Both the position numbers and the translations under genes were made by a program. A stretch of DNA of 64,000 nucleotides from a virus, in the IMG/VR virus record IMGVR_UViG_3300036853_000417, positions 18,151-82,150 of that record; one strand, given 5' to 3'. Each line of letters opens with the position of its first letter. Position 1 is the stretch's first letter. The notes beneath the pieces were generated by a model that was not told the DNA's origin, made no database searches, and saw only the letters and a program-made list of their open reading frames with translations. Shown here piece by piece: positions 1-64,000 of the stretch.

Positions 1-11
1 CTTCTTTTTTC

Positions 12-632
12 TTATTTCTGTTCTTTGAAGAAGTTACGTGTTTGCCTGCCAGCAGTTGCCGTTGTTGCTCCAGCAAGCTGATCAAATGTTGATTGCATCT
101 CTCCACTTGCAAAACTCATGGTATTGCCTGCATACATTCCGAGATCTCCCGCAACAGACCAGGCATCCTGATCAGCTCCTAAGTAGACAAAGGTCCATGC
201 ACCTTTATCCTCGCGCTCTTTTATTCCGGTAGTAATGTCTTTTTTCACGTATTCCTTAGAGGCATTTTCCTGCCCATCGGTCATAATGATAACAAGTACG
301 GGATCAGTCCCATAGGGGTGTTCTGGACTTACATCAGGAAATTTCGAGGCTTGCGCGAAAATGTATCCAATTGCATCATAGAGAGCAGTATGGTTAAGTG
401 GCTGGTAATTCTCTTTGGTGAGCTGAGGTACTTCATCGAGTGCCATGCCAATGACCAGAGGGTGAACTTTTGATTCAAACTTGATAATTGAGAGGGAATA
501 GTTATTGCCATCTCCTTTCAATTTCTCAAGATAACTATTGAATCCTCCTCTAACATCTTCTGCTTTGGGTAACATTGATCCTGATTCATCAATTAAAAAG
601 ATTACGCGTGTTGTTATGTTTGCTTCCATCAT
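12..632 (-). CDS. von Willebrand factor A (vWA) domain protein
   Basis: MIDAS-type motif LIDESGSM, plus TALYDAI and IMTDGQEN motifs typical of phage vWA proteins. Confidence 0.85.
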   Translation of the reverse strand: MMEANITTRVIFLIDESGSMLPKAEDVRGGFNSYLEKLKGDGNNYSLSIIKFESKVHPLVIGMALDEVPQLTKENYQPLNHTALYDAIGYIFAQASKFPDVSPEHPYGTDPVLVIIMTDGQENASKEYVKKDITTGIKEREDKGAWTFVYLGADQDAWSVAGDLGMYAGNTMSFASGEMQSTFDQLAGATTATAGRQTRNFFKEQK

Positions 633-840
633 TATCTTTCTCCTCTATAATACGAACTGTTCCCGTTTTCTTGAGTGCGGATAACAGGTCTCCTTGTTGG
701 TTGTAACAATGGATATCATTATCCTCTCCAACGAACGCAACTTTGCCGTTCCCGAACACCACTCCTTCGTATGTCTGGACTACAGGTTTTCTAAATCCAC
801 ACGGGAATCTGCTGTAACTAATGTGAATGTTTTTGGTCAT
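589..840 (-). CDS. hypothetical protein
   Basis: 83-aa ORF overlapping its neighbours in a tightly packed minus-strand block. Confidence 0.55.
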   Translation of the reverse strand: MTKNIHISYSRFPCGFRKPVVQTYEGVVFGNGKVAFVGEDNDIHCYNQQGDLLSALKKTGTVRIIEEKDNDGSKHNNTRNLFN

Positions 841-1594
841 GCGGTACCCAATCTTTTCCTCCGTATTTATAGCGCTTCCTGAGCACTACACGCACGCAAT
901 CAGCAATGGCATCTGGAATAGTAGTAGCCAGTGATCCAACTGATAAAAAAGCGCTATCCTCCAGGTCCCAACTGCTCTCCCCTTTCCCCGGAGCAGGAAT
1001 GCCTTTCCCTGCAATATCGATAGTGGTTCCCCTGTGTTTTCTGGGAAAAGGACATCGTGGGCGTTTCCATGTGTAGTTTGAGAAGGTCACGGTAGCCTGG
1101 TATACGCCTTCTGGCATAGGGATAGATACGGGAACAGGGGGCTGATCGATCTTGGAGAATTCGGCACGCCCCAGGAAAAAATCTGGAATATTAAAAGATC
1201 CGCGTCTCCATTTTGGCGTGGTCGATTTCCATATACTTTCATCGTGCCAGATGCGCCACCATAGAGACCAGTGATGCGCACTAATGCTGGTCTCTCTTCC
1301 GTGATAGTTACGCGCAGTTCTCCATCTATTGAGTATTGGAAAATCTTCCAGGTTAAAATACAGCGCAAAGAGACCACAGCCAATACTCAAGCGCAATTGA
1401 TCCTCCACACCTCCAATGGTTAGCTCAATGTGATAGCTTCTCGTTGGAATACACCACTCAATCCCAAATATTCCTTGTGGCCGGTAGTGCAACCAGACAC
1501 GTCCATGTAGCCAGGATCGCGATGCATCTCCATGTTTTAAATTTTGCCAGTGCCACCAGAAACGTGGCTCATGTTGCGGTGTCGTTTTCTCCAT
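818..1594 (-). CDS. hypothetical Trp-rich phage protein
   Basis: 258-aa ORF with GGAG RBS, overlapping its neighbours. Confidence 0.6.
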   Translation of the reverse strand: MEKTTPQHEPRFWWHWQNLKHGDASRSWLHGRVWLHYRPQGIFGIEWCIPTRSYHIELTIGGVEDQLRLSIGCGLFALYFNLEDFPILNRWRTARNYHGRETSISAHHWSLWWRIWHDESIWKSTTPKWRRGSFNIPDFFLGRAEFSKIDQPPVPVSIPMPEGVYQATVTFSNYTWKRPRCPFPRKHRGTTIDIAGKGIPAPGKGESSWDLEDSAFLSVGSLATTIPDAIADCVRVVLRKRYKYGGKDWVPHDQKHSH

Positions 1595-2114
1595 CTCCCC
1601 TCCATTTCAGCGACTGTCGCAAGGCTTCAACAATGGGTTCGTCTTCTCTGGTAAGAGACCCTACTCTTTCTAAATATGCAAGATGCTCATATGCCATCTG
1701 TGCAGCCTCCTCTATTTTTTGCTGTCTTGTTGGATGTTCATCGGGTGTGACTTTATCTTGAAGATAGTGTCCTACTCGTATTTCAGCCTTATCGTATCCC
1801 TCTTTCCTTCTGTGACTGCATGCCCTGCAAGCTGGAATCACATTATGATAGGTGAGACCATGTACAGGAATAAATCGTTCAATAACATTTCCAAGAAACT
1901 CATCACAAAATGCACATTTTCCCTCAAAGTCTGACAATGTTGCCAACCATTCAATCAGATTGAGCGAAGCTGGAAGATTCATTCGTTGTACCTGATATCT
2001 TGCACTTTCAACTCTGTCAAATTCTCTCAGTCTATCGGTATTCGCACATTCTTTACATAATCCATAGGTATGCCGAGCCTGAAAGATTGCTCCACAGATA
2101 ATACAGGTACTCAT
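1569..2114 (-). CDS. HNH-like endonuclease / Zn-finger protein
   Basis: CxxC pairs; CAFC...HNVIPACRACS resembles a degenerate HNH. Confidence 0.6.
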   Translation of the reverse strand: MSTCIICGAIFQARHTYGLCKECANTDRLREFDRVESARYQVQRMNLPASLNLIEWLATLSDFEGKCAFCDEFLGNVIERFIPVHGLTYHNVIPACRACSHRRKEGYDKAEIRVGHYLQDKVTPDEHPTRQQKIEEAAQMAYEHLAYLERVGSLTREDEPIVEALRQSLKWRGDGENDTAT

Positions 2115-2332
2115 GAATCTTTATTCTTCCTGTGCATTTCCTCCCACTCCTCCAAAGTCCAGTATTCCCCAGGATGACATCCATGCATTCCGATTGGTCC
2201 AAATGTTCCATTCGGTCTCTTACCATAAGCAGGAAAGGGTTTGTCGTAAGACCTGAGCGGTACCTTGAGATTCAAGAGACGCTCGGTCTCACGAGCCACC
2301 ATCTCGTTATAGCTCTGTTCTTTGAGTTGCAT
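2111..2332 (-). CDS. hypothetical protein
   Basis: 73-aa ORF with ATGA overlap to the next gene. Confidence 0.5.
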   Translation of the reverse strand: MQLKEQSYNEMVARETERLLNLKVPLRSYDKPFPAYGKRPNGTFGPIGMHGCHPGEYWTLEEWEEMHRKNKDS

Positions 2333-2417
2333 GGTTCTCTGTCCAGTACTGATTTGTTGTCTGTTTGCTAAATGTACACATCATATTTTAGTTAGACTAT
2401 AATCTTCCTTAGATACA

Positions 2418-3026
2418 CTATTCTTGTGAATTATCCCTTTTTAAACCAATATATAAATCATCTAATTCAGCAATCTTTCGCATATCTTCTATTCCCCAAT
2501 ACACCATTCCTTCATATTTATCAGAAATTGGAAGCAAAATAGGATGACAGAATAATCCAGTAGGTGCAGGACGATGCTCAGTTGGTACGCACTGTTTATC
2601 TAATGCTTTCTCTGACTTCGGTTTAATGATATGAAAGACATAGTGAGGAATACGTGTAAGTCGTTCAGATTTGAGATAAATTTCCCAGCACCATTGATCA
2701 ATACCTGATTGGTATCTTTTATTTTTGCGATAGTAGGAGCATTCATCTTTTTCCTTAATATCTGCAAAAAAGTGAGGAGGAAGTCCTTTAGGGGTAAGTT
2801 GTCGATTTTGATAAGGCCAAAATGCCTCAATATCTTGTACTGGCAAATTTTGCTTACAAACTTCATGAGATAAATAGAATCTTGGGCCATGTTGTTGTAA
2901 TTCATTGCTTCTACCACGATGTAGAATGACAAACTTCAGATCTTTAAGAAAGTTCGCTATTATTTCCTCCTGATTCCATGCGTGCTTTAACGTTTCTAGT
3001 TTTTTTTCGGGAGTTTCATTCCACAT
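2418..3026 (-). CDS. putative PD-(D/E)xK nuclease (restriction-endonuclease-like)
   Basis: QDIEAF...FFADIKEK resembles a D...(D/E)xK core; overlaps the end of a methyltransferase gene; AT-rich. Confidence 0.45.
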   Translation of the reverse strand: MWNETPEKKLETLKHAWNQEEIIANFLKDLKFVILHRGRSNELQQHGPRFYLSHEVCKQNLPVQDIEAFWPYQNRQLTPKGLPPHFFADIKEKDECSYYRKNKRYQSGIDQWCWEIYLKSERLTRIPHYVFHIIKPKSEKALDKQCVPTEHRPAPTGLFCHPILLPISDKYEGMVYWGIEDMRKIAELDDLYIGLKRDNSQE

Positions 3027-4620
3027 TTGCTAGTCTCCTCTGCATAGCCATAAAGAAAGTGTTATCCTTCTCAATACCAATGAACCTTCTTCGCAATTCT
3101 TTGGCTGCTGCGCCACTAGATCCCACACCAGCAAAACCATCAAAGACCGTATCACCTCGATTGCTGCTTACTTGTATCAGATGCTTTAGAACTGATACAG
3201 GCTTTTGTGTGGGATGAAGAGTATCTCCTTTAGCATCAACTATTCTTTCTTTTCCAGAACAGATTGGTGCATCAATATAATCATGCATTTCATTCTCACC
3301 CTGCCAGTTAAGTGTATGTCTTCCCTTACCTTTAGTGAAAAAGAGGATGTACTCACAGCTACTGCGATAAGTTGCTTTTACAATTTGTGGGCCTGGATTG
3401 GTCTTGTGCCATGTGATCATGACATGTACGTGTAAGTTTGCTTTTTGCAAGACTTCTCGCAAGTAAGAAACATACCAATAGGAACAAAAGACATAACCCG
3501 ATCCATGTGGACGAAGAATTCGCATCCACTCTTGTGCCCATAAATCAAAGAGTGCAATGAACTCTTTAGGGATGTATTTATCCCACGCCCCAAAGTCTTG
3601 TGAGCGGTTATTTCTACCATCAAGATCAAATTCCCGCTCATTAGCTATATTGTATGGAGGATCGGTTACAATAAGGTCAATGCTTTCATTAGCGATCTTC
3701 TTGACTTCTTCATAGAAATCACCATGAATCAGAGAAATGCTATTCTTCTGTTCATACTCATCGCGTATCGAAGCAATCAGCTTTTGCAACTTGGGGTGTG
3801 TCTCTTGCTTCCAATCAGCATCATATGCCCCACTATATACCTCATCGATAAGTTGCGTTGTGTATGTATCTCCTAGTGATTCGATCTGTTCTAGTGCATA
3901 TTTCTTCATCTGGTTACGTGCTTTGTAGTTTCCAGCTAGAACTTTGAATTTTCCTTTAGAAAAGTTAGAATTAGTAATCAGTTCTTGAACCAGCTCCAAT
4001 TGTTGTGAGGGCGTGAGGTCAAGAATTGAGCGGAGTAAGTTTTCTGTAAAGGGGGCGGTCGCCCCCTCAAGGGGGGCGACACCATTTTCCTCACCAGGGG
4101 CGGCACTCTCAAAAGTCGCCCCTATCATACTCCAAGCCTCTTTCTCTATTTTTCTGAGAGCAGCGTAGTCCTTCACACTCTCCTTATTCCATCCAAGCAT
4201 CTGTCCAACATCAGCTTGTGTATATTTCTTCTTCCCCTGTTCATCCTCTTCTTCCAACCTTGCCCAAATAAACTCAGCATAGGTAACTAGTGTTGATGGG
4301 ACAACCGTCTCAGCAGCATTGTTGCACTGCATTGCCATCTGATAGAATTCAGCTTCTGTGAATCCAGATTTAACTACGCAAGGGACAGAGATTATATCTA
4401 GTCCTTTAGCCGCCTCATGGCGATGATTGCCATCTATGAGAAGATAACCATCTTCATAAGGAGTCACTGTTAAGGGGTAATTCTCTAAAAAACCTGCCCA
4501 ACGCATACTTTCCTGTAAACGGGCAATACCAGATGCGCTGAGTCTACGCACTGATAATTTAGATATAATTTTATTTAGAGGAAGTATTACAAAATGAGGA
4601 GTTTCAACTTCAGTTGTCAT
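3016..4620 (-). CDS. ParB-like N-terminal domain fused to N6/N4 DNA methyltransferase (beta class)
   Basis: LLIDGNHRHEAA (ParB), TDPPY (motif IV), HPTQKP, DGFAGVGS (motif I). Confidence 0.9.
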   Translation of the reverse strand: MTTEVETPHFVILPLNKIISKLSVRRLSASGIARLQESMRWAGFLENYPLTVTPYEDGYLLIDGNHRHEAAKGLDIISVPCVVKSGFTEAEFYQMAMQCNNAAETVVPSTLVTYAEFIWARLEEEDEQGKKKYTQADVGQMLGWNKESVKDYAALRKIEKEAWSMIGATFESAAPGEENGVAPLEGATAPFTENLLRSILDLTPSQQLELVQELITNSNFSKGKFKVLAGNYKARNQMKKYALEQIESLGDTYTTQLIDEVYSGAYDADWKQETHPKLQKLIASIRDEYEQKNSISLIHGDFYEEVKKIANESIDLIVTDPPYNIANEREFDLDGRNNRSQDFGAWDKYIPKEFIALFDLWAQEWMRILRPHGSGYVFCSYWYVSYLREVLQKANLHVHVMITWHKTNPGPQIVKATYRSSCEYILFFTKGKGRHTLNWQGENEMHDYIDAPICSGKERIVDAKGDTLHPTQKPVSVLKHLIQVSSNRGDTVFDGFAGVGSSGAAAKELRRRFIGIEKDNTFFMAMQRRLANVE

Positions 4621-4628
4621 ATCTCTCC

Positions 4629-4850
4629 CTATTCACTACTATGCTTACACTGCCCTCTCACTGCATCAATGGCATATCGAAGAGCCTCAACAGTCTCACG
4701 GTTAGTTGGGAAATCATCCTGAAATGAGCGAGGAGTTAGCATTTCTACAAGCCATTGATAGCGCTTTATTATACGTATCACGTCTAACAGCACTCGTATA
4801 GAATGCTCAGCTTCGCTTAGTGGGCGTATATCTTTTGTTTTATCGCTCAT
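4629..4850 (-). CDS. hypothetical protein
   Basis: ORF; likely start MSDKTK after a GAGGAG RBS. Confidence 0.5.
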   Translation of the reverse strand: MSDKTKDIRPLSEAEHSIRVLLDVIRIIKRYQWLVEMLTPRSFQDDFPTNRETVEALRYAIDAVRGQCKHSSE

Positions 4851-4854
4851 TTCT

Positions 4855-5331
4855 TTATTTCTCCTCAACAATATCAATATCACTTCTAACAAAATGTGTA
4901 CTAAAACAACGGAAAATATCCTCTGTACAGAGTCCAAGTGTGTTCCCATACCCTTCTGTGGCTGGCTTACTATCCCTCACCTCGCGCCAGTATTCTCCTG
5001 CCCGACCCTCTAATTGCTCAACCGCAGGACAGAGCATATTGCGTTCATAGTTTGGCTCCATGATTGAACCATAAAGCCACTCCTCAATGTCTTCTGCATT
5101 GCGGTATGAGAGGTAGAGTGCAGCCTGGTAAAAAAGCATCTTGTGGAGCATTTTTTCATCTGCAATTAAGAATTGCCTCAGAAGTGCCAGATCAAATTGC
5201 TTTACTTCCTCATCGTTGCCCGACCTCGTAATGGGTGTGTCGGACACACATATGTCAAGATACAACGTTACCCGCAAACGTCGCCTGAGTAGCTCATTAT
5301 CTTGTTGTGCATCGTTTGCTATACCTATCAT
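4855..5331 (-). CDS. hypothetical protein
   Basis: ORF; likely start MIGIAND after an AAGGAG RBS. Confidence 0.55.
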   Translation of the reverse strand: MIGIANDAQQDNELLRRRLRVTLYLDICVSDTPITRSGNDEEVKQFDLALLRQFLIADEKMLHKMLFYQAALYLSYRNAEDIEEWLYGSIMEPNYERNMLCPAVEQLEGRAGEYWREVRDSKPATEGYGNTLGLCTEDIFRCFSTHFVRSDIDIVEEK

Positions 5332-5521
5332 AGTGTTGTCTCCTTGTCGTGATGAGTTTACGAGATATCTGGACGGCTTTTTCAGATACATTTGGGGTCT
5401 CTCTCTTATTATAGATCCTCTACCGAACACACAGGAAGGAGTTTCCTCATTGTGTTGTACGGATAATCAGACATGCTGTATACTGGTATCAGACAGATGA
5501 TTTAGAGAAAATAGGGGATGA

Positions 5522-6184
5522 ATGATTAACCTTGTTGCTAAGTCGATAGATATCCTACAGGCTCATCCACGCAATTACCGTATCCATCCTGAGGATGAAA
5601 TTGAGCATCTCATGGAGAGTATTCGTCTACATGGCATCTATCGCAATATTGTCATTGCACAGGATGGAAAGACGATTCTGGCTGGACACGGAGTTGTAGA
5701 AGCTGCTCGTAGACTTGGGATGACACAGGTCCCTGTGTTTCAGACAAACTATCAACCTGATGATCCACATGCTTTAAAACTGCTGGTTGGTGATAATGAG
5801 ATCCAGCACCTTGTTGAGGCTGATGATAGGGCACTCACGGAACTCTTACGTGAACTGAAAGAGATTGATGACCTACTTAGCACTGGTTATGATGAGATGA
5901 TGCTTGCTAATCTCGTCATGGTCAGTCGGCCTGCATCTGAGATTACCGATCTGGATGCAGCCTCACAATGGGTAGGACTACCTGAGCATGATAGAGAAGG
6001 AGAGCGCCGACTTCAAATTATCGTGAACTTTGCCAATGAGGAAGACCGCAAAGCATTCTGTCATCTGCTCGGCCTTGAGTCCAGCAAGATTGCAAATGAA
6101 GGAACAGGAAAGTCTATCTGGTGGCCGAAGCAAGATCGAGATGATGTGAAATCCCTTCGCTTTACTGATGGGAGACAAGGATGA
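5522..6184 (+). CDS. ParB-like nuclease domain protein
   Basis: HPRNYRIH...ILAGHGVVEAARRLG...VGDN. Confidence 0.85.
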   Translation: MINLVAKSIDILQAHPRNYRIHPEDEIEHLMESIRLHGIYRNIVIAQDGKTILAGHGVVEAARRLGMTQVPVFQTNYQPDDPHALKLLVGDNEIQHLVEADDRALTELLRELKEIDDLLSTGYDEMMLANLVMVSRPASEITDLDAASQWVGLPEHDREGERRLQIIVNFANEEDRKAFCHLLGLESSKIANEGTGKSIWWPKQDRDDVKSLRFTDGRQG

Positions 6185-7140
6185 CTCACCGAATACTCCC
6201 AAACTATCCTATCTATATTCCCAGCAAAGGTCGTGCTGATTGCTGCTATACTGCCAAATGTCTTGATGCTGGTGAAGTTCCATTTCATCTCGTTATTGAA
6301 CCACAAGAAGAAGCTCTCTATCGGGTGCAGTTCCCCAGTGCTCATTTTCTAATTCTCCCCTGGAATGGTGATGATCAGGTACGACGTGATTTCTGCCAGC
6401 AACGTCGTATTGAGAATGGGGGCCTCATTGCTGCACGCAACTGGATTAAAGAGCATGCCACAGCAACAGGCAGTGAAAGACATTGGCAGTTAGATGACAA
6501 TATCACAGAGTTCTATCGGCGCTACAAGGGTAAGCGTATCCGATGTGAGTCGGGTCTTGCACTACGTGCCTGTGAAGACTTTACTGACCGTTATGAGAAT
6601 GTTGCGATCTCAGGTCTCAATTATTATATGTTTGTTATGGATGATAAGCAGACATCTCCACTTGTTATTAATTGTCATGTGTATTCTTGCTCCCTGATCC
6701 TGAATGCACTTCCCTTCTGCTGGCGTTTGGCCTACAATGATGATACGGATATATGCCTGCAAGTCCTCTCAACAGGGATATGGTGTACGGTACTCATCAA
6801 TGTCTTCATGTGTAGGAAGTTGCGCACAATGACTGTACAGGGTGGCAATACTGCTGATCTCTATCAAGGTGATGGACGATTGCATATGGCGCGTTCACTT
6901 GAACGGGTATGGCCAGGCATCGTTGAAACAAAGCGTCGTTTTCATCGACCACAACATGTCATAAAAGAGAACTGGAAATGCTTTGATACTCCGCTTCGAT
7001 TGAAACCGGACATTGATCTAACACAACTTCCTCCAACCAATGAATATGGGATGGATCTTTGTCAGATCAAAGATGTAATCAAAAGTCCCCGAATCCAAAG
7101 ATTACATGATGCATGGCAACAGACACATAGATCTGAGTAA
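6181..7140 (+). CDS. TET-associated glycosyltransferase (TAGT/GREB1-like, GT-A fold)
   Basis: IYIPSKGRA, ARNWI, WQLDDNI, YNDDTDICLQ and GGN motifs. Confidence 0.8.
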   Translation: MTHRILPNYPIYIPSKGRADCCYTAKCLDAGEVPFHLVIEPQEEALYRVQFPSAHFLILPWNGDDQVRRDFCQQRRIENGGLIAARNWIKEHATATGSERHWQLDDNITEFYRRYKGKRIRCESGLALRACEDFTDRYENVAISGLNYYMFVMDDKQTSPLVINCHVYSCSLILNALPFCWRLAYNDDTDICLQVLSTGIWCTVLINVFMCRKLRTMTVQGGNTADLYQGDGRLHMARSLERVWPGIVETKRRFHRPQHVIKENWKCFDTPLRLKPDIDLTQLPPTNEYGMDLCQIKDVIKSPRIQRLHDAWQQTHRSE

Positions 7141-7300
7141 GGATTTCTTATTATGAGGGGCAATTTTATCTTTAGTGATGCATGGTCTTTTTCACAAAAA
7201 GTGAGGTTTGCATGGCAAAAATGCCATTGTTGAAGTTGCCCCTTGAATAGTGCTGGTATGCTCTGTATACTTATAGTAGATTACTGGAAAAGAGGAAAAA

Positions 7301-7885
7301 GTGGACAGGGGAAATTCATCACTTTTCGTTCTTGGCGCTCCTGGGACTGGAAAATCAATCCTGTTACGTTCTTTTCTTCAATCCCTCGGATCTTTTGGAG
7401 AGTCTTATCAGTACAACCTGATTACCGGACAATGGTTTTCTGACTATTCATTGTTGGTTTTGGGAGAATATGTATCTGAGGAATCCTTTCCCGGCACTGA
7501 TCGCTGGTCAATGGAGGTACAACGGTGTGCAGCAGGATTTTGGCAGGACATTGCTCAACAATCTTGTACAGTTCTTGGTGAGGGAAGTCGCATTGCAACA
7601 CGTCCCTTTATTGATGCGGCACGTATCTCTACGCTGGTCTCTCTTGTTTTCTTACAGGTACACACTGATATTCTACAGGCACGCAGGGAATGGAGAGGAA
7701 AGCAAAATGCATCCTGGGTGAAAGGGATAGAGACACGCATAGAGAATCTTCAGCACTATTATCAAAATCAATTGCCCTGTTTTACCTGGAAGAATGAAAC
7801 AGACCAGGACCTCACACGCAATCTGAATGCATTGCATACAATGTTATTTAGCTCGATGTCTGTACATATGGAGGACCTATCATGA
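7301..7885 (+). CDS. P-loop nucleotide kinase of DNA-modification clusters
   Basis: Walker A GAPGTGKS, FPGTDRWSM, EGSR. Confidence 0.75.
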   Translation: MDRGNSSLFVLGAPGTGKSILLRSFLQSLGSFGESYQYNLITGQWFSDYSLLVLGEYVSEESFPGTDRWSMEVQRCAAGFWQDIAQQSCTVLGEGSRIATRPFIDAARISTLVSLVFLQVHTDILQARREWRGKQNASWVKGIETRIENLQHYYQNQLPCFTWKNETDQDLTRNLNALHTMLFSSMSVHMEDLS

Positions 7886-8688
7886 GTACTACAGTTGTTA
7901 CCCATAAAACGATTCCGCTTTCACTCATTGATACGCACGCTCGTAATTATCGCAAGCATCCTCCTGCACAATTAGAGAGGCTGCGTGCCTCGCTTATCCG
8001 ATTCTCGCAGGTGCGTTCTATCGTCGTGCAGGCAAAAGAAGGTGGTCGCTACAGGATACTGGCAGGGCATGGAGTTGCATCGGCTGCACTTGAATGTGGA
8101 ATTCTCAAGCTGCATTGTAACGTTGTTCCTGACAACTGGGATGAGGGGACCTGTAATGCATATCTTGTTGCTGATAATGAGGTTGAACGAGGGGTGGATC
8201 TTGATAATCAACTTTTAGCTGAATTGCTGAAAGAGCAGGTGGATGCTGGATACTCGCTAGATGCATTAGGTATTCAAGAGAAAGAATTTACTGATCTTTT
8301 GCAAATACTCCAGGAATCTGATCGTGCTGTCCCGTCTTTTGCTGAACTTGAAGAAGAGGAGGAGGATGTACGACAGTCGATGACCCTTCCTCAAGGGAGA
8401 ACTGCCGATATTGTGAACTCTAAGAATATCAATCAAAAAGGAGATGGTGTTGCATTCGGGAGAGATCCAAAGCAATGGTTGCAGCAGTATGAAACAACTA
8501 TGCTACGACAGATAGTTCTCATCTATAAAAGCGATGAATATACACGTGTTTTAACCCAATTTATGGCTATTCGTCGCCAAAATAATCTGGAAACAAATGC
8601 CGATGTTGTAGGAGAACTTCTTTCATTTTATTTAAAGAGTCATCCAGAACTTGAAGAGGAGGCAAAGCAATATGCCTCTTCAGTCTGA
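7882..8688 (+). CDS. ParB-like nuclease domain protein
   Basis: HARNYRKH...ILAGHGV...LVADN; paralog of 5522..6184. Confidence 0.85.
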   Translation: MSTTVVTHKTIPLSLIDTHARNYRKHPPAQLERLRASLIRFSQVRSIVVQAKEGGRYRILAGHGVASAALECGILKLHCNVVPDNWDEGTCNAYLVADNEVERGVDLDNQLLAELLKEQVDAGYSLDALGIQEKEFTDLLQILQESDRAVPSFAELEEEEEDVRQSMTLPQGRTADIVNSKNINQKGDGVAFGRDPKQWLQQYETTMLRQIVLIYKSDEYTRVLTQFMAIRRQNNLETNADVVGELLSFYLKSHPELEEEAKQYASSV

Positions 8689-9526
8689 GCCAAGAGTCAT
8701 CACTCGACCAAGACGTGAGCTTGATCTCAAGTCATATCGTTTTCGGAGAGCAGAGATACGTGACTATACAGAATTGTTGACCTCTTCCACTATTTTGCGA
8801 GATGAAGCTAGTGGAAGAGTGCGTGTTGTTTATCTCGTATTATCTGATGATTGTAATGAGATTGTCCAGTCACTGCGCTCTATTCAATTTGAAATAGATG
8901 AGCGTGCATCAGGAATGCTTTCTCAATCTCGGATATTTGGATATCGTCCAAGAATTACCATTCGAGATGATTTTTGTACGACTGCTGCTCTTGCTCGCGA
9001 GCATCCTTTTGCCTACAAACTTATTTCTTCCTATGCAGCAAAGGTTTCAGATTACTACCATCAGTTCAATCCTGAGTTGTTTATAGAACATCAACGGATA
9101 GTAGGTCGTGTGCTTCCTGAATGGAGGCTGGAGGGATCGGTTTTTACCTCTGGAATTATTAATAAGAATAATCCTTTGCCTTATCACTTTGATCAAGGAA
9201 ATTTTCAGGATGTTTGGAGTAATATGCTTGTTTTCAAGCACCAAATAGGAGAGGGGTATCTTTCTGTTCCTGAATATGACATTGGTTTTGAGGTAGCACA
9301 TAATTCTCTTCTGATGTTTGATGGGCAAAACATTCTACACGGAGTAACACCTATTTATTTAGAAGGACCTGAAGCTTTTCGTTATTCCATCGTTTACTAT
9401 AGCTTAAAATCAATGTGGAATTGTCTGTCTCCCGATGAAGAGGTGAGGCGTATTCAACGTTTGCGTACCTCTCGTGAAGAAAAAAGATTTTTCAAATATC
9501 TTCCACCAAAGGAGATGCCAGAATGA
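8672..9526 (+). CDS. TET/JBP-like 2OG-Fe(II) 5-methylpyrimidine dioxygenase
   Basis: FTSGIINKN, HxD (YHFDQGN), distal His (HGVTPI), RYSIVYY; ATG 8672 after GAGGAGG. Confidence 0.85.
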   Translation: MPLQSEPRVITRPRRELDLKSYRFRRAEIRDYTELLTSSTILRDEASGRVRVVYLVLSDDCNEIVQSLRSIQFEIDERASGMLSQSRIFGYRPRITIRDDFCTTAALAREHPFAYKLISSYAAKVSDYYHQFNPELFIEHQRIVGRVLPEWRLEGSVFTSGIINKNNPLPYHFDQGNFQDVWSNMLVFKHQIGEGYLSVPEYDIGFEVAHNSLLMFDGQNILHGVTPIYLEGPEAFRYSIVYYSLKSMWNCLSPDEEVRRIQRLRTSREEKRFFKYLPPKEMPE

Positions 9527-10419
9527 TCATGTCTGCAAAGGTATTTGAGGATTTTGCATTCTTCTGTCAGCATCAACTTGTGAGTAAAGATGTTGATCCC
9601 GTCTATCCATTGTTGCGGTTGCTGGTATCTCCTCTCTTGGAGGAGCAGGCACTCTGGCACACACTCCTCTATGTTGGATATTACTCTCTCCCTTCATCTC
9701 GTGCCGCTTTTGATCGTGTTCCCAGTGTTGATGCACTTCCCTTGTCCCTGTCACGTTTACCAACTGGGGTAGAGCGAAGAGGATTTCGTGGAGGAACCAT
9801 TACCAGGCATGTTGATAGCTTGCTTTATTTGCACGAGACATTTGGAAGTTTGAAAGCATGGCTCTGTCAGGAATTTGGGAGAGACATACGACAGAACTGG
9901 ATTCATTTACAAAATACCCTGCAGCAGGCATGGGGGAATGGACGGTGGGCTGCTTATAAGACCGGAGAAATTTTACAGAAAGTCCATGATTTTCCAGTGC
10001 AGCCAACAGATATGGGACATGAGTTTTCAACGGGTCCTCGTCATGGTCTTGCCCTTTTCTATGGGAATGCTTGGGGGAATGCTCCTGATGCTATTCAAAC
10101 ACTGAATGCTCAGGGAGAAAATCTCCTACAGTGTCTTGCAGAACAAGGGATACACATGGGCATAGAGCAGTTAGAGACAATGCTCTGTGATTTTTATTCC
10201 CTGGTAGGGGGACGCTATTATGTTGGTCATGATATTGATATGCTACAGACACAATTACTTGCCTCCTCTCTTTCATCAGATATCCTTGAACCTATCTGGC
10301 AAGCAAGAAAAAGAGCATTACCACACGCATATCTGGGAGAAATACAAGGCTGGACAGGAATTGATAGGGAGCGGAAAAAAGTGTATCAAAGAACAGGAAG
10401 GGTGATTATTCGTGGCTAA
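9523..10419 (+). CDS. aGPT-Pplase2-like amino acid:DNA transferase (helix-hairpin-helix fold)
   Basis: DVDPVY, GNGRWAAYK, GPRHGL, ETMLCDF and YYVGHDID motifs. Confidence 0.75.
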   Translation: MIMSAKVFEDFAFFCQHQLVSKDVDPVYPLLRLLVSPLLEEQALWHTLLYVGYYSLPSSRAAFDRVPSVDALPLSLSRLPTGVERRGFRGGTITRHVDSLLYLHETFGSLKAWLCQEFGRDIRQNWIHLQNTLQQAWGNGRWAAYKTGEILQKVHDFPVQPTDMGHEFSTGPRHGLALFYGNAWGNAPDAIQTLNAQGENLLQCLAEQGIHMGIEQLETMLCDFYSLVGGRYYVGHDIDMLQTQLLASSLSSDILEPIWQARKRALPHAYLGEIQGWTGIDRERKKVYQRTGRVIIRG

Positions 10420-11302
10420 ACAGTGTCACCTTGTGGGTATGGGGCTGACTGGAGCGATGGTTGCATGGATACTCTATCAACATGGCTATACATTCACATG
10501 GGAGGATAATGACCAATCTGTTTGTGCCTGGAAAGCTTCAACAGGACTGATTTACCCTTGTGGGGATGACGGAGAAATGAAAGCATACTCTATCTGGAAA
10601 CAATGGCATGGAGGAAGAGCATCCTGGTCTGGTTGCCAGGTAATTGAAAAATGTGTAGAAGCTGGATCATTCTGGTTTGTGACGAAGAATCCTCCCCACG
10701 GGGGAACCTATTCAATTGAGCGCTCAATTGGATTGCTGCATCTTGCCTCTCTTTCATCATATCACTTGAATGTTCAGCATTTTGTGCGGCAAACCAGGCA
10801 GATATTTTCTGCTTGCCGCAAAGATAGATCTCATGGTCAGATCATTATTGCGAATGGATATGGATCACGCCTCCACCATTATCTTTGGGGCTGGTCTGCT
10901 CGCGTTCACCTCTCTTTTTCACAGGATTTGCTCAATGCTTCCCCATTGCGTCCAACATTCTATTTACGTCGCTCACGTTATCAATTTGGATATGCCAATA
11001 TCATTCCTGGGGAATCTGTCTATTATGCAGGTTCATCCCTCATTCATCAGGCTGAACCAAAATCCTTGAATATTGATTCTAAATATGAACGATGGAAACA
11101 ACATGTATTTGATACAACTGGAGGCAAGATATGTGTAACAGGTGTTTTGGACAGGCAAGAAGGATGGAGACCTGTATCAGACAAGCAAGATCTCGCATGG
11201 ATTACACAAGAGAATGGGATGCTGATCGTGCGCCCAATGGGTAGCTCCGGGGTCCGTCTTGCCCCATTGCTATGTGAAGCATTGCTTAAAATACTGGGAT
11301 AG
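10412..11302 (+). CDS. FAD-dependent oxidoreductase (DAO/glycine oxidase-like)
   Basis: N-terminal GMGLTG Rossmann motif, ASTGLI, EGWRP, GSSGVRLAP. Confidence 0.75.
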   Translation: MAKQCHLVGMGLTGAMVAWILYQHGYTFTWEDNDQSVCAWKASTGLIYPCGDDGEMKAYSIWKQWHGGRASWSGCQVIEKCVEAGSFWFVTKNPPHGGTYSIERSIGLLHLASLSSYHLNVQHFVRQTRQIFSACRKDRSHGQIIIANGYGSRLHHYLWGWSARVHLSFSQDLLNASPLRPTFYLRRSRYQFGYANIIPGESVYYAGSSLIHQAEPKSLNIDSKYERWKQHVFDTTGGKICVTGVLDRQEGWRPVSDKQDLAWITQENGMLIVRPMGSSGVRLAPLLCEALLKILG

Positions 11303-11311
11303 GGGAAAGAT

Positions 11312-11845
11312 ATGCGCGAAACACCTGATTCAGCTTTGGCATTTGAGCGATATTATGACCTGGGAGAGGATCGTACCTTAGCCCTTCTTGCCCAAAAAAT
11401 GCGTCAGGAAATGATCAGACAACAACAGATCCTGAGGGATACCAAACCCATACCAACAGAAGCAACACTGCTCTCTCGTTATAAGAAATGGTCAAAGGCA
11501 CACAAATGGCAGGAGCATGTCATTCAGCGTGACCGCGCACAGGCAGAAAAGGACCGTAAGAAGAGGCTAAAAGCCATAGAGCAGATGAATGATGAACATT
11601 CACTGTTTGGACGAACACAGGCAATGCAGGCAGTAAGACAAATCAAAGAATTGATTGATGCAAAGAAACTTGGGGCGCCTGCAGCAGTGCAGCTCTTTAA
11701 ATATGCAACCGATCTGGAACGGGTAGCGCGGGGGGCTGCTACCGAAGTGGCACATCTTCAGCATACAGGTGAAGAAGGTGGACCAATTGTCATTAAGACC
11801 GAATGGGGGACGGTAAAACTTGATCGCAATGAAGAGGAGATATAA
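11312..11845 (+). CDS. terS: terminase small subunit
   Basis: AFERYYDLGEDRTL...KWSKAHKW, C-terminal HTGEEGGPI; directly upstream of TerL. Confidence 0.7.
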   Translation: MRETPDSALAFERYYDLGEDRTLALLAQKMRQEMIRQQQILRDTKPIPTEATLLSRYKKWSKAHKWQEHVIQRDRAQAEKDRKKRLKAIEQMNDEHSLFGRTQAMQAVRQIKELIDAKKLGAPAAVQLFKYATDLERVARGAATEVAHLQHTGEEGGPIVIKTEWGTVKLDRNEEEI

Positions 11846-13182
11846 TGCCTACTGCTACTCGCGAGTATCGCGTTCGGCTCTACACTCCTCATCCAGGTCA
11901 AGTCCCTCTCCATGAAAGTCGGGCGCGTTTTCGTGTGATAAATTGCGGCAGAAGATTCGGGAAAACGTATTTCGCCGCGAATGAAGAATGTAAGTTTGCC
12001 CTTGACCACAATGATGTTCTCTGCTGGTGGGTAGCTCCAACATATAGACAATGTAAGATTGCCTATCGTTTGATGAAGAGAGCCTTAAAAGAGGTGCTGG
12101 TCAAGCATAGTGATACGGATCTTCGCTTAGAAATCATCAATGGTTCTGTTATCGAGTGTCGGTCATGCGATAAACCAGACAACCTGCTTGGAGAAGGTAT
12201 ACACCTGCTCGTCGTTGATGAGGCCGCCATGCTTCCAGATAGCACGTGGTTCAATGTGCTGCGTCCCATGCTTTCAGACACAAATGGGAAAGCTATCTTT
12301 ATCTCAACACCCAAGGGTCGCAACTGGTTTTACACGATGTACTTGCGGGGGTTGGACCCACTTCAGAAAGATTATGAGTCCTTTACCAGGCCCACATCCG
12401 CCAACCCCTACATTGATCCAGAAGAAATTGCGCATGCAAAAGAAGATTTGCCAGAGGATGTCTATGAGCAAGAATACCTGGCAGAATTTAAGGAGAATGC
12501 AGCGGGCGCGTTTCGGGGGATTGATGCCTGTATTGAAGGAGAGCTACAGGAGCCTCGCCCTGGAGTCATTTATGAAATTGGGTATGATGTAGCCAAGCAT
12601 CGGGATTTTTCAGTGATCACGGTGCTCAATACTTCAACACAGCATGTAGACTGGTGGTACAGGGTCAATCACGTGGATTACGTTGTTCAAGTCCAAGATT
12701 TAAAAGATATTGCAATGCGCTATAATAATGCGCACGTACTGATGGATGCTACCGGCGTTGGGGACGCGGTGATGGAGATGGCACGCCTGGTTGGGGTCAC
12801 TGTTGATGGATTTCTCTACACCAATACCTCTAAAACCAATCTTATTGGTGATCTGATTGTGGGTATCCAGCACCGGGCCATTACATTTCCTGATATTCCG
12901 GTACTGGTCGGGGAGCTACGTGCAATGCAGGTCAAATATTTACCAAGTCGTCTGGTTCAATATGAAGCCCCTCCCGGCTATACGGATGATGGAGTGCATT
13001 CACTGGGTCTCTGCTACAAAGCAGGTGCAACAGGTGGTACAATAGCCTTATCATCTTCTCATCAGGACAAGGGTGATGAACTTCCTGTACAACATCAATC
13101 TGATGATGATCTGATTATGGAGCGCCAGGCGCAGATGGCAAGATTGCTTGGACGTGTTCGTATTACATCAACATTTGGATAG
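11845..13182 (+). CDS. terL: terminase large subunit
   Basis: GRRFGKT Walker A, LVVDEAA Walker B, STPKG motif III, GYDVA and DD nuclease acidic residues. Confidence 0.95.
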   Translation: MPTATREYRVRLYTPHPGQVPLHESRARFRVINCGRRFGKTYFAANEECKFALDHNDVLCWWVAPTYRQCKIAYRLMKRALKEVLVKHSDTDLRLEIINGSVIECRSCDKPDNLLGEGIHLLVVDEAAMLPDSTWFNVLRPMLSDTNGKAIFISTPKGRNWFYTMYLRGLDPLQKDYESFTRPTSANPYIDPEEIAHAKEDLPEDVYEQEYLAEFKENAAGAFRGIDACIEGELQEPRPGVIYEIGYDVAKHRDFSVITVLNTSTQHVDWWYRVNHVDYVVQVQDLKDIAMRYNNAHVLMDATGVGDAVMEMARLVGVTVDGFLYTNTSKTNLIGDLIVGIQHRAITFPDIPVLVGELRAMQVKYLPSRLVQYEAPPGYTDDGVHSLGLCYKAGATGGTIALSSSHQDKGDELPVQHQSDDDLIMERQAQMARLLGRVRITSTFG

Positions 13183-13184
13183 AC

Positions 13185-14939
13185 TTGTACAGATGTGTGG
13201 AGAACGTGGTGAGTAGGAGACGATACAAAAAAGCAAAAAAAGGAAATTGGCAACATCTTATTGAGAATGAAGAGTTGCGTACTGCATTCTTGCGCTTTGC
13301 ACGAAGTATTCATACAGCAGAGGAATCGGCAGAGCAGATAGCAGTGCGTGCTGGCCGACCTGCTTCACAGTTTATCGATTTACGCGAGGCTGGTCGTATT
13401 CTGGACCGATATCCTCAGTTATCTGGTTATCTCTTGAGTATTCGAGAACGCCAGGAAGAGCTACAAGATGCTCAAATGAGGCATAAAGAATCCCCCACAC
13501 ATGAAGTATCTCAGGCTGCGGCGCTTGGAGGATGGGCAGGATATCAAAATGTGACACCACAGGGAGTCCCTAATGCACGTGCCTTGCGCAATTTTGCAGA
13601 TGAATGTGAATTTGTAGCGGCAAGTATTAATCATTATTGTGATCGTATCAGCAGATTTAAACTAACGGTACTCCCCATCGATGAACAAAAACCATATAAT
13701 CGCTCAGTTGAAAAAGAGATGATTGCGCTTCTTGAAAATCCTAATGAACTGGGAGATACCGTTGCTGATATTGTAAGTACCATCACTCGTGATTATCTTA
13801 CCATTGGACGCGGCATTATCAGCAAAGCAATGTCAGTGCGGCGCATTCCTACAACGCTCTATATGGAGGATGCAGCCCTGTTTCGGATTGATCCAAAGTG
13901 GAGTGGAAATGCTGAAGAACCTCGCTATCTCTACCAACCAAATTCACAGACAAAGATCCCACTACGCAATGATGAGATTATTTGCTTACTTTGCGGTCCA
14001 TCCACCTTTCGTCTATCATTTTCTCCTGTCCAGATCTTGAGAAACACCATTCTCTCTGACCTCAAAGCGACAGAGAGCGCATCCCGACTGGTCGAGCACA
14101 AACCTCCTCCTCACCTTGTTCAACTGCCAGGAGCCAGCGCAGCACAAATTGATCGTTTGCGATCAACCTATGATGCAGATATTGCAGGACATCGTGAGAT
14201 CATGTTTCTGGGTGGCCCTAACCCGGCGCAGATCAAACCGATGATTTTCTCATTGCGGGACAATCAGTGGATGGAGTGGCTTGAATATCTGGCACGCAAA
14301 ATAGCTGTTGTGTTTGGACTGTCTATACAAGATCTTTCCTTCACCGGAGATGTCAACAGGGCAACCGCAACCAGCCAGCAAGAGCTATCAGAAAGCAAGG
14401 GACTTATCCCACTGATGCTTCGTATTGAAATGTATTTCCATCATCATCTTCTTTCAGATTTTGCTCCTAAGCGAAATGGTATTCCAGATATGCGTGCGCT
14501 CAACTTACGTGTTGCATATCCTGAGATTGGAGAAGCTATGCGTATGCTTCATGTAGAGCAAACAATCCATCTGGCAACAAAAAGTCTTGCTGGTCTTCCC
14601 TCGCAAACGCTCAATCAGGTGCTCACTGCGCAGGGGTTAGAGCCTGTGCCAGGAGGAAATACTTTTTATCTCAAAACAGCAACCGGCGCTATTCCCTGGT
14701 TGTCTTATGACAATGATTTTGGTCCGACCATTCAGGAGAATCCAACAGAAGAAGAGAATAATTCTCAAAATCCCACGAATGAAGAGGAGAACAAGAGCTA
14801 TCGCACCCCAAAGCGAGCAACCATTCAAAAATCACATCCATATGATAAGGAGGCACGCGATACTTTGGGTACCGCAATAGAACATATTTTCCACTCGATA
14901 GAAAAGCAAGGATCAGAGCAATTGAGGAGGCTACAATGA
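13185..14939 (+). CDS. portal protein
   Basis: follows TerL; NPN...SPVQ...ARKIAVVFGL...NRATA portal pattern; real start probably GTG near 13209. Confidence 0.85.
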   Translation: MYRCVENVVSRRRYKKAKKGNWQHLIENEELRTAFLRFARSIHTAEESAEQIAVRAGRPASQFIDLREAGRILDRYPQLSGYLLSIRERQEELQDAQMRHKESPTHEVSQAAALGGWAGYQNVTPQGVPNARALRNFADECEFVAASINHYCDRISRFKLTVLPIDEQKPYNRSVEKEMIALLENPNELGDTVADIVSTITRDYLTIGRGIISKAMSVRRIPTTLYMEDAALFRIDPKWSGNAEEPRYLYQPNSQTKIPLRNDEIICLLCGPSTFRLSFSPVQILRNTILSDLKATESASRLVEHKPPPHLVQLPGASAAQIDRLRSTYDADIAGHREIMFLGGPNPAQIKPMIFSLRDNQWMEWLEYLARKIAVVFGLSIQDLSFTGDVNRATATSQQELSESKGLIPLMLRIEMYFHHHLLSDFAPKRNGIPDMRALNLRVAYPEIGEAMRMLHVEQTIHLATKSLAGLPSQTLNQVLTAQGLEPVPGGNTFYLKTATGAIPWLSYDNDFGPTIQENPTEEENNSQNPTNEEENKSYRTPKRATIQKSHPYDKEARDTLGTAIEHIFHSIEKQGSEQLRRLQ

Positions 14940-15011
14940 TCATTGAAATTCGAGAAATTAAGGAAATTCCAACATACAGGACTATTCTTGTGATCTATTA
15001 GGAGAGAAGAA

Positions 15012-15314
15012 ATGTCAATAGAAGAAATGTGCGCAACACAAACGAGTCTTCCACTGATCGAGGGAGTTGCTAAAAAGATTGGCATGATCAGAGAACGTAT
15101 CTATTGTCCTCCAAAATGTCCTCCACTTCGTTGTTTTACTTTCCAAAAGTATGGGTATACGTGGCAGGGAGTTCTTTTTGAAGATGGATATATTTGCATT
15201 CGTGGGAGATCAGCAAAAGGGGATGCAGTGACCTGCCAGTATAGCGATCTTGAAGAAATGATGAGAATTCGTAGTTTAAAGCAAGCAGACATTCACTGGA
15301 TGGAAAATGAGTAA
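15012..15314 (+). CDS. hypothetical protein
   Basis: ORF with RBS; QGVLFEDG resembles the 589..840 product. Confidence 0.5.
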   Translation: MSIEEMCATQTSLPLIEGVAKKIGMIRERIYCPPKCPPLRCFTFQKYGYTWQGVLFEDGYICIRGRSAKGDAVTCQYSDLEEMMRIRSLKQADIHWMENE

Positions 15315-15612
15315 GAACACTATCTGTGAAATATGTGGAGGAATATTGCGTGTTGAGTATGTCATTACCTTTGAGCAATGTACACCACGTGAAATGAGGG
15401 TAGAACCTTCTCCATTTCCTCAAGATGCACGACTCTGTGCAGGGCATGATGCTCTTGCACCCAAAGACACCGTATCACTACTCAAAGAAGCACTTTCTGA
15501 CGGATTGCATGCTGAGGGTGCTCACCATAAACAGCATGCACTCTGGAGGCTTGCAAAAATCCTGGGATTAGAACATTTGTTTGAAGATGGAGAAGAGAGA
15601 GGAATTGCATGA
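15307..15612 (+). CDS. hypothetical protein
   Basis: CxxC N-terminus; GAHHKQ...ERGIA C-terminus as seen in phage proteins. Confidence 0.55.
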   Translation: MSKNTICEICGGILRVEYVITFEQCTPREMRVEPSPFPQDARLCAGHDALAPKDTVSLLKEALSDGLHAEGAHHKQHALWRLAKILGLEHLFEDGEERGIA

Positions 15613-15737
15613 TGATGATACTTGCCGATGTTGGTATCAATGGGGAAATGCTTTTTAATGATTTCATCACAGCTTTGATGGTGGTAATCTTGATGGCAGT
15701 GCTCTTTGGTGTTTTTCGGTGGTGGACACCAAGATAG
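15609..15737 (+). CDS. small membrane protein (42 aa, not in the ORF track)
   Basis: ATGA overlap with the previous gene, GAGGA RBS, one hydrophobic segment. Confidence 0.45.
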   Translation: MMMILADVGINGEMLFNDFITALMVVILMAVLFGVFRWWTPR

Positions 15738-15746
15738 GAGAAGATT

Positions 15747-16373
15747 ATGGCTCGTATTCGTTGCTTCCTTTTAGAGGAGACAGAGCGTGTTGCAGTCTAT
15801 TTCCGTCGCTATAATAGCACTGCCTTCAAAAAAGGAACCTGTCCAGTACATGATGATTATCATAATGCTTCTGTTCGTATTGAAGATGAGTTAGTAGAGA
15901 AGGATGAACGAGGATATATTGTCAATGGCAGCAAGCCAGCCTCACACGACGATCCTCGCTGGCCGAAAATCTGTGCTTGTGGATATATCTTTCGTCCAGA
16001 GGATGAGTGGCAACGTGATGCCCATCTCCTCTATTGGAGACGGGATACTGGAGAGGAAATGATTCTGCGCAATGCTCCACCAGGTGCAATGTGGTATGCC
16101 TGGTGGTTTGATGATATCTATCAACCACAGGGCAAGCATTGTCTGGTCATCAGGATGCCAGGAGGAGGGGAATGGATAGTGGATAGCCAGGCCAAAAATT
16201 GTAGCATGCCAGAAGATAGAAAGCAGGAGAAACATCATTGTTGGATACTTCATGGTGACCCTCCTAATGTCACAGTAGACAAGCAGGGAGCCTCTACCTG
16301 TGCAGCAGGGTCTGGAAGTGTTCAGATGCAGAATTGGCATGGTTTTTTGAGAAATGGTTTTTTAGAAGAATAG
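15747..16373 (+). CDS. Cys/His-rich hypothetical phage protein
   Basis: AGGAG RBS; multiple C/H residues; C-terminal WHGFLRNG. Confidence 0.6.
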   Translation: MARIRCFLLEETERVAVYFRRYNSTAFKKGTCPVHDDYHNASVRIEDELVEKDERGYIVNGSKPASHDDPRWPKICACGYIFRPEDEWQRDAHLLYWRRDTGEEMILRNAPPGAMWYAWWFDDIYQPQGKHCLVIRMPGGGEWIVDSQAKNCSMPEDRKQEKHHCWILHGDPPNVTVDKQGASTCAAGSGSVQMQNWHGFLRNGFLEE

Positions 16374-16382
16374 GAGAAATAC

Positions 16383-16589
16383 ATGTCTTATTCTGCTGTT
16401 GGGCAGTGTACCAGGTGTGGTGCTCCGATCTATGCAGAATATCCCTGGATGGCAGTTACTCCCCCTCCATTTCGTTATTCCTGTCTCTGTTGGGTTTCTG
16501 TGAAAAAAGGGAGACCATTCTACAAAACAACTTCAGGAACAACGGTAGATGAACAAGATACAAAAAACAAGGAACAACAGAAAACATGA
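16383..16589 (+). CDS. small Zn-ribbon protein
   Basis: CTRCG...CLC; AGGAG RBS. Confidence 0.5.
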   Translation: MSYSAVGQCTRCGAPIYAEYPWMAVTPPPFRYSCLCWVSVKKGRPFYKTTSGTTVDEQDTKNKEQQKT

Positions 16590-17023
16590 TGACAGAAAGA
16601 ACAGCAGAGGGTCAGATTATCAACGGAGATGCTTTAATTGTGTTGAAAAATCTACCTACACACTCGGTAGATTCCATTGTTACTGATCCACCTGGTGGGA
16701 TTTTCTTTATGGGCAAAGAATGGGATAGCGATAAGGGTGGGCGAGATCAATGGATCGCATGGTTAGCGTCAATTATGCAAGAGGCTCGCCGTGTGATCAA
16801 ACCTGGGGGTCATGCTTTGGTATGGTCACTTCCTCGTACTGCACATTGGACTGCAATAGCGTTAGAAGATGCAGGATGGGAAATAAGGGATAGTGTGCAT
16901 CACATCTTCGGAAGCGGTATGCCCAAAAGTCATAATATAAGTAAAGCGGTAGAATCTGAGATAGTAAAACAACTGCAACTAAAAGGGATAGTATTTACTA
17001 GTTGGGAGGATGAACATGAATGA
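16586..17023 (+). CDS. N6/N4 DNA methyltransferase, N-terminal half (split gene)
   Basis: GDAL, VTDPPG, RVIKPGG, EDAGWEIRD, GSGMPKSHNISKA. Confidence 0.85.
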   Translation: MMTERTAEGQIINGDALIVLKNLPTHSVDSIVTDPPGGIFFMGKEWDSDKGGRDQWIAWLASIMQEARRVIKPGGHALVWSLPRTAHWTAIALEDAGWEIRDSVHHIFGSGMPKSHNISKAVESEIVKQLQLKGIVFTSWEDEHE

Positions 17024-17783
17024 GTTTTTCAAATCTATCTATGTATTGCGCTTCTTTGCCCCATATAGAGCGATGACAAGATACACACAATGTTATTCCA
17101 TTAGTAATATCAAGAATACGTTCAGGACATTCTCTGACTGGATGTATGTGATGTGCTTGTATGTCTCCATTGCTAGGCTTATTGCACATTTGGCAGGTAT
17201 AATTATCACGTTCATATACAGATTTGCGCCAGTCTTTGTACTCAAATTGACCATGAATAATAGCTCGATATTTAGTAATTCCTCCATTTTTCCAATTAGG
17301 ATGAAGATGTTGACGATATTTTCCTTTAAGGCTGCTAGAAATCTTTTTACGGGTAGTATCAGCAAGCTTGGCCCCGTATCGTGGGGAATTCTCTCCTATA
17401 CGGCTTTTTGCATAATCACTCAATTCTTGTTTACGTTGAGCAGACAAGGGAATACCCTTGTTCCAACCAGCACATTTTTCAGTTTTATCTCGAATTGGAA
17501 TTTCGTATTCATGCAACAATTTACTAATACTACTTTCAGACGAACCCAGTTGACGCCATATAGTATCTATACTCAATTCCTGATTTACATACAGTTCATG
17601 CAATTGTTCTTTACTAGATGCCACAGGACGTTGTGCAAGATGCCTGTCACGAATGGGAATATCATATTTTCTCAACCAATTACTAATAGTTTGGCTAGAA
17701 TTGACTCCTACAAGTGCAGCAATTTCAACTGTGGTCAAATTTTCAGTAACATACAAATTATACAAAGTGTCTTTGTCCAGCAT
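16998..17783 (-). CDS. homing endonuclease (HTH + NUMOD3-like + HNH) inserted in reverse orientation
   Basis: TRKKISSSLKGK, ERDNYTCQMC...AHHI...NGITLCVSCH; own AAAGGAG RBS. Confidence 0.85.
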   Translation of the reverse strand: MLDKDTLYNLYVTENLTTVEIAALVGVNSSQTISNWLRKYDIPIRDRHLAQRPVASSKEQLHELYVNQELSIDTIWRQLGSSESSISKLLHEYEIPIRDKTEKCAGWNKGIPLSAQRKQELSDYAKSRIGENSPRYGAKLADTTRKKISSSLKGKYRQHLHPNWKNGGITKYRAIIHGQFEYKDWRKSVYERDNYTCQMCNKPSNGDIQAHHIHPVRECPERILDITNGITLCVSCHRSIWGKEAQYIDRFEKLIHVHPPN

Positions 17784-17796
17784 GGGAGGCTCCTTT

Positions 17797-18831
17797 ATGC
17801 AGTACCATAACTTTCCTAATTATAACACAACAGAAGAAATTATACAAGTTACTGTATATGGAAGAACGTTAAATCTTATCAGACGTAATGGGAGATTTGT
17901 GAAACCTATTGAACTAAAAGAACTAGAAGGGAATGGGACTGGGATGAAGCCCTCTCATGAAGTATGGTGGCTGGCGCGTGCTCCTCTTTCAGAATCTACT
18001 GTAGCTGCTAATGTCCTAAAACATGGTACTGGTGCACTCAATATTGATGCCAGTCGAGTCTCATATGTGAGTGAGAAAGATGGACAACCTAAAGATTATA
18101 GCAATAGCAAAGGGATAGGAACCTATCAGGAAAGTTGTAAAGAACAGGGTGCCCGCAAATACGCAGATGGTTTTTCTTATCTTAAAAATAACTTTGTTGC
18201 ACAGACTCCTGCCAATGGTCGATGGCCTGCTAATCTTCTGTTTTCTCACACTTTATTTTGTACTGAGGAGCAATGTACAGAAGATTGTCCGATAGTGCTA
18301 CTAGATAAACAGAGCGGGGTGAGGAAAAGCGTAAGAAGCCTAAGAGGCGGTGTGAAGCTCACCGGGACAACGTATAGCCCTCGATTTAAGCAAGAAATCA
18401 GCGAATATGAATGTGGCTACAATGATCAAGGTGGAGCTTCCCGTTTCTTTCAGCAATTTTACTACTGCCCTAAAGCTTCACAATCTGAAAGAGAATCAGG
18501 TTGCGAACATCTTTCTGAGCACAATGGATTTGATAAAAACACCAGTAAGCAGATAGCGCACATCAATCACGAAACAGGGAATACGACCTATTCAGAGTAT
18601 TCCCCAAGTGTGCGTAAAAATAATCATCCAACGGTAAAGCCTGTAAATCTTTTGAAGTATCTTATCAGGATGATTACGCCTCCTGGTGGAACAGTTCTTG
18701 ACATGTTTGCAGGAAGTGGGAGTACTGGGCTGGCAGCAATACAGGATGGATGTACCTTTATTCTCATTGAAAAAGAGATTGAGTATGTAGAGATTGCACG
18801 TGCAAGGATAGCCGCTATCCAGAATGGATGA
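17797..18831 (+). CDS. N6/N4 DNA methyltransferase, C-terminal half (split gene)
   Basis: GTGMKPSHE...LARAPL, GRWPAN, NHPTVKP, DMFAGSGSTG; GGGAGG RBS at 17784-17789. Confidence 0.85.
   Translation: MQYHNFPNYNTTEEIIQVTVYGRTLNLIRRNGRFVKPIELKELEGNGTGMKPSHEVWWLARAPLSESTVAANVLKHGTGALNIDASRVSYVSEKDGQPKDYSNSKGIGTYQESCKEQGARKYADGFSYLKNNFVAQTPANGRWPANLLFSHTLFCTEEQCTEDCPIVLLDKQSGVRKSVRSLRGGVKLTGTTYSPRFKQEISEYECGYNDQGGASRFFQQFYYCPKASQSERESGCEHLSEHNGFDKNTSKQIAHINHETGNTTYSEYSPSVRKNNHPTVKPVNLLKYLIRMITPPGGTVLDMFAGSGSTGLAAIQDGCTFILIEKEIEYVEIARARIAAIQNG
17819..17847 (-). promoter_or_regulatory. sigma70-type promoter for the HNH gene, lying inside the MTase C-half coding start
   Basis: TTGTAT-17-TATAAT with TG extension on the minus strand. 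Confidence 0.55.
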
Positions 18832-19384
18832 AAGAAAGATGACGAAAGAACACTATAAAAAAACAATAGATCTCAGGGAATATCCCTATCCGGCCCTGAT
18901 TCTTCCCTGTGAGTCAGGAATCCTTTTTGAGCAGCAAACAGGAGGGTTGGCGTGTTCACACCATCAAATAGAAGGGTTGTTCTTGCCACTTCCTGTACAG
19001 AGTCATAACTTACACATGTTTATGGAAGCACTGGAAGTCATTCATCCAGGATGCTATGGACACTCCCTGACATTTGAAGAGGCATGTAAACTCGATGATG
19101 CTGTTATTAAAAGATATAATGTACCATTAGAGGTAAATAAAGAAAAGCGAGGAGAAAGCACAGAAGCATGGGTACATGTACGTATTATGGGGAAGGATGA
19201 CAAATGGCCGTATAGACCAGGGAGTTCTGAACTATGGGATTTTCAGCGGTTTGCCAAAAAAATGAAACCAGACATCACCAAAGAAGAAATTATCCAGATT
19301 CTTCATAAGAACATCCTTGAATGCTCTACTCTGGCAGATTTTGCAGGAGAAGGGGCTATTTTGACCTGGGAGAATTGTGACTGA
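18824..19384 (+). CDS. DUF6210-like protein
   Basis: QTGGLAC...EGLFLP...EAWVHV...LTWENCD. Confidence 0.6.
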   Translation: MDERKMTKEHYKKTIDLREYPYPALILPCESGILFEQQTGGLACSHHQIEGLFLPLPVQSHNLHMFMEALEVIHPGCYGHSLTFEEACKLDDAVIKRYNVPLEVNKEKRGESTEAWVHVRIMGKDDKWPYRPGSSELWDFQRFAKKMKPDITKEEIIQILHKNILECSTLADFAGEGAILTWENCD

Positions 19385-20046
19385 TGACAGATGCAGAGCT
19401 GATTACAACCATTCTCAATGTCTATAGTTTCCAGGATCAGGAGATTACCACTCTCTCTGAGGCTATTGTTGATGCGCGTCTGCTTTCCATGCGGGTATCC
19501 TACCAGCACGCACAAAAGGTTGTTGGGGTGCCTGTAAACTGGGAACCATCTGGAAGCATGCGAAGTCGAATTACCAGGCAAAGTCAGAAGGATGCGCATG
19601 GGATTGCTACAACATTTAGGAATCTCCTGACATCACTGCTTGAAGATCTTTTCCAGGTCAAGCATGTTGCCAGTTGGCAAGACATCTTTGGAACACTTTC
19701 AGAGGCTGTATCCAGTGTTATTGCTCATATTAAAGAATGGATACGCGATCTGCTTCCCTGGAAAGGACAACAAATTATCAATGCTTCATGTGGCACCGGA
19801 CTAAATGAAGGGCTGGATACTTTTATGAAAGATCTTGCCAATGGAGATATCATTGATGATTCAGGGAAACCGCTCAGTATTGAGTACATGACTGACTATG
19901 CAGTTCGCGTACTTCCGGTAGAATCAAGTGATGATATTTGTCGTGATTATGCAGGAGTTACTTTTGCGCTATCCGATTACGATCTCATCCCTGCGTTCCC
20001 TGTCCATGTAAATTGTCCACATTATAAAGAAATTCTTCAAAGATAG
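19384..20046 (+). CDS. putative head morphogenesis (gp7/MuF-like) protein
   Basis: C-terminal DICR...PVHVNCPH resembles PxHPNCRC; lies between portal and protease. Confidence 0.55.
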   Translation: MTDAELITTILNVYSFQDQEITTLSEAIVDARLLSMRVSYQHAQKVVGVPVNWEPSGSMRSRITRQSQKDAHGIATTFRNLLTSLLEDLFQVKHVASWQDIFGTLSEAVSSVIAHIKEWIRDLLPWKGQQIINASCGTGLNEGLDTFMKDLANGDIIDDSGKPLSIEYMTDYAVRVLPVESSDDICRDYAGVTFALSDYDLIPAFPVHVNCPHYKEILQR

Positions 20047-20060
20047 AGGAGGACGACCGT

Positions 20061-20363
20061 ATGTACTACCGTCAGAATGAGCATATTGTTGAGACTGATA
20101 ATATTGATGCAATTCAACGCGCCTATCTTACCGAAGAGGAGGATGGTGTAAAGCTTCTGCATGTAACATTTGTACTCAAACCGGATGCAAATATTACAAC
20201 GCCTGAGTCCTTTCATCTTACCAATGGGGTAGAACACCGCTTATTACATATTCCACCAGAGGAGCCTGCTCCTCCGTCTGAAGAGCCTTTTCCTCCACCA
20301 GAGGAGCCTGCTCCTCCGTCTGAAGAACAAGTACAGGAAGACGAAAAGCCTGTTGAGGATTAG
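20061..20363 (+). CDS. hypothetical protein with Pro/Glu repeat tail
   Basis: GAGGAGG RBS; duplicated PPEEPAPPSEE. Confidence 0.55.
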   Translation: MYYRQNEHIVETDNIDAIQRAYLTEEEDGVKLLHVTFVLKPDANITTPESFHLTNGVEHRLLHIPPEEPAPPSEEPFPPPEEPAPPSEEQVQEDEKPVED

Positions 20364-20433
20364 TCGTTGTTTAGTGGTGTCTATCCGAATAAGCTTATTT
20401 GGATAGACACTCAAGTGGTAAGGTGGTAATGAA

Positions 20434-22512
20434 GTGGATGCTCTTCTTTCCTCTCGATATATTCAAGCTTCAAAATTTGGAGTTGGACCTGATTTCTCTA
20501 TCCATACTGGTGCTATGCATCCGGTAACTGAAAAGGATATTCCAGTAGAGGACCTGGATAAGCCTGTGCTCAAGATGCGCGGTTCATCAGTCGTGGAAGA
20601 TTTACAGGGAGATATCATGCAACTTACGGCATTGCAAGATATGACCAAAGTTGCCTCAGATCTCACCTTCTGGCTCAATCATAGCTATGAGTTGCCAGAT
20701 GATGCCTATGGTAAGATGTACGGTCATCCGACTATTCAGGTACAAAACACTATTGCTGACCTTTGGGTAGCTGTTGAGACCTTTATCAGTAATTCTAAGG
20801 CTGAAAAGACCTATAACCTGATAAAGCGAGAAGGGGCAAGATTCGGCTGCTCTATTGGCTGCATGGTCACGGATTGGAGCTGGCTTGATCCTGACGATCC
20901 CTGGATGTCTGGAATCTCTATTGATCATGTTTACACGGTCGAATTTAGTATTGTTGGCGTTCCTGCAAATCAACGCTGTTGGGTGGAAAATGCGATTAAG
21001 GGCATGTTTGCGCGGAGCCTGGTCAATGGAAATGGGGATATGGCTAAAAGTCTCGCGCCAGCATTTCGAGGACTCTTCTCCAAACAATATGAGGACATTC
21101 TGCGAAACGTGACAAGTGAAGGATTACGAAAGGACCTGGAAAGTATCCCTCTTCGTGATGCACCATCTCACCGCATTATCTATGATTTTGATGGGACAGA
21201 AGGGTTTGCTTTGAGGGACAATAAGGGGACAAAGAAGTCATTACATCGCGAAGATATCCCCACAATTCTTGAGCAATATAAAGAGAAGAAGACGACCAGC
21301 GGTAATACCAACTATCCCCAGAAGGAGGATAGTACCAATGAGCCTGAAGAGGGGACAGACAAAAAGGAGAAGATAGCTGCTGCATCCGAGGTCAGTGTTT
21401 CTGAAGATGGGTCCCACGAGGTATGTACAGGAACACATTCCCATTCGCACAAAGCATATGGGGATCAAGGTAGTGATGAAATGCACAAGCATTCCCATAG
21501 TCACGATGGAGATTCTGCCCACGGCCACAACCACGAAAAATCACAGGAACCTGAAGTACAGAAGGATGTATCAGGACAGGAGCCAATTGTACAACACGAC
21601 GCTCTAAGGGTGGTCTATCATGCATTGCTCGATCAAGCAAACGCTATTGGCAAACAACTTGGTTTATCTCCTGTTGGAGAAGAGACACAAAAAGCAATCA
21701 TCGCAGTCAACATTCCTCCGCAAGACGTGATTACCTTGCTATCTAGCATTGACAGTCAGGTTGATACTCTTATGGCAGGTTTCGGTATCCCTGATATTGA
21801 TGAGACCTACAGCATTGATACTCAGGTGCGTAGAATGCTTGAGAGCTTTTTCAAGATAGCAGAGGGGAGAGAGCTGTCTGACAAAAATAAGCGCATCTTG
21901 CAGTCTATTCATGATGGAGTAAAATCCATGCATCCTGCTGTCTGCGGAGAAGAGAATGCAATGAGTATTGATGATCTGGCCAGATCCTTGCATCCTGACA
22001 CTCGCAAAGATATGACACTTCAGCAAGTACAGGTTTACCAGGAAAGTATGGAAAAGCAACTTGAAGTGTTTACCAGACTCACGGAGGCAATTGAATCAGT
22101 CACTGCAAAAGATCTGATAGAAGGAGCAATTTCGAACGCTTTCAAGAAGTTTCGCATAGAGCAAGAGGAAATCGTACAGATGTTCAAAAGGCTCAAAGAT
22201 ATGCCTCTTGGCCGACCGACGAATCTTGTGGGAAGAACAGTAGAACCGCAAGATGAGGGTGTAGCGCATTATCATGATTTTCTTCAGAGTAGAGCAGGAA
22301 AACCCTGGAGTTTGGAGGAGGCTCTGGCACAGACAATAGTCGAAGAGTACCGTGGAATGCCTTGCAGGAGATGGGAAGATGGTATTGGGGGAGATGTATC
22401 ATCAGGAGTGCGCCCGCGCCTGACAGAACATCAGAAAACGTACATGTCCCCATCTGAAATACTTCGATACAATAAGGGGGAAAAGGCATTCGTTCCAGAA
22501 TTTAACCGATAG
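20434..22512 (+). CDS. prohead protease (HK97-type) with long scaffold-like C-terminus
   Basis: DLQGDIM, WLNH, GCSIG, EFSIVGVPAN. Confidence 0.8.
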   Translation: MDALLSSRYIQASKFGVGPDFSIHTGAMHPVTEKDIPVEDLDKPVLKMRGSSVVEDLQGDIMQLTALQDMTKVASDLTFWLNHSYELPDDAYGKMYGHPTIQVQNTIADLWVAVETFISNSKAEKTYNLIKREGARFGCSIGCMVTDWSWLDPDDPWMSGISIDHVYTVEFSIVGVPANQRCWVENAIKGMFARSLVNGNGDMAKSLAPAFRGLFSKQYEDILRNVTSEGLRKDLESIPLRDAPSHRIIYDFDGTEGFALRDNKGTKKSLHREDIPTILEQYKEKKTTSGNTNYPQKEDSTNEPEEGTDKKEKIAAASEVSVSEDGSHEVCTGTHSHSHKAYGDQGSDEMHKHSHSHDGDSAHGHNHEKSQEPEVQKDVSGQEPIVQHDALRVVYHALLDQANAIGKQLGLSPVGEETQKAIIAVNIPPQDVITLLSSIDSQVDTLMAGFGIPDIDETYSIDTQVRRMLESFFKIAEGRELSDKNKRILQSIHDGVKSMHPAVCGEENAMSIDDLARSLHPDTRKDMTLQQVQVYQESMEKQLEVFTRLTEAIESVTAKDLIEGAISNAFKKFRIEQEEIVQMFKRLKDMPLGRPTNLVGRTVEPQDEGVAHYHDFLQSRAGKPWSLEEALAQTIVEEYRGMPCRRWEDGIGGDVSSGVRPRLTEHQKTYMSPSEILRYNKGEKAFVPEFNR

Positions 22513-22721
22513 CTATTAGGAACAGATAAAGATCGGGTCATCATACGCCCGCTCTTTATCCTTTCGCACCTGCTCTAGATCATCAAGCATCTCGCCAGGC
22601 AGATCACTCCATGCTCCGAATGGATAAATTTCTTCAAGCAATCTCTGATTCGATCTTTAGTCAAATCTGAAAATGGATAGTGGGTCATAAAAATGCTCCT
22701 TTTCTATTCAACAACCAGCTC

Positions 22722-23369
22722 CTACTGAGGGGATGACATTGATACAAAGGAATATCGATAGTCACTTTTATATGCACCCACTATGGAGCGTATATCTTTG
22801 ATATCATACTCATTATTGTAGGGATCAATCTTCCATGAGGGGGCATCGATCATACATTGCTTGCCTCTCTCTAAACGGATAATAGAAAGATCCTGTGGCA
22901 AGAAGTCTGGAATTTCTTCCTCATCATATACAGCAAGGAAAGATATGTAATGCGATCTTTTGGTGAGATTGGCCGTGTGACCCTCCTTCCATGCAGTTAT
23001 GTCCTCTTCCCTTCCCTTCTCTCTGAGAGCGTCCAACACCTCGCCTTTTGGCAAAACATCCTCGCCTGAAGGAGGGAGATGAATTGTCTCTATGGGATAA
23101 CGGATCACGGACGATTCTTCCCGCATGCCATATCCATCAGGAGACTCGTACTCCAACTTCACTATTTTCTCAGTGTAAAACTCGACCTCAACGTTGTTCG
23201 CACTGACACTGACATCCATAAGGCATTCTGAAAAACGTTTCGATCCATCGGGCCAAATGGAGGTTGCAACCTCAATGACAATAGCAATCTCATCGAAATT
23301 CTGCAATTTGCGGGTATAACGGTAGCAGTCGCTGTCAGTAAAACTGACAGTATTATTCTCATAATACAT
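22722..23369 (-). CDS. hypothetical protein
   Basis: ORF with AAGGA RBS in the accessory island. Confidence 0.55.
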   Translation of the reverse strand: MYYENNTVSFTDSDCYRYTRKLQNFDEIAIVIEVATSIWPDGSKRFSECLMDVSVSANNVEVEFYTEKIVKLEYESPDGYGMREESSVIRYPIETIHLPPSGEDVLPKGEVLDALREKGREEDITAWKEGHTANLTKRSHYISFLAVYDEEEIPDFLPQDLSIIRLERGKQCMIDAPSWKIDPYNNEYDIKDIRSIVGAYKSDYRYSFVSMSSPQ

Positions 23370-23389
23370 ATCCTTATCCTTTCAAACTC

Positions 23390-23689
23390 TTATTCTAAAA
23401 CAACATAATTCGGGATACGTGCCGGTTCCAATGGTTTCCAGGGGGGACGCTTGTTTCCTACGTCGCCCAGGGCATTCATTACGCCTGTCCACGAGTAGTG
23501 AGGAACAATCCCCAGAGACTCACAGGCTTGCGCATACTCAGCAAGGAGTCCTGTAACTAGTGCGCGATCACGTCCTTCCAAAATGCTTCCAACACTGTGA
23601 GCCTTAGAACCTTCCGGTTCTAGTTGATAGAGCATTCCCTCATACACGAGGAAATGCCTACCCGACTTTGTACTTTTCCGTATTTCCAT
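23390..23689 (-). CDS. hypothetical protein
   Basis: ORF with GAAAGGA RBS. Confidence 0.55.
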   Translation of the reverse strand: MEIRKSTKSGRHFLVYEGMLYQLEPEGSKAHSVGSILEGRDRALVTGLLAEYAQACESLGIVPHYSWTGVMNALGDVGNKRPPWKPLEPARIPNYVVLE

Positions 23690-23792
23690 TGATTCATCCT
23701 TTCAAAATTTGGCACGTTTCACGCAGAGCATTTATTTGGTCTAGAGACATTCCATGATTATTCCAACGTGCCATGATATAATCCTCCCTGAG

Positions 23793-24269
23793 CTATCTCT
23801 GCCAATATTGGAGGAGCATAAGCTCTCCCTCACTCAAAGAGGAGACATCCAGCTTCTCAAGATCATTTGCTGCAAATCCATAGGCTGCTGTGGGGCCTGT
23901 GCAGGATACGTAATAATCAGGGAGGCCCTCTTCAGGCTTTGGCGCTCTGATGAGATCGATCATCATAGGGGCGCCACTTTCCCCTTTCCTCTGGACGAGA
24001 TCTCCCAGAGAGAACCCGCCGCCTGATAGCAGGGATATCGTCAATACGGAATCTTGTACGGAATCTTGTACAGAGTCCCTATCAGGGACATGATAGATGA
24101 GGAGATATCCCGCACACTCCCAAGTGTGCATCTTCCCTGAGGAGAAGAGCGTGGAGCGCTCCATTGTACCCTCTATTGTAACTTGCATGCCCTCGGCAGC
24201 AGACTCATAAGGAATTCTGCAATCGTCCAGGTCTCCCTGAAATCGGGAATCAATGAGAATGTTTGTCAT
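23793..24269 (-). CDS. hypothetical protein
   Basis: start MTNILI directly after the repeated promoter cassette. Confidence 0.55.
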   Translation of the reverse strand: MTNILIDSRFQGDLDDCRIPYESAAEGMQVTIEGTMERSTLFSSGKMHTWECAGYLLIYHVPDRDSVQDSVQDSVLTISLLSGGGFSLGDLVQRKGESGAPMMIDLIRAPKPEEGLPDYYVSCTGPTAAYGFAANDLEKLDVSSLSEGELMLLQYWQR

Positions 24270-24350
24270 TTTCTTTGTCCTTTCAGAACTTGTGTGTTTC
24301 TTCTGACACATATACCATAACATATATACATACATATGTCAAGGCTTTAG
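24270..24350 (-). promoter_or_regulatory. repeated promoter/RBS cassette, copy A (partial)
   Basis: TTGACA-17-TATGGT, then GTTCTGAAAGGACAAAG before the ATG. Confidence 0.75.
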
Positions 24351-24561
24351 CGATATCAGCAGCGGTACAACCAATATCAACGGGCTTGACGAGTGCGTCT
24401 ATCTCGTCGCTAGGAACATCTGAGAAGTACTGCACATACGCACGCGTGCAGGCTGATTGTGACATCTTTGAATCAATTGTACTAATAATGTCTTCAGAGG
24501 TGGCTTGTAGAGAAATCATAACCACCTTTGAAATATCGGCTATCTGCAAAATCCGGTTTAC

Positions 24562-24801
24562 TCATCTATTCCTTCGTAACTTCCGTTTCAGCAACGGCTC
24601 GACTTCATCAGGCCAGAAGGACATTGAATGCCCATCTTCTGCTTCGACAATGAGAACTTCATCTAAACGAATCTTCTTAACAGTTACAGCCTGTCCAGGG
24701 CCGTATCCATCCTCAATATCGTCCTCATACATCTCAGCATTTTGAGCAATGCGAACTTTATCATTCACTGCATACTGTATCGTCCAAGTGTGCAACCTCA
24801 T
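24562..24801 (-). CDS. hypothetical protein
   Basis: AGGAGG RBS. Confidence 0.55.
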   Translation of the reverse strand: MRLHTWTIQYAVNDKVRIAQNAEMYEDDIEDGYGPGQAVTVKKIRLDEVLIVEAEDGHSMSFWPDEVEPLLKRKLRRNR

Positions 24802-24825
24802 ACGACCTCCTTCCTGTAGCAGAAG

Positions 24826-25107
24826 TTATGACTCGCCGAGTACATTCTTAAACCCTTGTTGGTATCCAAGGTAGTATGCGTGCTGCGCCTTTCGCACACG
24901 CTTTACCCCCTCAGTGATATCAGGTCCCCACTTGCTATCCTCTATGCATTCGCTGATACGTTTGAGTGTTTCTTCCAATGTTGTACCTCCAAAGATATTG
25001 GTTTTCTTATATGGCTGTGCAAATGCTTTGCCATCTGCATAACCTTTGGATTGTTGATACTCCAGGATTTGTTGTAATCCTTCAGTACTCAGATCTTCCC
25101 ATTTCAT
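24826..25107 (-). CDS. hypothetical protein
   Basis: ORF in the small-gene array. Confidence 0.55.
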   Translation of the reverse strand: MKWEDLSTEGLQQILEYQQSKGYADGKAFAQPYKKTNIFGGTTLEETLKRISECIEDSKWGPDITEGVKRVRKAQHAYYLGYQQGFKNVLGES

Positions 25108-25159
25108 ACTATACCCTCTTTCTGACTGTAAAAATCACTATTGAAGCATAATATCTCAC

Positions 25160-25438
25160 TTAGTCACAATCATCTAACGGACAAGATTGTTCTCCAGTAC
25201 ATTCATAAATGGTGATAAGTGTGTGTGCATTGTCCTGACTGGACCATGCCAGATCATACGCGCTTTTGTGATGGAGACAAAGCATTCCATCTGTAGCTAC
25301 GCCAGTACAGATAAAATCATCTGCATAGAGATGTTTGGCAGCCCTTAACTCTCTAACTGCCTGCTTCCATGTTTTAATATGACGTTCTAGTATGTCTCCT
25401 AGCTCTGAATCCATAATGTGGTAATGTAGTGTGCTCAT
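25160..25438 (-). CDS. hypothetical protein
   Basis: GAGGT RBS. Confidence 0.5.
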   Translation of the reverse strand: MSTLHYHIMDSELGDILERHIKTWKQAVRELRAAKHLYADDFICTGVATDGMLCLHHKSAYDLAWSSQDNAHTLITIYECTGEQSCPLDDCD

Positions 25439-25460
25439 TTGATACCTCGGTGATTTTGTT

Positions 25461-25754
25461 TCATCTAAAACAAAGATCTTTTATTTTAGATGGACCAGAT
25501 ATGCGGTCATAGGTTACTTTTAATTGTGTCTCATCGTATTCTCGTAGCTCCACCCTGACTGCTGGCACTGCACATTCTTTCTCGTAGTCGTTCGCTGTGA
25601 GATTACCATTTCGCAGCATCCTCTCAAGCATCTCAAACTTCTGAGCAGCTAGCGTTGGATTAGATCCAACATAGTAAGCATCTTTGCTTCCCACAACATA
25701 ATTAGGGTCATTGGTAGGGAAAATGATCACTATCTGATTTCTTACTTTTTTCAC
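25461..25754 (-). CDS. hypothetical protein
   Basis: first gene after promoter cassette B. Confidence 0.55.
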   Translation of the reverse strand: MKKVRNQIVIIFPTNDPNYVVGSKDAYYVGSNPTLAAQKFEMLERMLRNGNLTANDYEKECAVPAVRVELREYDETQLKVTYDRISGPSKIKDLCFR

Positions 25755-25878
25755 TTTCTTATCCTTTCAGAACTGTTGGTACTTTCTTCTTCTATATATA
25801 TCATAACATATATACGTGCATATGTCAAGGCTTTGGAGGCAATTTTGAAAGGTTCTGAAAAATTATGTGTATAAGTTT
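25755..25878 (-). promoter_or_regulatory. repeated promoter/RBS cassette, copy B
   Basis: TTGACA(25823-25828)-17-TATGAT, flanked by TTTCAGAAC/GTTCTGAAA inverted motifs. Confidence 0.8.
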
Positions 25879-25932
25879 TGGCAAGAAAAAAAGAGGAGCC
25901 ATGCCTGTATAGCCCCTCTTTGAATTGCTGTG

Positions 25933-27546
25933 TCAGGAAATGGTAAGAGACAGAGGAAAAGAGAAGTTTCCTCCACTGGTTGTTACCTTAACCATTGCTG
26001 TATGTTCTCCGCCGGATAGTTCGGAAACATTTATGAGGATGTTGAAGGTTTGTGCCTGTCCCGGTCCCAGAGATCCTCCGGTGATATCGAAAAAATACCA
26101 CGGTTGATCAGATGAGACACTCCAGGTCAGGCGAATCGGTCCATCATTCTGGATAGTATGAGCAATCTTATAGAGCAATCCTGATGATGATGATGATGTT
26201 GGAGGTGGCGCAGGTTCTGGTGGTACCTGTGTTATCCACTGTGGGTACTTTGCAATGTAGTTCTTTAGAGCGGTGTAGGCTTTCACGTATCGTGTTTGTG
26301 CTTGCCCATTGACATACTGTACTTGTACCAGGCTGAAGGCATCTGAGATAGGATTGCCACTAGCATCTCTGTTGATAGCTGCATTAGATGGAGCGTAATC
26401 TAGTGTCCAGAAAAAGGCATGAGAGACAGTACTCGATGTACGTGCACTATCCAAAACAGTAACGAAATTCTTTGCCTGAACCTCCTCTGTTACCAGATTC
26501 TCCGTTCCACGATATGGCTGATTCGTGGTCGCATACCAGCCAAATTCCGTAACCCTGATACCCTTGTCGCCGTCTCCATTGGCTTTCATCACCTCATAGA
26601 GTGCCTTCCATTCTTGTTCAAATGAGGGAACAGTAGACTTGAGTTGTGCTGCCCACTTCCATTGAGTCGGGTCAGTCGCACCGCTTGCTCCAGACTCAAA
26701 TGGATAGTAGTGGAAGTTGACATAATCAAAATGGCTTTTCATGGTTGGAGATGCTTTATAAATAGCATCCAAAAAGTCACAAATGTGGGGTATCTGATTC
26801 CACCAGATGGCACACATCCCAACCAGGGCAGCAGGATTCGCTGTCCTGATTACAGGTGCAACCACAGGCAAAACATTGATGTAGTACTTAGGAGAACGAT
26901 CATTGTAGGCATTTACTGAACCACCATCTGAATTCTGGCTATCGTATTCCTCGTTTCCGATCTCAAATGCCTGGATGATTCCATGTCCATTCTTCCCGTT
27001 ATAGCGCGTAGCTACCGCTTCAGCAAAGATTGCAGTCTGCTTAGGATCGGGGTAGAGGTACCATTGTATCATTGTTCGGTTGTTGCCAGTTATAGGGTTG
27101 GCAAGTATAACTGGATTGGAGCCAGTGCCATAAAACCGATCAGTCTGAATAATTTCTGGATTGCCTATCCCTCCACTCAAGCGCACAGGAGTGTTTGCAG
27201 GTAACTCGGTTGGAGCATTGTCAAGCCTGATAAATTTTGAACCTGTTGTTCCACCACTGATAATGGCACGATTGTTATATCCAGGTTGCTGATCATAAAA
27301 CAGTGGTGATCCCTGGATGACATAACAAATGTTGATGTTGTTACTATTGCATGCTGCTACGACACTATCCAGAGCGGTCCAGGTATACACACCCTGCTTC
27401 TGCTCAATAAAAGACCATGGGAGTTGGTACCGCAGCCAGGTCAGCCCGATAGATTTCATATCGGTAATCAACTGACTAGGAAGTGTGCCATTTATCGGGT
27501 CAAATGTAAAGAAGGCGCAACCATAGGGGGAATCATTCACAACCAT
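25933..27546 (-). CDS. clan GH-A glycoside hydrolase (GH5/GH39-like) with C-terminal BACON/Ig-like domain
   Basis: LRYQLPWSFIE, FEIGNEE (acid/base), NFHYY, VTEFGW (nucleophile); WSVSSDQPW Ig-like tail. Confidence 0.8.
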   Translation of the reverse strand: MVVNDSPYGCAFFTFDPINGTLPSQLITDMKSIGLTWLRYQLPWSFIEQKQGVYTWTALDSVVAACNSNNINICYVIQGSPLFYDQQPGYNNRAIISGGTTGSKFIRLDNAPTELPANTPVRLSGGIGNPEIIQTDRFYGTGSNPVILANPITGNNRTMIQWYLYPDPKQTAIFAEAVATRYNGKNGHGIIQAFEIGNEEYDSQNSDGGSVNAYNDRSPKYYINVLPVVAPVIRTANPAALVGMCAIWWNQIPHICDFLDAIYKASPTMKSHFDYVNFHYYPFESGASGATDPTQWKWAAQLKSTVPSFEQEWKALYEVMKANGDGDKGIRVTEFGWYATTNQPYRGTENLVTEEVQAKNFVTVLDSARTSSTVSHAFFWTLDYAPSNAAINRDASGNPISDAFSLVQVQYVNGQAQTRYVKAYTALKNYIAKYPQWITQVPPEPAPPPTSSSSSGLLYKIAHTIQNDGPIRLTWSVSSDQPWYFFDITGGSLGPGQAQTFNILINVSELSGGEHTAMVKVTTSGGNFSFPLSLTIS

Positions 27547-27693
27547 TTTCCACCTGCATTCTCCTGGGAAATGTTACTCAAAATTGATTATCACCTTCAT
27601 TATACCTCTTAAAGACTTTCCTTGGAGGGTATTCTAAAGATAGAACATATTCTCATATTATCGGGGGAGCAGCGATGAAAAATATCTGCTTTT

Positions 27694-27767
27694 GGATCTT
27701 TAGCTCAGAAGGTGAGAGCGTAGTCCTGATAAGGCTGAGGTCCCTGGTTCGAGTCCAGGAAGATCCA
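27694..27767 (+). tRNA. tRNA-Ile (GAU)
   Basis: GGATCTT/AAGATCC acceptor stem, TAGCTCAG D arm, CTGATAA anticodon loop, GGTTCGAGTCC T arm; no encoded CCA. Confidence 0.9.
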
Positions 27768-27777
27768 TTATTCATAC

Positions 27778-27820
27778 AAAAAGGAACCAGAGCATCAAAT
27801 AATCTCTCTGGTTCCTTTTT
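27778..27820. terminator. bidirectional intrinsic terminator
   Basis: AAAAAGGAACCAGAG...CTCTGGTTCCTTTTT. Confidence 0.75.
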
Positions 27821-27849
27821 GACTTTCAAGCCCAATAGGGGTTTTTCAT

Positions 27850-28238
27850 CGTGTCGGGTCAGGAGACCCCCGTCATTTATGCGGGAGAGGAATGACCCTT
27901 CCTTTCTTTGGTGGATAGGGTGGGGATTCCCACCTACGCTCAAGTCCCCTTGCGGGGAGCCGTTTTTGTCGGAACGGTTAAACCGTTGGCGGATTGCCGC
28001 CCACCGTGTCCAGGCACGGGTGATATAACCCTTCGTGGTTGCAATACAGGCTTAGCTATGAATGTATCCATAACATCGCTTTCGGCGTGAGTAGAAGAGG
28101 TCCGAGTTAGGGTGGCGCTCGGACATTCTTGTAGCCCGTACCGCTGCTGACTGTTCACAAGAACAAAGCCCACTAGTCACAAACTTACGTTGCGCTGGCC
28201 GTTTCGCAAGCCCCGTCATTTCTGGCGGGGTTCATGAC
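27850..28238 (-). mobile_element. non-autonomous IS200/IS605-family element carrying an IscB-type omegaRNA (HEARO-like) scaffold, no iscB/tnpA ORF
   Basis: begins GTCATGAACCCCGCCAGAAATGACGGGGCTTG; internal TGACTAG, GTCCGAG..CCCT..CTCGGAC and CGAAGGG; ends AAAGGAGG..TTCCTCTCCCGCATAAATGACGGGGGTCTCCTGAC; both ends carry the same AAATGACGGGG hairpin; followed by ATGAA. Confidence 0.75.
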
Positions 28239-28263
28239 ATCACTTGGCTTGATGTATGCAAAA

Positions 28264-28300
28264 GTTTCAACCCTGTTCAGGTTGCCATCGAGAAGGAAAT
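28264..28300 (-). repeat. solitary CRISPR-repeat-like sequence
   Basis: 37 nt ATTTCCTTCTCGATGGCAACCTGAACAGGGTTGAAAC with a 3' hairpin and GAAAC end; second repeat-like end CCCCTATTGGGCTTGAAAG at 27823-27841. Confidence 0.4.
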
Positions 28301-28348
28301 CGCCATTGAATTCCTTCTCGGCGGAGTTGTTTGACCGGTGATTAACTC

Positions 28349-28377
28349 ATCATACCATACAACTCAACAACACGCAA
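28349..28377 (-). promoter_or_regulatory. promoter driving the non-coding repeat/omegaRNA unit
   Basis: TTGCGT-17-TATGAT with TG extension; no credible ORF downstream. Confidence 0.55.
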
Positions 28378-28383
28378 GAGTAT

Positions 28384-28749
28384 TCAGGCAGTTCCATTAA
28401 ATCCTTTAAGCCATCCTTCTATGAATGCCTGTACATGAGGACGCTCACTATATTCCATATATGTTTCTTCGCGTGGCATCTCATCAGAAAAATCATATGC
28501 GTGATCCAGTGCAATCTCCTTTGGCGATTTTCCACTGGATGATAGAGCTTCCATATATGCCAGGGGTCCTAATTTCATGATCTGATTGTAAGGAGTACGG
28601 TGTGCAATAGCGTATCTTTTCCCTGCCTCATATCCGATCTGCTGCGTTGCCTCTATGGTCTTTGAATTTCTCCAAGTAGAAACACACTCCAGGTACTCAG
28701 TAGGAAAGGGGATACAGAGTATCTCATAGGCAAAATCATATTTGTTCAC
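28384..28749 (-). CDS. hypothetical protein
   Basis: GTG start after AAGGAG; own TTTACA-17-TATAAT promoter with a palindrome. Confidence 0.55.
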   Translation of the reverse strand: MNKYDFAYEILCIPFPTEYLECVSTWRNSKTIEATQQIGYEAGKRYAIAHRTPYNQIMKLGPLAYMEALSSSGKSPKEIALDHAYDFSDEMPREETYMEYSERPHVQAFIEGWLKGFNGTA

Positions 28750-28844
28750 TTGCTTGCTCCTTCTATCTTGTATTTTATCCTTACTCCCATTATACACATT
28801 AATGTGTATAATGTAAATATTTTAACACATTTGAAGTAACACAA

Positions 28845-28979
28845 AATTATGTGTATAATTTTTCAGAACCTTTCAAAACTGCCTTAAAATTACCCCCAAA
28901 AGCATTGACATTGATACGTGTGTATGTTATGATATATGTGTAAGAAGGAAAACACGCAAGTTCTGAAAGGACAAAGAAA
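28845..28979 (+). promoter_or_regulatory. repeated promoter/RBS cassette, copy C
   Basis: TTGACA(28905)-17-TATGAT(28928); TTTCAGAAC...GTTCTGAAAGGACAAAG. Confidence 0.8.
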
Positions 28980-29471
28980 ATGGACACAGTCGTAGAGATC
29001 GCCACCTGCCAGGTCTGTGGCAGGCAAATCAAAGCCAAAACAGGCTTGATCGCCCACCACGGATATAAGCGCCCCTACGAGGGGTGGCAAACCGCTTCTT
29101 GTGAGGGTGCAAGATATGTGCCTTACGAAGTATCCTGCGAGCGTCTTATCGAGGTTACAACATGGGTGGAAAAATTTATTCAGGACCAGGAACTCTTCCT
29201 GGCAGACCTCCTCACAACGCCGCCACAAACAATCACTGTTTTTGAGAAATGGGGATCATACGGAAAAGGGGAAGAGGTGACATATGAGAGGCCGAGCGAT
29301 TTCAAACAAGATGGTTATCAGTATTGTATCCCGCGAACCTATGACAGTGCCTACGGCAATAGGAAATTTTCGTTACAAACGAATATTAAAGCGGCAAAAG
29401 CGGATTTCTCGATAATGCAGAGACGAATACAAGAGTGGAAACCTGCTATCCAGGCAACACAGAAAGGATAA
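28980..29471 (+). CDS. hypothetical phage protein (N-terminal Zn finger)
   Basis: TCQVCGR...IAHHGY...SCEG. Confidence 0.65.
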   Translation: MDTVVEIATCQVCGRQIKAKTGLIAHHGYKRPYEGWQTASCEGARYVPYEVSCERLIEVTTWVEKFIQDQELFLADLLTTPPQTITVFEKWGSYGKGEEVTYERPSDFKQDGYQYCIPRTYDSAYGNRKFSLQTNIKAAKADFSIMQRRIQEWKPAIQATQKG

Positions 29472-29477
29472 TTCATA

Positions 29478-29915
29478 ATGTATAAAAACTACACAAAAGG
29501 CCGGGTTGTTTTTGAGACTATTCCTCTTGACAATGGTTTCCCCTATCAGGAAACAGTGGTACATGTAAGTAACGTTATTGCTGTTATTGAGTTTAGAACA
29601 GGTAGCACTGTTCATGGGTACCGCATTGAATGGATGGATGAAGTTGCATCACTCCATCACACACAGGTTCTGGTTGATGATCTTGATCAGGCTTTTACAA
29701 GAGTTGTGGAGGTTTGCCAGCAGATTGCAAAAGATCGCGCCTGTCCTGTAAAAATCTACAACGATGCGTTTCAGAACGTATTAACTGGAAGGATGTATAC
29801 CATTGAAGACCCCCTGAGCATTTTCGACAATGGAGGACAGGTAATCAATGCCGATAGTAAACAACTCTTATCAAAACCCCACCTGGAGCTTCTTCTAGGA
29901 TATACAAAGCAATAA
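29478..29915 (+). CDS. hypothetical protein
   Basis: GAAAGGA RBS. Confidence 0.55.
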   Translation: MYKNYTKGRVVFETIPLDNGFPYQETVVHVSNVIAVIEFRTGSTVHGYRIEWMDEVASLHHTQVLVDDLDQAFTRVVEVCQQIAKDRACPVKIYNDAFQNVLTGRMYTIEDPLSIFDNGGQVINADSKQLLSKPHLELLLGYTKQ

Positions 29916-29933
29916 AGAAGGAGAGAACATTCA

Positions 29934-30314
29934 ATGAAAGAATACGAAGTTATGCCAGATACTATCTGGAACAAGTGTGTTTTTTGTGACGGTTATACGG
30001 TCGCCAATATTGTAGAGAGTGATGGATGGCAGGCAATTGCGGTGTGGGGTAGCCAGGATTGCCATTTCCTGGGAAACTGGCCTTATGTAATCTTCTTTGA
30101 GAAGCAGATAGAGGGAGATAAACCCTTTCTTATTGTGGTCTACTCTGAGGGTAGTATTACCCAATATGTATTCGAGGATGAAGCAGCGAGAAACACCTTT
30201 CTGGACATAATGGCTTTTAATCAATGGAAACATGAGGAGCAGGAATGGGTCAAAGACTACCAATCGGTAGAGGATTTGCCTGCGGCTTTGCGCGGATATC
30301 CTGAGCAAGATTAG
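29934..30314 (+). CDS. hypothetical protein
   Basis: AAGGAG RBS; followed by a terminator. Confidence 0.6.
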   Translation: MKEYEVMPDTIWNKCVFCDGYTVANIVESDGWQAIAVWGSQDCHFLGNWPYVIFFEKQIEGDKPFLIVVYSEGSITQYVFEDEAARNTFLDIMAFNQWKHEEQEWVKDYQSVEDLPAALRGYPEQD

Positions 30315-30319
30315 AAGGG

Positions 30320-30350
30320 AAAGAGGATACTCTAAACCGTATCCTCTTTT
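30320..30350 (+). terminator. intrinsic terminator
   Basis: AAAGAGGATAC...GTATCCTCTTTT. Confidence 0.65.
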
Positions 30351-30588
30351 ATATATTTCTCAAATTCTCTCCATTGATCTCTTGTTTCTTTCTATGTTAT
30401 ACTTATCATGTATAGCACGCCAATACAATGTCTTCGGCAGGTAGTCAGCTAAGACATTCCTCTGGCCGCACAATATTGGTACCTCAATGTGCAGCACGCC
30501 GCTTTTTTTCTTCGGCTCTTAGCAGCTAAGATTCCCCCACAGGTGAGCCTCGGCAACGATGGTTAGTCATTTACGAGGTGTACCTTGA

Positions 30589-31800
30589 ATGGACACATTC
30601 CAAAAAACATATAGTCCACATGATTCACAGTACAAAGCCAATAGAATGCATATCCTGCGTGAGCTGAGCACGCAATCGGATACTGCGCTCAAACAGCAAC
30701 TGGACTACCTGGAAACACAACCTCCTCCAGCTGACGAACAAAATGAAGCGGTGCGCATGTTCCACAATATTCGCACGCTCAGACTTCCACAACGCATTAA
30801 AGGCATACTTGATAGTACATCAGGGACGACCGGAAGTGTCATCATCAGGCAGGACCTTGAACCCATTATTCACCTGCTCTTTGTCAGGAAATTCCCATTA
30901 TGGGAGGCAATACAAAAAGCTCAGTCAAATGGGTTGGTTCATGCGTATGAACAAATGACTGCTCCCGATGCTGGCGCACTTGGCAGTTCACTCATTGCAG
31001 AACTTGGTCCTGCTCAATACGACCATAGTGTGATGGTCCGACAAACGACGCCTATCAGCGTTTTTGCGCAGGGGAGAGGCGTTTCATTTAAAGAGCAGGC
31101 TGCGGTGGAGGCTGGCGGAATGAACTTCAAACCGCTTTCTATTGAGATGAGCGGTGCTGTTACCAGGCTCGCAACTGATATTCAGTTTTACATGTTTCAG
31201 GGAAATTTCGGTAACTCCAGCATAACATCTACCGCACTTGAAGGGGGTAACTATAACGCTCTTGCCTTTGATGGGTTCAGGGGCGTCATGGGGTCCGTTG
31301 GCAATTTTAGTGCCAATAATGCAACACAGGTTGATATTGGGACGCTCAATATCACAGAATCACTCAAGTTTACAGCGGCCAAGATTGCTGATAATGGTGG
31401 AATGCCTGACATGGTTGTGATGGGCATGCTCGCGAAAGATGCGCTCGAAACTGAGAATATGGGCAATCAACGCTGGAATGATAACCTCCCTGAAATCGTT
31501 CCTGGCGTGCGCGTCAACACGGTCAACTGGTCCAATGGTCAACTCAAGCTGTTACCAGTGCCCGGCAACACCATTGGGAAGTATAACCGAACATCAGACA
31601 GTGCGCTGGTTGAGGATCTCTATGTCTTCGACTCATCCAAGATCATTCTCCGCTGGCTTTACTCCGAGACGATGACTGTTCTTGAAATTCCTTCAGGGGT
31701 TGATAGTCAACTGAGTAACAGAATTATCGCCTTTTACATGTATGGCATGGAACAGGCTGCTCCTGTCTTCTCAGGTAAAGCGAGACGGTTAGCAAGTTAA
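30589..31800 (+). CDS. major capsid protein (HK97 fold)
   Basis: 403 aa; IIRQDLEP, MFQGN, FDGF; first gene of the structural operon. Confidence 0.8.
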   Translation: MDTFQKTYSPHDSQYKANRMHILRELSTQSDTALKQQLDYLETQPPPADEQNEAVRMFHNIRTLRLPQRIKGILDSTSGTTGSVIIRQDLEPIIHLLFVRKFPLWEAIQKAQSNGLVHAYEQMTAPDAGALGSSLIAELGPAQYDHSVMVRQTTPISVFAQGRGVSFKEQAAVEAGGMNFKPLSIEMSGAVTRLATDIQFYMFQGNFGNSSITSTALEGGNYNALAFDGFRGVMGSVGNFSANNATQVDIGTLNITESLKFTAAKIADNGGMPDMVVMGMLAKDALETENMGNQRWNDNLPEIVPGVRVNTVNWSNGQLKLLPVPGNTIGKYNRTSDSALVEDLYVFDSSKIILRWLYSETMTVLEIPSGVDSQLSNRIIAFYMYGMEQAAPVFSGKARRLAS

Positions 31801-31814
31801 TAGGTGTAGAATAA

Positions 31815-32228
31815 ATGTCAAAAACTGAACAGCAGACAGCTCAAGAAGAAGCTATGATAAGCAGAAAACAAGAGAAGACAGCAGAACACTATGAGGACAA
31901 TGATCCCGTTACGGTGATCTGGAAGTCATGGGGAACCAATGGTATGCCATCCAACAAAGTAACGTACTTTGACAGGCAAATGTTTGAGGGTGGAGTTGGT
32001 CGGCGCATTCCCTATGGCATAGCTCAAAAATGGCAGAAGCAGGGACATGGAGTGCTCATCTTTGATGTTGATGCGACGGAGGCTGATTTTATCCGAGCAA
32101 CAGGGCATAAGCCGCTGGACGACGATAAACTGACAATGCTCCTCAAGGCAACGCCTCTCGACAAGATTGCAGCACTCCTGGGTCCTGATGCCGTTGAAAA
32201 GATTACTGCCATGCAAAACAAAAAGTGA
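31815..32228 (+). CDS. hypothetical protein (head-associated)
   Basis: position after the major capsid gene. Confidence 0.55.
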   Translation: MSKTEQQTAQEEAMISRKQEKTAEHYEDNDPVTVIWKSWGTNGMPSNKVTYFDRQMFEGGVGRRIPYGIAQKWQKQGHGVLIFDVDATEADFIRATGHKPLDDDKLTMLLKATPLDKIAALLGPDAVEKITAMQNKK

Positions 32229-32270
32229 TGTGGTTTTTCAATCGGGTTGGTGGAGGGTCGGAGAAGAGAT

Positions 32271-32951
32271 ATGGCACGATTTTCACGCGTTATTGGACGC
32301 AATAGAGATATTCCACAATTTGCCTCCTATCAGGGTGCCGCAGCAGCAGGTGGGACAGCAGCAGACTTTGAGCGTCCAATTGTTGCGCTCACTGATCTGA
32401 CACTCAATGCTCCATCTGGGTCAGTAGGAAGTATTGTCAGTAATGCAATGTCAGCGCGAGCATGCATATTGACATTCATGGCTGCAATTACGGGAGATAA
32501 TACCAATAATTGCGCCTTTAGTTTTGTTCAGTATCGCAGTGGCGCAATCCTGGTCAACACGACATCAGCCACAACCATTACTGCCGGAACAAGAACTGTT
32601 ACCCCTACAAGCATGACAAATCTCTATAATGGTCAGCAGCTTATCTTTAGTGGTGGTACAGGTGCTACCGAAACCGTTGTCATTTACAATCTTACCCCAA
32701 CAACCTTTCAAGCAACCTTTGCAAACGGGCATAGCGGAGCCTACGCGATCACATCAGCTCCTTTAGCTTCAACAACCTTCCAAACCGGAGTGAATGCCTC
32801 AGCCATTGTTCCGATTCAGTTTGCCAGCGCTATCAACTACATTAAAGGCGGAGATGTAATCACTATCAAGCGTGTGAGTAATAATGTAACAGGCCTTGCA
32901 ACACCTGCATTTGATGCAAGGATTGACTGGGTTCCTGCAGGTCTTGGTTAG
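32271..32951 (+). CDS. putative structural protein
   Basis: Thr/Ala/Gly-rich beta-type composition in the structural operon. Confidence 0.55.
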   Translation: MARFSRVIGRNRDIPQFASYQGAAAAGGTAADFERPIVALTDLTLNAPSGSVGSIVSNAMSARACILTFMAAITGDNTNNCAFSFVQYRSGAILVNTTSATTITAGTRTVTPTSMTNLYNGQQLIFSGGTGATETVVIYNLTPTTFQATFANGHSGAYAITSAPLASTTFQTGVNASAIVPIQFASAINYIKGGDVITIKRVSNNVTGLATPAFDARIDWVPAGLG

Positions 32952-32961
32952 AGGTATGGAC

Positions 32962-33940
32962 ATGGCTGACTTTACGACGATAAGATCCATGTGGAATAGC
33001 AACACTGATGCAGCTCCTACATGGAATGCTGTTACATTTGGAGGATCATCAGGTCAACAGGAAATCAGGTGGTGTGCTACCAGTGCAGGTTCTGCTACGA
33101 TAGGTTCTGCTGCATGGCCGCAATACGCGAGGCCAGCCAGCCCCGGTGCAGTACCAGAACTCTGGTACTTTACGTCTTCCGATAACTCAGGAGGGGTCAA
33201 AGTCGGAACCTATGATGGGGACAATGGACAGGCCAACGTCGCATGTATCGACTATGACAACCTTGGGACATTTGCCACCGCTCCCACGCTCACTGCATAC
33301 AGTTCCTCTGCACACAATGCACCAGTTGCAGGCACACAACCGGGAGCCGAGGCAGGATCTCCAATTATCAATGGACATGCAACCGATACCAGCTCGACTT
33401 CCTACCTCAAAATTAATCTCTATGGGGATGATCAGACGGGCAATCCAACGGCAGGCGCTGTTGGAAGCATGCCATCAGCTACCACAGGCACGGCAGGTAG
33501 TGTGTCTCCTGGCGCTGCTGCATGGTTAGCTACGTGGCAGTCAGCGCAGGGAGCCGTCCAATTCATCACCCATCGCAGGACACCTGCCGCAACTACAGCA
33601 GGAAAGATCTTTTTTGTACTTATTCTGTTTACGGGGCCGAATATGAGCCTTAGTTTAGCCAGGGCCTTCAAGGAGTAATCCTTGTTGAAAACCTCTCTGG
33701 GAACGGTGAAAGCCCCAATCATTGAATGGGTAACGCCGTGGCAAGCAGGGCAATGAAGCCTGTGCAGCCGTAGAGATCAAGTGAGAGGCTCCATACAATT
33801 GTGTATGGATGATGCCATGATCCGACCCTTGCAGGAATGTAAGGAGGCCAGCAGAAATGACTGACCCCACTCATAAGAGTGAGTAACAAGATAGTGGTAC
33901 ACTAACACCCGTAATCACATTTACCTATAGTTATGTGTAG
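32962..33940 (+). CDS. putative structural protein interrupted by a group I intron: join(32962..33650,33895..33940), 244 aa
   Basis: splicing gives ...GPNMSL-GTLTPVITFTYSYV*; the unspliced frame ends prematurely at 33678. Confidence 0.75.
33651..33894 (+). ncRNA. ORF-less group I intron (244 nt)
   Basis: P1 GCCU|U:AGGGC with U-G at the 5' splice site; P10 GCCA:UGGU; P3 CCTCTC/GAGAGG; P7 GAGATCA/TGATCC; terminal G at 33894. Confidence 0.85.
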
Positions 33941-33951
33941 TAATGTACATT

Positions 33952-35181
33952 CTAATAGTTGATGCCACGACGATCAAAGGGCGTAAGGTCTTCAAGTCTA
34001 CGATTTGACTTTCTGGCATTACATTCACGATGTGTAGGTTTGATATTGTCCTCTGTGTGGGTTCCCTGTGGATCACCTGCACGAGGGACGAGAGGCACAA
34101 TATGATCGAATGTCAAAGTATGGTGAAGCAAAATAGGTTTATCGCACAGGTAACAATGTCTTCCATCGCGTTTAAGGATATGAGTAAAGTCTACCTTATC
34201 TACGATGACTGCCCCCTTTTTACGAGCAAGACGTTGAAGTTGATATCCTTGTGTGCGAAGTCTATTGTTGTGCCTCCATACTCGATGTTTTGCCCTAATC
34301 GAAGCCATATGCAGAGCATCATGACGACGACTATCATTGTATATACGCCTCTCTTCAAGCCGTTCATGATGATATATGCCCACACACTTTTTGCAGATCG
34401 CATAATGTCCATCACGTCGGTTCCTGTCCAAAGAAAACTCACTCAAGAACTTTTCAAGAGAACATTGTGGGCATACCTTGGCTCGTACCTTACGCGGAGG
34501 CGGAATCATCTGTCGCTGTTTGAGGATGCGAGTCTGACGCTTTACAGCATTGCGTGCTCTTCTTCTTGCTCTGTGCTCATCAGTATTGTGGCGAGCACGA
34601 TCATAGGTGCGAAGGCGATCACTGTTAGCGGATCTATAGGCATTATTATATGTCCTTTTCTCGAATTTCTTTTCAGGAGAGGCATGATAGCGCTCACTCT
34701 TACATTGCTTGCAACGACCTGCATAGCCATCCTTTTGAGCAATGTCATGCATAAATGCACTATGAGGTTTTTCTATCAGGCATGTGTTACACACCTTGTG
34801 TCCTTCAAGAGTGGCCTTTGGAAGAACAGGTGTCTTGCGAATACGTCGCAATTGATTGCGCTCTCTGTCCCTTGCATGTTCACAGGTAATACAAGTGGCT
34901 GTAGGCTTGCCATTCCGAAAATGAAAGTCAATATATGGCTTCTCCTGCTTACAAGCATTGCAAAATCGGTAGCCCTCTTTAGTCGATTTCAATTGAGATT
35001 TATTACGTGGGTTATACCGAGGATTCGGCAGCACATAGGGGCGTCTACGTGCTCGATCTCGTTCCCGTGTGCAATCAATACAGTAACTAGAGGGTCTATC
35101 CTTATGTATCTTGAATTGACCAAAAGGTTTTTCAATCTCGCACGATGCGCAAACTTTGAAAGTAGGATACAATGGGTCCAT
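33952..35181 (-). CDS. freestanding HNH homing endonuclease with four CxxC...CxxC repeats
   Basis: repeated CxxCxxEKPxxxF modules; C-terminal CYLC...FDHIVP...NIKPTHRECN. Confidence 0.85.
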   Translation of the reverse strand: MDPLYPTFKVCASCEIEKPFGQFKIHKDRPSSYCIDCTRERDRARRRPYVLPNPRYNPRNKSQLKSTKEGYRFCNACKQEKPYIDFHFRNGKPTATCITCEHARDRERNQLRRIRKTPVLPKATLEGHKVCNTCLIEKPHSAFMHDIAQKDGYAGRCKQCKSERYHASPEKKFEKRTYNNAYRSANSDRLRTYDRARHNTDEHRARRRARNAVKRQTRILKQRQMIPPPRKVRAKVCPQCSLEKFLSEFSLDRNRRDGHYAICKKCVGIYHHERLEERRIYNDSRRHDALHMASIRAKHRVWRHNNRLRTQGYQLQRLARKKGAVIVDKVDFTHILKRDGRHCYLCDKPILLHHTLTFDHIVPLVPRAGDPQGTHTEDNIKPTHRECNARKSNRRLEDLTPFDRRGINY

Positions 35182-35314
35182 AGCTATGAGTCCTCAAATT
35201 CTAGCTTAGGTACAAAGAGTGTCGTAAGCACTCTTTGTACCTCAAAAAATCCACCCTCATTATACCACAAAACCGCTCCACAAGCCAGTTTATGTCTTTT
35301 TTGCGTATCAAAAA

Positions 35315-35388
35315 TAGCCCCAATTGGAGTTGAACCAATGCCTCCCATTTATAAGATAGGTGCACTTAACCACATGTGCTTTGGGGCT
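35315..35388 (-). tRNA. tRNA-Ile (UAU)
   Basis: AGCCCCA/TGGGGCT acceptor, GCAC/GTGC D stem, CCTAT-CTTATAA-ATGGG anticodon arm, ATTGG-TTCAACT-CCAAT T arm; atypical A8. Confidence 0.8.
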
Positions 35389-35522
35389 ATGCGTTCACTA
35401 TTGCTTCCTGCCAAAAAAACCGTGTCGTCGGTAGTAAGAAATCGCCAATCGAACACGTGTCACAAAATCAGCAAAAAATGTTCTCATGCATTCAATCTCC
35501 TTTCAGAAAGGAGTATAGCACA

Positions 35523-36035
35523 ATGGGCATAGCTACATCTCTCTATGCCGTTGGAGATGCGATAGATCCCTCCCTCTCCTACTGGAGTGTCCTTTTGACG
35601 ACTGGCAAAACATGGTCAGAACGTCAACTTGTACCAACGTGGACAAAGGGCCAGAGGGGATTGCGCAAGCTTGATTGGGGAGAGGATTTAGTAAGCACCG
35701 GGGATATCCACCGTATAAAAGAAATCACACTCCATTGTCCTGATGGAGGAACGGCAGTCCTGGAAGTCCCTGAGCGGAGTACCGCGTTTCAATTTAAGAC
35801 ACGCAGCCTCAATATGCTTGGCGCAAGTGGCAATGACCTGGAATTTCAGGTTATTGGTCGTGTGGTTGACAAGACAACAGGACGATGTGAGTGCTTTATC
35901 TGGGATTACCGACCACTCCCAGGAGAGAAAAATCTCATAGCGTATAAATCGAGTATATACAACTTTGGTGCATGGAGAAACACTATCACACCTATTGGTG
36001 CACTAGGTATTGAAGTACAGGGTTTCCGTTTATGA
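35523..36035 (+). CDS. hypothetical protein
   Basis: ATG after AAGGAG. Confidence 0.6.
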   Translation: MGIATSLYAVGDAIDPSLSYWSVLLTTGKTWSERQLVPTWTKGQRGLRKLDWGEDLVSTGDIHRIKEITLHCPDGGTAVLEVPERSTAFQFKTRSLNMLGASGNDLEFQVIGRVVDKTTGRCECFIWDYRPLPGEKNLIAYKSSIYNFGAWRNTITPIGALGIEVQGFRL

Positions 36036-36174
36036 GATAAGAAATGATTCATGTCATGGCATTTGGCTAAACACCTGCTGGCTCGGTTTTGAGCGACACA
36101 CAAACAGCAGTAACGACATCAAAATTTATCCATGTATTCCTCATTTTTGAGGATAGTATAACACAGGAGGAGCA

Positions 36175-36591
36175 ATGTCAGGAAAGTCGGCATATCTAGA
36201 GGATAAATTGCTAAACTGGCTCAAGGGAACGGCGTTTGGAACTGCACCAACTACCGTTTATGTCGCTCTTCTGACAACGAACCCAGCCTCAGATGACGGT
36301 ACGGGTGCTGTTGAAGTGAGCGGCGGGTCCTATGCACGTGTAGCTATCACCACATCGTCAGGTTGGTCAGCTATTAGTGGATCAGGCACAAGTCCGCACC
36401 AAATCAGCAATAGCGGCGTGGTGACGTTTGTTACGCCCACGGCCTCATGGGGGGATATCATAGGCATAGCTATCTATGATGCTAGTACAGCAGGCAACTT
36501 ACTCTATTGGAATAGTATAACATTGCAAACAATAAACAGCGGAGTTATTGCTTCGTTTGCGATTGGTGCTTTAGTCGTAACCGACAATTGA
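36175..36591 (+). CDS. phage tail/structural protein
   Basis: YLEDKLLN...YVALLT...EVSGGSYAR...G(D)IIGIAIYDASTAGNLL, a common phage structural family. Confidence 0.7.
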   Translation: MSGKSAYLEDKLLNWLKGTAFGTAPTTVYVALLTTNPASDDGTGAVEVSGGSYARVAITTSSGWSAISGSGTSPHQISNSGVVTFVTPTASWGDIIGIAIYDASTAGNLLYWNSITLQTINSGVIASFAIGALVVTDN

Positions 36592-36626
36592 CGGTTAATT
36601 AGTGCATTAACTGTAAAGGAGATATC

Positions 36627-37517
36627 ATGCCTTTAACACCAGGAATAGCTGACGTACTGCAACCAATGGCAGCACCTACCGTTGTACAGAATGCAACAGG
36701 CGCGGGTGCGGCTATTACATATAACATTGTCGCTGTAAATGGAGCAGGCGCGGACGGCGCTCCTAGCCCGTCGTTTGTGACAGGTGCCAATAACGCAGCG
36801 ACTGCCAACAATACGATAAGTTGGGTAGCCATTCCAGGGGCATTTGCATACCGTGTGCTCAAGAATGGAGCACTCTTAGTAACAGTAGGACCTGGGGTCA
36901 CTTCATACACAGACAGCGCAGGCGCGGCGGGCGCTGCGTACACGGCGTCCGTTGTCAACCCATCGGCTCCAGCGCTTGTTGCCAATTCTCTATTGGATGG
37001 TGGCAAACCAACATATTCAGCGGCGAAACAAGGTCTGGTACCAGTTGCTACACCTACCGATGTGTGGACGATTATCGGTAGTGCCTCAAAGATTGTTCGC
37101 GTATTGCGTATTGAGATTGTCGTCACATCTACCGCTGCAACAGGCGCGGCTATTGATGTTTTGTTACTCAGGAGAAGTACAGCAGACACGGGTGGGACCT
37201 CATCGACTACAGCATTTATTCCTCATGATAGCCTTGATCCGGCTGCAACCGCTGTCTTCACGACCTACACAGCGAATCCAACACTTGGGTCAATTATTGG
37301 TGTTGCACTTAGAGCGACAAAGATCATGCCTACTCTTGCCACAAGTACAGCTACAGACTTTCCACTGCCTGATAGGGCTTCCTGGGACTTTGGTAGCCGT
37401 CCAGGTAAGGGAATTGTGCTTAGAGGAGCTGCTGATACACTGGCAATTAACTTGAACTCAGTGTCATTAGCGGCGGGTGCTTCTATGAATATCGCATGCG
37501 AAATTACAGAGGAATAG
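36627..37517 (+). CDS. putative structural protein
   Basis: A/T/G-rich, FN3-like N-terminus. Confidence 0.55.
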   Translation: MPLTPGIADVLQPMAAPTVVQNATGAGAAITYNIVAVNGAGADGAPSPSFVTGANNAATANNTISWVAIPGAFAYRVLKNGALLVTVGPGVTSYTDSAGAAGAAYTASVVNPSAPALVANSLLDGGKPTYSAAKQGLVPVATPTDVWTIIGSASKIVRVLRIEIVVTSTAATGAAIDVLLLRRSTADTGGTSSTTAFIPHDSLDPAATAVFTTYTANPTLGSIIGVALRATKIMPTLATSTATDFPLPDRASWDFGSRPGKGIVLRGAADTLAINLNSVSLAAGASMNIACEITEE

Positions 37518-37520
37518 ACC

Positions 37521-38678
37521 ATGGGATTTAGCAATCCACAACCAAATGACTCTGCTACTGTTCCAATAAGTTCGGAGTACTCACCACAAAATAATACCTT
37601 CCCAGCCATGCAAGGTGCTGACGGGGCCTATGTCGATGCGTATGGGAATGCATCAACCGCTCCCGTCACGTCCTTTATACAGCCTAGAGTTGTTCAGAGA
37701 GGCATTGCGCAAACGGGCGCGGGAGCGAAAAGTCTTTCTTATACGTTTCCTAATCCTGTCATGGGCGGGAACTCTATTGTCGTTTGCTTAGGTGTGGGCG
37801 ATATGGAGGACTCGGTTACTAGCTTTGTAGTGGCTGACTCGGCAGGGAACATCTATACCAAGGTGACATCACAACCGCAAGGAAGCACGCTTGAGGCCGC
37901 TATCTATCTCACAACTGGCATTAAATCAGGACTTGGTTCAAATCCAGATCTGCTACCTGTGACAAGTCCAGTTCTCAATACGGTCACGATTAAGATCACA
38001 GGTCCTACTGCTGTTCCTACTGGCATTTCGATGAAGGTGTATGAAATCTGGGGAACTATTGCCTCATTGGATGCGCTTGATCAAGTAGATATGGGTAGTG
38101 GAGCTAGTGGATTGATAGCATCAACTTCAGTGGTTACACCGCAAGTCCCCAACACGATAGCATTTACAGCTCTTGCCGTAGGGAGAATAACAACTATCAC
38201 ACCAATGGTTGGATATTCAACAAATGACGGCACACTATTCCCTTGGGGTGGGAACTTAGGTGCTTTTGATAGTCAGTACCGTGCGCTCTCAACCATTGCA
38301 ACGGTTACACCACAAGCAAACTTGTCACTTTCTAGCGCGTGGGCTATGTGTAGCGCAACGTTTAGGACAATTGTGTTACCAGTAGAGGGAACATTTAATT
38401 ATGCTCCCGCTACAAATGCTCCAATGACAACAGTAAATGCGTCATTATCTCCTGTACAGTTACTTGCAGCAAACGGAGTGCGTAAAGGCGTTAGTGTGTT
38501 TGGAGGTTCAACAGCTATATTGTTTGTGGCATATGGTGTTATTACAGCAAAAACAGCATACGTAACGCAAGTGCCACCCGGGGCTCTTTGGGAAATGCCG
38601 TTGCCAATTTATCCAGGTCCAATTTATGGATGGTGGTCTGCTGTCAATGGCAGCGCGAACATAACCGAACTTTCCTAG
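37521..38678 (+). CDS. putative structural protein
   Basis: beta-rich composition in the structural operon. Confidence 0.55.
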   Translation: MGFSNPQPNDSATVPISSEYSPQNNTFPAMQGADGAYVDAYGNASTAPVTSFIQPRVVQRGIAQTGAGAKSLSYTFPNPVMGGNSIVVCLGVGDMEDSVTSFVVADSAGNIYTKVTSQPQGSTLEAAIYLTTGIKSGLGSNPDLLPVTSPVLNTVTIKITGPTAVPTGISMKVYEIWGTIASLDALDQVDMGSGASGLIASTSVVTPQVPNTIAFTALAVGRITTITPMVGYSTNDGTLFPWGGNLGAFDSQYRALSTIATVTPQANLSLSSAWAMCSATFRTIVLPVEGTFNYAPATNAPMTTVNASLSPVQLLAANGVRKGVSVFGGSTAILFVAYGVITAKTAYVTQVPPGALWEMPLPIYPGPIYGWWSAVNGSANITELS

Positions 38679-38689
38679 GAGATATCATA

Positions 38690-39973
38690 ATGCCTTTATA
38701 TCCATCAAATCAATTCATACCTAATGTAGTTGTGCCTGCTACTCCACCTCCTGACATTGATACGCCGTTGCCTATTTCAGGTCCATATTACTATTTGCCG
38801 ACTGACTGGGACGCAGCATGGAAAGCTGCGAAATCTGCTGTTGGAAGCCAACGTATAAGCGTGGTCGGGATTGGAGATAGCGATACAGCCGGGGAAGGGG
38901 CGTCGGATATCGTGACGACGGCCTGGTGGCCCAGACTTCGCTCAGCTCTCCTCTCGGCCAATGGCAACCGACTTGGAGGAGATCACTTTGGAGTTCTCTA
39001 TACTCCTGCTGTGAACCTTCCAAAATCCTCGACGCCGCTCACAATGGGTGGCACAATCAATACTGATTGGACAGCGTACTATAACTCATTTAATAACGTT
39101 ATTTTTAACAATAATGCACAAACGCCACTGTGGACCTGTGCGCCAGCCTATAATGTCGTCGGTTTCGATATCCTCTATCAGGATTTCCAGGCAGGAAGCT
39201 GGACCTACAACGTGGACGGAGGAAGCAATACGACCGTTACTGTCACCAATAACGGCACATATGCAACTGCACAGGTCAAAAAGATAAGCATTACAGGTCT
39301 CACATCGGGCCTGCATACTCTTCATATCAATTCGTCTTCCACTACAAATTCCTGCACTATTCTTGGCATTACCGCGTATGCCAGCACGAGCGGCATCTGT
39401 TTTGCAAATAACGGGTGGCAAGGATTGGGGCTAGTAAACGGGGATGTGTATAACAATGCGCTCCTCGACACATCGCTTACGCCAGTTGATCGATTGGCAA
39501 TGTATCAGGGGTACACAGGCATCCCATCAGCGCCAACAGCATTATCGGGTTTGGGCTTTCCTGCTCAGCCGGATCTCGCTATCGTTGCGCTTGGGATCAA
39601 TGATGCTATTGCCTCAGTCAGTCGTGCAGATTTTCGCAATGGGTTAGAGCGACTCATCTGGTCGTTGCGATACGGCAAAAACGATGCTTGCAGCATTATC
39701 ATTGTCGCTATGTACTGCCCAGATGGGACGCTGACAAACTCCTCAACTACCGTTGCAAATATGGATTACACCAATGCGGCATATGTCGCTTATCGTGATA
39801 TCAAAGCTGCCATGCTTGAATGCGCACAGGCAAATAACTGTGCATTTGTAGATGTGCATAGCGCGTTTGGCAGGCAGCCGATTGCAAATGGGTGGGTTAC
39901 CAGCGCAAGCAATCTGCATCCAACAGATGCAGGACATTTGAAGATTGCTACTCTGTTGGGTGCGCTTGTGTAG
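38690..39973 (+). CDS. SGNH/GDSL hydrolase domain virion protein
   Basis: GDS (block I), GIND (block III), NLHP (block V). Confidence 0.8.
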   Translation: MPLYPSNQFIPNVVVPATPPPDIDTPLPISGPYYYLPTDWDAAWKAAKSAVGSQRISVVGIGDSDTAGEGASDIVTTAWWPRLRSALLSANGNRLGGDHFGVLYTPAVNLPKSSTPLTMGGTINTDWTAYYNSFNNVIFNNNAQTPLWTCAPAYNVVGFDILYQDFQAGSWTYNVDGGSNTTVTVTNNGTYATAQVKKISITGLTSGLHTLHINSSSTTNSCTILGITAYASTSGICFANNGWQGLGLVNGDVYNNALLDTSLTPVDRLAMYQGYTGIPSAPTALSGLGFPAQPDLAIVALGINDAIASVSRADFRNGLERLIWSLRYGKNDACSIIIVAMYCPDGTLTNSSTTVANMDYTNAAYVAYRDIKAAMLECAQANNCAFVDVHSAFGRQPIANGWVTSASNLHPTDAGHLKIATLLGALV

Positions 39974-39984
39974 AAGAGGTGTAA

Positions 39985-42114
39985 ATGGCAGTATTATATA
40001 AGCCTAGAGCATTTGGCGGTGCGGTTCCATATGAATCTCAGGCAGTGTCTCTTGCAGGCACGCTTGCAGGCACAGGTACGCTTGTACCTGTATTGTCGGC
40101 TTCTACTGCTCTCTCAGCAGAATTCGATGGAATTGGCACTTTAACAGGAACGCTCTCAGCTAATCAATTAAAAGATATTGCTACACGTTTACGATTAGCT
40201 CTTTTTAAAGATATTGCCTCTCGATTACGTTTGGTGTCAGCTATTCAATTAAAAGATATTGCTACACGTCTAAGATTAATATCCACATTGCAATTCAAGG
40301 ATATTATAACACGTCTAAGACTGATATCTGCATTACAGAGCAAGGACATTCCTTCACGTCTGAGATTGATATCTTCTAACCAATTAAAAGATATTGTTTC
40401 TCGATTCCGTTTGGCTATTTTCAAAGATACTACTGCTCGATTACGTTTAATGTCTGCTAATCAATTAAAAGATATTGTCACCCGTTTCTCTCTCATAGGG
40501 AGTGTCCAGATACAGGGTATTATGACCCGGTTGAGATTGATATCAGCCTCACAACTCAAGGATGTAGCTATTCGTCTGCGTTTGATGTCAGCAAATCAGA
40601 TCAAAGACATCATATCCAGATTGCGCCTGATGTCTTCCTCGCAATTGAAGGATGTTATTTCTAGATTGCGTCTGAGAAGTGCAAATCAGATCAAGGACCT
40701 CATCACACGTCTGCGTTTAGCATTCTTTAAAGACATTGTTTCCAGACTTCGTTTAATGAGTGCCTCGCAACTAAAGAATGTAGCTCTTCGATTGCACCTG
40801 ATGTCTGCTCCTCAGGTAAAGGATGCCGTAACACGTTTAAGACTGCGATCAATTAATCAATTCAAAGATATAGACACACGTTTGCGCCTGGCACTCTTTA
40901 AAGATATTTCTGCCAGATTGCGCGTAATGAGCTTGAGTCAGCTCAAAGATATCACTTCCAGACTTCGCTTAATATCTGCCAGCCAGCTGAAAGACATTGT
41001 TTCCAGATTGCGCTTGATATCAGGGAGTCAGCGCAAGGATGTGTCATCACGTCTACGACTGGCACTCTTTAAAGACATTGTTGCACGTTTGCGCCTGATG
41101 TCTGCCAGTCAGATCAAAGATGTCGCTCTTCGGCTACGTCTGATATCTGCCAGCCAGCTCAAAGACATTATTTCCAGATTGCGCTTAAAATCAGCAAATC
41201 AGCTCAAGGATATCAATACACGTCTACGATTAGCGCTCTTTAAAGATATTGCGGCCAGACTGCGCTTGATGAGTGCCAAACAGTTTAAGGATGTTTCAAC
41301 ACGATTTATCCAGGTTGTGCCAGGGCAACAAATCAAGGATCTTATCACACGTATGCGACTCATGAGTGCTAATCAACGCAAGGACATTCCTGCTCGCATG
41401 TGTTTGGCACTCTTTAAAGACATTGTTTCCAGATTGCACTTGATATCAGCTAGTCAACTCAAGGATGTAGAAACGCGTCTGAGAATAATGTCCACTCCTC
41501 AGATAAAGGATGCTCTAACCAGGATTCGATTGCGATCTGCTAATCAGTTCAATGACATCGACACACGTCTACGGTTAGCACTCTTTAAAGACATCGCTTC
41601 CAGGCTTCGTTTGATGAGTGCTGAACAGATCAAGGATACCACGACTCGCCTGAGAATGAGGAGTGCTAACCAGCTTGAGGACATCGTTTCAAGGCTCAGT
41701 CTAATGTCTGCTAGCCAGCTCAAGGATGTCACTTCCAGGCTTCACTTAATGTCTGCCAGTCAGTTCAAGGATGTCGTATCCAGACTGCGCCTGATGTCAG
41801 CTATCCAGTTCAGGGATATGTCCATTCGTTTGCGCCTGATGTCAGCTTTACAACAAAATGACCTCGATACCCGTTTGCAATTAATGTCAGCAAGACAATT
41901 ATGTGATATCAATGTACGTCTTCTCCTAACATATGCTATTCAATTAAAAGATATTACATCAAGACTGATTCTTATTTATGATGCGGATCAATATCACGAT
42001 ATTCCTTGTCGCTTTATTTTAACGACAATAGTGGATGGGACTTTCTATGTACGTAGTGGTAACATTACGTCATATGTACGTAGTGGTGATATTAACATGT
42101 ATGTAAGGAGCTAA
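39985..42114 (+). CDS. tandem-repeat basic protein (about 40 copies of QLKDIxxRLRLMSA)
   Basis: repeat visible in the translation. Confidence 0.75.
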   Translation: MAVLYKPRAFGGAVPYESQAVSLAGTLAGTGTLVPVLSASTALSAEFDGIGTLTGTLSANQLKDIATRLRLALFKDIASRLRLVSAIQLKDIATRLRLISTLQFKDIITRLRLISALQSKDIPSRLRLISSNQLKDIVSRFRLAIFKDTTARLRLMSANQLKDIVTRFSLIGSVQIQGIMTRLRLISASQLKDVAIRLRLMSANQIKDIISRLRLMSSSQLKDVISRLRLRSANQIKDLITRLRLAFFKDIVSRLRLMSASQLKNVALRLHLMSAPQVKDAVTRLRLRSINQFKDIDTRLRLALFKDISARLRVMSLSQLKDITSRLRLISASQLKDIVSRLRLISGSQRKDVSSRLRLALFKDIVARLRLMSASQIKDVALRLRLISASQLKDIISRLRLKSANQLKDINTRLRLALFKDIAARLRLMSAKQFKDVSTRFIQVVPGQQIKDLITRMRLMSANQRKDIPARMCLALFKDIVSRLHLISASQLKDVETRLRIMSTPQIKDALTRIRLRSANQFNDIDTRLRLALFKDIASRLRLMSAEQIKDTTTRLRMRSANQLEDIVSRLSLMSASQLKDVTSRLHLMSASQFKDVVSRLRLMSAIQFRDMSIRLRLMSALQQNDLDTRLQLMSARQLCDINVRLLLTYAIQLKDITSRLILIYDADQYHDIPCRFILTTIVDGTFYVRSGNITSYVRSGDINMYVRS

Positions 42115-42115
42115 T

Positions 42116-42487
42116 ATGATTGATGATTTTAGTCCCATCATGCAGGGAGATACGGGTAATCCATTTAATGTGCAAATTCGATATACGGCTAATGGAAAAC
42201 CATATCCACTTGATAATGTCACCTTTAGCATGAAAATGCAGATTATCGAAACAATTGGAGATATTGGGAAAGTAGGTATGGTCAAGACCTGTTCAGTCAG
42301 TGGGGATGGTGCGGTGATTGTGGATGATGCTGAAAATGGTAAGTGCCATCGACAGTGGCAACCGGAGGATGTAGACATTCCTGGGAAATGGGGGATTTAT
42401 CTGAAAGCAATAAGAGCGGGACGGAGCGTTACAGGGGATAATGGATTTGGCCATCCAAAAACTATTACCATTCTTCCAGCACCATAG
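42116..42487 (+). CDS. BppU-N-like baseplate/structural protein
   Basis: MQGDT...PYPL...DAENGK...WQPEDVDIPG. Confidence 0.55.
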   Translation: MIDDFSPIMQGDTGNPFNVQIRYTANGKPYPLDNVTFSMKMQIIETIGDIGKVGMVKTCSVSGDGAVIVDDAENGKCHRQWQPEDVDIPGKWGIYLKAIRAGRSVTGDNGFGHPKTITILPAP

Positions 42488-42499
42488 AAAGAGCAACAC

Positions 42500-43411
42500 A
42501 TGCCAAAATATCTCACCACACAACAATATAGAGATCTTGATGCAGGTACCAGCCTTGCTGACATCAATGACTTTACTCTGGCAAGGCTTATTGCTCGCGC
42601 TGAAACAGCAGTCGATGCTCATATGGGATTTGATCTCGCTTATGGGGGATTTGAACCGCATCCTGTCTGGGTTCAATGCGCATATGATATGCAATCACGA
42701 AAAATAACCTATGCTGGAATTGTACCGGTACAGGTCATTAATCGCTATCGTATACAAATTTCAAATCAGGGGGATGGTTCGGGCTTTTTTGCCACTATTC
42801 GACCACAGGATTGTGTGATTAATCAGGGAGATAAATACATTGAAATTGTCCCGTTTCAAGCAATCACCTTTGATATTACTCCTTTCCTTTTTCAGTTTGG
42901 TCTTAATCCTCCTATTATGCAGATGGATAGTTTTGTCTGTTTTTATACCCCGTTCTTCAATGACGCTTTATATAACACAGGAGATAACAGGGCATATAGG
43001 GCGCTACGAGGATTCTGGGCATCAACCTATATCCAGGCAACATATTTACAACCATTTCAGATACCACAGGTTCCTCCCATTGTGTATGTAGATGGGATTA
43101 TTGCAACAGATTACACGATAGATTATACGGAAGGGGCTATCACGTTTGATGAAGCGCAATCGGCAAATGCAAAAGTTACCGCTGATTACACAGCACAAAT
43201 ACCGGATACGGTGCGAGAGGCAACAATTCGTCAGGTCACGTACATTTTGGAACAGAGAGCGCTCAAAAAGACGGGAATGGGAAGCATCATGCGTGCCAGG
43301 AATGCTGATCAAGAAATACAACTCTTTTCGAAAGGGGATGGACAGATAGTTGTTCTCTGTGAAGAGGCTGCAAAATGTCTCGTAAATTATGAGGAGATTG
43401 CAATCGCATGA
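42500..43411 (+). CDS. head-tail connector/adaptor protein
   Basis: YLT...LIARAETAVDA...IPDTVREAT pattern. Confidence 0.6.
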   Translation: MPKYLTTQQYRDLDAGTSLADINDFTLARLIARAETAVDAHMGFDLAYGGFEPHPVWVQCAYDMQSRKITYAGIVPVQVINRYRIQISNQGDGSGFFATIRPQDCVINQGDKYIEIVPFQAITFDITPFLFQFGLNPPIMQMDSFVCFYTPFFNDALYNTGDNRAYRALRGFWASTYIQATYLQPFQIPQVPPIVYVDGIIATDYTIDYTEGAITFDEAQSANAKVTADYTAQIPDTVREATIRQVTYILEQRALKKTGMGSIMRARNADQEIQLFSKGDGQIVVLCEEAAKCLVNYEEIAIA

Positions 43412-43788
43412 TTCCGCTGAAAAATGTCGTCATCTCAACTAAACGTCCGGGCATCTATACCGCATCAACAGGAACATCTGCACCAGGTCCTTACCTCTCG
43501 CTGGTTCCAGCATATGCAGGACCTGTCCCGGAGTCTGACTATCGCACAGGGACAGCCCCCATTTTGGAAAGTGATTATCTGCTAAAAGTGGACATTGGAA
43601 TAGACATTAGGAAAGGAGACATTATTAGCGAGGTGTGCCTTAACAATTCACCTGTATATAGTGCATGGGATGAACTGGGAATCAATGAAACGCTTCTCGT
43701 CAGTTTTGCTAGAAATAGTTCGGCTGGAGTTTTGCAGCATCGCAGAGTCTACTGCAAACGTATTACAGCAGGTGGACCTGTAGTATAG
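43408..43788 (+). CDS. head closure/adaptor protein
   Basis: size, synteny, DIRKGD motif. Confidence 0.5.
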   Translation: MIPLKNVVISTKRPGIYTASTGTSAPGPYLSLVPAYAGPVPESDYRTGTAPILESDYLLKVDIGIDIRKGDIISEVCLNNSPVYSAWDELGINETLLVSFARNSSAGVLQHRRVYCKRITAGGPVV

Positions 43789-43799
43789 GAGGAAAGATA

Positions 43800-44045
43800 A
43801 TGAGTAATTCAGTTTTAGCACGATTTTCATTACAAGAAGTGGCACGCGTTTACTACTGGCAAGAGCCGCATCAAGCAACCAGGATACGACTACAGGCTGT
43901 GCATGGAGAGCCATTTGGAAGTGCCACGCCAAGCGCAAATATAGAAATGGTCATTGTCAATCCAGAAGCAGCAGCCGTCTTCAACAATGCTGAGATTGGT
44001 AAGGAGTTCAATGTCATGATCTCTCCTGTTGAGGATCAGACATGA
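43800..44045 (+). CDS. hypothetical protein
   Basis: FGSATPSANIEMVIVNPEA, a common phage small protein. Confidence 0.6.
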   Translation: MSNSVLARFSLQEVARVYYWQEPHQATRIRLQAVHGEPFGSATPSANIEMVIVNPEAAAVFNNAEIGKEFNVMISPVEDQT

Positions 44046-44548
44046 ACATTAAAAGTGATGCATCTGGCATGGACATCCTTTACCAACAATTCAGTCGGTT
44101 GTATGCAGAATTTCCTTATATGACACGAGAGATTGCACGACACACTGGTGATGCGGTTACGCAATTACTCCATGATAGTGCACCTCGTGGTTCCCTCGGA
44201 GGACCGCCACCTCCGGGGGATGCGGGAGGCTCACTTGCATCCTCGTTTCAGGCAGAGGTGATAGAAATCGGTGGGGGAAGTGTTACGCTCAACCTGTTCA
44301 CCAGTCAACCAACCAAGCTGGGATACGTGACAAAGGGGACGGGTATCTATGGTCCCTCGCGTCATCGTATTGTCCCTCGTGAAAAGCGAGCGCTATTCTG
44401 GCAGGGAGCTGCGCATCCCTACCGCAGTGTTGCCGGACAACGCCCGAACAACTTCGTTAAACGAGTACGCAATCGCTTTGACGAGATTGTCCAAACGGAA
44501 ATGGATCGCTTGATCGAGGAGATGAATCAAATGGTAGGAGGTGGATGA
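44042..44548 (+). CDS. HK97 gp10-like neck protein
   Basis: APR...GSLASS...YVTKGT...GQRPNNF. Confidence 0.65.
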   Translation: MNIKSDASGMDILYQQFSRLYAEFPYMTREIARHTGDAVTQLLHDSAPRGSLGGPPPPGDAGGSLASSFQAEVIEIGGGSVTLNLFTSQPTKLGYVTKGTGIYGPSRHRIVPREKRALFWQGAAHPYRSVAGQRPNNFVKRVRNRFDEIVQTEMDRLIEEMNQMVGGG

Positions 44549-45128
44549 GACACCTCCCAAAAATTATACACATAATTTTTTGTTGATAGAGGAGATGCAG
44601 AGAGTGCTACGTGGATTCAACAATCCGCAGGATGTTCTGACAGTGATGGGTGTGTTTAAACAACTCTTGCCGAGTGACCCAAAAACAGGACAATCTAATA
44701 CCAGACTTGGGGACATTATGAGCGCAACTGGGGTTGATCTTATCTACATCCAAAAGCGCTATGAAATGTTGCTCGGTCCCAAACCAGCACTCTTAATTGA
44801 GGCGGGTCCTCAGATATCAAGGCTCGCAGCAGGAGAGGGACGGGATGGAGAGATGCGCATCAAGATCCGTTACATTGACACCTGGGATCGTCAACCTGAT
44901 ACCATTGATACCATCAAATTAAACAATATGATCGATCTCATGCGCATGCAGGCAAATCTGGAAAACAACGATGCATCCACCTTTCAGAGGCATGATTACA
45001 GTATGAGCCTGCCAACGATGACACTTGGAGGATATGAGGGAGCCATTGATGACGTGACCATACCAGGAACCAGCCTTATTGTTCATGATCTTGACGTTGT
45101 GGTCAATGTGCTCCCGTATGATGTCTGA
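44541..45128 (+). CDS. putative tail terminator
   Basis: synteny before the tail tube gene. Confidence 0.45.
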   Translation: MDETPPKNYTHNFLLIEEMQRVLRGFNNPQDVLTVMGVFKQLLPSDPKTGQSNTRLGDIMSATGVDLIYIQKRYEMLLGPKPALLIEAGPQISRLAAGEGRDGEMRIKIRYIDTWDRQPDTIDTIKLNNMIDLMRMQANLENNDASTFQRHDYSMSLPTMTLGGYEGAIDDVTIPGTSLIVHDLDVVVNVLPYDV

Positions 45129-45141
45129 TCAGGAGGAAAAG

Positions 45142-45534
45142 ATGGAAGAAGAATTTGTACCTGCACGATATATCGGCAATCACATTGTAGATTTACAGAA
45201 AAGTCGAAGAGACTGGAAACACATTGATGGCACTCCCATGACCAATCTTCAATTAAGCAATGGTGATGTTGTCATGATGCCTGCACAGGAGGTCATCGGT
45301 CAAACATTCTTCTTTGATCGCAACGGCAATGCCCCTCCTCTCTGGCTTGGATATGGTCGTGTCGTCAAGTCCGAACACGCTGCTGTTCCTGTAGAGGATC
45401 TGGGACCCCTGGGATATGAGTTTCATGATGGCCGACCTGATTTTGAGGTGCTTGAAACACCGTCAGAGCAATCTCCAGAAGCTATTCCAGAATCGATCAC
45501 GATTGATGAAAGACAGGTTGAGGAGGAAAAGTAA
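45142..45534 (+). CDS. hypothetical protein
   Basis: AGGAGG RBS. Confidence 0.55.
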   Translation: MEEEFVPARYIGNHIVDLQKSRRDWKHIDGTPMTNLQLSNGDVVMMPAQEVIGQTFFFDRNGNAPPLWLGYGRVVKSEHAAVPVEDLGPLGYEFHDGRPDFEVLETPSEQSPEAIPESITIDERQVEEEK

Positions 45535-46803
45535 ATGGCGTTAATTGTACCAGTTCGTGAAAATAATGGATACCTTGGTTTTAGCAAACAGACGGTATCA
45601 GATGTAGCGGTTGCGCCATCGGTATTTCCCAGGTGGATGGACGGATCTGGAATTGAGATAATAGCAGACTCCGAAACCATTGAGGAAGGAGAAGGATCAC
45701 GCCGCACATCCATTATTATTAAAAATGGGCAAAGGGCAAAAATAAAGCTGAAAGCCGCTTTTCGTGCCAATGAGTTAGGGTTTTTTGAGGCGGCTTCAAT
45801 GGGGAGTGGAAGTGATGTGTATACTGCCCCAACTGTCAGCACAACCCTTTCGGCAAATACAGTAGTGGGAGCAACAACCATTTCCGTTGCTGCTAACACA
45901 GGACTGACAGGAAGTGGCACACTTGCCCTGGTCATCGAGCCTGGAACCGTAACAGAGGAGATTGCAATTTTCACCATTCCACCAACCGGTGTGGGACCCT
46001 ACATTCTTACTGTTGCTAATGGAGGAACACTCAAACTTGCTCACACCTCAGCGGGCGCAGTAAAGGGTAGTGCATCACATGTGCTCACTGATCAGACAGA
46101 TGGCGATTATTATACCAGTGAGGTCGGTCTTGGCAATCTCTCCGGGGGTCCTGGAACGGCCATTCGTGTGCGTTCCTGTAAAGTTTCATCTTTCGAGAGA
46201 AGTGGGGAACACGGCAAAATCTTAATCCATGAAGTTGAGCTGACTGGCATTGTTTCAGTTGTACAGGTAACTCCTGCGACCATTACCCTGGAACAACATT
46301 TACCCTTCCTTTTCACTCACATGAATGGGGGAGTAACACTTGATGGCTCAACTTCTGGTGATGCTGCAAATCTGACCAAATTTAAGATTGCTCAGGACAA
46401 CAAGCTTGATGAAGATACACAGGCTGAAGCATTTACGCTTGCTGCACTGCTCTTCGGCAATCTTGAGATTAAAGTAAGCTACAGCGCGATCTTTACCTCG
46501 TTTAGTAAACTTGCCCTGATTTACTTCGGCAGTACTACTGGCACCACTGATTCTTCAGTCGTTGGACTGGGATCACTCATCATGACATTCACACAACCAG
46601 ACACCTTCCAAACGGTGCAATACAAGATTTTAACGCTTGCGTATTCAAAAGGAAAGTTTCCTGAATTAAAGAAGGGTGGAAAGCATTTTACGGTTGATAT
46701 CGATGATGCGATGAGTATTGCAGCTCCATTATCAGGAGCTGGGCTAAACAATGCGTACCTGCTACAAACAACCATTACCAATACACAGTACAGTCAATAT
46801 TAG
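45535..46803 (+). CDS. major tail tube protein
   Basis: 422 aa, upstream of the chaperone and tape measure genes. Confidence 0.65.
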   Translation: MALIVPVRENNGYLGFSKQTVSDVAVAPSVFPRWMDGSGIEIIADSETIEEGEGSRRTSIIIKNGQRAKIKLKAAFRANELGFFEAASMGSGSDVYTAPTVSTTLSANTVVGATTISVAANTGLTGSGTLALVIEPGTVTEEIAIFTIPPTGVGPYILTVANGGTLKLAHTSAGAVKGSASHVLTDQTDGDYYTSEVGLGNLSGGPGTAIRVRSCKVSSFERSGEHGKILIHEVELTGIVSVVQVTPATITLEQHLPFLFTHMNGGVTLDGSTSGDAANLTKFKIAQDNKLDEDTQAEAFTLAALLFGNLEIKVSYSAIFTSFSKLALIYFGSTTGTTDSSVVGLGSLIMTFTQPDTFQTVQYKILTLAYSKGKFPELKKGGKHFTVDIDDAMSIAAPLSGAGLNNAYLLQTTITNTQYSQY

Positions 46804-46852
46804 GGACTATTCGGAATAGTGCATGGAATCCAAAAAGAGAGGGATGTAACCA

Positions 46853-47695
46853 GTGATACAAAAACCTCGTTTGCTTGATCTTTGCTGTAAGGCTGGTGGG
46901 ACGTCGGTTGGGTATGCGCGTGCTGGTTTTGAGGTTGTAGGTGTGGATATCGAATCACAACCGAATTATCCCTATACGTTCTACCAGTCTGATGCATTAA
47001 CTTTTGACCTGATAGGTTTTGACGTTATAGCGGTTAGTCCCCCGTGTCAAGGTTATTCACAGTCCAGTTACTTCCACAAGGGAGCTAGGGCAAAACATCC
47101 TTTGCTTATAGGTGCATTCCGTGAACGTTTACAAGTTTCTGGATTGCCTTACATTATCGAGAATGTAGAGAAAGCTTTACTCGATATGCGCAACCCTATT
47201 CTGCTTTGCGGTGAAATGTTTGGATTGCGAACATATAGACATCGACTTTTTGAGAGTAACATACTGCTTTATGCTCCATATCATCCCCCTCACATTATGC
47301 CAGTAGCAGGACCAGGGGCTATAGCAAGAGCAGGGGAATATTGGAGTGTTGGCGGTCACTTTGGACAGAAAGAGAGAGCACAGAGGGAAGCATTAGGAAT
47401 TGATTGGATGAAGACAACTGAAGAGATAGCAAACGCGATACCTCCAATTTATACGGAATGGATAGGCTTACAAGTTCTTCAGGCATTGAGTAAGCGTCGT
47501 CAAGAGGTGCGAATACAGTTATGTGAGTGTGGATGCAGAAGAATAGCCAAACCAGCTAACAGCAGGGGAAGGCCAGGAAAGTATGCATCAGATGCTTGTA
47601 GAGTACATGTAAATCGGGCAAAAGGGGTGCATGTTACGAAACTCGCAAAGGTCGTTACTGGTCACTCTATGAAAATTTTACACGATTCTGAATAG
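46853..47695 (+). CDS. C5 cytosine DNA methyltransferase-like protein with C-terminal Zn ribbon
   Basis: DLCCKAGG (I), SPPCQ (IV), IENV (VI), RHRLF (VIII); CECGC...SDACR tail. Confidence 0.8.
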   Translation: MIQKPRLLDLCCKAGGTSVGYARAGFEVVGVDIESQPNYPYTFYQSDALTFDLIGFDVIAVSPPCQGYSQSSYFHKGARAKHPLLIGAFRERLQVSGLPYIIENVEKALLDMRNPILLCGEMFGLRTYRHRLFESNILLYAPYHPPHIMPVAGPGAIARAGEYWSVGGHFGQKERAQREALGIDWMKTTEEIANAIPPIYTEWIGLQVLQALSKRRQEVRIQLCECGCRRIAKPANSRGRPGKYASDACRVHVNRAKGVHVTKLAKVVTGHSMKILHDSE

Positions 47696-47717
47696 CCAAT
47701 ATTAAGGAGGAGATGGA

Positions 47718-48191
47718 ATGAACACAACACAGAATGGAATGATTGGATTTTCAGAGGAACAGTTAGAGACGGTGATGCAATCACTGGAACTGGCAAATCC
47801 AGATGAAGTCACCAATGAAGTCATTGATGTTCGAGTGCGCTTTTATCGTGATGAGCCAGTGCTTGATGATAGTGGTAATCCTTTTTGCGATGAGAAAGGT
47901 CATCCCTTCACCTATCGAAGAGCAGGTATGCGTACCGCGCATATTCAAAACATTGTTCCGGTCAATGTCTATGCTCGCTCCATTGCCATTTCAGAGGGGT
48001 TTGCAGGAGGAACGCCAACGGCTGAACAGGTTGAGGCAATGGGCGATCTGGTCCATCAAGTCTGGAAAATCAGTGAGCCGTTTATGACACGAAAAATGTT
48101 GATTGAAGAAGGTATTGATGGTGATGTTGTTTTTGGACTCTTCATGCGTTTTTTCGCCAAGCTGAACCGCCCGTTGAACAACAAAGCGTAG
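47718..48191 (+). CDS. tail assembly chaperone (G)
   Basis: synteny; slippery site near the 3' end. Confidence 0.7.
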   Translation: MNTTQNGMIGFSEEQLETVMQSLELANPDEVTNEVIDVRVRFYRDEPVLDDSGNPFCDEKGHPFTYRRAGMRTAHIQNIVPVNVYARSIAISEGFAGGTPTAEQVEAMGDLVHQVWKISEPFMTRKMLIEEGIDGDVVFGLFMRFFAKLNRPLNNKA

Positions 48192-48634
48192 CACGCAGGG
48201 AGTACAACGCCAGGCATAGGCGCGGTTCAGTTATTGATGATGGTGTTATTGATCCTTTGTGTGATTGGGATGAAAAAGCTATCCAGAAAGCCATCTCCGA
48301 AGCTCACAAAATTCAGAAATGGGATGAAGAGGCGTCAAGACAGATGCTGGCACAGGTGCAGGCAGTCAAAATAGGTAGCAGGACAAGCAGAGAACCGTAT
48401 GACCTGATGAAGCTATTTGCCCGCGTGCTCTACCACTACAAGGGAGCGATTGCCGACGCGGATTTTGATCGGATGGATTACCGAAGATTTTTTGGATATG
48501 TACGAGAGTTAGACCTGATTCTAGAGGAGGAGCATGAGGCGACAAAAGAGAATAGTAACGGCAATGTGCAAACAACACTTTCTCAAATTCCACAGGCCAA
48601 TGACTATGACGGAGAAGTGATCAAGTTGGTATGA
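48149..48634 (+). CDS. tail assembly chaperone GT extension via -1 programmed frameshift
   Basis: T TTT TTC at 48149-48155; the -1 frame is open from there into ORF 48257..48634. Confidence 0.7.
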   Translation, partial: FFRQAEPPVEQQSVARREYNARHRRGSVIDDGVIDPLCDWDEKAIQKAISEAHKIQKWDEEASRQMLAQVQAVKIGSRTSREPYDLMKLFARVLYHYKGAIADADFDRMDYRRFFGYVRELDLILEEEHEATKENSNGNVQTTLSQIPQANDYDGEVIKLV

Positions 48635-48643
48635 GGTAGAACG

Positions 48644-51600
48644 ATGGTAGATGAGACGATATGGAAACTTGGGATTCAACTGGGCAATAGCCAGGCTGTA
48701 CTTGATGGACTCAAGAATGCGCTCTCCTCTGTCAAAGATCGCTTTGCTGAAATCGGCAATCAGGCTACTAAATTTACCTCCAATTTCAAGGCAACAAACA
48801 CCAGTATTGCTGATCTTGGAAGTCGCGCCGCAGCCGCCGGGCTAGACCTCTCTCGATTGACCACCTCTCAAGTCCGGGCATCTGAAGCAGCAAAACGCTT
48901 GGAGCTTGCCCAGGCCCAGGCAACCGCAGCGCTGGCACGTGCCAATGACATGGCAAAAAGTGGTTCTGCTTCTGCCGAAAGGATAGCTGTTGCTTATGCT
49001 CAGGCTACTCTTGCTGCTGCAAGAATAAAGAGTGCAGAGGATGCGGTGAGTGTTGCCATGCAGAAAGTGCAGACAGAAGCAGCACAACTTTCATCTTCTT
49101 TAAACAATAGTACGCACCATACCAATCTCTTTGCCAATGCCATCTCAAGCGCAAAGTCGCATATTGCTAGTTTTCATGCCTCTCTTTCCAGTGCTGCAGA
49201 TAAAGTGGTCGATTTTGGCAGTAAAGCTGGTATGGGTATTTTTGCACTCCAACAAATCGGACAAACAGCCATAAGTGTAGCGCAATCTCTCTTTCAACCA
49301 GCTCTGGCAATCGAGCAGACAAACGTTGCCTTTAAAGGGCTTTTCCAGGGTAATCAACAGGCAGCGGCAGCATTTCTCGACAAACTTCATCAATTCGATG
49401 ATGCCTCTACCTTCTTTGATTGGCCAACACTCACACAATCCTCGCGCTCACTCATTGCGATGAAGGTTGGGGTGGGAGATATCATTCCACTCATGCGTGG
49501 GTTAGGAAACACGATTGCGACGATGGGAGGGGGAACAGATGAAGTAAATAGAGCAGTCCTTGCTATCGGTCAGATGTCAGCCAAGACAAAAATTTCGGCT
49601 GAAGAGATGAATCAGTTAACCGAGGTCGGTATCCCCGGCTGGGACATGCTTTCAGAGTCAATGCATAAGCCAATTCCAGAACTGATGAAAATGTCAGAAC
49701 AAGGGAAATTGCTTTCAGCAGAAGCAATTCCAGCACTGATTCAAGGGATGGAGCGCTTCTCGACTGGTATGGCGGATCAAGCAACGACTGCGGCTGGCAT
49801 GTTTGATCGAATGAAAAACAGCGCAATAAAGGCGCTTATTGCACTCACCTCGCCCATTCTCGAAAGCGCAAAGGGTCAATTTAAAGCAATCGCAGATACC
49901 GTTTCCTCTCCTGCATTCCAGCAATTTGCAACAACGGTCGGGCAAGATATTGCAGGTGCACTGGCAACCGTCAGTGGCTTTCTATCTGGAACCGTTATTC
50001 CAGCAATTCAGACGGCTAACACCTGGATTGGTCAGTTCACCGGAACTGGCAATGCACTCATTCCTGTTTTAGCTGGTATTGGATCTATTGTTGCTGCTGT
50101 TGTTATTCCCGCCCTGGTCAGTCTTGTTGCATCTGTTGGCCCATTTCTACTACTTGGCGCAGCGATAGCTGGACTCACTGCTATCTTTTTACATTTTTAT
50201 AATTCTAATGCAGGTTTTAGAGAATTTATCAACAGTATAGGACAATCTATACAAAACGTATGGAAAATCATATCATCTAATTTCATGCCTGCTCTACAAA
50301 TAGTTGGATCATTTCTTCAGACCACCTTCCAACCCGTGTGGCAACAACTGGTTGATACCTGGCAAACACAACTCCTACCTTCCTGGAATCAACTGATGGT
50401 GGCACTGCAACGAGCAACCCCTCTCTTCCAGCTTATCGGTGTAGCCATCCTCATCATACTTGTTAGTTCCATACGGGCACTGGCAGGGCTGCTTCCCGGC
50501 GTTATTCAGGTTTTCGGAGGAATTGTACAGTTTATTTCAGGCGCAATACAAATAATTACCAATATTATCATGTTTTTTGTTCATTTGTGTACAGGACAGT
50601 TTGATCAGCTAGGAGGTGATCTGGGCGGTATATGGCAGGGTATCGTTACTATGTTTTCAGGTGTTTGGAATATTATCATTGGGATATTCAGGGCAGCAAT
50701 AGGATACATTACTGGATATTTTAGTCCAGTTAGTCAGTTTTTTATCGATAAATTTAATGATGCTAAAAATGGAATAGTAAATGTATTTGGTAATATCGGT
50801 GCATGGTTCGGAGATAGATACAGAGACATACAAAACGTATTTATCGGGATAGGTGCCTGGTTCGGTGATCGATTCCGTGAGATTTCCGCCCCGCTAATGC
50901 CTGTCATCTCATATATTGGCTCAATATTCCAAACACTCTGGAATATTATCATTGCCATTTTTGGCATATTCGGCAAGTGGTTCCGTGACCGGTGGCAGGA
51001 GGTTGTGGTTATTTTCTCTCCTGCTGCTGCTGTATTCCGTTATATATTTACTACCGCGTGGAATGCTGTTACTGGCGTTTTTGCATTTCTTGGAGGGTGG
51101 TTCCGTGATCGGTTGAATGAAGTGATTTCACATGTCATTTCATTCAAAGATAGTGTTATCGGTAAATTTAACGAAGTAAGTGCGGGTGTCAATAATATAT
51201 TTCACAATATGATAAATAGTATAATAGACAGATTAAATAACGGAATCACAGCAGTAGAGAATTTTGTCAACTTTTTTGGACAGGGACTCAACTCTATTGC
51301 AGCAGCACTGGGGACAAGGGGAGTTATCGCAGTTGTTCACTTGAACCGTATCCCCCATTACGCAGAAGGGACAGCAGGGCATCCCGGTGGACCGATGGTC
51401 ATTGGTGAAGAGGGACCCGAACTGGTTATTGCCCCTCGTGGAACAGCCGTTCTTTCAGCGCAGGAAACAAGAGCGTTTTTTTCTGGTCGTATCCCTGGCT
51501 ATGCAGGTGGAATAGGAGATATCACAGGAAGCATCATAGGTTGGATTGCAGGTGGAGCAAAATCCATTTTAGATAATGTCATAAGAGCTATGGGTATTTC

Positions 51601-52387
51601 TACTCCTAACATGGGAGGGTTTGGTGATATCGGGTCTGCTCTCTTTGAGAAAGTCAAATCCTGGGCTGTCGGTTGGATTGATTCGATTCTTCCCAAGTTT
51701 GACTTTGGTGGAGGCACTGCGGCTCCAGGTGATGTGCAAAGTTGGATTGCAGCAGCTATGGCAATTACCAGTGTGCCCGGTAGTTGGGCAGGTGCTCTTG
51801 CAACGATTGCAATGCATGAGTCAGGAGGTAATCCAAGAGCAATCAATCTGAACGACATCAATGCGATAAACGGAGACCCTTCACGTGGACTCTTTCAGAC
51901 CATTGGTGCAACATTTAGAGCGTATGCGCTTGCTGGACATGGAGATATCTACAACCCTGTAGACAATGCTATTGCGGCTATTCGCTATATTTTAGCACGA
52001 TATGGGAGTGTTTTTAATGTTCCTGGTATTGCGTCTATGGCACGTGGAGGTGCTTATGTTGGCTATGCACTTGGTGGAATGATCAACGAGCCTATAGCAG
52101 GACTAGGATTGCGCAGTGGAACAAGCTACATGTTCGGTGAACGCGGGCCAGAACTGGTGACACCTGCCTTTGCTTCTCCTCGTCCTGCCAATGACCAGAC
52201 AACACAATACCTGGCACAAATGGTAGCATTGCTCGCACAAATCGTAACATTGCAAAGACAAAATAGTGGAAATGTCACGACAAATAACAATGTAAATATG
52301 AATCCAGTAGATGTTCAGAGAATGAATCAAATCATGCAGTCGCTCAGCGGATATGGATATGAGGGGGTGTCACGTGGTGCATTTTAA
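48644..52387 (+). CDS. tape measure protein with C-terminal lytic transglycosylase domain
   Basis: 1247 aa, AEEMNQL tape-measure domain, W/F periodic repeats, HESGGNP...GLFQ SLT motif. Confidence 0.9.
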   Translation: MVDETIWKLGIQLGNSQAVLDGLKNALSSVKDRFAEIGNQATKFTSNFKATNTSIADLGSRAAAAGLDLSRLTTSQVRASEAAKRLELAQAQATAALARANDMAKSGSASAERIAVAYAQATLAAARIKSAEDAVSVAMQKVQTEAAQLSSSLNNSTHHTNLFANAISSAKSHIASFHASLSSAADKVVDFGSKAGMGIFALQQIGQTAISVAQSLFQPALAIEQTNVAFKGLFQGNQQAAAAFLDKLHQFDDASTFFDWPTLTQSSRSLIAMKVGVGDIIPLMRGLGNTIATMGGGTDEVNRAVLAIGQMSAKTKISAEEMNQLTEVGIPGWDMLSESMHKPIPELMKMSEQGKLLSAEAIPALIQGMERFSTGMADQATTAAGMFDRMKNSAIKALIALTSPILESAKGQFKAIADTVSSPAFQQFATTVGQDIAGALATVSGFLSGTVIPAIQTANTWIGQFTGTGNALIPVLAGIGSIVAAVVIPALVSLVASVGPFLLLGAAIAGLTAIFLHFYNSNAGFREFINSIGQSIQNVWKIISSNFMPALQIVGSFLQTTFQPVWQQLVDTWQTQLLPSWNQLMVALQRATPLFQLIGVAILIILVSSIRALAGLLPGVIQVFGGIVQFISGAIQIITNIIMFFVHLCTGQFDQLGGDLGGIWQGIVTMFSGVWNIIIGIFRAAIGYITGYFSPVSQFFIDKFNDAKNGIVNVFGNIGAWFGDRYRDIQNVFIGIGAWFGDRFREISAPLMPVISYIGSIFQTLWNIIIAIFGIFGKWFRDRWQEVVVIFSPAAAVFRYIFTTAWNAVTGVFAFLGGWFRDRLNEVISHVISFKDSVIGKFNEVSAGVNNIFHNMINSIIDRLNNGITAVENFVNFFGQGLNSIAAALGTRGVIAVVHLNRIPHYAEGTAGHPGGPMVIGEEGPELVIAPRGTAVLSAQETRAFFSGRIPGYAGGIGDITGSIIGWIAGGAKSILDNVIRAMGISTPNMGGFGDIGSALFEKVKSWAVGWIDSILPKFDFGGGTAAPGDVQSWIAAAMAITSVPGSWAGALATIAMHESGGNPRAINLNDINAINGDPSRGLFQTIGATFRAYALAGHGDIYNPVDNAIAAIRYILARYGSVFNVPGIASMARGGAYVGYALGGMINEPIAGLGLRSGTSYMFGERGPELVTPAFASPRPANDQTTQYLAQMVALLAQIVTLQRQNSGNVTTNNNVNMNPVDVQRMNQIMQSLSGYGYEGVSRGAF

Positions 52388-52388
52388 G

Positions 52389-52568
52389 TTACTCTTGTTT
52401 GGGTGGGATTTTCACCGGAAAAGGAAACTCATTTCCTGGAAACCATATAAGCGTGTATCCATACTCAATCAATCTCTGATGAACTTCTTCCCATGTTTCG
52501 GGCGTCCATTCTGGAACGTATCCCAGGACCTGCTTTATCAACTCTTGTGGCATAGGAATATCTGGCAT
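52389..52568 (-). CDS. small reverse-oriented hypothetical protein
   Basis: AAGGAGG RBS and TGTTATACT -10 upstream on the minus strand. Confidence 0.5.
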   Translation of the reverse strand: MPDIPMPQELIKQVLGYVPEWTPETWEEVHQRLIEYGYTLIWFPGNEFPFPVKIPPKQE

Positions 52569-52618
52569 AATCTTTGTCCTCCTTTTAACAGTATAACACA
52601 GGTGGGAGGGACATCCTG

Positions 52619-53692
52619 ATGACTGCAAGTTACTTTTTTGGGTCCTTTCAACTCAATGCTAATTCAGGAGGCAGAGGCTATTTTATCCAGTCAAAGCCCT
52701 TTAGTTCTCCGGTAGTGAGTCCTGTCTTCTTTCCTATCGCACGTCTGTGGACAATGAAAAAATCGGGAGAAACGACTAGTCCTCGTGAGATTATGATGGA
52801 TATCAAGGTGGTCGGTTCATCTCGATCTGACTTGATAGCTCGATTGCGTACGTTGCAGCAGGGTCTTTTGCCAAGATCACAGACACTGCTCGTTGATGAC
52901 ACCAATACGTGCCAGTATCAGAGTGTTGATTGTGTTTCAGCCGAGACAACACTTGGTAAGGGTAATCTTATCGCGTGTGTGGTGCAATGCAAATTTCTGG
53001 CAACTGACCCATTTGCTTATGCCGTTTCCTCCTCCTCCTATGATACCGGAACTGTTGCCCTGACACTGGCCAATTCACTCTGGAATTTTGCAGCCATCAA
53101 CGTGGCCGGTGGAGGGAATTATTATAGTTTTCCACTCTTCCACATTATCAACAAAACGAGCACAGGAAGTACAACGCTTACTACTGCTCGAAATTCAGGA
53201 ACCGCTTACACCACACTTCCAGTGAGTGCTACCTCTTTTAGTGCTTCAATTGGGGATACACTTCAGCTATCCAGTGGAGGAAACAGTCAAAATGTCATCG
53301 TCGCTACGGCGTTCTCGGTGGGGGCAACCACACTTACGGTTAACTCGTTTGTTGCCAATGCAACCTATGGGATAGGAGCAGCCGTTACCAAGGTTACTCA
53401 GTGGAATGCGATCAGTATCTCACAGATACAAGATTCTTTCACTCTCACCGCAAATTCAACCTCGACCGTACCGTTGCCAAATCTCAACGGCGATTATGTT
53501 GATGTCCTTTGTGATCCTGCTGTAGTAAACGGCATGAGTATCCAGACCAATTCATCTGGCAAAAATTCTGATTTTAGTGGGATACCTCCGGTTTTAGAGT
53601 ATAGTACGACCACCTTCAATATAGCCATATCCTGTGCTTCTGCTGTAAGTGCACAGTGCATCATTTCATGGAATGCGAGGCATATCTCATGA
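52619..53692 (+). CDS. distal tail (Dit-like) protein
   Basis: follows the tape measure gene; FLATDPFAY motif. Confidence 0.65.
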   Translation: MTASYFFGSFQLNANSGGRGYFIQSKPFSSPVVSPVFFPIARLWTMKKSGETTSPREIMMDIKVVGSSRSDLIARLRTLQQGLLPRSQTLLVDDTNTCQYQSVDCVSAETTLGKGNLIACVVQCKFLATDPFAYAVSSSSYDTGTVALTLANSLWNFAAINVAGGGNYYSFPLFHIINKTSTGSTTLTTARNSGTAYTTLPVSATSFSASIGDTLQLSSGGNSQNVIVATAFSVGATTLTVNSFVANATYGIGAAVTKVTQWNAISISQIQDSFTLTANSTSTVPLPNLNGDYVDVLCDPAVVNGMSIQTNSSGKNSDFSGIPPVLEYSTTTFNIAISCASAVSAQCIISWNARHIS

Positions 53693-55611
53693 TTCTTGAA
53701 TTTGATAGCGGAGTACGCATCTCGGTGCTGGCTAATTCCTGGGGAACTGCTTCTGATAGGAGATCGTGGGTAACTACTTCAGGAAGTAACACGAAAACAA
53801 CAATAACACAACTACAGTTTTATAATAGTGCAGAATCTTTTGGAGTTATTGGCACAAATAATAACCTTGACTGTATAATCACTGCTCGTATTGTAAAGAC
53901 AGTCACCGCAGACACACCAGGGTTGCTTCTTCGCTATACGGATGTCAATAACTTTATCAAACTTGACTTTAGTAGCGGTTCACTCAGGATTCGCAAGCGC
54001 GTTGCAGGAGTGAATACCAATGTAGTAACTACTGCTGTTACGATGAATAACAGTACCAACTACTGGTTTAAGATGCAGGTCATTGGTACAACGTATAGTG
54101 CTAAATTCTGGCAGGATGGGACAACGGAACCTGATTGGATGCTATCTGGAACAGCATCTGATCCTGCATTACAGCGCGGTCTATGGGGATTGTATGGGAG
54201 TCCTACCACTTCTGCTGCTCTATCATTTGACTCATTTAGTGTATCGAGCGTCGTTCACACCCCTGTCTCAGACCAGGATCAGAATATCTATAAATTTCAG
54301 ATCGTCAAAGTATACGATCCAACGGGTCTCTTCATTGATGTAATCCGTGATGCTCCCCTACTCTCTTTTCAAGAAAATATCAATGCAGCCGCATCTACAG
54401 TTACTATGACACTTTCCAGGTCATTCGATGCTTATGATGGACTCTACCAGCCAGGAAGTAAAAACACCATTGCTAAAGGAAACATCGTGCAGTGGTGGAT
54501 CTATGGTGCTGGACTCCCTTCCAGTGGACTTCTCAAGTATGCAGGACGCATTGATGAAATTACACCAAAGATTGGAGAAGATAGAAGTGAAAGCATCAAT
54601 GTGCTTGTTACGAGCTGGTCACAAATTGCTTTTGGCGACCATGGTGTGACCACTGCTATCACGTTTGGAACTGTCGGAGATCCCAGCACCTATATTGATA
54701 CAGGAGCAATTTTCAGGAGCTTCTTCACCGGCTCCTACATAGATCGTACAGGAACCACTATCAGCACTATGGACGCCACGACTGGTAAGCCCTATGCTGA
54801 TCCCTATACATTAGATGCCAGCAGTACATCTCTCACTGGCAATGAAACACAGATCAAGGCCGAGAATCAACCAGTGGTTAACGCGTTATCCAATGTGGTT
54901 CTCCTTTCTCCTACCAACTACTACTTCAGACCAGGCCCTGACCAGATTGCATACTTCGGTCCTATTCCTACAGACCCCAAGCATATCCTGCTTCTTGGGA
55001 AACACATCTCTTCCATTGAATACTCGCAAAGTAATATTCCGCGTAAAAACCTCATTATTGTGCAAGGAAATGGAGTACAGGGCAAATACATCGGTTCTAG
55101 CATTTCAACGATTGGACAGCGTTTTTATGGCAAGAGTGATAATCGCATTACCGATGTTGCGACCGCACAGGCTCTTGCCGATGGGCTGGGGGCTATGCTT
55201 GATCGAGACCAGATCCGAGCAAAGGTCAAAATTCCTGATTATAGGGGAGACCAGTTGTCGGGACTTGGGTATGACATTGAGACCTTTATGGTCGGTCAAC
55301 CAATCAAGATTATTGATGCACGTGCGCCAACAAGCTCTATTACAGGACAGGGCATGGTTTGGGGGAGTGCGATATGGGGGGGAGATAAGTGGGGAAGTTC
55401 ATCAAATCCAGCGGCTGTCTGGGGAAGTTTTACGTGGGGGAATGTTGTGTGGGGTTCAACGGTTGGAAGCATTTTCAACACGGTTGTTACGATTGTTTCT
55501 ATTCAATACGATTTCTTCTCTTGCACATTGGAGATTGGATTTCGCGCTCCTACACTTAATCGCAAGATTTACGAAATACAGACATTATTACAGGATGCAA
55601 CACTCGTTTAG
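53689..55611 (+). CDS. tail tip/baseplate hub protein with N-terminal lectin-like domain
   Basis: synteny; YAGRIDEI; C-terminal WG pentapeptide repeats. Confidence 0.6.
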   Translation: MILEFDSGVRISVLANSWGTASDRRSWVTTSGSNTKTTITQLQFYNSAESFGVIGTNNNLDCIITARIVKTVTADTPGLLLRYTDVNNFIKLDFSSGSLRIRKRVAGVNTNVVTTAVTMNNSTNYWFKMQVIGTTYSAKFWQDGTTEPDWMLSGTASDPALQRGLWGLYGSPTTSAALSFDSFSVSSVVHTPVSDQDQNIYKFQIVKVYDPTGLFIDVIRDAPLLSFQENINAAASTVTMTLSRSFDAYDGLYQPGSKNTIAKGNIVQWWIYGAGLPSSGLLKYAGRIDEITPKIGEDRSESINVLVTSWSQIAFGDHGVTTAITFGTVGDPSTYIDTGAIFRSFFTGSYIDRTGTTISTMDATTGKPYADPYTLDASSTSLTGNETQIKAENQPVVNALSNVVLLSPTNYYFRPGPDQIAYFGPIPTDPKHILLLGKHISSIEYSQSNIPRKNLIIVQGNGVQGKYIGSSISTIGQRFYGKSDNRITDVATAQALADGLGAMLDRDQIRAKVKIPDYRGDQLSGLGYDIETFMVGQPIKIIDARAPTSSITGQGMVWGSAIWGGDKWGSSSNPAAVWGSFTWGNVVWGSTVGSIFNTVVTIVSIQYDFFSCTLEIGFRAPTLNRKIYEIQTLLQDATLV

Positions 55612-55623
55612 GAGGAGGGCTAT

Positions 55624-56178
55624 ATGGCAACGGGAATAGTTGGTGCAAGTTTAACAACACTTACTAATGGTACAACGGCTAATGCTACCGATGTCCTGGG
55701 CAATGATCAGGCGCTCAAGAATAACGGAGTTGACAACTGTGGAGGACAGATTCAAACAGATGGCGCAGGAGGTTTGACTGTTGTCAAAGTGAGTAATAGC
55801 CAGGGTGTGATACGGGGTGCATTTGTCGAAACAACGCCGTATCGATTTGCATCGGGTGCAAGCATTTTGAGTGGTAATACCATTGTCTACCCGATTACTG
55901 GTAATGGTTCTCCTGCGATTCCAGCAGGGACAACCTTCGTGTATGTATCCTGCTTTTGGGTCGGGAGCGCCGCAGGAACATATGTCCAAATATATCCACT
56001 TGGAGGAACCAATACCGATCCAAGCAACTGGCCACTCATGGGTCAGGCACAGGTATCCAGTGGGCAGGTCGCGGCATCGGCAGTATGCGCACTGGATGTA
56101 ACTGGGAATCTTGTTGTCAAGGCATCAGGAGGAAATGTCAGTGGTTTTAACGCCAGCGTCTATGGCTATGTCTATTAG
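55624..56178 (+). CDS. putative tail fiber/receptor-binding protein
   Basis: synteny, beta-rich composition. Confidence 0.45.
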   Translation: MATGIVGASLTTLTNGTTANATDVLGNDQALKNNGVDNCGGQIQTDGAGGLTVVKVSNSQGVIRGAFVETTPYRFASGASILSGNTIVYPITGNGSPAIPAGTTFVYVSCFWVGSAAGTYVQIYPLGGTNTDPSNWPLMGQAQVSSGQVAASAVCALDVTGNLVVKASGGNVSGFNASVYGYVY

Positions 56179-56215
56179 GTTGTAGGGATGTCTAGTTGAC
56201 GACAGGATAGCACTT

Positions 56216-56593
56216 ATGTGGGAACAAATTATTAGCACATTCATACTCACCTTCGGCATTCCTTTTGCTGTCGGGCTATCTATCCATTGGACAAGAATCC
56301 TTGCCCAGAAATTGCCTGAGCAACAGAGACATGCATTGGAGCAATTTGCGAAGATAGCAGTACAGAGTGTAGAGCAAGAATATCTCAATGATCCAGGTAA
56401 AGCCGACAAGCCTAAAAAGCGACTCGCTGAGGACGCTATCATAAAACTCTTCAGTGAATTTAATCTTCCTGTTCCGTCCAGAGAGTCTATTGGCATTGTG
56501 ATAGAAGCGGCAGTATTATCGCTCCCCAAGCCACAAGATCTTCCTCCATCAAGACCCTCTCCTGATAGAGGTCCTCCGGTGGAAGGGAAGTAA
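56216..56593 (+). CDS. holin (LL-H-like)
   Basis: N-terminal TM, AKIAVQSVEQ...IEAAV. Confidence 0.7.
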   Translation: MWEQIISTFILTFGIPFAVGLSIHWTRILAQKLPEQQRHALEQFAKIAVQSVEQEYLNDPGKADKPKKRLAEDAIIKLFSEFNLPVPSRESIGIVIEAAVLSLPKPQDLPPSRPSPDRGPPVEGK

Positions 56594-56597
56594 ATAG

Positions 56598-57113
56598 ATG
56601 GCTGAAGACGAACCCATCCCTATGCGAGAATTTCTAGAACGTATTGTGGACGAGCGTGATCGGCAATACGATATGCGCTTTCGGGCGGCGGAAATTGCGG
56701 TTCAGGCGGCGCTTCTAGCACAGAAGGAGGCCGTGACCAGTGCCTTCGCAGCTTCAGAGAAAGCCATTATCAAGGCAGAAGAAGCACAAAAGGACTACAA
56801 TCTGAGATCAAATGAGTTTAGGGGTCAGCTTGACGATCAGGCGAAACTCCTCATGCAACGAGCGGAAGCGCTTGGCTTGTTCAAGGCGCACGATGATAAA
56901 CTTGAAGCAATGCGCATCTTTTTTGAAAGCAGGTTAGAGAGCCAGCGGCTCGCCTTTGACAAGAGCGTGGAAAACCTAACAAAAGAAATAGCGGGCCTGC
57001 GTGAATCCCGTAGCGAAATAGGAGGTAAATCCACAGGGGCAAACGCATTGTGGGGCTACCTCGTAGGAATTGCTGGCATTGCTATGGCACTGGCTTTTCA
57101 TTTTATCAAGTAG
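56598..57113 (+). CDS. coiled-coil protein with C-terminal TM segment
   Basis: ASEKAIIKAE, NEFRGQL, C-terminal hydrophobic helix. Confidence 0.6.
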   Translation: MAEDEPIPMREFLERIVDERDRQYDMRFRAAEIAVQAALLAQKEAVTSAFAASEKAIIKAEEAQKDYNLRSNEFRGQLDDQAKLLMQRAEALGLFKAHDDKLEAMRIFFESRLESQRLAFDKSVENLTKEIAGLRESRSEIGGKSTGANALWGYLVGIAGIAMALAFHFIK

Positions 57114-57249
57114 AGATTGACAAAAATGGCATATAATAAAAAAGTAGTGGAAGTGTGAGCCAAACATACACAAATGCTACGACACTGTGAGGCAGGCCCC
57201 CCTCCTGCCTTCTTTGTATATACAGACATACTGTTGTAAGGATGAATAT

Positions 57250-57549
57250 ATGAGTTCACTTTTTGATAGCAAGGTCTATCAACGTCGCAATGGGACGCCG
57301 TGGGCAGAAATGAGTCTTTCTGCATTTATGCACGAAATGATGTTTAATGGAGAGGTCACATTTACCTGTAAATATCGTCCTGATGTTGCATCTCGCCAGT
57401 GGTATACCATTGAGTGGACAGATGAGGATGGAGTGCAGCATACCCAATGTGCTCAGGAATGGGATCTCTGTTTGTGGAGAGCTGCTCAGATAGAGCTACA
57501 GACAAGAGAGCAGGGGAAGATAGCTGAGAAAAGGACCACAAAGCCATGA
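57250..57549 (+). CDS. hypothetical protein
   Basis: AAGGA RBS. Confidence 0.5.
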   Translation: MSSLFDSKVYQRRNGTPWAEMSLSAFMHEMMFNGEVTFTCKYRPDVASRQWYTIEWTDEDGVQHTQCAQEWDLCLWRAAQIELQTREQGKIAEKRTTKP

Positions 57550-57709
57550 ATAATGGCTTTGTGTTTGTTGTAGAAAGGGCTAGTCTCATACAATGAAGTC
57601 CAACACAACAGCGCGAGGGACAATCTTCAACACAGTCTCTCCCACACCACTATGTTATTCTTGAGTATAACAGATACCTGGATAAAAAACAAGTACACGT
57701 ACATATTAG

Positions 57710-57955
57710 TTATGCGTGTTCCACAATCTGCATATGCTCATTGAGCGCAAGTCCGATTGTCTCAAGCCATGCATTGATCGTAGCAATAGCCCAGAAACGC
57801 GTTCCAATGCGCCAGTCATATGCACTGGTAATTCCTTGCCCTTCCATCCAACAAAGGAATGCTTCAGGATTATCAGGCTTTTCTGTCTGGATAAGACCGA
57901 CCTCAATGCCATGACCATGCACAATTTCACAGCCATTTGGTAATACTTTATACAT
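57710..57955 (-). CDS. hypothetical protein
   Basis: coupled to the upstream HTH gene, GAGGAG RBS. Confidence 0.55.
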   Translation of the reverse strand: MYKVLPNGCEIVHGHGIEVGLIQTEKPDNPEAFLCWMEGQGITSAYDWRIGTRFWAIATINAWLETIGLALNEHMQIVEHA

Positions 57956-58478
57956 TCTCCTCCTCCTCCTCTCTTTCTTCTGGAATCTTGAGGCCCTGAG
58001 CCATCAGACCCAGTTCAGATATCACCCATCGTTCAGAGATTTTGAATGCTCCTACTATTTCTCTGCGGGATACTTTGTTTTTAAGCGTACCGACGTTCAG
58101 GTTGTTAGCTCTTGCTACCTGATCAAGACTGAAGATACGATTGCGTGCGGTAGCAACCGCAAATAACGCGGAAAAAATCGCAACCATTTCAATTCCTCCC
58201 TGCTGAACTATCTCAACAAGCCAATCCATATCTTCCTGTCGATGTAAGAGTCTCATGTCGGATGATACAATTGCCATGTACATCCCAAGAAATTCGATTA
58301 AAAACTGTTGCTTTACTGCATCAGACATGGAAGCAGTTTTGACAAGTGTTGAAAATCGATCTAGCGTTCCCCGCACTGATGGAACTTCTGGATGTTTTTC
58401 TCTCCATCTTCTATTCATGGCAGTTGAGAGTATAGCTGCATATTGATTAAAATGTGGGTTACTGAGTACTTCTTTCAT
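57948..58478 (-). CDS. helical N-domain (Cas11-like?) fused to C-terminal excisionase-type HTH
   Basis: FSLDQVARANNLNVGTLKNKV...GAFKISERWVIS HTH-wing; own operator-bearing promoter. Confidence 0.6.
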   Translation of the reverse strand: MKEVLSNPHFNQYAAILSTAMNRRWREKHPEVPSVRGTLDRFSTLVKTASMSDAVKQQFLIEFLGMYMAIVSSDMRLLHRQEDMDWLVEIVQQGGIEMVAIFSALFAVATARNRIFSLDQVARANNLNVGTLKNKVSRREIVGAFKISERWVISELGLMAQGLKIPEEREEEEENV

Positions 58479-58496
58479 TTTTTGATCCTTTCTTTT

Positions 58497-58540
58497 TGCG
58501 CTAGCGCATTTATTTTATTCGCTAGCGTACTTTTTGTCAA
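58497..58540 (-). promoter_or_regulatory. promoter with two CGCTAGCG operators
   Basis: TTGACA-17-TAAAAT; palindromes at 58497-58508 and 58520-58527. Confidence 0.7.
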
Positions 58541-58600
58541 GGAAATCCAGGATTAGCAAGCACTGATATAATAAGGATAAAAAGACATGGAGATGTAGGG

Positions 58601-59560
58601 ATGACTGTACCACAATTCGTTGACCTCTCAGCATTTCAGCCGACCACTATTGATTGGGCAGCCTACCGAACATGGGCTGCGCAATGGGATGGAGTTGCGC
58701 GGGTTGCCATGCGGTCAAGCTATGGTGTTGGTTATATCGACCAGCATTTTGCGGGCTACCGAGCGTCAGCACTAACCGCAGGAATAGATGTTATTCTCTT
58801 CTATCATTATAGCTATCCACAATTTAATAGTCGTGCCTCTGATGAGGCAAACTGGCAACGGCAAGTTGTAGGAAGCATACGCGAGCAAGATATGATGATC
58901 CTGGATTATGAGGAGAATGTTGGACAGGCGACTAGCGACTGGGCATATGTATGGCTACAGACACAAGAAGCCAATTACGGAAAACCTCCAGGGATTTATG
59001 CAAGTAGTTCGTACATCCAGCAAAGATTACAACACGACGGGCGCCTTACTCGATATCCATTGTGGCTGGCCAACTGGCAGTTTTCTCCCGATGCAAGACC
59101 CGCTTGCCCTCCTCCCTGGTCGAAATATGAATTTGTTCAGTATACCGATAAAGCAACTGGCATTCCTGGCATTCCAGGGGCAGTTGATGCCAATATTTTT
59201 CTCGGAGGGAGTACACCAATCGTGCAAATCTATACTCCTGGCAAAGGAGACTTTGCTACATACTTTGTTGATAATGGAACTGGATCATGGACCTGCAAGC
59301 AGACTAATATGGTCCTCATGGGTGGGAACCTGACACTCTATCAGAAGCTCTCCATAGATGGGAACTCATTGCCTATCCTGGGATTGCCACGTACCAATGA
59401 ACTCTATCAGCATGATCCTGATGGATATGGGTGGAGTGTTCAATTCTTTGAGCGGGGACTTATTGTCTTTGATTCACAGCATAAAAAGGACTCGCAGCCT
59501 GGAATGGGAAGTTCCTATCTCGGTAAATATGAACAATTCAAGCAATATGATCCTGCATGA
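58601..59560 (+). CDS. endolysin, GH25 muramidase
   Basis: VDLSAFQ, FYHYSY, LDYEE, LWLANW, QYTD, VDAN; C-terminal GLPRTNE...QFFERG binding repeat. Confidence 0.9.
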   Translation: MTVPQFVDLSAFQPTTIDWAAYRTWAAQWDGVARVAMRSSYGVGYIDQHFAGYRASALTAGIDVILFYHYSYPQFNSRASDEANWQRQVVGSIREQDMMILDYEENVGQATSDWAYVWLQTQEANYGKPPGIYASSSYIQQRLQHDGRLTRYPLWLANWQFSPDARPACPPPWSKYEFVQYTDKATGIPGIPGAVDANIFLGGSTPIVQIYTPGKGDFATYFVDNGTGSWTCKQTNMVLMGGNLTLYQKLSIDGNSLPILGLPRTNELYQHDPDGYGWSVQFFERGLIVFDSQHKKDSQPGMGSSYLGKYEQFKQYDPA

Positions 59561-60000
59561 ATAATGCAACAATCACTGTCTACCTTGTAGTTATCCTGAT
59601 TCCGCTTTTTACAGCATGGCTTCAAGTGGGTATACACAGAAAGCTAGCCAATGCATTTATTGCATTCCTGTTTTTTGTTGTATTAGTTATACTATGTTAT
59701 ATAATTGGTGGCATCATTACAGGAAATGCAATGATAGATACACTCATCTACGTTGGAATAATAAACAGCATTTGCAGATTTACCCCGTGCAAGCAGCTTG
59801 CAGACGTTTTTGCAGAAATACCCTCTCCTCTCCTGCTCTTTAGACCTCCACCTAAAGAGGAGACGCTTCCAATTGCGGAGACCATTCCTCTTCATGCACA
59901 GGATACAGAGCATGAGATACCAATAGTACAGCCAAGAATCATCTCCTATCTTTCTGCAAGTCAACTGGAAGAATCTTCTTATGAAGAATGTAGTACTTAG
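59557..60000 (+). CDS. membrane protein (3 TM, holin-like)
   Basis: three hydrophobic segments; coupled to the endolysin gene. Confidence 0.5.
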   Translation: MNNATITVYLVVILIPLFTAWLQVGIHRKLANAFIAFLFFVVLVILCYIIGGIITGNAMIDTLIYVGIINSICRFTPCKQLADVFAEIPSPLLLFRPPPKEETLPIAETIPLHAQDTEHEIPIVQPRIISYLSASQLEESSYEECST

Positions 60001-60067
60001 TTGAGGAAACCTCGTCTGTATGATTTACAGATCCTGGCAGTGACGCTGACCGACAAAATGATCCCCA

Positions 60068-60118
60068 TTGACAACTACTGGTAGTTGCGGTATACTCATT
60101 ATAACTACCAGTAGTTGT
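60068..60118 (+). promoter_or_regulatory. promoter with two AACTAC-N2-GTAGTT operators
   Basis: TTGACA-17-TATACT; palindromes at 60072-60087 and 60103-60116. Confidence 0.75.
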
Positions 60119-60149
60119 ATGAAGCGAGTCAGAGAGCGGAGAGAAACGT

Positions 60150-60752
60150 ATGGCTGAATTTGATGGTAATGCACTTGGACAAGAGGCAGTGCGCATGCTG
60201 TATGGCTACATTACCTTGATGATTGGTCCCAGAATGTATCGTGGATGGCGGGCTACCATGCTCCCTGATGATCTTCTAGAACAGTATCAACAGGCACCTC
60301 TTTACCGGGATATCCAACTCCTTGTCCGCATCGCCAATGGAGATATCGAGCGCGACCAGGCAAGTGAGGACATATTGGATGAGATTCTTGCCGCAATTCA
60401 GCAAGTACGAGATGACCTACAGCGACCACCATCTGGGGCATGGCTATTTACGCAGACATCTGAGTTCTTGCAAACTCCCCTCGGTCAGATGCTCCAACAG
60501 GCAGAGTTCTGGTTGGCCAGCCCAGACCTCATTACCCTTTCCGAAGCTGCGTCCCTTTACACCGGACAGGCAAATCTCAATGGACTCAAAATCATCCAGC
60601 GTTTGATCGCCAAACGAGAACAGGGAAAGTATGACCAGAAGGGGAGACAGACCGGATTGCAGGTTATTATTGATCCCTTTGAGCAAAATCCACAACACAA
60701 TAAGCGCGTTCGCCGAAGTGAGGTCGAACGACTCAAGGCAGAGAGAGCATAA
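60150..60752 (+). CDS. hypothetical protein with C-terminal HTH-like DNA-binding domain
   Basis: LITLSEAASLY...RVRRSEVERL. Confidence 0.55.
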   Translation: MAEFDGNALGQEAVRMLYGYITLMIGPRMYRGWRATMLPDDLLEQYQQAPLYRDIQLLVRIANGDIERDQASEDILDEILAAIQQVRDDLQRPPSGAWLFTQTSEFLQTPLGQMLQQAEFWLASPDLITLSEAASLYTGQANLNGLKIIQRLIAKREQGKYDQKGRQTGLQVIIDPFEQNPQHNKRVRRSEVERLKAERA

Positions 60753-61028
60753 ATGGAATCAGCGGAAGGAGTATTGTCAATGATAGAGCAAACAGTCACA
60801 TGGCATACGGTGAAGCATGGCAATGGATCTCGCAACCAGATGCGTGTGAACGGCAAGGTGGTCCTGGAAGATTATTATCTTGCTGGCGGTCATACATACG
60901 AAATACCACAAGGACGAGGCAAGCCACGAGCGAGGGTCTGCTTTAAGGAAACTCCTCGTGGTGATGGAAAAGTACTGTGGGAAGAAAACGATGGCATCGC
61001 AGAATTGGAACGAGTTCGTTTATCCTAG
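60753..61028 (+). CDS. hypothetical protein
   Basis: downstream in the same operon; likely start ATG 60780 after AAGGAG. Confidence 0.5.
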   Translation: MESAEGVLSMIEQTVTWHTVKHGNGSRNQMRVNGKVVLEDYYLAGGHTYEIPQGRGKPRARVCFKETPRGDGKVLWEENDGIAELERVRLS

Positions 61029-61167
61029 TGCCTAATCTTTACTGCCTAAAATTGACTCGAAACAGCCGAAAGGCTATCGGTCAGCGTTGCTGCCAGGATT
61101 TGTAAACCATCCAGACGAGGTTTCTTAGTTGAGTAGCGCATTCTGGCTCAAAGGCTTCGCTAGTAGA

Positions 61168-61193
61168 GAAAAAGGCGGGGTTGGACCCCGCCT
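61168..61193 (-). terminator. intrinsic terminator
   Basis: GGCGGGG-tccaa-CCCCGCC-TTTTT on the minus strand. Confidence 0.7.
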
Positions 61194-61203
61194 GATTGTT
61201 TCA

Positions 61204-62418
61204 TTATTGAATGGTACATCGGGTGAGTACTGTCTGTTTTACTTCCCTATATAGACCTTGATCCTTGACTGTCGCCTTGAGTGTGTAGGTCTCTTTCACA
61301 TTCAACACATCTCTGGATGAGAACCATACGAACTGATTCCCCTTCTCATCAGAGAGATTGTAGATAGAAGTAGTAGTAAAGCCCCTTCTCCCATATACAG
61401 GAGACTCGATATATTTTACAGAGTCACAGGTCAGAGTGAATATTGTACGCTGTCCGACCTCTCCCTGCCACTCTGACGTGACTGCAACCTGTTTTTCTTT
61501 CATTGCCCTGTTGTAGGCAGAGAAGAGGCTAGCCGCGGTCCCGACATTCCTAGAATTGACATAACTTAATTTACAGATGGTATACAGGTTATGCATGTAG
61601 TCATCAGGAAGGACTTGTAACTCTCGAACCCACTCAAGAGCCAGTTTGCTCGTCTCCTGGTCTGCATCACTGGGTTTGAATGCACTATAGGGATTTTTCT
61701 TGTAATAATCCATTGCTTGAATGGCTACATCAGCAGTGGCGGCTTTGTCTCCAAAGCTATCGCGGGCATCACCGCGAGAGACCCATCCATACTTGCGCAT
61801 GCAAGCATGTACCCATGCCAGATAGCACTCCAGGTCAAATGCACTTACCTTGCCACCATACCCTCCTCCGAGCAAGTCGTCATCCGTACAGGAAGATGCT
61901 TCTTCCATTGCCTGTGATAGAATTTCAGCAGAGGCTGCAACACTCATTGGGTCAGCATGTCCTGTGAAGTCCTTCAAGCAGGTTCTCCCTACCTGTTTGA
62001 TTTCACCACTAGATGATTTCAAGAGATAGGTATCATTGCGGAGACGATTTTGATGGCAGTGATCACACTGTGGATCACTATTATAATAGCCGGAAAGTTC
62101 TCCATCTGAGATAAGGCCAGGGACGGCATGGATAATATTTTGCATTGCTCCTTGATCATCATAGGTGTGCTCAAGGGTGGCAACAAAGATCCATCCATTA
62201 ACAATGGGTGTCTCTCCTGAAACACGAACACGATAGAAGAGAGAAACCATCCCATATTGATCCTTCTCGCTATCTGTTCCAAGCTGCTCTAAAGTGATAG
62301 GAGCAGTATGGAGTCTTTTGGCTCTCCTATTCAACTTTTCTAAACGCTCTGTGAGTGTGTCTATATTTTGTGCTGGAATACGAAATTCCTGAGAAATCTG
62401 ATTGATGAGTGCATTCAT
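61204..62418 (-). CDS. conserved phage protein (Zn-binding + C-terminal OB-like domain)
   Basis: CDHC...R.RND.Y...QVGRTCLKDF; GEVGQR...FVWFSS...KATVK...QTVLTRC. Confidence 0.65.
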   Translation of the reverse strand: MNALINQISQEFRIPAQNIDTLTERLEKLNRRAKRLHTAPITLEQLGTDSEKDQYGMVSLFYRVRVSGETPIVNGWIFVATLEHTYDDQGAMQNIIHAVPGLISDGELSGYYNSDPQCDHCHQNRLRNDTYLLKSSSGEIKQVGRTCLKDFTGHADPMSVAASAEILSQAMEEASSCTDDDLLGGGYGGKVSAFDLECYLAWVHACMRKYGWVSRGDARDSFGDKAATADVAIQAMDYYKKNPYSAFKPSDADQETSKLALEWVRELQVLPDDYMHNLYTICKLSYVNSRNVGTAASLFSAYNRAMKEKQVAVTSEWQGEVGQRTIFTLTCDSVKYIESPVYGRRGFTTTSIYNLSDEKGNQFVWFSSRDVLNVKETYTLKATVKDQGLYREVKQTVLTRCTIQ

Positions 62419-62507
62419 GGTTTTTGATCCTTTCATTATTTTCTTCTCACATATTGGTGTGTGTATATCAATGCTTTTAGGGACGCCTTGAGGGGGAGGG
62501 GATCATA

Positions 62508-62777
62508 TCAAATACGATCCTCTTGAGCTGACTGATCATCGACTTTGATATAGACGCTGTAACCGGATGTCTTTTTGTCCCGTCCATCAAGACGATACCA
62601 ATCAGTTCCGCACTGGATATTCTTTGCAGTTATGCGCACTATTTTCGCTTTCCGTAATCTATTATATGCTAACTTCAAGTAGACTACTGTGCCATAAGCT
62701 ATATCATTTGGCTCAATCTTTCGATATCCTAGCGGCCCATTACCTTTATCATCATACTTGATATAAAGAGCTTCCAT
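62508..62777 (-). CDS. hypothetical protein
   Basis: first gene after promoter cassette D. Confidence 0.55.
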   Translation of the reverse strand: MEALYIKYDDKGNGPLGYRKIEPNDIAYGTVVYLKLAYNRLRKAKIVRITAKNIQCGTDWYRLDGRDKKTSGYSVYIKVDDQSAQEDRI

Positions 62778-62915
62778 TTTCTTTTCCTCTTTCAGAACTT
62801 GTGTGTTTTTCTTCTTACATGTATATCATAACATATAGGTATACATATGTCAATGCTTTTATGGGCAATTTTGAGGCAATTTTCAAAGGTTCTGAAAAGT
62901 TATGTGTATAATTTT
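62778..62915 (-). promoter_or_regulatory. repeated promoter/RBS cassette, copy D
   Basis: TTGACA(62848-62853)-17-TATGAT; TTTCAGAAC/GTTCTGAAA flanks; TTATGTGTATAA motif. Confidence 0.8.
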
Positions 62916-63093
62916 TGGATTCTGGCGAAGTCTATGAACATATCCAAACTTCCATCGCAATATATTCAGGAGAAAAGTAATGCCTGTGGCTACATAGCCG
63001 CACATCAATGATAGATAATTATCTGTTCTTCCTCTTGCTACTCTGAAGATGTATCTCAAAGATACGCAACCGATAGGGGGAATGAGTATGGAG

Positions 63094-63700
63094 GTTCCAT
63101 CTTCATGCTGGGAGTGGAGCAAGTTGCAACTGGGAAGATGATCCTGTGTTCCGTTTCATCTCCATGTAGGAGCAGGGCAGGTTGCAACGACATGTGATAC
63201 ATTTCACCGCGTATGTAACTGAAAGTTTCACTGCCATGCTAGTTGTGAGACATGCTGCAACTTTGAGCTATCTCTAAGATCGTCCAACGTTCAGCAAGTT
63301 TCACTACCATTCTGGTTGTGGGACACGTTGCAACTGGTCCTTGGTGAACATCGCTACGAGACTATTGGTTTCACTGCCATTCTGGTTGTGGGACATGTTG
63401 CAACTGCTGAAAATGCAAACCGAGCACTGCTTTATACATAATGTTTCACTGCCATTCTGGTTGTGAGGCACGTTGCAACCTATGATGGATTGGTTGGTCG
63501 TTGCACGGTTTCAAAGTTTCACTGCCATTCTGGTTGTGGGGCATGTTGCAACCTATGATGGATTGGTTGGTCGTTGCACGGTTTCAAAGTTTCACTGCCA
63601 TTCTGGTTGTGGGGCATGTTGCAACCTGAGGATAGCACTGCGATTACACTTGGATTGCGTGCCGTTTCACTGCCATGCTGGTTGTGGGACACGTTGCAAC
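63094..63700 (-). CRISPR. CRISPR array: 7 near-consensus 37-nt repeats (63225-63700) plus 2 divergent distal repeats; consensus GTTGCAACRTGYCCCACAACCAGAATGGCAGTGAAAC
   Basis: repeats at 63094, 63153, 63225, 63298, 63368, 63443, 63516, 63589, 63664; spacers 22-38 nt; degeneration on the left, leader on the right. Confidence 0.95.
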
Positions 63701-63858
63701 CGGAAGTCGATTTTGATGGCTTGTCAGGCTGCTCTAGATGGATAGTTTCGCAAATCGGGAAATATCTTCATCATTTCTTCTGGAAAAGGGGAAGATACTT
63801 CTTGTTTGTGCTCAAGTTTTCTCGAAAATCGAGGCTATTTGAGGACAAAATGCGAACA

Positions 63859-63927
63859 TGCAACGTGTTCCATAACCTGGGGATTCTTTGTTCAATCCCA
63901 GGATTGAATGGAGTATCTTGTTGAAAC
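63859..63927 (-). ncRNA. putative tracrRNA anti-repeat region
   Basis: 17/19 inverted match to the repeat 5' half (63859-63877), plus GAATGG (63906-63911) and TGAAAC (63922-63927) segments separated by a hairpin. Confidence 0.55.
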
Positions 63928-64000
63928 CAGACTCAGTTCTTCGGAACTCCGTTAGAAGCGAATATATAGGTACCATAGAGTGCGTGGCCAGCTCGATGCG

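Follow-up and report, generated by a model that had tools for sequence, protein, structure and literature searches.

A CRISPR array joined to an IscB-type omegaRNA scaffold at the end of a soil phage contig: a probable dual-RNA guide locus

A phage contig from soil ends in what is very probably a dual-RNA guide locus of the IscB type, in which a CRISPR array is followed, on the same strand, by an anti-repeat and by the 5' part of an IscB omegaRNA scaffold. The reading that we prefer, and consider likely, is that the array is wired to this omegaRNA and that an iscB gene follows in the phage. IscB is the small ancestor of Cas9. The contig is an IMG/VR virus record of 82,150 bp (IMGVR_UViG_3300036853_000417), and the window, by which we mean the whole stretch of 64,000 nt analysed here, covers its bases 18151-82150, so position 64000 is the contig end and the effector is not visible in the record. 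The record is that of a tailed phage, with genes for a portal, a prohead protease, a DNA methylase and a tape measure protein that has a lysozyme domain. The first 18 kb of the contig also encode an integrase and a sigma-factor-like protein, and the phage is probably temperate. CheckV gives a completeness of 68%, so about one-third of the phage genome may be missing. A search with the portal protein returned no phage relatives. Among public sequencing runs, the stretch is present in one DNA run of the same soil sample, and no RNA run is listed. The features discussed below are as follows, with positions in the window.

62873 to 63093, plus strand: upstream flank of the duplicated cassette, identical in both copies (alignment from 62873 onward)
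63094 to 63130 and 63153 to 63188, plus strand: two degenerate repeats at the tracr-distal end of the array
63225 to 63700, plus strand: CRISPR array of 7 repeats of 37 nt and 6 spacers of 33-38 nt
63225 to 63261, 63298 to 63334, 63368 to 63404 and 63443 to 63479, plus strand: well-kept repeats 1-4
63516 to 63552, 63589 to 63625 and 63664 to 63700, plus strand: well-kept repeats 5-7
63701 to 63858, plus strand: linker from the last repeat to the anti-repeat, non-coding, structured and the most diverged part between the copies
63859 to 63877, plus strand: anti-repeat, the 5' segment of the tracrRNA, pairing with repeat positions 17-35
63868 to 64000, plus strand: IscB-type omegaRNA scaffold, 5' ~60%, cut by the contig end (RF02033 and our own model)
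63876 to 63902, plus strand: hairpin of omegaRNA domain 1, the 'insertion' that splits the anti-repeat (cofold and fold)
63922 to 63930, plus strand: TGAAAC then CAG, the 3' strand of the first stem (P1), aligning to HEARO UGAC-cAG

The array is real and phage-borne, as the first-pass annotation of this DNA had proposed. It has the generic make-up of a CRISPR array (at least three direct repeats of 23-55 nt with unique spacers of similar length); the window array holds five distinct spacers, one of which is duplicated in tandem. The repeats are heterogeneous and weakly palindromic, again as annotated, with six variants among the seven copies and ends, GTTTCA and TGCAAC, that are weakly self-complementary. 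Changes relative to the commonest repeat are all transitions, save for one transversion in the twin copy described below. The degenerate repeats (36-37 nt) retain the termini GTT.CA and GTTGCAAC alone, and on the minus strand the repeat, of 37 nt, starts GTTGCAAC and ends AGTGAAAC. No Rfam CRISPR-DR family matched the array, nor was there any match by blastn against phage and plasmid collections or in exact-pattern scans of IMG/VR, JGI metagenomes and GTDB genomes for the end sequence or the repeat. When arrays with these repeat termini were sought by a gapped pattern, 7+1 single matches came up, which is about the chance expectation. At the contig end of an Acidobacteria MAG (QHZN01000289.1, L005:60-230), two to three units spaced 74 nt apart have the same termini, GTTTCACT...GTTGCAAC; this weak and unconvincing look-alike may be a relic mini-array or chance. 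The spacers themselves have no self-targets in the phage contig and no blastn match in phage and plasmid collections, and the 3' 22 nt of two of them matched nothing in IMG/VR. The earlier proposal to find viral targets with the spacers and to derive a PAM thus gave a negative result in these collections: since no protospacer was found, a target-adjacent motif is not derivable.

A second copy of the cassette lies at the opposite end of the contig, whose first 1,224 bases (L002:1-1224) are the reverse complement of window positions 62873-64000, diverged in places. Both copies have the same upstream flank and degenerate repeats, and they agree in the first good repeat, in the oldest spacer and in the repeat nearest the tracr segment. 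The inner spacers differ, with five distinct ones in one copy and six in the other, one of them shared, and a duplicated spacer is present in each copy. Divergence of the linker amounts to ~4%, in the form of a 7-nt indel and several SNPs. Since Cas1 and Cas2 are absent from the contig, duplication of units and recombination are the likeliest mode by which the arrays change. The outermost 127 nt of both contig ends are identical, the first difference falling at base 128. A shared stretch of exactly 127 nt suggests a break in the assembly graph at k = 127, with ends that are not physical ends of the genome. IMG/VR classes the contig ends as inverted terminal repeats. Inverted copies of the cassette at the two contig ends imply that a segment with long inverted repeats on either side is absent from the assembly. 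Indeed, the public run of this soil sample yields a 458-nt contig that runs on for 121 nt past the contig end, and read depths in that run are roughly compatible, as weak evidence, with two cassette copies per genome.

The earlier proposal of a tracrRNA-like anti-repeat held up well. Positions 63859-63877, on the plus strand, agree at 17 of 19 bases with repeat positions 17-35 read as their reverse complement; this is the sole plus-strand match with three or fewer mismatches in the 64-kb window, compared with 0.02 expected by chance on both strands (100 shuffles of the window). The two further blocks that had been described as complementary to the repeat were also located, in repeat order, downstream of the anti-repeat: GAATGG at 63906-63911, then TGAAAC at 63922-63927. 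The other array of this phage (L002:8712-9720), which has a different repeat, served as an internal control and has no anti-repeat in its flanks. That third array consists of 14 identical 37-nt repeats of another family, ends ATTGAAAC on the contig minus strand, and contains internal duplications of spacer blocks; no cas genes lie near it.

Folding of positions 63626-64000 as RNA paired the last repeat with the anti-repeat (z-score -5.4), so that last repeat, linker and tracr segment made up one long hairpin-closed structure. The first-pass annotation placed the blocks on the minus strand, with the caveat that its two mismatches would be G-U pairs if both RNAs were plus-strand, and plus-strand pairing proved the better fit. 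Cofolding of repeat and tracr segment gave -54.4 kcal/mol for the plus strand versus -43.9 for the minus strand, and the plus-strand cofold pairs repeat positions 1-6 with TGAAAC and positions 17-35 with the anti-repeat. If both RNAs are plus-strand, the substitutions in both anti-repeat copies all become G-U pairs. Moreover, when the 15 repeats were set against their own tracr segment, 33 G-U pairs and 15 mismatches were counted on the plus strand versus 14 and 34 on the minus strand, numbers that rest on about five versus three independent changes, the copies not being independent. That small number weighs against our preferred reading, and for this reason the orientation of the scaffold, described below, is the main evidence on strand.

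Strand also bears on a different explanation, namely that this is a minus-strand, Cas6-type (type I/III) array for a host system, which an IscB element or relic merely adjoins; the anti-repeat would then be no more than the 'guide' that flanks the omegaRNA, left behind by an insertion into an inverted copy of the repeat. GTGAAAC is the end of many repeats that Cas6 processes in type I/III systems, and the minus-strand repeat here has it too (GTTGCAAC...GTGAAAC, 37 nt, with spacers of 33-40 nt), a likeness that tells against our preferred reading. However, the complementarity spans the whole repeat in order (19 nt, GAATGG, TGAAAC), and the 5' end of the repeat completes a first stem that the scaffold forms poorly alone. 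The degenerate repeats lie far from the linker and the copy-specific spacers towards it, as a leader on that side would predict, and the other array of the phage ends in the canonical ATTGAAAC on the contig minus strand; yet that array has no such partner, whereas here the anti-repeat is retained in both copies, with substitutions that are G-U pairs only on the plus strand. Nor was any cas gene found in the contig by a search with five families (Cas1, Cas2, Cas9 RuvC_III, IscB RRXRR and the TnpB zinc ribbon). We regard a type I/III origin as quite unlikely.

No convincing plus-strand promoter for the array was detected, which, together with the position of the degenerate repeats at the would-be promoter-proximal end, counts against the array being wired to the omegaRNA. 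The only strong consensus promoter nearby runs from 62853 to 62825 on the minus strand, directed away from the array; it is near-consensus (TTGACA, 17 nt, TGnTATGAT), and a similar one lies at 62449-62482. Promoters of this type recur in the phage, and one flanks each of the two cassette copies, directed away from it. Over 62841-62922, depth in the public run was three to four times that of neighbouring positions.

The RNA that follows the anti-repeat has a recognisable family. On the plus strand, 63890-64000 aligns to positions 1-123 of the 211 in the Rfam RF02033 (HEARO) model; the score is 26.5 bits, at E-values of 0.001 when 401 nt were searched and 0.024 when 9 kb were. As this match is suggestive but weak, we made an independent test with a covariance model. 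IscB genes were taken from Bacillota genomes, and their alignment was used to fetch 80 IscB loci on phage contigs in IMG/VR (L027-L106). All 20 of the phage loci examined with Rfam had a full HEARO RNA (98-160 bits), ending 22-72 nt before IscB. The aligned 5' 120-145 nt of 19 phage omegaRNAs upstream of iscB were then built into a model, which, over the 82-kb contig on both strands and at E values up to 10, gave exactly two matches: window positions 63868-63998, with 47.4 bits and an E-value of 3.8e-9 over 82 kb, and the twin copy at L002:3-133. The core that the terminal scaffold shares with the phage omegaRNAs can be seen by eye in the alignment and comprises a UUCG-type hairpin, CGUUA, AAUAUAUAGGUACC and a hairpin with a UG..GCC.AG loop. 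Taken together, the shared core and the model match indicate that the RNA after the anti-repeat is an IscB-type omegaRNA scaffold rather than a Cas12-type tracrRNA. One of the phage contigs with iscB, of 132 kb, has a ROOL RNA (304 bits) and a tRNA immediately upstream of its omegaRNA-iscB unit (L039:1488-2086).

A complete orphan omegaRNA (HEARO, 56.7 bits) lies at window positions 28020-28238 on the minus strand, with no adjoining nuclease gene; it and the terminal scaffold have no sequence in common and our own model does not match it, so it belongs to a different subfamily.

The assignment of the terminal scaffold to the IscB omegaRNAs also accounts for the split in the anti-repeat. The one-piece omegaRNA is laid out as guide, P1 5' strand (GUCA...), two hairpins, then ...UGAC and a conserved CAG. 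Both hairpins are present in the phage scaffold, at 63876-63902 and in the stretch that follows; the one at 63876-63902 aligns to the first hairpin of the phage omegaRNAs, and TGAAAC (63922-63927) is a perfect pairing partner of the repeat 5' end, GTTTCA, while the scaffold sequence that aligns to the P1 5' strand cannot pair well in cis. The anti-repeat is therefore 'split' because the domain-1 hairpins of the omegaRNA sit between it and the P1 3' strand. The pairing that the first-pass annotation described is thus real, but what it took to be typical of Cas12f/Cas12k tracrRNAs is the first domain of an omegaRNA. The repeat reads as an antisense mini-copy of that domain, a plausible origin of the pairing.

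On the same grounds we consider the original proposal of a compact type V system (Cas12f/Cas12k-like), which would have a two-part tracrRNA and, past the window, a RuvC gene on the minus strand, to be very improbable. The anti-repeat does look bipartite, and the repeat ends in TGCAAC, as Cas12f1 repeats do. However, two covariance models identify the scaffold as an IscB omegaRNA, and no match to PF07282, the TnpB/Cas12f zinc ribbon, occurs anywhere in the 82-kb contig; neither the RuvC-only zinc-ribbon effector nor the Cas12/TnpB kind of scaffold that mark types V-F and V-K is found there. An IscB omegaRNA belongs to the Cas9, or type II, lineage, so the expected effector is a plus-strand, IscB-like protein with RuvC and HNH domains, in place of a RuvC-only gene on the minus strand. 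An open frame that enters from the contig end on that strand (63812-64000) was rejected as a gene, since it has no homologues and the 7-nt copy-to-copy indel falls inside it.

We found no effector of any expected kind in the 82-kb contig, from which PF14239 (the RRXRR/IscB N-terminal family), PF18541 (Cas9 RuvC-III) and both Cas1 and Cas2 are absent; the only HNH genes are two homing-type endonucleases elsewhere in it. The neighbouring 410-aa protein (61204-62436, minus strand) was rejected as an effector: nothing in Pfam or PDB matches it, its family, common among phages, is of unknown function, and its gene falls outside the duplicated unit. A search with this protein led to one distant phage, which has neither array nor omegaRNA. 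A tmRNA and three tRNAs lie at L001:3492-3807 in a 172-kb phage that shares this protein.

These results are consistent with a model in which transcription of the array would run on the plus strand towards the anti-repeat, which is fused to the IscB omegaRNA scaffold. Each crRNA would consist of a spacer and then a repeat, and the 19-nt anti-repeat would pair with the 3' half of that repeat. The missing 5' strand of P1 would be supplied by the repeat's GUUUCA, paired with UGAAAC just before the conserved CAG, a pairing by which the guide would occupy the exact guide position of a one-piece omegaRNA. The product would be a Cas9-like crRNA:tracrRNA pair, which for the last repeat the 158-nt linker would close into a natural single guide. 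The nuclease would be an IscB of ~400-500 aa; judging from the 20 phage loci, its gene is expected to start ~120-190 nt past the contig end, on the plus strand. The predicted IscB would cut DNA that matches a spacer beside a target-adjacent motif.

Several points stand against this model. There is no effector gene in 82 kb, the record contains just 60% of the scaffold, and with no protospacer found the activity is predicted only. In addition, the orphan omegaRNA at 28020-28238, which lacks an adjoining nuclease gene, means that a scaffold without a gene is possible in this phage. An alternative would be an RNA-only cassette, of arrays and tracr-omegaRNA with no nuclease gene, whose guides would be loaded onto an IscB from the host or another element; the inverted copies would then meet head to head, or end, soon after the scaffold. 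The absence of IscB from 82 kb fits such a cassette, as does the presence in the same phage of an orphan omegaRNA and a second cas-less array. Against this, the omegaRNA ends 22-72 nt before the gene start in 20/20 phage iscB loci examined, and a completeness of 68% by CheckV leaves room for about one-third of the genome to be missing. The contig from the public run stops after a further 121 nt, close to the length needed to complete the scaffold (88 model positions remain), but short contigs end for many reasons. We judge the RNA-only cassette unlikely. A broader version of it, in which a guide-RNA-only phage, with two inverted cassettes, an orphan omegaRNA and a third, cas-less array, would reprogram the RNA-guided nucleases of its host or of co-resident elements, IscB included, seems to us similarly doubtful. 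If the nuclease gene is truly absent, however, the phage would be hijacking foreign RNA-guided nucleases, which would be a much weightier finding; this possibility and the inverted twin cassettes are the points worth following up.

Our preferred reading, that of an array wired to an IscB omegaRNA with iscB following, adds a soil-phage example of a design intermediate between IscB and Cas9, in which the omegaRNA is split into crRNA and tracrRNA. Its anatomy is unusually clear, in that the repeat supplies the missing strand of the first stem of the omegaRNA. The twin cassettes, moreover, provide a natural record of array change without cas1 and cas2.

Several known systems can be set beside this locus. 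It resembles the cas-less CRISPR arrays of viruses, being an assembled record with arrays and without cas genes. Unlike them, however, the phage array comes with a tracr/omegaRNA of its own, an indication of a specific class 2 partner. The order of parts, spacer then repeat, with an anti-repeat at the 5' end of the tracrRNA and then a scaffold, is that of the Cas9 crRNA:tracrRNA pair (type II, including compact Cas9d; PMC9755519); the differences are the long IscB-type omegaRNA scaffold and the lack of Cas9 domains and of cas1/cas2 in the contig.

The one-piece omegaRNAs of phage IscB loci (RF02033; L027-L106) share with the phage scaffold the core motifs and hairpins of its 5' 130 nt (47 bits). 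Of IscB 5' UTRs, 65% carry RF02033, and viruses are the source of many of these fragments (PMC9755519). In the one-piece RNA, however, P1 is closed in cis and the guide is fixed, whereas in the phage locus the 5' strand of P1 comes from the CRISPR repeat and a 19-bp duplex is added that joins two RNAs. By a crude check with exact 14-mers, a clear upstream array was seen at only one of the 80 phage IscB loci (L044, IMGVR_UViG_3300032007_000052). There, L044:1804-2500 holds an orphan HEARO RNA, a mini-array of three repeats and then iscB, with a second iscB just upstream (L030); the 36-nt repeat is the first domain of its omegaRNA, and no separate anti-repeat was seen, making this a one-piece variant of the link between CRISPR and IscB.

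The design of CRISPR array, anti-repeat and omegaRNA has already been published for DelIscB, the CRISPR-associated IscB (Altae-Tran et al. 2021), and it is to DelIscB that the phage locus is closest. In the account of DelIscB architecture on which we draw, the ncRNA upstream of the ORF consists of array, anti-repeat and scaffold, and contains a repeat:anti-repeat hairpin (PMC12660989). Both RNA features of a CRISPR-associated IscB, an anti-repeat downstream on the same strand and a HEARO scaffold 3' of it, are found in the phage. Compared by that description of architecture, the two loci agree in having array, anti-repeat and HEARO-type scaffold on one strand, in the position upstream of iscB, in having no adaptation genes, and in a repeat:anti-repeat duplex that can serve as a natural single-guide hairpin. 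They differ in that the phage record has no IscB gene; that the phage array is full-sized (9-10 repeats, with spacers of 33-40 nt) and its repeats heterogeneous; and that the cassette is carried by a probably temperate soil phage, in two inverted and diverged copies.
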